Of a DNA stretch of 34,541 nucleotides, positions 1 to 34,541 are shown one piece after another; the first letter of the stretch is position 1; each line of letters starts with the position of its first letter. The position numbers were made by a program, and so were the translations under genes. Under the pieces are notes generated by a model. The model was not told the origin of the DNA. It ran no database searches and was given only the letters and a program-made list of their open reading frames with translations. Source of the stretch: a virus (lineage: Duplodnaviria > Caudoviricetes); the IMG/VR virus record IMGVR_UViG_3300020045_005555, positions 1 to 34,541 of that record; one strand, given 5' to 3'.

Positions 1-198
1 CACGAATAACATAAATTTCATATCAGCCTTTAGATACTTCACGATATGTCATTTTAATTCTCCAAGTTTAAAAAGCCAGACTTTCACATCTGGCTTAAAT
101 ATAATTTACGCTGTGACAGCCAACAGCTTATCAACAACATCCGCTAATAGCAAGCAATCTGCATCAAAACCTTCTGATTCATAGTCAAATTTTAAACC
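1..198. repeat. Left copy of 198-bp inverted repeat (runs to window edge)
   Basis: Reverse complement of 1-198 matches 1302-1499 with two mismatches (positions 5 and 24). Confidence 0.97.
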
Positions 199-888
199 CT
201 TAAACTGAGATGTTTCAGTCAAGGTGAATTTGATTCCGTCATGTAACAAACCTAATTCAGATACAACTAAACCTTCAGCGATATGTGATTTGATTTCGTT
301 GCATGAAAGGTCATGGTGCTTGTATTTTACGCTTGAATCCAAACCTGATAGCAACACAGAATCCCCAATAATCAATTCCTCTGGTAAAGTATCGCCTGTA
401 TCTACCCAATCGGTCATTTTTAGCGCAACGTCTTGAACGGCATAAGGTGTGACTATCAGTCCTCCTGTAGCTAAACGTAACTGTGAAATTAAGGCTTCTG
501 CGGATTTCTGCGAAGCGGTATTCACGACAATAATCTCAGGTGTGATATACGCTTGCGTCACTTTGCTTGTCGGGAAGGCTTTTGCGAGTAGCTCAAAATG
601 TACTGTTGATTTTAACACATCTAATTCAGCTTTAGTCGGATGAAACGGTAAGTCGTCGATGCGTTTTTTAAGGGTGTCTTTCATAATACATGATGGTACA
701 CGCTTAGTTTCTGTTTTAAGCGCGATGTGACGGTATTTGTTAGCGTCAGTATGGATAAGTTCTCCTTCGACAGTAATGAATCCAGAAGAGGATTCTTGCT
801 GTGATGCGCAAGGTGTGAAGGAATGGTCGGACAGGTCTACGGTTGAGATTGGTGTATCAATTGTGAAAATCGTTAAATTCTTAAACAT
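106..888 (-). CDS. rdgC: Recombination-associated protein RdgC
   Basis: MFKNLTIF start, FTPCASQQESSSGF, ELLAKAF, SEAL..LRLATGGL, EIKSHIAEG..VSELGL, FDADCLLL; ATG at 888 preceded by CTTGGAG. Confidence 0.88.
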   Translation of the reverse strand: MFKNLTIFTIDTPISTVDLSDHSFTPCASQQESSSGFITVEGELIHTDANKYRHIALKTETKRVPSCIMKDTLKKRIDDLPFHPTKAELDVLKSTVHFELLAKAFPTSKVTQAYITPEIIVVNTASQKSAEALISQLRLATGGLIVTPYAVQDVALKMTDWVDTGDTLPEELIIGDSVLLSGLDSSVKYKHHDLSCNEIKSHIAEGLVVSELGLLHDGIKFTLTETSQFKGLKFDYESEGFDADCLLLADVVDKLLAVTA

Positions 889-962
889 TTGTTTCTCCAA
901 GTTTTAAATTATTATTACAAAAGTACCAGCAAATTTTAATAGTCGCAGAGCTTGACTATTTT

Positions 963-1286
963 TTACTTCACAAGTTGTTTTAACGCCCAGTATTCTGGGT
1001 TTAATGTCAGCTTAATTGCATCCCATAAACATTCCAATGCGCCAAATATCGGTAATATCGTTACAATACCTCCGATAATCAACCATGAGGTCTTATCATC
1101 GGATTCAGCCTGATATTGTTTATAAAAATACTTACCTAGATAAAAAGTTGTTGTTGCTAGTAAGCCAAACCATAACCAATTGTATGCCGCTTCAATCTGT
1201 GCCTGATAAATAAGCGTTTGCCAAATTTTATCAGCAGCAACGCCGAGTTTTTCTGATAATTCTTTGATGATTAGTTCTTCATTCAT
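963..1286 (-). CDS. Hypothetical membrane protein (2 TM)
   Basis: 107-aa ORF, CTTGGAG RBS, two hydrophobic helices, C-terminal NPEYWALK. Confidence 0.8.
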   Translation of the reverse strand: MNEELIIKELSEKLGVAADKIWQTLIYQAQIEAAYNWLWFGLLATTTFYLGKYFYKQYQAESDDKTSWLIIGGIVTILPIFGALECLWDAIKLTLNPEYWALKQLVK

Positions 1287-1301
1287 TTTGTTTCTCCAAG
1301 T

Positions 1302-1499
1302 GGTTTAAAATTTGACTATGAATCAGAAGGTTTTGATGCAGATTGCTTGCTATTAGCGGATGTTGTTGATAAGCTGTTGGCTGTCACAGCGTAAATTATA
1401 TTTAAGCCAGATGTGAAAGTCTGGCTTTTTAAACTTGGAGAATTAAAATGACATATCGTGAAGTATCTAAAGGCTTATATGAAATTTATGTTATGCGTG
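1302..1499. repeat. Right copy of 198-bp inverted repeat (rdgC 3' end, terminator, RBS and start of next ORF)
   Basis: Direct comparison with 1-198. Confidence 0.97.
1404..1430 (+). terminator. Rho-independent terminator (mirror copy at ~70-96 on - strand)
   Basis: AAGCCAGA-TGTGAAAG-TCTGGCTT followed by T run, just after the rdgC stop. Confidence 0.75.
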
Positions 1500-1588
1500 A
1501 TGGTAAGTACACTTTAGTTGCGAAACATAACGGCAGCTTATCAAGTGTACGAGATTTTATTAGAAGAAAATCAATTGGGGGAATTTAA
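1448..1588 (+). CDS. Small hypothetical protein (46 aa, MTYREVSKGLYEIY...)
   Basis: Translated by hand; CTTGGAG RBS; stop abuts next ATG. Confidence 0.7.
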   Translation: MTYREVSKGLYEIYVMRDGKYTLVAKHNGSLSSVRDFIRRKSIGGI

Positions 1589-1589
1589 G

Positions 1590-2156
1590 ATGACATCGAT
1601 TAAGCTAGAAAGTGAAATAGAAAAACTGGCTAGTGAGCTTCGGGCATCACACAGTGATTTTTATGAAGAAACAATTGGGGATTGGGTCAAGCAGAATAAA
1701 CCAGAAGTGGATTCTAAATGGCTTAGCGACAAGCAAATCAGATTACTAAGCTACCATTTAGCTGAATGTGAAGAGTCTTGTATTGACGGAATGGATTTTG
1801 AAATGGAGATTTCAGAATGGCAAAACAAACAAACCTTCACGACCGAATGGGATGATGCTCCTGAAAGAGCTACTGAGTTCCAGATTAGAAAGGTTTGGTT
1901 TGAATCACATGAAGATCGACTTAATGTTATTCACTACGAAGTATTGCGTACGGAGCAACGTCCGCAACAAACACCGCGAGTTGGGCAGGTTTGGGTATGT
2001 AAATATGATGAGTCAGATTATGAAATTACTTTGCTTGGGAATATAAAAATTGACAGTGAATGGGTACCATCTGTGACTTATATGCGAGAAGCAAACCAAG
2101 AGTATTATACCCGACCACTAGCTGAATTCATCACTAAGTTTAAATATTTAAAATAA
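1590..2156 (+). CDS. Hypothetical protein with DUF1653-like C-terminal domain
   Basis: GGGGGA RBS; C-terminus Y.I..LG...VTY...YTRPLAEF..KF. Confidence 0.65.
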   Translation: MTSIKLESEIEKLASELRASHSDFYEETIGDWVKQNKPEVDSKWLSDKQIRLLSYHLAECEESCIDGMDFEMEISEWQNKQTFTTEWDDAPERATEFQIRKVWFESHEDRLNVIHYEVLRTEQRPQQTPRVGQVWVCKYDESDYEITLLGNIKIDSEWVPSVTYMREANQEYYTRPLAEFITKFKYLK

Positions 2157-2218
2157 CTATGCTATACTATCTGCACTGGTAATAATCAGTGCAGATTACA
2201 AACTACTGGAGAGTAAAC

Positions 2219-2383
2219 ATGAGTAAAACCTACATCGAGCAATCAACTAAGCGTAAAGTTATCGCTAATGGCGAACCTTACGCTGTTGATAATACACAGT
2301 ACCTAGATGTCTATTGCATTAGTAATCCGAATTTCATTAAGCGAGTTAAATTATCTGAAGTACAAATGGTCGGTAGTGAATGA
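2219..2383 (+). CDS. Hypothetical protein
   Basis: CTGGAG RBS before ATG 2219. Confidence 0.65.
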   Translation: MSKTYIEQSTKRKVIANGEPYAVDNTQYLDVYCISNPNFIKRVKLSEVQMVGSE

Positions 2384-2583
2384 AAATTGATACTAAAGTC
2401 TTAGTGCGAAATCATGGTGATACACATTGGCGAAAAGGTTATTTTGCTGGATATGATGCTGAAAATAAACCCCAAGCGTTTATGTTTTGTCAAACATCAA
2501 AACAGACTAAAAATGTAACCTCATGGGATACTGTGATTGCATTTGACAAGAACCTGCTAATTAACTCACAATTTGACTATTGA
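2380..2583 (+). CDS. Hypothetical protein
   Basis: ATGA overlap with upstream ORF; KVLVRN....WRKGYFA pattern. Confidence 0.65.
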   Translation: MKIDTKVLVRNHGDTHWRKGYFAGYDAENKPQAFMFCQTSKQTKNVTSWDTVIAFDKNLLINSQFDY

Positions 2584-2590
2584 ACACAAT

Positions 2591-3973
2591 ATGCAACTAT
2601 CAGAAGAGCAACTAGAAAACATTGCATTTGGCAAAACAGGAAAGAATTTGCTGATAAATGCTCTTAGCGGCGCAGCGAAAAGTACGACGCTTAGAGAGAT
2701 AGCAAAATCACAACCTAACCGACGTTTTTTATACATTGCGTACAACAAGTCTGTAGCAACAGAAGCTACTGCGAGCTTCCCACGCAATACAACTTGTAAG
2801 ACAATTCACTCGATCGCTTACGGTGCAGTGGGGTACAAATACACTAAAAGATTGTCTACCTCCCCAAACAGTTTCTTAGTGAGCAAAGCCATTGGTACAG
2901 ACGTTAAAACAGCTAGGATTGCTATTGATACTGTGAATAACTATTGTCTAAGTGCGGATGACGATATAAGTGATGACCATTTACCAGATATGTTTATTGA
3001 TGGCGAGTTGTCGAATGATACAAAAGCTAAGAAGTCAAGATGGATACAATTAGCTAACGCTTACTGGAAGCAGATTTGTGACGAGGAAGGTAAATTAGCC
3101 ATTACACATGATAATTATCTGAAGATGTATGGGTTGTCAAAACCAACGTTTAATTATGATTGTGTATTGTATGATGAGGTTCAAGATATGAATGGTGTTT
3201 TGTATGGCATTAGCTTATTGCAGAATTGCCAACAAATTTATGTAGGAGACCCGTTACAGAATATCTATTCTTTTCGTAACACAATAAACGTCATGGATTT
3301 AGTTAAAGTTGACTATAGAGGTACGTTGTCATGTAGTTTTCGCTTTGGCTCAGAAGTGGCTAACTTAGTGAACAAAATGCTCACTGATGTGATGTTTACG
3401 CCGATGCAGACATTGCCTAGTAAAAAAACTAAAATTGTGACAGTTAATACTTACCCTTTCACAGTGATAACTCGTACAAATTCCAGTATAATTGATGTTG
3501 TCATCAGAATGAATTCTATCGGTAGAAAGTGTCATGTTATCGGTGGAGCAGATGAACAGATTCAGCAATTAGAGGCTATTTATTGCATTCACCGTGGTAA
3601 TGAAACAAAATTTTGGGCGTTTAAAAGATTCAAGGAATTCAAACAACTTTTGATATTCGCTAACGGAAAGGAAGGAGAATCGTACAAAGCCATTGTCAAT
3701 TACATTAGTAAGCGACTAGACGAGATACCTGATATTGTACGAGCATTACGCGCCTGTGTGAGTGAAAAAGAAGCCGATGTTTGTTGTGTTACTAGCCATC
3801 GGAGTAAAGGGGCAAGCATATCTAGGGTGAGCATATATAATGATTTTATTTGCAAAAACGATAAGAACTACTGTGAGGAAGAGTTGCGAATTTTATATGT
3901 TGCGATAACTAGAGCTGTAGATGAATTAAACATTTCCAAATGTGATGCTGTACAATCTCACTTAAAAGATTGA
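2591..3973 (+). CDS. UvrD/Rep-like superfamily 1 DNA helicase
   Basis: ALSGAAKST, IAYNKSVA, TIHSIAY, YDEVQD, VGDPLQNIYSFR, LSCSFRF, HRSKG, LYVAITRA. Confidence 0.92.
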   Translation: MQLSEEQLENIAFGKTGKNLLINALSGAAKSTTLREIAKSQPNRRFLYIAYNKSVATEATASFPRNTTCKTIHSIAYGAVGYKYTKRLSTSPNSFLVSKAIGTDVKTARIAIDTVNNYCLSADDDISDDHLPDMFIDGELSNDTKAKKSRWIQLANAYWKQICDEEGKLAITHDNYLKMYGLSKPTFNYDCVLYDEVQDMNGVLYGISLLQNCQQIYVGDPLQNIYSFRNTINVMDLVKVDYRGTLSCSFRFGSEVANLVNKMLTDVMFTPMQTLPSKKTKIVTVNTYPFTVITRTNSSIIDVVIRMNSIGRKCHVIGGADEQIQQLEAIYCIHRGNETKFWAFKRFKEFKQLLIFANGKEGESYKAIVNYISKRLDEIPDIVRALRACVSEKEADVCCVTSHRSKGASISRVSIYNDFICKNDKNYCEEELRILYVAITRAVDELNISKCDAVQSHLKD

Positions 3974-3998
3974 CAAATTAAATATGCTATGCTAATAT
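3970..3998 (+). promoter_or_regulatory. sigma70-type promoter for GIY-YIG gene
   Basis: TTGACA-17 nt-TAATAT. Confidence 0.65.
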
Positions 3999-4004
3999 CT
4001 TCTC

Positions 4005-4132
4005 ATCGGTGTGAGAACTGAAGCATAGCATATTTTAAAGTCCTTTGGTTTGGACTGGTAAATTAGAATTTCTGCTATGTTTTGCAGTTCTCACGCTTTC
4101 TAATAAACCAGTCCAAATTTAAGGATTTTCAA
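4005..4132 (+). promoter_or_regulatory. Structured 5' leader (long hairpin occluding RBS, loop complementary to 5' end)
   Basis: Stems 4037-4045/4121-4129, 4049-4059/4107-4117, 4062-4068/4098-4104; 4010-4030 complementary to 4073-4095. Confidence 0.7.
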
Positions 4133-4969
4133 ATGTCAACATTGAAACAACCAGTAAATACTAAGAGTCCTCACATTCACGTTGTCTACAAGCATACCGC
4201 GCCTAATGGAAAGTCTTATATCGGGATAACTAATCATTACACAAGACGTAGTTCTCAACATAGAAATACTGATGCTTGCTCGATATTTCATAGAGCTATT
4301 GATAAATACGGTTGGGAAAATTTCAAGCACGAATTTCTAGCTGTAGGATTGACGTTAGAGGCTGCTAACCATTTCGAGGAATTTTATATTAGGACTCATG
4401 ATACATTGTCGCCGAATGGGTATAACTTAAAGACTGGAGGTGATGTAGGTAAAAATAATCCTATTACAAATGAAAAAATATCAGAAGCTAATAAAGGTAG
4501 GATTGTATCTGAAGAAACCAGAATTAAGATTTCTGAGTCTAATATGGGAAAGACTCACACTCCTGAATCAAGAGCTAAGATGTCAAAATCACAAAAGGGA
4601 AGGGTAATATCGCCAGAATCGTCCGCAAAAAGAATAGCTACTGTAACTGGACGCAAGAACTCAGAGTCCACTAAATATAAAATTGGGTTTGCAAATAAAA
4701 AACCTCACTTCAAATTGGAGTATGCTTCTTATTGTAATAACATAATATCAATGCCAGAAAACACTATTTTTAAAACTAATGACTTAAAAATAGCATTGGA
4801 TAATAATTGTAGTGGCGCAGGGATATGCTCAAGAATACTCACTGGTGAATTTCCAAATGCGTATAAAGGTAAAAATAATGTTAACCTAATCCCAATCACC
4901 GACGTAATCTCATACTACGAAAAGTACAAAGAAATTTATTTAGTTGACAGTGACGTAGAATTGCCATAG
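4133..4969 (+). CDS. Free-standing GIY-YIG homing endonuclease with NUMOD3 repeats
   Basis: VVYKHT...SYIGIT, R..QH, EEFYI, GYNLKTGG; repeated SEETRIKISES / TPESRAKMSKSQKG. Confidence 0.92.
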   Translation: MSTLKQPVNTKSPHIHVVYKHTAPNGKSYIGITNHYTRRSSQHRNTDACSIFHRAIDKYGWENFKHEFLAVGLTLEAANHFEEFYIRTHDTLSPNGYNLKTGGDVGKNNPITNEKISEANKGRIVSEETRIKISESNMGKTHTPESRAKMSKSQKGRVISPESSAKRIATVTGRKNSESTKYKIGFANKKPHFKLEYASYCNNIISMPENTIFKTNDLKIALDNNCSGAGICSRILTGEFPNAYKGKNNVNLIPITDVISYYEKYKEIYLVDSDVELP

Positions 4970-4972
4970 AAT
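4944..4972 (+). promoter_or_regulatory. sigma70-type promoter for antirepressor gene
   Basis: TTGACA-17 nt-TAGAAT. Confidence 0.75.
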
Positions 4973-4976
4973 CTTA

Positions 4977-5120
4977 ATCGTGGTGTAGAAGCCAAGTCAA
5001 AAAATCCTTAATAGGATATTCATCAGGGTAATTGCCCATATACTGAAAAGCAATTACACTAAATGACGGTGTTTCTACGCTCTGATGATTATTTTATTAA
5101 GGATTTTTTCGTTTAATTTT
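4977..5120 (+). promoter_or_regulatory. Structured 5' leader / attenuator-like element
   Basis: Perfect 15-bp stem 4999-5013/5095-5109; inner stems 5020-5027/5081-5088 and 5028-5035/5050-5057; 4982-4992 pairs with 5071-5081. Confidence 0.7.
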
Positions 5121-5138
5121 AATTATGAGGTGTTACAA

Positions 5139-5852
5139 ATGCAGTTAGATATTACAAGTTACGAATTTTCAACGGCTAAAGTTGATGCTGTTTCAGCTAA
5201 AGATTTATATCGAGAGTTAGATTTAGATAAAAGTCATTTCTCAAGATGGTGCAAAAGAGAAATTACTGAAAATGGATTTTTCGTTGAAAATCAAGATTTG
5301 GTACGACTAGCCGTCGGTGGCGAGACACCTACAGGGGGTAAAATTGAAAGAACTGATTACGCTATTTCAACTGATATGGCTAAAAGATTAGCTATGAAAT
5401 CTGAATCATCGAAAGCTGAAGAAGTTAGGACTTATTTCATTGATTGTGAAAAACAGTTGAAAGAAAAACAATCCAATCTTCCAACAAACTACATCGAAGC
5501 CCTACAAGCCTTAATTGAATCTGAAAAAGCTAAACAGTTAGCTTTAGACAATCAAGCTAAAGCTGAATTAGAAGTTTCAAAACTCACAACCATCATTGAT
5601 AATGAGTTTGGTTGGTCATCGATTCTAAGAGCGGCTAGTTATGCTGGCGTACACTAATCTACTTTCAAATGGCGTACTTTGAAAAGTGTCACTGTTGGCT
5701 TAGGATTAGAAGTTAAACGTGTGCTGTCTCCTCGTTTTGATTATCAAGTTTTATATCCAATCAAAGCATTTCAGATTGCTTATCCTGATATTGACTTTGA
5801 TGATTTGAAACCCGAATCTCATGACGACAAGTTAGAATTAGCATTGTTGTAA
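5139..5852 (+). pseudogene. AntA/AntB-type antirepressor interrupted by in-frame TAA at 5655-5657
   Basis: VSAKDLY..L....HFSRW, GF.ENQD, DYAISTDMAK.LAM, EVR.YFI.CEK, LP.NY.EAL; frame stays open 64 codons after the TAA (STFKWRTLK...AYPDI...). Confidence 0.8.
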
Positions 5853-5912
5853 AAATATTACCCACCACGAGGGTGTTAAATTCTTAACGCCCTCGAACCT
5901 AAAGGAATTTCA

Positions 5913-6668
5913 ATGATAAACCTACACAATCAAGACTGCCTAACATTCATGCCGACACTGCCAGATAACAGCATTGATTTAATCTTATGTGACTTACCTT
6001 ATTCTCAAACTGCACTTTCATGGGATAATGTGATTCCATTTGATAAATTGTGGGAACAATACAGCCGAATTGTCAAACCAACAGGAACTATTCTATTATT
6101 CGGGCAAGAACCTTTCTCATCCCTCGTGAGAATGTCTAACCTTAAAAACTACAAGTATGACTATTACTGGGAGAAGGAACGCGCTACTAATGTGATGCAA
6201 GTTAAGCGTCGCGCTGGTAAAGTAATTGAAACTGTTTCTGTATTTCATAATTCACCTAAAGGTGGACAAACATATAATCCTCAAATGATAACCTATACAG
6301 GCAAACCTCGCTCGAATGGCAACGGCGGTACTTTGGGTGAATTAGTAGCTGGTAAGAATAAACAAGGTAAAGGTTATCAAGACAACGGTTTACGTTACCC
6401 TACACAAGTATTAAGGTTTAAGCGCGATTCACTGAAATGTAGTTTACATCCTACACAGAAGCCCGTATTATTATTGGAACATTTGCTATTATCACATTCT
6501 AATGAGGGGGATGTTGTTTTAGATAACTGTTTTGGAAGTGGCAGCGCAGCGATAGCCTCTGTGAACACAGCTAGGAGGTTTATCGGATGCGAATTAGATA
6601 GCAATTATTTCGCAATTGCACAAGAAAGAATTAACAAGCATATTGGGGAAGTAAATGAACGATTTTAA
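5913..6668 (+). CDS. DNA methyltransferase, N6-adenine/N4-cytosine (beta class)
   Basis: DLILCDLPY catalytic motif, HPTQKP, VLDNCFGSGS SAM-binding motif, FIGCELD. Confidence 0.93.
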   Translation: MINLHNQDCLTFMPTLPDNSIDLILCDLPYSQTALSWDNVIPFDKLWEQYSRIVKPTGTILLFGQEPFSSLVRMSNLKNYKYDYYWEKERATNVMQVKRRAGKVIETVSVFHNSPKGGQTYNPQMITYTGKPRSNGNGGTLGELVAGKNKQGKGYQDNGLRYPTQVLRFKRDSLKCSLHPTQKPVLLLEHLLLSHSNEGDVVLDNCFGSGSAAIASVNTARRFIGCELDSNYFAIAQERINKHIGEVNERF

Positions 6669-6936
6669 CGTCATTGATATTTTACATTCAAAACTAACTG
6701 CTTATTTAAAAAATACATTCGTTAAGGACGAATTCGTTTTAAAATATAAATCTTTACCAATACATAGAATTGAGATTGATAATTGTTTGTATTCGCCGTT
6801 AGTAATATTTCCTAGAGAAGGTCATTGGCATATTTATGTCTACGAAAATGAAATTTCAGATTTAGAAATCGAAGTTTTTAATAAGATTGGTGGATTACAT
6901 ATTGGAACTTTAAAATTTAACACAGGTATAAAATGA
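6655..6936 (+). CDS. Hypothetical protein
   Basis: 93-aa ORF overlapping both neighbours, GGGGA RBS. Confidence 0.6.
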   Translation: MNDFNVIDILHSKLTAYLKNTFVKDEFVLKYKSLPIHRIEIDNCLYSPLVIFPREGHWHIYVYENEISDLEIEVFNKIGGLHIGTLKFNTGIK

Positions 6937-7991
6937 AAACAATAAAGACGCAATCAGTCAAATACGCTGGTAGCAAATTAAAATTGCTACCAACCATACT
7001 CAGCTTGATACCCGCTGGTACCCAAACCGTACTAGACGGTTTCTCAGGGTCAACGCGCGTATCGCAATCCTTAGCTATTGCGGGTTATAATGTGACAAGT
7101 AATGACATCTCAGAGTTATCGTATGTATTAGGTAAATGCTACTTAATGTCACCACAGTTAGACTACCAAGAAGTCATCGACTATCTAAACAACCTAACGC
7201 CAGTAGAAGGCTGGTTTACTGAAAACTATGGTGGTTATGTTACTTCTAAGTCATCAGTCCAACAAGATGGCTTAAAACGCATCTGGCAACGTCACAATAC
7301 TATGCGTTTAGACGCTATTCGTGCAGAAATAGATAATCTACCTTCAGAGTATAAGCATGTCGCTTTAACCAGCCTAATTTTAGCTATGGACGCAGTTGAT
7401 TCGTCGTTAGGGCATCAGGTCAGTTATTTGCGAGAATGGTCTAGTAGGAGCTATAAAGACGCTATTTTGCGCGTACCTGATATTATTTATACCGATAAAC
7501 CGCATTCTGTGATTAAAGGTGATGTGTTTGACATCACTACGTATTACGATTGTGTCTACCTAGATAGCCCATATGGCAGCGCGAATACCAAGATGCCGTC
7601 CTCTCGCATACGCTACAATAGTTATTACCACCTGTGGAAAACAGTGATACTAAACGACAAACCTGAGTTATTCGGTAAGGCTAAACGTCGAGTAGACTCG
7701 CGCGATAACTTTGATTGTCCATTTGAGGACTACCGTGAAGATTATGCGGTTTCGGCTATGCGTAAGTTAGTGTCTGAAGTAAATGCCGATTATGTGATAT
7801 TGTCGTATAATAATAATGGTATCATTACGTTAGATACTATGCTGGACATCATGCTAAGCAACGGTAAGTTATTACAGACTATTGTCGTTGACTACAAGCG
7901 CAATGTGATGGCTAGTATGTCTTGGACGAAAGAATGGATAAATCAAAATGGCAAGAATCAGGAATTCTTATTTTTGATTGATAAGCGTTGA
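6933..7991 (+). CDS. DNA adenine methyltransferase (D12/alpha class)
   Basis: KYAGSKLKLL, LDGFSGS..VS, SND, YLDSPY (DPPY variant), ILSYNN.G, EFLF. Confidence 0.9.
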   Translation: MKTIKTQSVKYAGSKLKLLPTILSLIPAGTQTVLDGFSGSTRVSQSLAIAGYNVTSNDISELSYVLGKCYLMSPQLDYQEVIDYLNNLTPVEGWFTENYGGYVTSKSSVQQDGLKRIWQRHNTMRLDAIRAEIDNLPSEYKHVALTSLILAMDAVDSSLGHQVSYLREWSSRSYKDAILRVPDIIYTDKPHSVIKGDVFDITTYYDCVYLDSPYGSANTKMPSSRIRYNSYYHLWKTVILNDKPELFGKAKRRVDSRDNFDCPFEDYREDYAVSAMRKLVSEVNADYVILSYNNNGIITLDTMLDIMLSNGKLLQTIVVDYKRNVMASMSWTKEWINQNGKNQEFLFLIDKR

Positions 7992-8026
7992 TAGATTATT
8001 AAGTGATATATTTTAAAAATAAACTA

Positions 8027-8056
8027 TTGACAAACGTAGTACAAAACAATTATCCT
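8027..8056 (+). promoter_or_regulatory. sigma70-type promoter
   Basis: TTGACA-18 nt-TATCCT; spacer contains AACGTAGTAC. Confidence 0.6.
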
Positions 8057-8099
8057 ATACCTGCCGTAACAAATTACTTAAATTACTTGGAGAATAACA

Positions 8100-8402
8100 A
8101 TGTCTACAGAAGTCAAACCGACAACAAAAGAAGAAATCGAAGCGCAAGAAGTCTTTATGACTAAGATTGTCCCGATTCTTAAAACGATTATGAAAGAACC
8201 CATTAAGGCGTATGTCAAAACAGAGTCACTACACATTTGCGTACACTCACATAACAAAGATGAATTGTACAATTTAAGCAAGTTATTAAGAGATACTAAG
8301 TTGCCTTATACGACTAAGGAAGGTGTTAAAGTTTATGCTGGTAGCATTAGCAAATTTTGCGTAGTATCGTCAATTGAACGCTTACTGGCGTTAGGAGAAT
8401 AA
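8100..8402 (+). CDS. Hypothetical protein
   Basis: CTTGGAG RBS, 100 aa. Confidence 0.75.
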   Translation: MSTEVKPTTKEEIEAQEVFMTKIVPILKTIMKEPIKAYVKTESLHICVHSHNKDELYNLSKLLRDTKLPYTTKEGVKVYAGSISKFCVVSSIERLLALGE

Positions 8403-8403
8403 A

Positions 8404-8520
8404 ATGTTTTCACTAGAAGAGGTAATCGCATTACGCAAGCAAGGTTTTACGCACTACAAGACTACTTGCAATGGCACACGGTATTATCGTACTTGGTCAG
8501 TTGGTAGAAGTACGTTGTAA
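8404..8520 (+). CDS. Small hypothetical protein (38 aa)
   Basis: TAGGAG RBS; translated by hand MFSLEEVIALRKQGFTHY... Confidence 0.55.
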   Translation: MFSLEEVIALRKQGFTHYKTTCNGTRYYRTWSVGRSTL

Positions 8521-8540
8521 TTTAATTAGGGGAATATAAA

Positions 8541-9038
8541 ATGAGTCATGTTAAAAACAATAGCGGTAACAACGAATGGTATACACCTTCTGAATTTGTT
8601 GAATCTGCACGATTTGTTATGGGTGGTATCAATCTCGATCCAGCTTCTAGCATTATTGCCAATCAAACTGTGAAAGCTGATAGATTTTATTCGATTGAAG
8701 ACGATGGGTTATCGCAAGATTGGACGACTGAAGCACTATTTATTAACCCGCCTTACGGTAGAGATTTGATTGGTAAGTTTATTGATAAACTAATTTCTTC
8801 TAATGTGAAACAAGCTATTGTGATGGTGAATAATGCAACTGAAACACAATGGGGAAGTAAGTTATTGTTGCATTCTAAAGCTGTTTGCTTCATTACTAAA
8901 CGAGTTAAATTTATTACTCCAGAAGGTATACCGTTAAAATCACCATTACAAGGTCAGATGGTTTGTTATATTGGTAATAATCCGATAGGCTTTAAAGAAG
9001 AATTTTCGCAGTATGGTGTGGTTTTAATAAACAACTAA
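8541..9038 (+). CDS. Phage Dam-family DNA N6-adenine methyltransferase
   Basis: NEWYTP, LDPASS, DDGL...W, FINPPYG, NNATET.W, RVKF. Confidence 0.9.
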   Translation: MSHVKNNSGNNEWYTPSEFVESARFVMGGINLDPASSIIANQTVKADRFYSIEDDGLSQDWTTEALFINPPYGRDLIGKFIDKLISSNVKQAIVMVNNATETQWGSKLLLHSKAVCFITKRVKFITPEGIPLKSPLQGQMVCYIGNNPIGFKEEFSQYGVVLINN

Positions 9039-9048
9039 GGTGTATAAA

Positions 9049-9420
9049 ATGACAAACTTTAACGAATTAAAAGGCAAAACCATAATCTCAGCAGAAGGTC
9101 TAGCTGAAGGTTCAGACAAAGTAATTTTTGAATGCTCTGATGGTAGCAAATACAAAATGTTACATTATCAAAGCTGTTGTGAATCGGTTGATATTTACGA
9201 CATCTGCGGTGACATTGATGATATTCTAAACAGTGAAATTTTCGTAGCCGAAGAAGTTGATGGCGAAACACCAGGTGATTTTAGTGAATCTGATTATGAA
9301 TCTTACACATGGACATTTTACAAATTGGATAGTATCAAAGGCGGCATCACAATTCGATGGTTAGGTGAATCAAATGGATATTATTCAGAATCAGTGTACT
9401 TTGAGAAAATTAACACTTGA
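9049..9420 (+). CDS. Conserved phage protein
   Basis: HYQSCCESVDI.DI.GD, YTWTFYKL, IRWLGESNGYYSE motif typical of a widespread phage family. Confidence 0.8.
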   Translation: MTNFNELKGKTIISAEGLAEGSDKVIFECSDGSKYKMLHYQSCCESVDIYDICGDIDDILNSEIFVAEEVDGETPGDFSESDYESYTWTFYKLDSIKGGITIRWLGESNGYYSESVYFEKINT

Positions 9421-9445
9421 CAAACTTTAAATCCAGTGATAAAGT
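9417..9445 (+). promoter_or_regulatory. sigma70-type promoter
   Basis: TTGACA-17 nt-TAAAGT with TG extension. Confidence 0.65.
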
Positions 9446-9475
9446 ATATGTTTATTTTAACCAACAGATACTATC

Positions 9476-9604
9476 ATGGACGAAAAACAAGCTATTATCC
9501 GACGCGATCAACCCGAAGATTTCCCAGAGATTGATGATTATGATGACATTCATGACGAATTAGATTTACTCGATATTTTTGATGATGACGACGCGCCTTT
9601 TTAA
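9476..9604 (+). CDS. 42-aa highly acidic peptide ending FDDDDAPF
   Basis: Translated by hand MDEKQAIIRRDQPEDFPEIDDYDDIHDELDLLDIFDDDDAPF; first ORF after a promoter; weak RBS. Confidence 0.6.
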   Translation: MDEKQAIIRRDQPEDFPEIDDYDDIHDELDLLDIFDDDDAPF

Positions 9605-9617
9605 ATAAGAGATTTAT

Positions 9618-9701
9618 ATGATTGAAAGTTTATTAACAGCCGCAGTATTATCAACTGTGGTTACGGGATGGTTGTATTTTATTTTAAGAGGTATAGTATG
9701 A
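9618..9701 (+). CDS. 27-aa single-TM peptide
   Basis: MIESLLTAAVLSTVVTGWLYFILRGIV; ATGA overlap with next ORF. Confidence 0.5.
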   Translation: MIESLLTAAVLSTVVTGWLYFILRGIV

Positions 9702-9841
9702 AAAATGGTCTTAGAGATTTGCCCAACGTAGAGCTAACAGCTTATTATTTGTGGGAGTCCGGTAATTCGGATGATGCTATTACTAATTGGTTGGATGCGG
9801 AGAAAAGTATTTTAGTAAATAAACTTGTTGACGAAACGTAG
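9698..9841 (+). CDS. DUF2934-like small protein
   Basis: AYYLWESG.....NWLDAE pattern; GAGG RBS. Confidence 0.65.
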   Translation: MKNGLRDLPNVELTAYYLWESGNSDDAITNWLDAEKSILVNKLVDET

Positions 9842-9856
9842 TACGTTGGCTATTCT
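9828..9856 (+). promoter_or_regulatory. sigma70-type promoter with palindromic spacer
   Basis: TTGACG-17 nt-TATTCT; AACGTA-G-TACGTT at 9835-9847. Confidence 0.65.
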
Positions 9857-9910
9857 ATTCGCAGGTTCACACAGTACCTATTTCAAACTGTGAATTCTTG
9901 GAGAATTAAA

Positions 9911-10900
9911 ATGTCGTTATTAGCACAAATCACAACAGCAGCAACGGAAAACGGTATCAAAGCAGTCATCTACGGTGCAACTGGTATGGGAAAAACAACA
10001 ATCGCCTGTTCTGCTCCACAGCCTTTACTTATCCCAACTGAAGGTGGTTTTACGAATGTCGATAAAACTAAAGTAGCAGTGCTACCAGAAGTCATTAGAG
10101 ATTTCGATTCATTGGTTAATGTGATTAAGGAATTAGTCACTTGTTACTCGAAAGAAAAAGGTGTAATTCTATTACCTGATGGTAGAGAAATCAAATCTAT
10201 CATTCTAGACAGTATCACAGCGACTGAGCGATTGATACACGACAAGATTATCCGTAGCGATAAAAACTGGACACCTGGTAATCCTAAAAGTGTTACGATG
10301 GAGAGTGCCGGTAATGGTTACTCAAGTGCATATAATGCGGCATCAGAAAAGATGTCTGAATTGTTACGCAGATTAGAATTCTTCTCTAACAGAGGTATTA
10401 ACGTAATTATCATTGCACATTCTATCAGCTACCTTGAGAAAGACATTGCGATGGGTGAAGAGTTTACTTACACAGACTGCTCCTTATACTCACCTAGAAA
10501 TGGTAAATTTGCTGGAGCGAGAGATTTATTACGGCAATTTGTGGATTTAACAGGTTATATGCACAGTCCATTTAACACGTTTAAAGTAGGTGATAGCAAG
10601 AACGCTATTCGTGTAGGTAATGCAATCGACGGTGTTAAATATGTGATGGGTATCAATAAAAACCCTCGTTATGAAGCTAAGAATCGTTATGACTTAGAGA
10701 ATATCACGCCTATTGTGATTCCGAAGTCTGTCGGGTGGAATGCGTTAGCTGTGCAGATTAAGAAGTATTCAGGTAAGGATTTTATTAACGGTAGCTATCC
10801 GTTGGGCGAAGAAAGCGTGGTAAATGTTGAAATTCATGAAACGATTACTGTGGTCGAAGATATTATTCCAGTAGACGCAACACCTGAATTTACGGATTGA
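9911..10900 (+). CDS. Sak4-like / AAA_24 phage ATPase (single-strand annealing)
   Basis: IYGATGMGKTT, PTEGG, IILDSIT, IIIAHS, AKNRY; next to Gp157 and SSB. Confidence 0.85.
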   Translation: MSLLAQITTAATENGIKAVIYGATGMGKTTIACSAPQPLLIPTEGGFTNVDKTKVAVLPEVIRDFDSLVNVIKELVTCYSKEKGVILLPDGREIKSIILDSITATERLIHDKIIRSDKNWTPGNPKSVTMESAGNGYSSAYNAASEKMSELLRRLEFFSNRGINVIIIAHSISYLEKDIAMGEEFTYTDCSLYSPRNGKFAGARDLLRQFVDLTGYMHSPFNTFKVGDSKNAIRVGNAIDGVKYVMGINKNPRYEAKNRYDLENITPIVIPKSVGWNALAVQIKKYSGKDFINGSYPLGEESVVNVEIHETITVVEDIIPVDATPEFTD

Positions 10901-10909
10901 ATAACCTTT

Positions 10910-10934
10910 AGCTGGGAGTAATTTCCCAGCTTTT
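10910..10934 (+). terminator. Rho-independent terminator
   Basis: AGCTGGGA-GTAATT-TCCCAGCT-TTT. Confidence 0.7.
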
Positions 10935-10954
10935 AAAACTTTGGGAGAATAACC

Positions 10955-11122
10955 ATGACAAAACAAGAACTAATCAAAACACTACAGACATTAGATTGTC
11001 CTGACGATACAACTATCGAATTGTGGAACTCTGGTTATTATGGTGATTCATTCACCAGTTTAAACGATGTTGAACTCGTTAGATATGAAGATGATTCAAT
11101 CGTGATTCAGTTATCTTATTAG
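10955..11122 (+). CDS. Small hypothetical protein (55 aa)
   Basis: TTGGGAG RBS; MTKQELIKTLQTLDCPDD... Confidence 0.7.
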   Translation: MTKQELIKTLQTLDCPDDTTIELWNSGYYGDSFTSLNDVELVRYEDDSIVIQLSY

Positions 11123-11131
11123 GAGCAATCT

Positions 11132-11644
11132 ATGACACGCCCACTATACGAAATATCACAAGAATACCGTCACGCATTTGATGACATAACTAATTTATTA
11201 GAAGATGTTGACATTAGCAATAAAGACGATATAATTAGTAACAGCTTGGTACACATCGAGCAAGAATTTGATAATAAGGCTTTGAATGTAGCACGATACG
11301 TTGCTAATTTAGAGCATGAGCTTCACGGAGTTAAAGAAGCCGCCAAACGGTTGCAAGTACGCGCTAAAACAACCGAGAATAAGATTGACAGATTGCGCGA
11401 GTATCTTTTAACTGAGATGCGAAACTTAGATAAAAAAAGCATTAAATCGGATGAAATAGTGTTGACACTAAGAAAGAATCCTGATAAAGTGCTTATAACA
11501 GATGAAGTTTCACTACCTGAGAAGTTTAAATTTACAGTTAGCGAAATAAAGATTGACAAGAAGCTAATAGCTGATACAATCAAGTCTGGTAAATCAGTTG
11601 AAGGTGCTGAATTAACATCTTCGCAACGCTTGGAAATTAAGTAG
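11132..11644 (+). CDS. Siphovirus Gp157 family protein
   Basis: LYEIS..Y, K..N.A.Y..NL, EAAKRL..R, LREYL..M, LRKNP, IDKK.I...IKSG..VEGAEL....LEIK. Confidence 0.88.
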   Translation: MTRPLYEISQEYRHAFDDITNLLEDVDISNKDDIISNSLVHIEQEFDNKALNVARYVANLEHELHGVKEAAKRLQVRAKTTENKIDRLREYLLTEMRNLDKKSIKSDEIVLTLRKNPDKVLITDEVSLPEKFKFTVSEIKIDKKLIADTIKSGKSVEGAELTSSQRLEIK

Positions 11645-11722
11645 CTCTGTAAAGAGTAGAATAAACAAATCTGCTAGGTGATATTACTTAGCAGAAACTA
11701 ACTAAATTAAAGGAAACAAATC

Positions 11723-12265
11723 ATGTCATTTTTAAATAAAGATTTTTCAAAAGTAGAAGAAGCAGGTAGCTCAAACCGTTTAAACTTAGGTTGGTTTAAA
11801 GTTGTTGTTACTGGTATTGATGATAAAAAAACAAAAGCTGGTAACGAATACCCTGAGTTTTCATTTGAAGGTAACGAAGGTGTTTACAAATCTAAAGTAA
11901 TGACTACTCGTATGTTACTGTGCAACGTGAATCATCCTACATCAGAGCCAGCTCGAAACATTGCGAATGGTCAATTGAAAGCTATTTTAGGTGCATTAAA
12001 CGTACTGGATGCTAATGGTATCTGTACTTTGTCATCGTACAATGACGCTAAAGGTCGTCCGTTCTGGTTGCGTACTGATGTTGATGCTAATGGATACATC
12101 GTAGCAGCAGAGTTTAAACCATTAACATTCGTACCACCTTACGTTGGCTCTGCTGAAGTACAACCACCACCTCCTGTTAGACATACTGATAACCAACCTA
12201 CACCAGTATCGGTGTCACAGGTAGCTGGTGCAACAGCAGATTATGCTGACGACATTCCTTTTTAA
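11723..12265 (+). CDS. Single-stranded DNA-binding protein (DUF669-like)
   Basis: GWFKVVV...KKTKAGNEY; Pro/Gln-rich linker; C-terminal ADDIPF; in Sak4 module. Confidence 0.75.
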   Translation: MSFLNKDFSKVEEAGSSNRLNLGWFKVVVTGIDDKKTKAGNEYPEFSFEGNEGVYKSKVMTTRMLLCNVNHPTSEPARNIANGQLKAILGALNVLDANGICTLSSYNDAKGRPFWLRTDVDANGYIVAAEFKPLTFVPPYVGSAEVQPPPPVRHTDNQPTPVSVSQVAGATADYADDIPF

Positions 12266-12398
12266 AAAGTTCTAGTTCTCCAAGCCAGAAACCCGCTTTG
12301 CCGACGGACTGAATATCGGCTAACTTATTTCAACTTATGTGCCGGCGGATTCGTAGATGTTGTTTATCTCCCCGCTGGACTTTTTAAAGGAAACAAAA

Positions 12399-12581
12399 AT
12401 GACTGAAGTAGTAAATTTTAAAAATGGAGATGTGGTTCAATTAAAATCAGGAAGTCCTACGATGACTATTGATACAGCTTTAACAAGTGGAACTGTAAGA
12501 TGTAAATGGTTTGCTGGGAACGATGTGAAGGTAGAAGACTTCCATGAAGAATCGCTAATCTTAGCTGAATTTAATAACTAA
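12399..12581 (+). CDS. YodC/DUF2158 family protein
   Basis: FK.GDVVQLKSGSP.MTI...CKWF......F.EESL. Confidence 0.85.
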   Translation: MTEVVNFKNGDVVQLKSGSPTMTIDTALTSGTVRCKWFAGNDVKVEDFHEESLILAEFNN

Positions 12582-12592
12582 AAGGAAACATA

Positions 12593-12865
12593 ATGCACAA
12601 CAATCAAGATTTAATCGTAGCGACCGGTGAAACCATCTCTAATACTACGAAATTAGAATTAACAAAAGCTGACTTAACAAGAGTTGTAAATGCTGTAGTA
12701 ACTAACATCACGCAGTTAGCTTATAACGGAGGTATTCGTATCTCAGGTTTAGGTAGCTTCAGAATGAAACGTCAAGCTGCTCGAAAAGGTAACGGCTTCG
12801 GTACAGAGTGGGTGAGTGAAGAAAAGGATGTGTTGCGGTTTAAGGCTGGTAGGCGTAAGATTTAA
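12593..12865 (+). CDS. HU/IHF-like DNA-binding protein
   Basis: IRISGLGSF....AARKG ... VLRFKAG. Confidence 0.85.
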   Translation: MHNNQDLIVATGETISNTTKLELTKADLTRVVNAVVTNITQLAYNGGIRISGLGSFRMKRQAARKGNGFGTEWVSEEKDVLRFKAGRRKI

Positions 12866-12870
12866 AGTAC

Positions 12871-13225
12871 TGTAAGGAGTAGCTCTAGCTTGACGAGTCT
12901 AAATTCAAGCACACTCCTTCACATTGTGGAAGTAAAACTCGATGTTAATTCTCTCAACTGTGAGTAATAACAGTTATCTAATTGCATAAACACTCCCAAG
13001 CTGTGCTTCAGAGGCTTAAATCGGAAGGTTATCAAATAAACCAGTTTAGTGAATTATAGCTTTAAGTACGGTAAGTTTTTCATCACAAACTAGACTTGTT
13101 TATTGATAACACCAACTCTGAAACCATACTCGGACATTAGTTTAATAGGTTTTAACTAATGGCTTAATATGCGCGGATAAACAGAAGTCTCCTATTACTT
13201 TTCTATGCGGAGTGGTTGTTATCAC
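12871..13225 (+). ncRNA. Candidate structured non-coding RNA
   Basis: Intergenic gap with no long ORF and multiple nested helices (see findings). Confidence 0.45.
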
Positions 13226-13232
13226 AAAATAT

Positions 13233-13308
13233 GCGACAATAGCTTAACGGTAAAAGCGTCCGTCTCATAAACGGTTGATTATGGGTTCAAATCCCGTTTG
13301 TCGCACCA
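13233..13308 (+). tRNA. tRNA with CAT anticodon (Met or Ile2)
   Basis: GCGACAA/TTGTCGC acceptor, GCTT/AAGC D arm, CTCATAA loop, GGTTCAAATCC T arm, encoded CCA; 76 nt. Confidence 0.93.
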
Positions 13309-13332
13309 ATCACAAACTCAGGAGAAACAAAC

Positions 13333-13428
13333 ATGGCTGATTTCACACTAGGAATGATTGTTGGTATTGCAATCATATCTGTTGGTTTTATATGCGGTTA
13401 TTGGGTTAAGCAGGGTGAATTAAAATGA
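13333..13428 (+). CDS. 31-aa single-TM peptide
   Basis: CAGGAG RBS; MADFTLGMIVGIAIISVGFICGYWVKQGELK. Confidence 0.6.
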   Translation: MADFTLGMIVGIAIISVGFICGYWVKQGELK

Positions 13429-13799
13429 ATTTCCTAAACAGTATATTTAAACGTAATGCTGTATTACCTAATGCTAAATATCTATCATCGCTTAACTTAG
13501 ACGAGGATAAAACTATAGACAAATCTGTTAATCGTGTTATTAGACATTTAGCTAATGCGATTATTGAATCCAGTCGATTCTTTAAGACACAGCACGATGT
13601 TAAAGTTATTTTTAATTGCGGATATGATGAATCTAACTGGGTAGGTGGGAGTAATTATTATATTCCTATCAAAATGCACTTGAATGAGGTTGATTTTGAA
13701 GCTAGAATTATTGTGGAATTGACTAACAAGGGTTATGCGATTTCTAATCGTGAATATAAAGAAGACACAAGAGTTTTGTATTTCAGTGTAAATTGGTAG
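13425..13799 (+). CDS. Hypothetical protein
   Basis: 124-aa ORF; resembles C-terminus of 15786-16556. Confidence 0.7.
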   Translation: MNFLNSIFKRNAVLPNAKYLSSLNLDEDKTIDKSVNRVIRHLANAIIESSRFFKTQHDVKVIFNCGYDESNWVGGSNYYIPIKMHLNEVDFEARIIVELTNKGYAISNREYKEDTRVLYFSVNW

Positions 13800-13808
13800 G
13801 AGATTAAA

Positions 13809-14003
13809 ATGAGTAAAGGTTACGATATTAAACATTCAATTATTCAGGTATGTAAACAACATGGTCAAGGATTGCAAATGGCTATTGAATTAAACATTGA
13901 AATAATGAGTGACTTAAATTGGATAGATTATGGCGATATAGATGCTCAAGTAGCTGAAAATAATAAGGTGATTGAAATGTGGATGGCTTATGACAAGAAC
14001 TGA
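13809..14003 (+). CDS. Hypothetical protein
   Basis: TAGGAG RBS. Confidence 0.65.
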   Translation: MSKGYDIKHSIIQVCKQHGQGLQMAIELNIEIMSDLNWIDYGDIDAQVAENNKVIEMWMAYDKN

Positions 14004-14205
14004 AATTAAAAATAACATCCAGAAACTTCGTAAAAGTATTATCACTAGACGAATTCCTAAATCGCAGTTATACTATCAATTCTATGAACTACAGCAGTTT
14101 GTAAAGACAACTGATGATAACGAAAATGATGGTGGCGAATTTGCTAGAGAAAGGTTGCGTAGACTTATGGAAGAATTGATGTTAAGAACTGATTTACCTG
14201 ATTAA
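13990..14205 (+). CDS. Hypothetical protein
   Basis: ORF tiling the operon; ATG 13990. Confidence 0.6.
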   Translation: MTRTEIKNNIQKLRKSIITRRIPKSQLYYQFYELQQFVKTTDDNENDGGEFARERLRRLMEELMLRTDLPD

Positions 14206-14220
14206 ACTTGGAGAATTAAA

Positions 14221-14424
14221 ATGAATTTAGCTACCGATTTGAATTTAAAGAACATTAACCTTGCTGAAGTAATTGCTGACATGAAAACGTGTTTAAATCA
14301 TATTGATTGCGCTGAAACTAATGGACATATTAGTTACAATGCGTGGTTAATAGTCAGTACACTTATCTCACAAGAGATTGAAAGTGTACAACGTAGGAAT
14401 CGCTATAATATACAGGGTGAATGA
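14221..14424 (+). CDS. Hypothetical protein
   Basis: AAACTTGGAGAATTAAAATG start signal. Confidence 0.7.
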   Translation: MNLATDLNLKNINLAEVIADMKTCLNHIDCAETNGHISYNAWLIVSTLISQEIESVQRRNRYNIQGE

Positions 14425-14780
14425 ATATGAATAACACAAATGAAAATCTAGGCTGGTTGATTGCATCATCACTGCAAAAAGGTACTGGATTAGCTTTGTC
14501 ACAAGAAAATAGACTTCTTAGAGCAGCTCTATCTGAGAGAATTGTAGAACTTAATGAAAAAGATGCTTTGATTGATGATTTATACAATTCATTATCAGAC
14601 AGAGATTCCACTATCGAAGATGCTGACAACGGTTGCGAACTAGCCGCGATTAAGATTGACAAACTCACTGATTGTGTGCAAAGATTAGTTTCACTTATTG
14701 AGCATGAAATGCAAGGATTTGACTATCCTTATGAACATAAAGTTGCTATAATTGAACATGCTAAGAATGTGATTGTTTGA
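14421..14780 (+). CDS. Hypothetical coiled-coil protein
   Basis: ATGA overlap; heptad pattern. Confidence 0.65.
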   Translation: MNMNNTNENLGWLIASSLQKGTGLALSQENRLLRAALSERIVELNEKDALIDDLYNSLSDRDSTIEDADNGCELAAIKIDKLTDCVQRLVSLIEHEMQGFDYPYEHKVAIIEHAKNVIV

Positions 14781-14790
14781 GGAGAATGTG

Positions 14791-15156
14791 ATGAAAACAT
14801 ATAAACAGTTTAAAAGTGGTAAATCTAAACAAAGTGTGGATGTCGGCGAATATATTGAATATCCATTCTATAGTGGTAAACTATCTGACTGGTTTAAATA
14901 CATTGCTGAATTTATTGCTAATCATGGAGAGCAATCGGTTTTATCATATTGGTCAGATGAAGGTGGTGGTTTTCATGCTGAATACAATTCATTTCGATTG
15001 GAATCAGATAGAGAATTTGAAGTCAGGTGTAGAAATGAATATGCGACATATCGGTTCAAGTTAGCAGAAGAACTGGAAGATTTAGAAGAAAATAGAATCT
15101 CTAAAGAGATTGAAATTAACAAATTAAAAGCGCGTTTGCGTGAACTAGGAGAATAA
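14791..15156 (+). CDS. Hypothetical protein
   Basis: GAGGAG RBS; RLESDREF..R pattern. Confidence 0.7.
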   Translation: MKTYKQFKSGKSKQSVDVGEYIEYPFYSGKLSDWFKYIAEFIANHGEQSVLSYWSDEGGGFHAEYNSFRLESDREFEVRCRNEYATYRFKLAEELEDLEENRISKEIEINKLKARLRELGE

Positions 15157-15157
15157 A

Positions 15158-15370
15158 ATGAAATTAACAGAATATCAAGTGGCTAAAATGTTATCTATTG
15201 TAGAAGGTTTCGAATTTTACGCTGATGAATCTGACTTAGAAATGTCAATCAGCGAACGCGATAACTGGGAATGCGGCGATGTGATTGATGTGTTTACGAA
15301 GTACCTAAATGAGTTTATTGAATTAGGGTTTATTGTGGTTGAACATGAAGAACTGGAGTTATTGAAATGA
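15158..15370 (+). CDS. Acidic hypothetical protein
   Basis: TAGGAG RBS; 70 aa, D/E rich. Confidence 0.7.
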   Translation: MKLTEYQVAKMLSIVEGFEFYADESDLEMSISERDNWECGDVIDVFTKYLNEFIELGFIVVEHEELELLK

Positions 15371-15531
15371 ACGAATTAAAAATTGGCAGCAAATGGGGTA
15401 TTTATGGGCTTGAATTTATTATTAAGTCTATTGATGGAAAGATAGTTACTTATGAAGGTAGCAATTCGAAAGTTGAATGTAAAGAGTCGGTCGATTATGT
15501 ATTATCTAATATGTATTATTTAGGAGAATAA
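15367..15531 (+). CDS. Small hypothetical protein (54 aa)
   Basis: CTGGAG RBS; MNELKIGSKWGIYG... Confidence 0.65.
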   Translation: MNELKIGSKWGIYGLEFIIKSIDGKIVTYEGSNSKVECKESVDYVLSNMYYLGE

Positions 15532-15532
15532 A

Positions 15533-15784
15533 ATGAACGAATTAAAATTGTTAGAGTTGTTTAAAGATGAAGAAATTTTTTCAACAAGTAAAATTCCATT
15601 TGGAGGTAGCTTATATCAAGTGACTGATAATTTTGTATTTTTATTTGAATACGATAGAATATCATCGTTCACAGTGGATGATTTAGGTATTATTGCTAAC
15701 TCTACAAGAGGCGGTGGTTATCGATTAGGTACTTGTGAAGGTGAATTGAGAATGGTAACACAAACTACTTTGGTTGAGGTGTGA
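15533..15784 (+). CDS. Hypothetical protein
   Basis: TAGGAG RBS. Confidence 0.7.
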   Translation: MNELKLLELFKDEEIFSTSKIPFGGSLYQVTDNFVFLFEYDRISSFTVDDLGIIANSTRGGGYRLGTCEGELRMVTQTTLVEV

Positions 15785-15785
15785 G

Positions 15786-16556
15786 ATGAACAACAATAAA
15801 GAATTAGTAAATTTGGTGACTGATTTAGTTGATGCGGTGACGTTTGACGCAGATAAAGTTGTAATCAATGGTATTGACTGCTATAAAACAATTGTGCCAA
15901 TTTGTTATATTGATGCTGTAGGAAGCGCGTTAATAGAATTTAAGAAATATGAAGATTATTTAAAAGGTACAGCTGTTGGTTTTACAAAATCACAATCTGG
16001 TAGCAAATGTTATACAACAACTGAATGTAAAACTAAGTTGCCTGAAGGAGTTGTTAAAGCAGGTTATTTTGAAAAGTCCCCGCAAGGAGGAATTCAATAT
16101 GCGCCCAGTGTTTCACAAAGTAACCTTGATATTAGAAAATTAGCAGATTATTTATCTAAGAGTGGGTTATGTGCTTTCGAGTATGCTGAGGAATTATTAG
16201 ATGATTATTTTAGTAATCCAAACAACTTCCCAAAATCACAAGGTACAACAACCACAGAATCGCAATTCAACTCAGCAGCAGAAACTCGTGAATGTATGCA
16301 CAGGTATGCTGAAATAAGAAATCGTGAGATGAATTCTATCTTAGAGAAATTATCAGCTACAGTTAATGTAATGATTACAGAATCTTCTATGATGGGTAAT
16401 AAGGGTGTCTCAATTACTTATGCTGACCATTTAAGTCAATTCTTTCCTAAACCAAAATTAGAATATGTTTTCACAGCATTAGCGAAAGAATTAACTTCTG
16501 TAGGTTATGACGTTGAATTCAACTTACCTTGTCAAATAATTCACATTAGATGGTGA
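15786..16556 (+). CDS. Hypothetical multi-domain protein
   Basis: GAGGTG RBS; 256 aa. Confidence 0.75.
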   Translation: MNNNKELVNLVTDLVDAVTFDADKVVINGIDCYKTIVPICYIDAVGSALIEFKKYEDYLKGTAVGFTKSQSGSKCYTTTECKTKLPEGVVKAGYFEKSPQGGIQYAPSVSQSNLDIRKLADYLSKSGLCAFEYAEELLDDYFSNPNNFPKSQGTTTTESQFNSAAETRECMHRYAEIRNREMNSILEKLSATVNVMITESSMMGNKGVSITYADHLSQFFPKPKLEYVFTALAKELTSVGYDVEFNLPCQIIHIRW

Positions 16557-16592
16557 TTGACAATGCGGGTAAATAATATATACTTACCCGCA
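16557..16592 (+). promoter_or_regulatory. sigma70-type promoter overlapped by inverted repeat
   Basis: TTGACA-16 nt-TATACT; TGCGGGTAA/TTACCCGCA arms. Confidence 0.6.
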
Positions 16593-16625
16593 GCAACTTT
16601 TAAATAATACTTGGAGAAAACTAAA

Positions 16626-16814
16626 ATGTCACAAAAACTATATTTAACACCGTTTACTGTTATGTTACTTATTTTAATCATCAATATCTCAGCATGGCTA
16701 ACACACGTCGTAACCTGCATTCAAACGGAGCAATGGTTGTTTTTACTAGCGGGTGCAATTATGTTTCCTATTGGCATCTTGCATGGCATTGGTTTGTGGT
16801 TTGGGGTGTTTTGA
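16626..16814 (+). CDS. Phage membrane protein
   Basis: CTTGGAG RBS; AWLTHVVTCI...AGAIMFPIGILHGIGLWFG. Confidence 0.75.
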   Translation: MSQKLYLTPFTVMLLILIINISAWLTHVVTCIQTEQWLFLLAGAIMFPIGILHGIGLWFGVF

Positions 16815-17098
16815 TGGATTATTTTAAACCTAATTTCCCAGAGCCTATCGATGGTGTCTCTGAAAAAACTCGTAGCATGGCTAATGTTAGCGATATTTAT
16901 AAGCATACGGGTGGGAACTGGCAGTCTATGTTAGCAATAATGGACGCTATTGATGAATGTTTGCAAAAGATGGTTTATGCTAGGAATAAAGGTAAAGATT
17001 TTATTCATATCGCAGGCATGACTACTTATCACCCACCCTACCCGAAAGATTTAAAAATAATGAGTGGTGATTTCGGGCAAATTATTGGAGCAGCATGA
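16814..17098 (+). CDS. Hypothetical protein
   Basis: TGATG overlap; MDYFKPNFPEP... Confidence 0.6.
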   Translation: MDYFKPNFPEPIDGVSEKTRSMANVSDIYKHTGGNWQSMLAIMDAIDECLQKMVYARNKGKDFIHIAGMTTYHPPYPKDLKIMSGDFGQIIGAA

Positions 17099-17182
17099 TG
17101 AAAACTAAACTGATAGAGTTGTTTGTTGCGTTAATAATCTCTGCTATAATTGTAAAAATTTCATATCTAATTGGGTAATAAA

Positions 17183-17362
17183 ATGAAAACAGGCGATAAA
17201 GTAATTTACATGTTAGAAGGTATAATTGGTTTGACAACAGCCAAACTTGAATTTGTTGGTGTCATCAGTCAATGCACAAAAACACACGCGAGAATTACAA
17301 TCCCTAGTCGTGAAGGCGCGTATATTGTGTTGCCTATTAGCGAGATTAGTTTATGCAATTAG
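17183..17362 (+). CDS. Small SH3/KOW-like hypothetical protein
   Basis: MKTGDKV.....GVI pattern. Confidence 0.55.
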   Translation: MKTGDKVIYMLEGIIGLTTAKLEFVGVISQCTKTHARITIPSREGAYIVLPISEISLCN

Positions 17363-18240
17363 CAACTAAGACGTTAGAAGCAATTGAAGCGGAGTTTGTT
17401 AGAACTCAGGGTGGTAGTTATCGTGAGTTGCTTGGTAAAGTAATTATGTCAAGTCCGGACGCATTTAGACCCCAAGAAAAGTCATCATTTCGCTCACACA
17501 TGGGTTGCTCAATGCTAGGCGAACCTTGTGACAGAAGGCTTTATTATTCGTTCAGATTTGCAAAAGAGCCTAAATTTAATGGTCAGACTCTCAGAATATT
17601 CCAATTTGGTCATATACTTGAGCCAATGCTAATTGCAATGTTGCAGTCAATAGGCTGTCAAGTGACACAGATTGATGAAAATGGCAAACAGATGCGCGTA
17701 TCACATGGTACGTTTATCGGAGGAAGCTCTGATGGAATCGCTACAGGGATTCCTGACTTACCCGATGAAACTGTGCTACTGGAGTTTAAATCAAGTAATT
17801 TAAAGTCGTTTAAGAAGATTCAAGAGAAGGGGGTTAAGATTGAAAAACCACTCCATTACGCCCAAATGTGCCTTTATATGCAGAAGATGGGGTTACGATA
17901 TGGTCTTTATGTTGTGTATTCGAAAGATAATAGCCAACTACACGCCGAGATTATTGAATTCGATGACTATGTAGCCTCGCACTACTTCAGTCGTGCTATG
18001 AGCATTGTGCATGATACTAAGCCATCTAAACGCATAAGCAATAACCCTGACGTATTTGCCTGTAAATTCTGCGATTTCCGTGAGATATGCTTCTTCAATG
18101 AGCAACCTACGACAACGTGCAGAAGTTGTAAATACGCTAATCCTAGCGAAGAAAACGGTTGGGTATGTGAATTACACCACGCCAAACTTAGCATGGAAAG
18201 ACAATTAAACGCTTGTGATAGCTACGAGTGTTGTTTATAA
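17353..18240 (+). CDS. Cas4-like PD-(D/E)XK exonuclease
   Basis: PCDRRLYY, FGHILE, SDGI, LLEFKS, HYAQMCLYM, CKFCDFREIC, extra Cys-rich C-terminus. Confidence 0.88.
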   Translation: MQLATKTLEAIEAEFVRTQGGSYRELLGKVIMSSPDAFRPQEKSSFRSHMGCSMLGEPCDRRLYYSFRFAKEPKFNGQTLRIFQFGHILEPMLIAMLQSIGCQVTQIDENGKQMRVSHGTFIGGSSDGIATGIPDLPDETVLLEFKSSNLKSFKKIQEKGVKIEKPLHYAQMCLYMQKMGLRYGLYVVYSKDNSQLHAEIIEFDDYVASHYFSRAMSIVHDTKPSKRISNNPDVFACKFCDFREICFFNEQPTTTCRSCKYANPSEENGWVCELHHAKLSMERQLNACDSYECCL

Positions 18241-18286
18241 TATGTATCGGGGTTAGAAATAACCCTTTTAAACTTTGGAGAATAAA

Positions 18287-18655
18287 ATGAAGTCTCAACA
18301 GCTAGGTTTAGGTGTGTTTAGATACTTACCAGACATTAGTCCAATAGAGGAAATAAAACGCTGCAAGAAACGGGCTATTGTTATGGGGAACTATCACAAA
18401 TACAATCCTAATTGGGAGAAAATCAAACCTTCTCCGTATATCCATAACACGATAGACTTGATAATTCAACCATCATGGGATCACAAAACCGATGATTACG
18501 CTACAGTATTACGCGCGATTCATTCGATAGCTGTAGTATTAAACGATTACTGTGATAATAATAAAGTTGTAGGTAATACTTTTGCAGAGTATCATTTAGA
18601 ATTATTCTTGTGGTATGTGGATATTGTTTGCGATATATCTAAATTGGAGAATTAA
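18287..18655 (+). CDS. Hypothetical protein
   Basis: TTGGAG RBS. Confidence 0.7.
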   Translation: MKSQQLGLGVFRYLPDISPIEEIKRCKKRAIVMGNYHKYNPNWEKIKPSPYIHNTIDLIIQPSWDHKTDDYATVLRAIHSIAVVLNDYCDNNKVVGNTFAEYHLELFLWYVDIVCDISKLEN

Positions 18656-18910
18656 ATGGCTACAAATAAGCAAATAAAAGCGATTCGCTTTATAGCTAAG
18701 AAGTGGGGTAGTGGGTATGTACGAATGAATAATAATAAATCGCATCGAGAGGCTGTTATTTATAGAGGTATGTTTTCTTCATGTGAATTTCCTTATAACT
18801 TAATGCTTAAAGAGATTCAAGAGTGGTTAGACGAAAACAATGTTTCGTATAGATTTACGCCTGAGTATCACAACGGGATGTTTCAACAATTAACTATTAT
18901 CATTGAATAA
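18656..18910 (+). CDS. Hypothetical protein
   Basis: TTGGAG RBS. Confidence 0.7.
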   Translation: MATNKQIKAIRFIAKKWGSGYVRMNNNKSHREAVIYRGMFSSCEFPYNLMLKEIQEWLDENNVSYRFTPEYHNGMFQQLTIIIE

Positions 18911-18913
18911 CTT

Positions 18914-19072
18914 ATGAATAACTGCAAAATCCTATCGGCAAACAGCAAAGCTGATATTGAGCGTAAAATTAACGATTTGCTAAAAGAAGGGTACATATTA
19001 GCAAATATTGAAACTCTTATGACACCGACTTATACATTCGTCGCAACTGTGACTAAAACTACTGAGAATTGA
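18914..19072 (+). CDS. Small hypothetical protein (52 aa)
   Basis: Translated by hand; IERKINDLLKEGY. Confidence 0.55.
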   Translation: MNNCKILSANSKADIERKINDLLKEGYILANIETLMTPTYTFVATVTKTTEN

Positions 19073-19075
19073 AAG

Positions 19076-19240
19076 ATGGCAACATTATTATTAATATTAT
19101 CTTTTCACATGGCTAGTACATCGCAAACATTACACTTCACATCAATGAAACAATGCGAAGAAGCTAAAGTTGCTATGACGGAATCAGTTATGAAGCTGAA
19201 AAATCTTGAGAGCTTTCATATCGGGTGTTATGCTGAGTAG
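19076..19240 (+). CDS. Small exported/membrane hypothetical protein (54 aa)
   Basis: Hydrophobic N-terminus, FTSMKQCEEA...C. Confidence 0.6.
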   Translation: MATLLLILSFHMASTSQTLHFTSMKQCEEAKVAMTESVMKLKNLESFHIGCYAE

Positions 19241-19282
19241 GTATTAGAGAAAGACTCTCGTTGATGTAACCTTCACAAATTC

Positions 19283-19317
19283 AAACCTACCTTTTTAATC
19301 GGAGGTAGGTTTTCTTT
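19283..19317 (+). terminator. Rho-independent terminator
   Basis: AAACCTACCT...AGGTAGGTTT followed by TCTTT. Confidence 0.7.
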
Positions 19318-19340
19318 AGTTTTAAATAATTAAAATTCCT

Positions 19341-22076
19341 ATGAAAACACCACGTCCTTACCAACGCGAAGCTGTTAATGCTGTTTATGAATACTATCGC
19401 AATAAAAATACTGGAAACCCTTTAATAGCACTTCCTACGGGTTGTCACGCTAAGGATTCTGGAATAATGATGTACGATGGCTCTATTAAAAAAGTACACG
19501 AAGTCATCGTCGGTGACAAACTGATGGGTGACGATTCCACTCCCAGAACCGTGTTAAATTTAGCTAGAGGAAGCCAAGAAATGGTGAAAGTAATACCCCA
19601 TAAAGGTAACGATACGTTTGTTGTAAATACCGACCACATTTTAAGTTTGAAAACAACTAAATTTGACAATTATGAAAAAGGAACCGTTGTCAATTTATCG
19701 TTTAGCGACTTTAATAAAAAAGCTAATAATTTTAAAGATAGAGTTAAATTATATAAGCCTGAGATGGTAAATTTTCCAAATATAACTGAACCAACAATTG
19801 ATTCATGGGTCGCTGGCTTAATGTTAGGTGATGGGTCGATGACTTGCACACCCATATTAACTTCAATGGACGGTTGTATTGTTGATAAATTTACTAATTA
19901 TGTTACATCGCTCGGCTGCACACTTTTAGTTAGGTCGAAAGAAGGAAACAATGCTAAATTTTATCATGTGCAAGGCACTGGGGACGGGAAATACAATTCA
20001 AATCAATTCACAAAATTACTACGAGATAACGACTTGTGGGGAAATATCCATCGAGATAAATATGTACCAGATGTATTTAAATATGGGTCTATCGAAACTA
20101 GATTGACAGTATTGTCCGGATTACTTGATTCTGATGGACATTTAGATGTTAGAGGTACTGAATTTGACTTTATAAGTGTATCTAAGCAACTATCTGAAGA
20201 TGTTACGTTTATAGCTAGAAGTCTTGGTTTGTGGGCTTCAATTAGTGAATGTCAAAAAGGATGTCAGAATGATTTTATAGGTACTTATTGGCGAGTTAAT
20301 ATCTCTGGTGACGTAATTAAAATGCCTGTTGTTAAAAATAAACATTTTTTGAAAGAAAGAAAGATAAATAAAAACCCGTTAGTTACTGGTTTTTCGTATG
20401 AATTATTAGCTGATGATGATTTTTATGGATTTGAGTTAGACGGCAATCATCTGTATTTAGACGAATTCTTTTTCATCCATCACAACACTGGTAAAGCATA
20501 CGTCATATCAACCTTGCTAAACGAAATCTACCATAAGAATCCTAATATCAGAATAACCATGCTGGTTGATTCACAAGAGTTAGTTGAACAAAACTATCTT
20601 GAAGCGCAAGAGCTAAACGCTGAGTTACCAATGTCGATTTTTTGCTCAGGGTTAAACCAATTGGTTATTTCACAGATAACATTTGCTTCAATACAAACAG
20701 CATCTAAAAAAGCACATTTATTCGGTCATATAGACTTAGTTATCATTGATGAAGTGCAATCATGCGATGACAAAGAAAACTCGCAATACAGGCGATTTCT
20801 TGATGATTTATCACAGGTAAATCCTAATCTTAGAGTTGTTGGCTTATCAGCAACATTATGGCGACAAAATTGTGGATGGCTCACTAACGGAGATATTTTC
20901 ACAGATGTAATATATGACAGAACCATGAAAGACAAATTTCTTTATTTCATAGATGAAGGTTATCTTGTTGATATTGTTTCTCGTGATACACTGACTAAAT
21001 TTGATTTGTCGAATGTTAAAATTACAGCAGGTGAGTTTAATAAAAAACAACTTATCGAAGCAACTAATCAAGAAGAAATCATCCAAGCAGCTTTGATTGA
21101 AGCTGTGCCATATATTCATAGTAGAAATTCAGTAATCGTGTTTTGTACTGGCGTAGATACCTGTGAAAACGTCGCTTCAATGTTAGAGTCTGATTTTGGT
21201 ATATCTTCGCTTGCAATTCACAGTAAGTTATCCGATAAGGAACGCAAGCATAGATTAGCGTTGTTTAAATCGGGCGAAGTTAAATGTGTGATAAACGATA
21301 ATATCCTAACAAAAGGTTTTAATCACAAACCGTTAGATATGATGATTGATTTATCTCCCACTGCCTCATCGGGTAGATTTGTGCAACGATGCGGTAGATT
21401 GACACGACCTATGTATAATGAAGGGTTTGATTTAGAAACATCGGAAGGTAGATTGGCTGCTATAAAATCAAGCAAAAAGCCAAATGCGTTGTTATTAGAT
21501 TTTGCTGGAAATAGCTTCCGGTGTGGAAAGATTAACGACCCCAATGTACCAAAGAAAAAAGGCGAAGGAGGTAATTCCGAACCGCCAATGAAGGTGTGTC
21601 CACAATGCCTTACAATTCATCACACAAGCGTCAGAGTATGCAACACATTCAACGACATCACAAACAAGCTATGTGACTTCAAGTTTGAATTTAACAGCAA
21701 ACTTGAATCAACTGCGTCTACTGCGGACATTATTGCTCGTCCCCAAGACCCACTCTACCAAGACTTTGAAGTACGAGAAATTAAGTATTCACTAAAAAAG
21801 TCAAAGAAAGATAAAATCCCAATGTTGCGAGTTACCTATATGTGCGGATTCAGTAAATTCGACGAATACATCTGTTTAGAGCATACTGGCTTTGCATACA
21901 CAAATGCGCGTAAGTGGTGGCGTAATCGGACAGATGTTGAGCCACCTGCTACAGTTAACGAAGGGTTGCTATTAGTAGATAGTTTAACGATACCTACTGT
22001 GATAAATGTATTAGTTAATCAGAAATATCCTAAAATCATGAGTTATTTATTTGACAATGTAGAAGATGAAGTATAG
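19341..22076 (+). CDS. Superfamily 2 DNA helicase (RadD/YejH-like) containing an intein
   Basis: PRPYQ, LPTG/TGK Walker A split by intein, IIDEVQ, GLSAT, LTKGFN, QRCGR, LDFAGN, C-terminal CPQC zinc finger. Confidence 0.93.
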   Translation: MKTPRPYQREAVNAVYEYYRNKNTGNPLIALPTGCHAKDSGIMMYDGSIKKVHEVIVGDKLMGDDSTPRTVLNLARGSQEMVKVIPHKGNDTFVVNTDHILSLKTTKFDNYEKGTVVNLSFSDFNKKANNFKDRVKLYKPEMVNFPNITEPTIDSWVAGLMLGDGSMTCTPILTSMDGCIVDKFTNYVTSLGCTLLVRSKEGNNAKFYHVQGTGDGKYNSNQFTKLLRDNDLWGNIHRDKYVPDVFKYGSIETRLTVLSGLLDSDGHLDVRGTEFDFISVSKQLSEDVTFIARSLGLWASISECQKGCQNDFIGTYWRVNISGDVIKMPVVKNKHFLKERKINKNPLVTGFSYELLADDDFYGFELDGNHLYLDEFFFIHHNTGKAYVISTLLNEIYHKNPNIRITMLVDSQELVEQNYLEAQELNAELPMSIFCSGLNQLVISQITFASIQTASKKAHLFGHIDLVIIDEVQSCDDKENSQYRRFLDDLSQVNPNLRVVGLSATLWRQNCGWLTNGDIFTDVIYDRTMKDKFLYFIDEGYLVDIVSRDTLTKFDLSNVKITAGEFNKKQLIEATNQEEIIQAALIEAVPYIHSRNSVIVFCTGVDTCENVASMLESDFGISSLAIHSKLSDKERKHRLALFKSGEVKCVINDNILTKGFNHKPLDMMIDLSPTASSGRFVQRCGRLTRPMYNEGFDLETSEGRLAAIKSSKKPNALLLDFAGNSFRCGKINDPNVPKKKGEGGNSEPPMKVCPQCLTIHHTSVRVCNTFNDITNKLCDFKFEFNSKLESTASTADIIARPQDPLYQDFEVREIKYSLKKSKKDKIPMLRVTYMCGFSKFDEYICLEHTGFAYTNARKWWRNRTDVEPPATVNEGLLLVDSLTIPTVINVLVNQKYPKIMSYLFDNVEDEV
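19443..20486 (+). mobile_element. Intein (348 aa) with LAGLIDADG homing endonuclease
   Basis: Starts CHAKDS, block B NTDHIL, GLMLGDGS and LSGLLDSDG motifs, ends IHHN with +1 Thr. Confidence 0.95.
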
Positions 22077-22104
22077 AATTTGGTTTTTAACTTGGAGAAA
22101 ACTA

Positions 22105-22926
22105 ATGCGAAACTATCTAAACCTAATGCAAAAAATCCTTGATGAAGGTGTACCTTCTGAAGACCGTACTGGTGTAAATACAATGTCTATCTTTGGCGCG
22201 ATGTTGGAATTTGATTTAAAAAAAGGATTCCCGATGCTTACCACAAAAGCATTAAATTTCAAGAATATTGCTACTGAATTACTGTGGTTTATTTCAGGTA
22301 ATGAGTCTACTGCGTATTTGGATGAAATGAATAATACAATATGGCGGGAATGGTGCGCCAATGGGAAGTTGCGTGAAGGGTACGGTAAACAATGGCGGGA
22401 TTTTACTTGCGGTAGAATGCACGATTACCCTTCGGATGATGAAGGTATCGACCAACTAGCAAACGTCATCCAAGAAATTAAAACCAACCCTAATTCGCGC
22501 AGACTATTAGTTTCAGCTTGGAATCCGCTCACGGTTGATGAAGCCACCTTGCCACCATGCCATGTGATGTTTCAGTTTTATGTACGAAATGGGGAATTGT
22601 CATGTGGCTTCGCCATGCGTAGCTCAGACGCATTTTTGGGGCTAAGCTATAACATCGCAAGCTACGCACTATTAACCCACCTAGTAGCCCATGTAACAGG
22701 TTTAAAAGTTGGTAAATTAGTTTATCATTGTATCGGTGATTGTCATTTATATACAAATCACATTGAACAGGCTAAGTTGCAATTAACTCGCGATGCTAGT
22801 TTATACCAATTACCACAATTGAAGATTTACGGCGAGTTTAAATCTATTAACGACTTCAAATGGGGTGATTTTGGATTAGAAGGTTATGAATCGTATCCGC
22901 ATATTAAGGCTGAGGTTGCTGTATGA
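22105..22926 (+). CDS. thyA: Thymidylate synthase
   Basis: DRTG, FPMLTTK, ELLWFISG, YGKQWR, SRRLLVSAWNP, LPPCH, RSSD.FLG..YN, GDCHLY.NH. Confidence 0.97.
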   Translation: MRNYLNLMQKILDEGVPSEDRTGVNTMSIFGAMLEFDLKKGFPMLTTKALNFKNIATELLWFISGNESTAYLDEMNNTIWREWCANGKLREGYGKQWRDFTCGRMHDYPSDDEGIDQLANVIQEIKTNPNSRRLLVSAWNPLTVDEATLPPCHVMFQFYVRNGELSCGFAMRSSDAFLGLSYNIASYALLTHLVAHVTGLKVGKLVYHCIGDCHLYTNHIEQAKLQLTRDASLYQLPQLKIYGEFKSINDFKWGDFGLEGYESYPHIKAEVAV

Positions 22927-23007
22927 TTGAAATAGGTGAAAACTTGAAATCAATTATCGAGACTGGTTTATGGCTTATATTTCTTATTTTAATTTTAGGT
23001 AATTAAC

Positions 23008-23487
23008 ATGACAATCACAATCATAGCCGCAATGACCCCTACGCGAGTTATTGCTGATAGCGGTACAAACGGTATGCTTTGGCATAATCGTGAAGAATTG
23101 AAGCATTTTCGCCAGCAAACACTAGGTAAAACTTGTATTGTCGGTCGTAAGACTGCGGAGCAGATGCCTGTTTTGGATGGTAGAGATGTGTTAGTTATAT
23201 CAAGTAAGATTAACTACAAACATAGCAAATATAACCTACTGTTGTTATCTGAATCGGTATTACGAGATTCTAACGAAGAGTTTATGGTAATCGGTGGTGC
23301 AGAAATCTACAAGCTATTCATGCCTTACGCCGATAAAATTATTATTAGTGTTGTTGACATTGATGCAAAAGGCGATATATTATTCCCTGAGCTTGATGAT
23401 ACTTGGATTCAGGAGAGTGTCGATAGCTCGAATGCTGATAGCGGGTTTTTAGTTCACACTTATGTTAAAATTTTGTTTGACAGTTAG
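23008..23487 (+). CDS. folA: Dihydrofolate reductase
   Basis: IIAA...RVI, LKHF...T, VGRKT, L.GR..LVIS, VIGGAEIY, GDILFP; follows thyA. Confidence 0.93.
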   Translation: MTITIIAAMTPTRVIADSGTNGMLWHNREELKHFRQQTLGKTCIVGRKTAEQMPVLDGRDVLVISSKINYKHSKYNLLLLSESVLRDSNEEFMVIGGAEIYKLFMPYADKIIISVVDIDAKGDILFPELDDTWIQESVDSSNADSGFLVHTYVKILFDS

Positions 23488-23505
23488 CAGTTAATCATTT
23501 ATCAT
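23477..23505 (+). promoter_or_regulatory. sigma70-type promoter
   Basis: TTGACA-17 nt-TATCAT. Confidence 0.7.
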
Positions 23506-23562
23506 TTACCCAGTCGTTAAATTCTACCAGCCTGACTAGCTGGATTTACTTGGAGAAGCTCG

Positions 23563-23829
23563 ATGAATAGAAAACAGGTATTGAAAATCAGAAATAAGTT
23601 ATCTGAGTTATCTGATGAGGAAGTATTGGATTTTTGTAATTCCTATACTATTTTTGAAATTAAAAATGAAATTATTGAAAATTTAGTGAAATCATCAAAT
23701 GAAATTATTGCTGATATTAAACTAGGTATCAAATACATTGTTGAAAATAGAATGGCTATTGAAGAAGCTACTGCGAAAGAATTATTAACTTATGATGACA
23801 CTAACGACCAACTTGGAGATGTGAGATGA
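23563..23829 (+). CDS. Helical hypothetical protein (paralogue 1)
   Basis: CTTGGAG RBS. Confidence 0.7.
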   Translation: MNRKQVLKIRNKLSELSDEEVLDFCNSYTIFEIKNEIIENLVKSSNEIIADIKLGIKYIVENRMAIEEATAKELLTYDDTNDQLGDVR

Positions 23830-24035
23830 AATACGACGAAATGCGCCACGAATTAGCTAGAAATTTATTCACGCTTGACGATATTGACAAATTCTGTTTG
23901 TTGCATTTGAAAGAGATGATTCCTAGGGTGTATAAAGAAGAATTGGCTAAGGTTATTACTGATTGTAAATCTAGCTTGAATTATGATTTAGATACACTGT
24001 TAGCAAGTATTACTGAAACTGGAGACGTAAAATGA
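23826..24035 (+). CDS. Helical hypothetical protein (paralogue 2)
   Basis: CTTGGAG RBS, ATGA overlap. Confidence 0.7.
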   Translation: MKYDEMRHELARNLFTLDDIDKFCLLHLKEMIPRVYKEELAKVITDCKSSLNYDLDTLLASITETGDVK

Positions 24036-24244
24036 CACAGCAAGAATATCAACAAGGTCGAGATACTTTAATTGACACCCTTAATTGGTCAGAAGATTCA
24101 ATTTTAGATTTTGCAGGAGAGGTTTTGCGGAAGACTATTTTAGAAACGAGTTGTACTGAATTAGTAGACGCTATTGCAAAAGTAAGAGTTGATTTTAATG
24201 CAACAATTGACGAGATTATTAACGAAGTGGAAGGGGTTAAGTGA
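24032..24244 (+). CDS. Helical hypothetical protein (paralogue 3)
   Basis: CTGGAG RBS, ATGA overlap. Confidence 0.7.
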   Translation: MTQQEYQQGRDTLIDTLNWSEDSILDFAGEVLRKTILETSCTELVDAIAKVRVDFNATIDEIINEVEGVK

Positions 24245-26460
24245 TGCAAGTAGTGAAACGCGATGGTACGTTGGAAGGTTTAGATGTAAATAAAGTCCAC
24301 AAGTGTATTTCTTGGGCTTGCGAGGGCTTAGAAAATGTTTCTGTAGCAGATGTCGAAACAAACGCCCATGTGCAATTCTTTGATGGTATTACGACAGAAC
24401 AGATTCACAGTAGAATGATTCAATCTGCTGCTGAGTTGATCTCTATAGAATCTCCGGACTATGAGTATGTGGCTGCTAGATTGTTGTTACAGCAGATTGT
24501 GAAGGAGTGTGGGCAAGATTTGCGATTTGGAGATTACATACAAGCCGCTGTCTTGTGCGGAAAAGTGTCAAATGACTTAGTTGACCATTACGACTACTCA
24601 CAATTAAACTCAGCAATCGACAATTCACGCAACCTAAAATTCAAATATCTAGGGCTACAAACGATTTACGATAGGTACCTTATTCGTGATAATGACAATA
24701 AAGTAATTGAATCACCACAGCATTTCTTTATGCGAGTGGCTTGCGGAATCTGCCTAAATGAACCTAAGGCTATCGCTACAGAAAAGGTAATTGAGTTATA
24801 CGAATTGTTTTCTAATTTTGAGTATTTACATTCAACACCTACATTGTTTAACTCTGGTACATTACATCCACAAATGTCGTCGTGTTTCCTTTTAACTGTG
24901 GACGATTCTACAATTGACCACGACACCGAATCAGAATTTGGTAAAGGTATCATGGCATTGATGGCTGAGGCTGCAGTATTATCAAAGTATGCTGGTGGTA
25001 TCGGCACAGACTTTACACGAATTAGACCTGTTGGCAGTTTGATTAAAGGTACTAATGGTGTTTCAAGTGGTGTAGTACCCGCATTAAAAATTTACAATGA
25101 CACTGCGTTATTTTTTAACCAGGGAGGGAAAAGACCGGGAAGTTTCGCATCATATCTTGAACCATGGCACGGTGACATCGAGGCTTATGTTGATATTAAA
25201 AAACCAACTGGTGACGCTAGATTGCGCGCGATGGACATTTTCCCATATTTGTGGATGAATGATTTATTCTTAGAGCGAGTTAAATCTAAAGCAATGTGGT
25301 CATTATTTGATGTATCTAAATTCCCTGAATTACATGACTTATATGGCGTTGCGTTTAAAGCTAGATATGAAGAATTAGAATCTCAAGGGCTTTACATTAG
25401 AAAGATTAGTGCGATGGATTTATGGGTAAAATCTGTAACATCATTGGTTGAAACAGGCGCACCGATGATTGCATTTAAGGATGAAGCCAATAGACGCAAT
25501 CCTCAACGTCATGTTGGGACGATTAAGTCGAGTAATCTTTGTAGTGAGATATTTGAAGTCACCTCAGACGAAGAAACAGCAGTTTGCAACTTATCATCTT
25601 TAAACTTAGCCAGATTGGAATTCGATGATATTAAGCGTGTGGTGCCGATTGCAATTAGAGCTTTGGATAATGTAATCGATTCCAATTTCTACCCAAGCGA
25701 TAAATCAAAAGTATCAAATTTAAGACATCGACCTATCGGTCTAGGTGTTATGGGTTGGGCTGAGTATCTAATCAAGCATGACATCGACTTTGAATCACAA
25801 CACCATCTCGATGAATGTGATAGAGTATGGTCTGAAATTAGCTATTGGGCTATTCACACCTCATGTGAATTATCAAAAGAAAAAGGTAGGTATTCGACAT
25901 TTGAAGGGTCGGATTGGTCAAAAGGTATTTTACCTTATATGACACATAAAGATTATGATAATGACACCCCTAAATGGATTCAATTGAGTAAAGATGTTAT
26001 GCAATATGGTGTTAGAAACAGCCTAATGTTAGCACTTGCTCCAACGGCAAGTATCAGTTGTATTCTTGGTACAACACCGTCGATTGAAGTTGCATATAAG
26101 TTAGCATACCTTAAAGATAACTTATCAGGTAAATTCATGGTAATTGACCCTACGCTACGATATAACAAACCCGCTATCACTAAGACAGCGTTTGAAATTG
26201 ACCAAGTATGGGCGATTAAAGCTGCTGCGGTAAGACAGAAATGGATTGACCAAGGGCAGTCTCTTAATCTGTATAAAGCTATCGGAACTCGTGGTAGTAC
26301 GATTAGCAACTGGTTTATGTTAGCTAATGAATTAGGCTTAAAATCAACTTACTACTTGAAAAACCAAGATGAATCTGTTAAAGTTGATGCTATGGTGGAT
26401 ATTACGGAAGAAGTTAAATTCTGTTCAATTGAAAACAGTGAATGTGAAAGCTGCCAATAG
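24244..26460 (+). CDS. nrdA: Class I ribonucleotide reductase alpha subunit
   Basis: ATP cone VVKRDG, STPTLFNSG, SSCF, SNLCSEI, VCNL, APTASIS, KSTYY, C-terminal CESCQ. Confidence 0.97.
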   Translation: MQVVKRDGTLEGLDVNKVHKCISWACEGLENVSVADVETNAHVQFFDGITTEQIHSRMIQSAAELISIESPDYEYVAARLLLQQIVKECGQDLRFGDYIQAAVLCGKVSNDLVDHYDYSQLNSAIDNSRNLKFKYLGLQTIYDRYLIRDNDNKVIESPQHFFMRVACGICLNEPKAIATEKVIELYELFSNFEYLHSTPTLFNSGTLHPQMSSCFLLTVDDSTIDHDTESEFGKGIMALMAEAAVLSKYAGGIGTDFTRIRPVGSLIKGTNGVSSGVVPALKIYNDTALFFNQGGKRPGSFASYLEPWHGDIEAYVDIKKPTGDARLRAMDIFPYLWMNDLFLERVKSKAMWSLFDVSKFPELHDLYGVAFKARYEELESQGLYIRKISAMDLWVKSVTSLVETGAPMIAFKDEANRRNPQRHVGTIKSSNLCSEIFEVTSDEETAVCNLSSLNLARLEFDDIKRVVPIAIRALDNVIDSNFYPSDKSKVSNLRHRPIGLGVMGWAEYLIKHDIDFESQHHLDECDRVWSEISYWAIHTSCELSKEKGRYSTFEGSDWSKGILPYMTHKDYDNDTPKWIQLSKDVMQYGVRNSLMLALAPTASISCILGTTPSIEVAYKLAYLKDNLSGKFMVIDPTLRYNKPAITKTAFEIDQVWAIKAAAVRQKWIDQGQSLNLYKAIGTRGSTISNWFMLANELGLKSTYYLKNQDESVKVDAMVDITEEVKFCSIENSECESCQ

Positions 26461-26470
26461 GTAATCTAAC

Positions 26471-26502
26471 GAAGGGTCGGTTAAATGACCCTTCATTCTT
26501 TA
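26471..26502 (+). terminator. Hairpin between nrdA and nrdB (terminator or stabiliser)
   Basis: GAAGGGTC-GGTTAAAT-GACCCTTC. Confidence 0.5.
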
Positions 26503-26519
26503 AAACTTAGGATGTAATC

Positions 26520-27506
26520 ATGATTGACATTTCAAAAAGAAAACTAATCGAAGGCGAAACTAATAATTTAATGGCTCTTCATCCATTAAAGCACGCTTGG
26601 GCTAAAGAAGTATTTGATAAGATGCGAACTAATAGTTGGCATGAATCAGAAGTAGATTTATCGGGGGATGCAAAGCAATATCAGACTGGTGTGTTGAATG
26701 AAGGTAATTTATTCTGTTATACCAAAGCATTAGCGTTCCTTAGTAATTTAGATGGAATTCAATTTAATAGTCTCACAACTAACATTGGAAGATGGATTAC
26801 ATCACCTGAAGTACAAATGTGTATCTCACGCCAAGTGTTTGAAGAAGCCCAGCACGTTGTGTCATACGACGCAATGATTTCAAGTATTGGGTTTGACCCA
26901 GAATCAATTTATTATGCGTTTGAGACCGATTCTGTGTTATCTGATAAAAATGAATTTATCACACGTTCGTCACAATTATTAGGTAAAGGGTTTACACCAC
27001 AAAACTTCGCTAAAGCCATCGTGGCGAATGTTGCTCTTGAAGGTATTTATTTCTTCAGTGGATTCTTAAACTTTTTCAATTTAGAAAGACAAGGTTTAAT
27101 GCGAGGGTCTGCTAAAATGATTAGGTTTATTTTGAGAGATGAAATTACACACATGAATCTGTTTGTGAATATGTGGAAGACGCTTAAATCAGAGCGTCCT
27201 GAATTGTTTACTCCAGAGTTATTATCAGATTGTCGAGAGATTATTAAATTGGCTACTGAGCATGAAATAGCTTGGGGTAAATATATCATTTCACATGGTG
27301 TGCTAGGATTAACTGATTCTATAAGCGAATCGTTTATTAAAGACCTTGCTAATAAACGCACACTGTTGTTAGAATTAGGCGAAATTCCTTATAAAGGTAA
27401 TGTTAATCTAGCCCCATGGTTTGATAAAGCGTCAAGTGGGGAAGTTGAGGAAAACTTCTTTGAAAGTAAAGTCAGTACCTATTCTGTAGGGTCATTAGAA
27501 TGGTAA
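26520..27506 (+). CDS. nrdB: Ribonucleotide reductase beta subunit (class Ia type)
   Basis: W..SEVDL..D, LDGIQ, EEAQHVVSY, LEGIYFFSGF, RDEITH, NFFE.KV..Y. Confidence 0.96.
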   Translation: MIDISKRKLIEGETNNLMALHPLKHAWAKEVFDKMRTNSWHESEVDLSGDAKQYQTGVLNEGNLFCYTKALAFLSNLDGIQFNSLTTNIGRWITSPEVQMCISRQVFEEAQHVVSYDAMISSIGFDPESIYYAFETDSVLSDKNEFITRSSQLLGKGFTPQNFAKAIVANVALEGIYFFSGFLNFFNLERQGLMRGSAKMIRFILRDEITHMNLFVNMWKTLKSERPELFTPELLSDCREIIKLATEHEIAWGKYIISHGVLGLTDSISESFIKDLANKRTLLLELGEIPYKGNVNLAPWFDKASSGEVEENFFESKVSTYSVGSLEW

Positions 27507-27514
27507 TTAAATAC

Positions 27515-27572
27515 TTGACAACTTCCCAATAACAACCGACAATAACTCACCTTAGCGATTAAGGTGAGTTAT
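27515..27572 (+). promoter_or_regulatory. sigma70-type promoter followed by inverted repeat
   Basis: TTGACA-17 nt-GACAAT; ATAACTCACCTTA/TAAGGTGAGTTAT arms at 27542-27572. Confidence 0.55.
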
Positions 27573-27591
27573 ACAACTAAAAGGAATCAAA

Positions 27592-27828
27592 ATGGGAACA
27601 TATAATAGATTGCACTTGACTTGTCCAAAATGCGAAACTCATAATGAGTTTCAATCTAAAGGAAGCTCTTGTGAGCAATTGGATTTTTCATTAAATAACG
27701 CGCCCTACGAAGATTTGAATAATTGCGTCAATGATGATTCTATTTGTAAAATTTGCGGTACTATATACAGGTTATGTAAATCAGAGCAACGCGACGCAGG
27801 GTCTTTCATGACGCTGTTTTATACATAA
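27592..27828 (+). CDS. Zinc-ribbon hypothetical protein
   Basis: CPKC..FQSKG..C ... CKICG; AAGGA RBS. Confidence 0.75.
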   Translation: MGTYNRLHLTCPKCETHNEFQSKGSSCEQLDFSLNNAPYEDLNNCVNDDSICKICGTIYRLCKSEQRDAGSFMTLFYT

Positions 27829-27840
27829 TGAGGTTTAAAA

Positions 27841-28233
27841 ATGTCAATTAAAAACAAATCGGAATTAATACGTTCTTATAAATTACTTGATTTTATCAAG
27901 AATACCGTATTATACTCAACAACTGGTATCGATGAAATATCAGTTAGAATTCAAGACGGTATCTTAGAATTTTTAGCACAACACGATTATCTTGGAAATG
28001 AGTATGTTGAATTAAATGTCAATTATGCGCACGATTGTAAAGCTACGCAAAACCACATCTTTAAGTTGCAAGCAGATTTAGATATGACCCGCGCAGAGCT
28101 TAATCTGTTAATTAAAACGACTGCAGATAATAGCGAAGCTAACATGTTCTATATCAACAAACTAATTGGCGATACTAAAAAACAGCTTTTAGAAAAAGAC
28201 ATTCTTATTGCCCAACTACAGGAATCAAAATGA
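27841..28233 (+). CDS. Hypothetical coiled-coil protein
   Basis: GAGG RBS. Confidence 0.7.
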   Translation: MSIKNKSELIRSYKLLDFIKNTVLYSTTGIDEISVRIQDGILEFLAQHDYLGNEYVELNVNYAHDCKATQNHIFKLQADLDMTRAELNLLIKTTADNSEANMFYINKLIGDTKKQLLEKDILIAQLQESK

Positions 28234-28619
28234 AAAAATTATTACTTGCTAGTATTCTAGCAATAGTATCGACATCCAGCTACGCACATGGAAGTAGTCA
28301 TCCGAGATGGCAACATTATTTAGATGATAATAAAATGGAATATGCTTCTTGTTATAACACTATTGTATCAACAGTTAGAGACTTGAAGATAACTAAACAA
28401 GAGTGTGAAAAAAGAGAACATTGGTACAGTAGTTGTCACGTTACTACTAATACATACAAAACAATAGTGACTATCGAAGTTTCGTCGGACGAATTATTGA
28501 CATTTCAAGGGGAATGCAGTGATTTTACTAGCTATGAATTACCAAACCGAGAATCCTTTAAAATCAAAGACTCACAAGAATCACTAGCTATTAAAATTTT
28601 AAACGAGAATAAAAAATGA
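28230..28619 (+). CDS. Exported protein with Sec signal peptide
   Basis: MKKLLLASILAIVSTSSYA, four Cys. Confidence 0.75.
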   Translation: MKKLLLASILAIVSTSSYAHGSSHPRWQHYLDDNKMEYASCYNTIVSTVRDLKITKQECEKREHWYSSCHVTTNTYKTIVTIEVSSDELLTFQGECSDFTSYELPNRESFKIKDSQESLAIKILNENKK

Positions 28620-29032
28620 AAAAACCAAAAGTAAAAATCAAGTTAAAAACCTCAGCAATGGATGTTTCATCTGAGCATATTGAACAATGTAAAGTCGTCG
28701 CATTCTGTGAAAATTACCCACAGTTACGGAATATCTTTAGACAAGGTAATGGTGGAAAACGTAGTATTGTGTCAGCAATGAAAGCGAAAGCTGAGGGTGA
28801 AAAAAATGGCATCCCAGATTTATTTTTGCCGTTACCTACAAGTGAATATCATGGGTTATTTATCGAGATGAAAAAACTGAAAGGCGGGGTCGTTTCAGAA
28901 TATCAAAAAGATTGGCTTGAGCGACTTAATACTGCTGGTTACAAAGCAGTGGTTTGTAAAGGGCATCTCGAAGCTATCAGTGTGCTATGTGAGTATATCA
29001 ATGTGAATAACCCTTATCAGGCGCACGAATGA
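28616..29032 (+). CDS. VRR-NUC domain nuclease
   Basis: SEHIEQ, NGGKR, K.EG...GIPDL, GLFIEMK, G.VS..QK.W..L...GY..VVC. Confidence 0.9.
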   Translation: MKKPKVKIKLKTSAMDVSSEHIEQCKVVAFCENYPQLRNIFRQGNGGKRSIVSAMKAKAEGEKNGIPDLFLPLPTSEYHGLFIEMKKLKGGVVSEYQKDWLERLNTAGYKAVVCKGHLEAISVLCEYINVNNPYQAHE

Positions 29033-29262
29033 AAACTACAATTACAAGACAAGAAATCCAAGATAGATTGCAAGTCACAGATATGCAAATAGCTATGGCT
29101 GAATCATCCGGTTTAATTCCTGAGTCAGAAACAGGTATTTGGGAATTATCGCGCATTGAATTACTATTAAATCATTGGGGAGGTAAACTTTCGCGCAAAC
29201 GCCTACTACATTCGGATTATATAGAATCCGGTGATCATATTTTCCCTAAACATCAAAGGTAA
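29029..29262 (+). CDS. Hypothetical protein, possible HTH
   Basis: ITRQEI..RL.V......SGLIP....W. Confidence 0.6.
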   Translation: MKTTITRQEIQDRLQVTDMQIAMAESSGLIPESETGIWELSRIELLLNHWGGKLSRKRLLHSDYIESGDHIFPKHQR

Positions 29263-29264
29263 TC

Positions 29265-29444
29265 ATGACAAAACTTTGGATTATGTTTCACCTTTTAAAC
29301 AACGGTGCGTTAATTGATACTGGACATCGATATAAAACTAAGTTAGAATGTGTCAATGCCATTACTCATGCACAGATATTCCCAGTGCAATCGTTAATGA
29401 ATAGTGATTCTTTTTTACATTGTGGTAGAATTCAGGAGAAGTGA
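29265..29444 (+). CDS. Small hypothetical protein (59 aa)
   Basis: Translated by hand; YKTKLECVNA...C. Confidence 0.55.
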   Translation: MTKLWIMFHLLNNGALIDTGHRYKTKLECVNAITHAQIFPVQSLMNSDSFLHCGRIQEK

Positions 29445-29579
29445 GATGTTAGATTATATTAGTATTTTGATAACAGGGTTTTTTGTAGCTTATGCTATCT
29501 ATGAACCTAGTAAAAGCAATATCACATGGGCGATATTATTTGTAACATTAGATTTGATTTCACATTCAGGAGTATTAAA

Positions 29580-29786
29580 ATGAAAGATATATTGAGATTC
29601 TTTAAAATATATTGGTTAGGGTTAGTTATTTTAGCTATCGGATATTCAATGTGTACTAGCGCGATTGTTTCACTATTCGGACATGACGCGCAATTACTAT
29701 TGAATGGTGTTATTTGGATGGTATGGGGGATTTTCACATACGTTAATAAATTAGACGAGGCAGGTTATGAAAATGAAAGTTTGTAG
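29580..29786 (+). CDS. Membrane protein (2 TM)
   Basis: CAGGAG RBS; hydrophobic. Confidence 0.7.
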   Translation: MKDILRFFKIYWLGLVILAIGYSMCTSAIVSLFGHDAQLLLNGVIWMVWGIFTYVNKLDEAGYENESL

Positions 29787-29840
29787 TATTTGCGGATATA
29801 ACCCCTGTATTTGCGGAAGTTTCTACGTCGGAGTTTTAAA

Positions 29841-30203
29841 ATGAGCAAAATCGAAGACCAAGTGTGCGCTAAATTACAACATCGCGCTGCTATTGGGTTA
29901 TTTAAATACGGCGTGACATTAGAACGTACTGACTTAAATGTAATGGACTGGGCTAATCACTTGCAAGAGGAGTTGATGGACGCTTGTAATTACCTAGAGA
30001 AGTTCATGTGTCAGGAAGAACCTACAGGTGATGATTTCAACACTGTGAGTACACAGATGCTGCATAAGATTACCAATGCAGAATTTACTGAAGAGCAATC
30101 GTCATTATTAGTTAGTAATTTGCAAGCGTTGTTAGATTATTTAGCTAATCGCTCGCGGGAATCATCTGAATCTCCTGAGCAATTAGAACTCCCTACTGAA
30201 TAG
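29841..30203 (+). CDS. All-alpha NTP pyrophosphatase (MazG/dUTPase-like fold) candidate
   Basis: R...GL.KYG.TL.R.DL...W..HLQEELMD..NY; function is inference. Confidence 0.6.
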   Translation: MSKIEDQVCAKLQHRAAIGLFKYGVTLERTDLNVMDWANHLQEELMDACNYLEKFMCQEEPTGDDFNTVSTQMLHKITNAEFTEEQSSLLVSNLQALLDYLANRSRESSESPEQLELPTE

Positions 30204-30220
30204 AGATATTAGTCGTGATT

Positions 30221-30364
30221 ATGATACAATGTACAAATGAGGATTGTCCAAGCAAAGAGTCATGTAAATTATTCATGACTATTGAATTGAAAGGGTTAAA
30301 GCGATATGTTAGGTACAAATATCGTGGAGATAGGTGTGAATTTTTTGTTAGGTTTGGTAAATGA
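30221..30364 (+). CDS. Small Cys-rich protein
   Basis: MIQCTNEDCPSKESC...CEFF. Confidence 0.5.
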   Translation: MIQCTNEDCPSKESCKLFMTIELKGLKRYVRYKYRGDRCEFFVRFGK

Positions 30365-30640
30365 TCAGAGATATTTTAAAAAGGGTTTGGTACTCATTAC
30401 CGTTCCATAGATGTAAATACTATAAGTATTATTTGAAAACTCGTACCAAGAAATGTATTGACTGTGGTAGGATTATTAACTTAAAATGAAATCTCAACGG
30501 ACACTACAACAACGCGCGGACTTACTAATCAGCGCAAAGATATTACTTCCTAACGGGACGTTCCGTCCTGAATTCTTAAGATGGGAAACCGTTAGGAAGT
30601 CTCGAAGAAACAAAATTTTTAATAAATCAGGAGAATTGAA

Positions 30641-31249
30641 ATGGCAAAACAAGAAATGGTACTAGCAGTGCGAGCGTCTGCTTTTAAAGAGATTACTCAA
30701 AAAGAATCAGGTTTTATGGCTGATGTAAACATCGATTTATTATTCCAACCTAAAGATGTGATTATTGCGTCACGAGAATGGCTTGAGAATGATACGGATT
30801 GGTTACAACTATTAGGATATGTAACAGTTAGATGTGATACCAAAGTGTTACTATACTCGCGTACAAGCAATGGTGGTGAAAGTAGATTACATGATAAATT
30901 AAGCATTTTTTACGGAGGTCATACATCTATTGATGATATTACTACGTTCAATGAAACAATCAATTTATCACAAACAATAGCTACCGCCACATCACGAGAG
31001 CTAGGTGAAGAGTTAGGGTTGATTGTGCTTGAGCCAGATATTGAATTCAAAGGCTTAGTATGGGACTTTACTGATGAGGTAGGTAAAGTACATCTTGGGT
31101 TACTCGGAGAAATTACTCTCGATACTGATGCCGATTTAGATGTGGAAGATTGCGTTAAGTTACTAGGATTTAAGACTATCGAAGAAATCACTTATTCTTA
31201 CTACCCTGCTCTTGAGAAGTGGTCACAGATTGGGATTACTCAATTATGA
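30641..31249 (+). CDS. NUDIX-fold phosphoesterase (YmaB/COG4112-like)
   Basis: LE.D..WLQ..Y, GGESRLHDKLSI..GGH, RELGEELG, EVGKVHLG, LEKWS. Confidence 0.85.
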   Translation: MAKQEMVLAVRASAFKEITQKESGFMADVNIDLLFQPKDVIIASREWLENDTDWLQLLGYVTVRCDTKVLLYSRTSNGGESRLHDKLSIFYGGHTSIDDITTFNETINLSQTIATATSRELGEELGLIVLEPDIEFKGLVWDFTDEVGKVHLGLLGEITLDTDADLDVEDCVKLLGFKTIEEITYSYYPALEKWSQIGITQL

Positions 31250-31401
31250 AAATCCTAAATAAAGACGTAACTTTACCTGAAGCAGCTACTTGGTCGGACG
31301 TTAAAACTAAGTCCGGGTGTTTGATTTATATCCCATTCAGGTCTGAATATGATGCTGATGGTTACGCTGATTATTTGAAGTTTGAAGCGTCTAATATGTA
31401 A
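31246..31401 (+). CDS. Small hypothetical protein
   Basis: ATGA overlap with NUDIX gene. Confidence 0.5.
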   Translation: MKILNKDVTLPEAATWSDVKTKSGCLIYIPFRSEYDADGYADYLKFEASNM

Positions 31402-31413
31402 TTATAATTGTAC

Positions 31414-31449
31414 TTGACAAACTAACCTAGATAGGGTACTATCTAGGTT
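31414..31449 (+). promoter_or_regulatory. sigma70-type promoter for lysis genes overlapped by inverted repeat
   Basis: TTGACA-17 nt-TACTAT; AACCTAGATAG-GGTA-CTATCTAGGTT. Confidence 0.65.
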
Positions 31450-31473
31450 TATTATTATTTAAGGGAGAAATTC

Positions 31474-31941
31474 ATGAAAATTAACGAAAAGGGCTTATCG
31501 GCATTAAAGAGACACGAAGGGTTTGTTAGTAAAGTGTATAAATGTACGGCTGGCAAAGACACTATCGGCTTTGGGTACAATATTTCAGCAAATCCGCTTA
31601 AACTAGATAAAACTATTTTAGATAGGTTATATTCTACTGGTATTTCAAAAGAATATGCCGAAGATTTATTATTAGCGGTACTTGTTAAATTTGAAACAAA
31701 ATTACAACAAAACTTACCGTGGTTTGAGGGCTTAGATTCTAACCGTCAATGGGTATTATTAAATATGGCATATAATTTAGGTGTTGATGGGTTATTGACG
31801 TTTAAAAATACGCTGGTGACTATTAGAAGTGGAGATTATGCTACGGCAGCTAAAATGATGTTACAGTCAAAATGGGCTAAACAAGTACACAGTAGAGCCG
31901 ACGAATTATCAACAGCAATGCTTTTAGGTAAATTTTTATGA
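31474..31941 (+). CDS. Endolysin, T4-like lysozyme (GH24)
   Basis: HEG....YKCTAGK.TIGFG, NMAYNLG..GL..FK, ML.SKWA.QV..RA. Confidence 0.93.
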   Translation: MKINEKGLSALKRHEGFVSKVYKCTAGKDTIGFGYNISANPLKLDKTILDRLYSTGISKEYAEDLLLAVLVKFETKLQQNLPWFEGLDSNRQWVLLNMAYNLGVDGLLTFKNTLVTIRSGDYATAAKMMLQSKWAKQVHSRADELSTAMLLGKFL

Positions 31942-32048
31942 CAGACCATTTCTTACTGCAATTCCAACCAAAACATAATCCTATGGTAGGATTCACTGTT
32001 TTCTCTTTAATCGCGTATTTACTTATTTTGTTATCATTATGCCTTTGA
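31938..32048 (+). CDS. 36-aa TM peptide within lysis cassette
   Basis: MTDHFLLQFQPKHNPMVGFTVFSLIAYLLILLSLCL; overlaps both lysozyme genes. Confidence 0.45.
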   Translation: MTDHFLLQFQPKHNPMVGFTVFSLIAYLLILLSLCL

Positions 32049-32485
32049 ACCAAACAGCAATTGACGCACTGTTGCAAACTAGAAAATTTTATGAATTCCC
32101 AACTGAAATTGACGATAACCTTTTAATTGGCTATTCGTATAATTTAGACATTAATGTTTTGAGCATTGCAAATGACATTATTGAAGATTATTTCACAGTG
32201 GGTATATCACAACATAAAGCTGAGTTATTATTAAAACTTGAATCGTATCGGTATGAAAACCAATTAGCTGCGGCTTATGAGTGGTTTTCTGAAGCGGATG
32301 ATGTGACTAAGTTTATTACCATCGCGCTAGTATTCGAGTTTAAATCGCTAGGTAAGTTACAATCACACAAAAAACTATTAACGTATTTAGCAGAGTCTAA
32401 GTACGGAGACGCTGTTTATTATTTGACAAAACTTAAAGTAAGCAGTAAAATTATCACGATACTAAAAACAGGAAAATTTAGATAA
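32039..32485 (+). CDS. Degenerate lysozyme paralogue lacking catalytic residues
   Basis: Colinear with 31474-31941 (IGYSYN/IGFGYN, GIS...AE.LL, WF, GKF) but no HEG motif. Confidence 0.7.
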   Translation: MPLNQTAIDALLQTRKFYEFPTEIDDNLLIGYSYNLDINVLSIANDIIEDYFTVGISQHKAELLLKLESYRYENQLAAAYEWFSEADDVTKFITIALVFEFKSLGKLQSHKKLLTYLAESKYGDAVYYLTKLKVSSKIITILKTGKFR

Positions 32486-32486
32486 A

Positions 32487-32909
32487 ATGGCAGACCCACA
32501 TGGATGTTCAGAGTTAAGAAGATTAGATAAAGCAGAAGATGCTATAAATGATGTGAAAGTATCTTTGATTGACATCAAGGACGTTTTATACACTATAGAT
32601 AAAGACTTTAATTCTAAATTGACTGATATGGCAGATAGATTCACAAAATTCTTTGTGACAATGGAAACCATAGCGGTTAAAACAGAAGAGCGTGACCGTC
32701 GCAACAGTGAGATATTTCAAGAGAATAAGTCATCATTTGAGCGTTATGGTAAGCGCATAGATGAATTAGAGGGTGCGCTTGGTAAGAATAGTACTGTGAA
32801 TGCCCAACAAGACTTGAAAATAGGCACGCTGGAAAAGGTATTGTATGGCGGATTAACATCATTAAGTGCATTGGGTATTTGGATTTTAGATTCGTTGTTA
32901 GACAAATAA
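32487..32909 (+). CDS. Coiled-coil protein with C-terminal TM helix (holin/XhlA-like candidate)
   Basis: Long heptad region then VLYGGLTSLSALGIWIL; in lysis cassette. Confidence 0.6.
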   Translation: MADPHGCSELRRLDKAEDAINDVKVSLIDIKDVLYTIDKDFNSKLTDMADRFTKFFVTMETIAVKTEERDRRNSEIFQENKSSFERYGKRIDELEGALGKNSTVNAQQDLKIGTLEKVLYGGLTSLSALGIWILDSLLDK

Positions 32910-32961
32910 TTTAATTTCGCATTTTTATTATAAGATGCGATTGATTTCGTAGGGGAAGGTT

Positions 32962-33099
32962 ATGAGTAATGGTGGTAAAGGTGACAAACAACGACCAGTT
33001 GATAGAAAAAAATTCAACGAAAATTGGGATAGAATTTTTGGTAAGAAGGTTGTAAAAAAAACTACTCCTGAGCAGGAAATATCATGCAAAATGCAATAA
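32962..33099 (+). CDS. Small conserved phage protein
   Basis: GGKGDKQRPVD...F.ENWDRIFG motif; AGGGGA RBS. Confidence 0.7.
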   Translation: MSNGGKGDKQRPVDRKKFNENWDRIFGKKVVKKTTPEQEISCKMQ

Positions 33100-33983
33100 A
33101 CTTCTGCTCTAATGCAATTAACAAAGATTTGCCTTATTTCTACATTAAAGACAAACGAATCTACGCATATAACGGTGCGTTCACGATGTCTGCACCGTTA
33201 GACTTACCTGATTGTTCACCTAAAGCAGAACAACTCGTAGGGGCGTTTAAAAACCAAGTATCGGCTAATGTGACTAAGACTCCAACAGGAAAGTTGTCAA
33301 TTAAAAACGGTAAATTGAAAGCGTTAGTTAATTGCAGTGAAACTTTCCTACTTAATACTGATGTGCCAGAAGGCGAAGTTGTCGAACTAAATTGTGATTT
33401 ATTATTGATATTGAAGCGACTACTACCATTCACAATTCAGTCGGATTTTAAATGGATGGATGGGGTAGTATTGTCAAATAACTACGCTTACGCGGCAAAT
33501 AACCCAGTTATCATTCGACATTTTACAGGGTTAGATGTTGATATGTGGATTAGCACAGCTACAATTAAAGCGTTGCTGAAGGTAAAAGAACCTATCGAAT
33601 CTATCACGGTTAGTAAAAATACAATCATTTTTAACTTTACTAATGACAAGTGGTTATCACAAAATAATTACTCAGGTGCGATTCCTGACTTAGCTAAGAT
33701 GTTGAATGATGTAACCTGTGATAATCTTATACCAGAAGAATTCTTTACAGGTATTGATTACTTAAAACCATTTGTTGATGAAAACTTTTCAAGAGTGATT
33801 ATTTCTGATGGAAAATTATCGACTGTTGACGGCACAGATTACGAATTACCTGTTACTGGCAGTGGCTCGTTCAACATTACTAATTTGTCATTATTGCGTG
33901 ATGTAGCGACTAATATCGATTTCACAAAAAATAACTTTACAGGTGTTGATATTCAGGGTAAGATTCATGGGTATCGGGATTAA
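33084..33983 (+). CDS. Phage DNA polymerase beta-clamp-like protein
   Basis: F.IK..RI.AYNG...MSAP, L.IK.GK, LKRLLPF....W..GV.L....AYA.NN pattern; size and beta-rich composition. Confidence 0.65.
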   Translation: MQNAINFCSNAINKDLPYFYIKDKRIYAYNGAFTMSAPLDLPDCSPKAEQLVGAFKNQVSANVTKTPTGKLSIKNGKLKALVNCSETFLLNTDVPEGEVVELNCDLLLILKRLLPFTIQSDFKWMDGVVLSNNYAYAANNPVIIRHFTGLDVDMWISTATIKALLKVKEPIESITVSKNTIIFNFTNDKWLSQNNYSGAIPDLAKMLNDVTCDNLIPEEFFTGIDYLKPFVDENFSRVIISDGKLSTVDGTDYELPVTGSGSFNITNLSLLRDVATNIDFTKNNFTGVDIQGKIHGYRD

Positions 33984-34002
33984 CTAACTAGGAGAAAATA
34001 AA

Positions 34003-34164
34003 ATGAGAATGTTAAAACTGTTAGCGGTAAGTTTGTATGTTATATCAATGTTGTTTAATTTTATAGCGTCTCTTTTTATGAGAGATGCCTTTAACTTAAT
34101 AATCAGCATTATGCAATATCAAATGTTTGAAGAATTCTATAAACTTTTGAATATCGAGAATTAA
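34003..34164 (+). CDS. Small membrane protein
   Basis: TAGGAG RBS; hydrophobic. Confidence 0.55.
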   Translation: MRMLKLLAVSLYVISMLFNFIASLFMRDAFNLIISIMQYQMFEEFYKLLNIEN

Positions 34165-34165
34165 A

Positions 34166-34309
34166 ATGAATGTCATTCAATTAGAATCACTCAAACTTAT
34201 TGATGAATTACTAGAAAGTATGGGAGATGATGAATTTTTAGAAGAGTACCATTCATTAGAACGCAACATTGGTATTTCTGTTGATGTATTTCTTCATAAA
34301 TCAAACTAA
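34166..34309 (+). CDS. Small acidic hypothetical protein
   Basis: MNVIQLESLKLIDELLESMGDDEFLEEY... Confidence 0.5.
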   Translation: MNVIQLESLKLIDELLESMGDDEFLEEYHSLERNIGISVDVFLHKSN

Positions 34310-34541
34310 TATCGGAATTTTATCATGAACTACAAAACACCTTACCAAATCAAAATGGATGCACGCGCCCGTAGCCTCACACTTAAACCTAAACCATCGT
34401 CAGATTGGTGTAAAGGCTTCTTTGTAGCAGAAGCTAATACTGAAATGCAGTAAGAAATGGTCTGTCATAAAAATTTACCTAAAAGCATTGCTGTTGATAA
34501 TTCGTCGGCTCTACTGTGTACTTGTTTAGCCCATTTTGACT

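Follow-up and report, generated by a model that had tools for sequence, protein, structure and literature searches.

The locus and its genes

The window analysed here, the whole stretch of 34,541 bases of a phage contig (35.8% G+C) that is rated as linear and as a fragment of about 17% completeness, carries genes for helicases, several DNA methyltransferases, Sak4, a Gam-like and an SSB-like protein, thymidylate synthase and ribonucleotide reductase. Upstream of Sak4, the Gam-like gene and SSB lies a cassette of three microgenes headed by an acidic microprotein gene (Table 1), which is kept in all three contigs compared, the window and two relatives (L001 and L002). The microprotein contains 14 Asp and 4 Glu among its 42 residues, has a net charge of about -15 and ends with IFDDDDAPF directly before the stop; the 18 acidic residues and this end agree with the initial annotation. 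The same annotation noted that the ORF is missing from its gene track, but the absence is confined to that track: JGI/IMG calls exactly this protein on the 34,541-base contig. Three relatives of the microprotein carry the name "hypothetical protein" in JGI/IMG. A 151-base DNA contig of sequencing run X1 spans positions 9472-9622 with three differences, the one listed being synonymous, and among the sequencing runs listed no RNA dataset carries the microprotein sequence.

The label "SSB-like" for the last gene of the recombination module is supported by its predicted structure (pLDDT 53.5), for which the sole match under an E value of 0.001 is PrgE (E 6.8e-4), an OB-fold ssDNA-binding protein. 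This SSB ends with DDIPF in all five aligned copies, the window copy reading YADDIPF, in agreement with the ADDIPF end noted earlier. As a side observation, the Sak4, Gp157/Gam-like and DUF669-like SSB genes (9911-12265) form a module that resembles the anti-CRISPR repair pair of Healer (PMC13687109).

Table 1. Features of the cassette and of the recombination module downstream (window coordinates)
Feature	Position	Strand	Remarks
Extended -10 sigma70-type promoter-like site, TTGACA-17-TGA-TAAAGT	9417-9445	+	-35 box overlaps stop codon of the upstream DUF7448 gene
Predicted 5' leader of ~24 nt, AU-rich, unstructured, without Shine-Dalgarno	9452-9475	+	Start site inferred from the -10 box
Acidic microprotein gene	9476-9604	+	42 aa; homologues at L001 4543-4665, L002 4172-4294, in P0003, P0004 and the end of P0002; dN/dS in text
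Only predicted helix (residues 25-31)	9548-9568	+	Low confidence, weakly amphipathic; hydrophobic moment at most 0.49
C-terminal tip IFDD[DE]DAPF-stop, SSB-Ct-like	9575-9604	+	Invariant except D/E in 6/6 variants
27-aa hydrophobic micro-ORF, likely one membrane helix	9618-9701	+	Second cassette gene; 78% (L001) and 59% (L002) identity
47-aa ORF	9698-9841	+	Third cassette gene; L002 homologue weakly DUF2934-like (E 0.0045, below the Pfam cut-off), no match for the window copy
Sak4-like annealase (AAA_24), candidate partner	9911-10900	+	phrog_124 E 5e-32; PF13479; own promoter-like site 9828-9856
Gam-like / Sipho_Gp157 protein of the recombination module	11132-11644	+	Family matches
Phage SSB-like protein (OB-fold, DUF669-like)	11723-12265	+	Weak PHROG SSB match, E 5.7e-5; ends DDIPF

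Conservation of the gene

The two relatives, whose Sak4 proteins are 91% (L001) and 75% (L002) identical to that of the window, were retrieved by a Sak4 search of viral contigs, and each encodes a 40-residue homologue of the microprotein (85% and 88% identity by alignment, respectively). Against the window copy, dN/dS is 0.077 and 0.054 (Nei-Gojobori, these two relatives); in the third pairwise comparison, between the relatives themselves, synonymous sites are saturated. Variable columns fall mostly at third codon positions (23/32), the last 12 codons show 3-6 synonymous versus 0-1 non-synonymous differences per pair, and the copies include an in-frame indel of 6 nt, with start and stop kept in all variants. 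In BLASTP comparisons with the related sequence G002, the microprotein, at 83%, is more strongly conserved than Sak4 (75%), Gam (76%), SSB (71%) and helicase (71%), whereas in G001 it falls behind Sak4 (81% versus 90%).

Judged from these substitution patterns, 9476-9604 is a genuine gene, translated and under purifying selection. That it is a spurious or untranslated ORF with no protein product is scarcely credible: although the lack of a Shine-Dalgarno site in all three contigs would fit such an explanation, the low dN/dS, the third-position bias, the in-frame indel and the preserved start and stop largely refute it.

The family is narrow in the sequence collections searched. A profile search of 1.84 billion representatives gave two matches and no longer natural relative, and a cluster look-up added three members, which brings the family to six natural variants. 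All six end with D-[DE]-D-A-P-F, that is, with a free C-terminal Phe, Pro at -2, Ala at -3 and three acids at -4 to -6. Conservation is not confined to this end, since five variants agree in 31 of the 42 columns, and these are distributed over the whole length. The initial annotation had named translation and conservation of the C terminus beforehand among the points on which its proposal could fail; a dN/dS of 0.05-0.08 speaks for the former, and the terminal Pro-Phe is invariant in 6/6 variants. Scans of metagenome contigs gave 204 pattern stretches, none confirmed as a homologue, and 0 matches to the tail pattern, and a second tail-pattern scan of viral contigs recovered just the two known contigs. 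A word-index search with the microprotein returned no candidate, the Atlas, which includes its sequence, gave no usable match, and neither Pfam nor PHROG contains a matching family. In a blastn search of positions 9000-11000 against phage records, only the upstream DUF7448 gene was matched (28 records). Two further loci, L005 and L006, were discarded as chance matches inside a 1020-aa ORF.

Expression signals

The promoter-like site in front of the gene combines TTGACA and a TG-extended TAAAGT across 17 nt and agrees with the consensus at 10/12 positions. A promoter scan of the window alone is at chance level (22 sites versus 17.8 +/- 4.1 in shuffles); the TTGACA..TGn-TAnnnT layout precedes the microprotein gene in 3/3 contigs, with a different upstream gene in L001. 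The -10 region TGATAAAGT is common to this promoter and to that of the SSB gene (11462-11490), and the pattern also precedes the SSB gene in both the window and G002, the total being 6 forward, 0 reverse and 0 in the control. The promoter and the first position in the transcription unit, both asserted in the initial annotation, are thus present and the layout is conserved.

The same annotation had pointed to a weak ribosome binding site, and no Shine-Dalgarno site is found in any of the three contigs. For the three copies of the gene, the predicted duplex with the anti-Shine-Dalgarno sequence amounts to -1.1, -0.2 and +2.0 kcal/mol, compared to about -5 to -9 for most other genes of the window, most of which possess GGAG-type sites. 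The start region is essentially unfolded RNA, albeit not more so than shuffles. The microprotein is probably translated at a low level from its leader of ~24 nt. The window scan placed no terminator-like site close to the gene and no promoter-like site over its last codons, which vary synonymously. Neither the start nor the end of the gene shows a conserved RNA structure. Only L001 contains, at 4652-4684, a 38-base insertion after the stop that can pair with the last microprotein codons; it is absent in the other two contigs and lies within the range of shuffles.

The tip compared with SSB-Ct and other acidic tails

The paradigm for a C-terminal docking tip is the E. coli SSB hexapeptide DDDIPF, a ligand of more than 14 proteins, in whose pockets the carboxylate of the terminal Phe and the Pro are gripped and a basic rim receives the acids (PMC5872125, PMC3152348). 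When bound to RecO, the tail shows order at Pro176 and Phe177 alone, with Ile175 poorly ordered, and binding (Kd 0.06-0.34 uM) is abolished by deletion of the Phe, by Pro176Ser or by loss of all three Asp (PMC3152348). The microprotein tip retains all the residues that RecO needs and differs at the least ordered one, with Ala for Ile. More generally, it has in common with the bacterial SSB-Ct, as described in these two papers (PMC5872125, PMC3152348), a free terminal Phe, Pro at -2, a run of acids, an upstream Phe and an acidic chain, which in the microprotein is only predicted to be flexible. It is nevertheless not an exact copy of the SSB tail: Ala replaces Ile at -3 and one extra acid precedes it, giving four acids after the upstream Phe where E. 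coli SSB has three. The large aliphatic residue at -3 of proteobacterial SSBs is lacking in all six variants. Among 29 complete gammaproteobacterial tips, 28 end with IPF, one with VPF and none with APF; these tips come from the 30 best-scoring loci of a 300-genome sample, a selection by score that favours canonical SSBs.

Whereas bacterial SSB is a tetramer built on an OB-fold, the microprotein has neither, is encoded by a separate gene with its own promoter, and its SSB-like binding is putative. With 42 residues, no Pfam or PHROG match and no strands in its model, it lacks the OB-fold ssDNA-binding domain that defines an SSB. The AlphaFold2 prediction, built from a five-row alignment, reaches a pLDDT of 62.6 and a pTM of 0.22 with a single helix, which fits a mostly unfolded chain whose tip would sit on a disordered acidic linker.

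Ends of this kind are rare by chance. Two of the 190 ORFs in the window end with [DE][DE]xPF, namely the microprotein and the SSB, compared to 0.005 per window expected from 200 base shuffles, which do not keep codon bias; the same two are the only acidic-xPF ends in G002. The exact form of the tip was also sought in larger collections with the back-translated pattern [DE]-D-[DE]-D-A-P-F followed by TRR. Viral contigs (45 of 64 parts) contain at least 119 such loci, each followed by a true stop. In a set of 79 of the encoded proteins, 22 have an SSB PHROG as their best match, 6 are DnaB-like or primase-helicases, 5 belong to a family of unnamed function and 46 match no PHROG, two of the latter being the microprotein's own relatives; the set consists of the first 80 loci less one 12-aa ORF, with 39 short-flank loci left out and rows not de-duplicated. 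Prokaryotic genomes (30 of 64 parts) yielded at least 120 loci, 113 with a stop and 7 with TGG. Here, 75 proteins (the first 80 loci, minus 2 that were too short and 3 with TGG, 40 loci being left out) comprise 38 with DnaB_C, 6 XseB, 3 of the topoisomerase III type (Toprim_Crpt) and 2 FtsK, and none of the 75 matches the SSB family PF00436 at E 1e-6; one locus among the 40 unscanned, L244, resembles an SSB end by eye. By record title, 37 of the 38 DnaB matches belong to Bacteroidota or close kin. From these scans, acidic-APF emerges as a genuine C-terminal motif that clusters on proteins of DNA metabolism and is used by phage SSBs; it differs from the SSB tip of the likely host as well as from that of the phage's own SSB (DDIPF).

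The phage SSB tails compared include gp32-like proteins (phrog_1192/224), phrog_9002, gp2.5-like proteins (phrog_112), HK620 SSB (NDYPPF) and Bas52_0087 (FDDDIPF). Several phage SSB tails end exactly with acidic-APF, and the closest to the microprotein are those of gp32-like SSBs, F-D-D-L-F..DDDDAPF, in which F-D-D-L-F resembles the LLDIF of the microprotein. However, all these SSBs carry an ssDNA-binding domain, the microprotein carries none, and outside the last ~13 residues nothing aligns. Identical ends [DE]D[DE]DAPF likewise occur in DnaB of Bacteroidota and relatives, and also in XseB and topoisomerase III, where they terminate large enzymes. Taken at the level of sequence, the microprotein is a narrowly distributed phage protein that carries the Ala type of an SSB-style docking tip; it is not an SSB, and its decoy role is putative. 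In the literature searched, mostly non-subscription papers, no stand-alone SSB-tip protein devoid of an OB-fold was found.

Beyond the microprotein, DnaB of Bacteroidota and relatives (L128-L205) commonly has an SSB-tip-like acidic-APF end, and the three topoisomerase III-type proteins with such an end belong to Pandoraea. Moreover, a viral family of 116-121 aa with a Lys/Ala-rich linker ends with EDEDAPF (L007, L008, L010, L012, L021, L026, L043, L056 and L076). It has no PHROG match, two members are also without a Pfam match, and its neighbours in the Atlas are unnamed viral clusters; it is another candidate carrier of an SSB-style tip.

A putative decoy for host SSB-tip pockets

The reading that we prefer, and put forward tentatively, is that the microprotein is a DNA-free decoy plugging the pockets in which host proteins receive the SSB tip. 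The product of this conserved gene, which follows a host-type promoter, is a 42-residue acidic protein without DNA-binding domain, predicted to be mostly unfolded and presumably made early together with the phage SSB because both genes follow the same extended -10 promoter type. The acidic-Ala-Pro-Phe end would then fill the pockets where host enzymes dock on the SSB tip, and competition would exclude host nucleases, helicases or mediators of the ExoI, RecQ, RecO, PriA or chi types from ssDNA during the work of the Sak4/Gam/SSB module, the substrates protected being recombination and replication intermediates. The conserved N-terminal 30 residues may add affinity or select one partner. Evidence of translation and selection, the invariant tip, the APF ends of phage SSBs, the presence of the residues essential for RecO, the promoter type in common with the SSB gene and the context of methyltransferase, Gam and Sak4 genes all argue for such a decoy. 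Ala at -3, which is unlike host-type SSBs (0/29) and the phage's own SSB (IPF), weakens it, as does conservation of the whole length, which appears to exceed the need of a bare tip. In addition, the missing Shine-Dalgarno site suggests a low output, ill-suited to a monomer that has to compete with an abundant tetrameric SSB. The earlier proposal of a decoy that titrates host SSB partners can thus be retained as far as the conserved gene, the invariant Pro-Phe and the acidic-APF ends of phage SSBs (22/79) are concerned; it is called into question by the absence of Ala from the 29 host-type tips and by the prevalence of DnaB among bacterial APF proteins.

Its second version, in which the decoy titrates defence sensors that recognise phage SSB, finds little support: what DRT4 reportedly requires is the folded domain of SSB together with ssDNA, the role ascribed to the tail being tentative (10.64898/2026.10.21.760695, 10.64898/2026.10.27.754916). 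Occupying ExoI might even be harmful. In one model, the phage SSB tip triggers the DRT10 defence by displacing SbcB (10.64898/2026.04.29.721553); by analogy, blockade of ExoI could trigger a DRT10-type defence instead of helping the phage.

Through the SSB tip, bacteria recruit more than a dozen proteins of replication and repair, and antibiotics aimed at its pockets have been proposed (PMC5872125). If the decoy reading is true, a stand-alone tip peptide shaped by selection would represent a new route by which phages redirect the DNA metabolism of the host, and a ready-made lead for inhibitors of these pockets. A broader version, which is conceivable though rather unlikely, places the microprotein in a phage class of OB-less free copies of the SSB tip, in which the Ala variant and the acidic helix would strip host ssDNA enzymes of the ExoI and RecQ types while sparing Sak4-SSB, as a natural inhibitor of the SSB interactome. 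The occurrence of Ala in the peptide and Ile in the SSB of the same phage would then offer a direct test of whether the -3 residue sets partner choice.

Other explanations of the tip and of the acidic chain

The tip may instead be directed at the phage's own Sak4, or at another phage partner of the phage SSB, and, as a competitor of the cognate SSB tail or a substitute for it, tune when or how strongly the phage recombines. Sak4, which the initial annotation missed, is by analogy the nearer candidate partner: in HK620, Sak4 depends on the six C-terminal residues (NDYPPF) of its cognate SSB both to load on ssDNA covered by SSB and to be stimulated, and it tolerates a residue other than Ile at -3 (PMC5928155). 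The peptide is encoded 0.3-0.7 kb upstream of Sak4 in 3/3 contigs (300 bases in the window), and in a Pseudomonas phage the damage done by CRISPR cuts is repaired by a pair of DUF669-SSB and Sak4 (PMC13687109). In Healer this repair module consists of the DUF669 SSB Gp63 and the Sak4-like Gp64, with prophage members ending in DDDIPF (PMC13687109), and the HK620 sak4-ssb genes (PMC5928155) have the same make-up as the neighbouring Sak4 and DUF669-like SSB genes of the window. A compatibility signal for annealases has been assigned to the last seven SSB residues in a paper whose main text does not contain "APF" (PMC13490951). However, unlike the Healer and HK620 genes, the microprotein gene stands outside the module behind its own promoter, and the accessible text of those two papers (PMC13687109, PMC5928155) makes no mention of a stand-alone tip peptide. 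Sak4 itself has its own promoter-like site, a 102-aa gene intervenes in L002, and early inhibition of the phage's own recombinase would bring no obvious benefit. HK620 Sak4 and SSB moreover show no interaction in solution without ssDNA (PMC5928155). A complex prediction with the microprotein (five-row alignment) and Sak4 residues 1-295 (30-row alignment) scored 0.00 in two runs whose controls were not folded and carries no weight for or against the pair. On balance Sak4 is an unlikely target. A different set of partners is suggested by the bacterial acidic-APF proteins (38/75 DnaB_C, 6 XseB, 3 Toprim_Crpt, 2 FtsK) and by the 6/79 viral ones that are DnaB-like or primase-helicases: the tip may mimic the tail of a replicative helicase or of another non-SSB protein and bind the polymerase, primase or nuclease subunit that receives such tails. 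Bacteroidota, the source of 37/38 DnaB matches with their kin, are not known to use the canonical TTGACA promoters and GGAG Shine-Dalgarno sites that this phage uses, and such a mimic is very doubtful here. DnaB-type tails may also dock in SSB-type pockets, in which case this explanation would merge with the decoy reading.

The remaining explanations shift the emphasis from the tip to the rest of the chain. If the microprotein were an acidic nucleic-acid mimic or a generic polyanion that blocks a DNA-binding defence or repair enzyme of the host, its Pro-Phe end would be incidental or secondary. Ocr, Arn and lambda-Gam are proteins of this style, and T7 Ocr is small, very acidic and encoded by the first gene behind a host-type promoter. 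The microprotein shares size, acidity and position with Ocr; its net charge is about -14 to -15 in 5/5 variants tested, it is conserved over its whole length, and its gene, also the first behind a host-type promoter, lies near several methyltransferases. It differs in having no predicted folded scaffold (pLDDT 62.6, pTM 0.22, one 7-residue helix, 5-row alignment), no sequence likeness to Ocr and no Pfam or PHROG match, and in its terminal Pro-Phe, whose invariance DNA mimics are not known to need. The anti-restriction peptide suggested initially agrees with the strong negative charge, although no folded scaffold is predicted; we regard it as quite unlikely. It is distinctly improbable, too, that the functional site is internal (PEDFPE, YDDI..EL.LLDIF), an acidic-hydrophobic helix that would bind RNA polymerase, the sliding clamp or a protease, possibly with the two downstream microproteins. 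The 31/42 invariant columns over the whole length, the predicted helix at residues 25-31 and the cassette kept in 3/3 contigs would be accounted for in this way. However, LLDIF resembles clamp-binding motifs without the key Gln of the consensus, a literature search on this likeness returned nothing, and the terminal Pro-Phe is kept as strictly as the core.

Neighbourhood, host and a chimeric contig

In each of the three contigs the cassette is preceded by a variable cluster of several DNA methyltransferase genes (window 5913-9038; L001 1528-4483; L002 720-3659; L246 9548-10666), which suggests strong restriction pressure. The ribonucleotide reductase module has apparently been replaced in G002, where the large subunit (L248 10871-14258) is 25% identical to that of the window (24241-27506) and is preceded by a likely small-subunit gene. 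At 33084-33983 the window encodes a 299-aa protein that matches phrog_947, "DNA polymerase processivity factor" (E 6.7e-18), and is a possible phage sliding clamp; it has no Pfam match, and for want of a PDB sequence match and of a counterpart in the two partial relatives it was set aside as a partner of the microprotein.

Best protein matches of low identity weakly suggest a host among the Proteobacteria, mostly Gammaproteobacteria: Sak4 is 33% identical to proteins of Sphingomonas and Pseudomonas phages, the primase-helicase about 30% to those of Klebsiella and related phages, NrdA 46% to Pseudomonas phages, DUF2158 47% to Thiothrix and the HTH gene of a relative 64% to Alteromonas. A search of 400 gammaproteobacterial genomes gave weak DNA matches of 30-49 bases in three, and the host was not found among these. 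A check for repeats placed two of the matches outside any CRISPR array; the third falls on SSB tail codons.

One member of the family, P0002, is a protein of 241 aa in which the N-terminal 190 residues of Sak4 are followed by the peptide leader and the peptide. It was rejected as a natural Sak4-peptide fusion, as the gene order in the genomes is the reverse and the single 1051-base JGI contig that encodes it (a cluster of 1) is likely chimeric. The junction is in frame, about 26 bases before the peptide ATG and within 1-2 bases of the position at which the -10 box of G002 predicts transcription to start. If this contig derives from RNA, the junction would mark the 5' end of a transcript.
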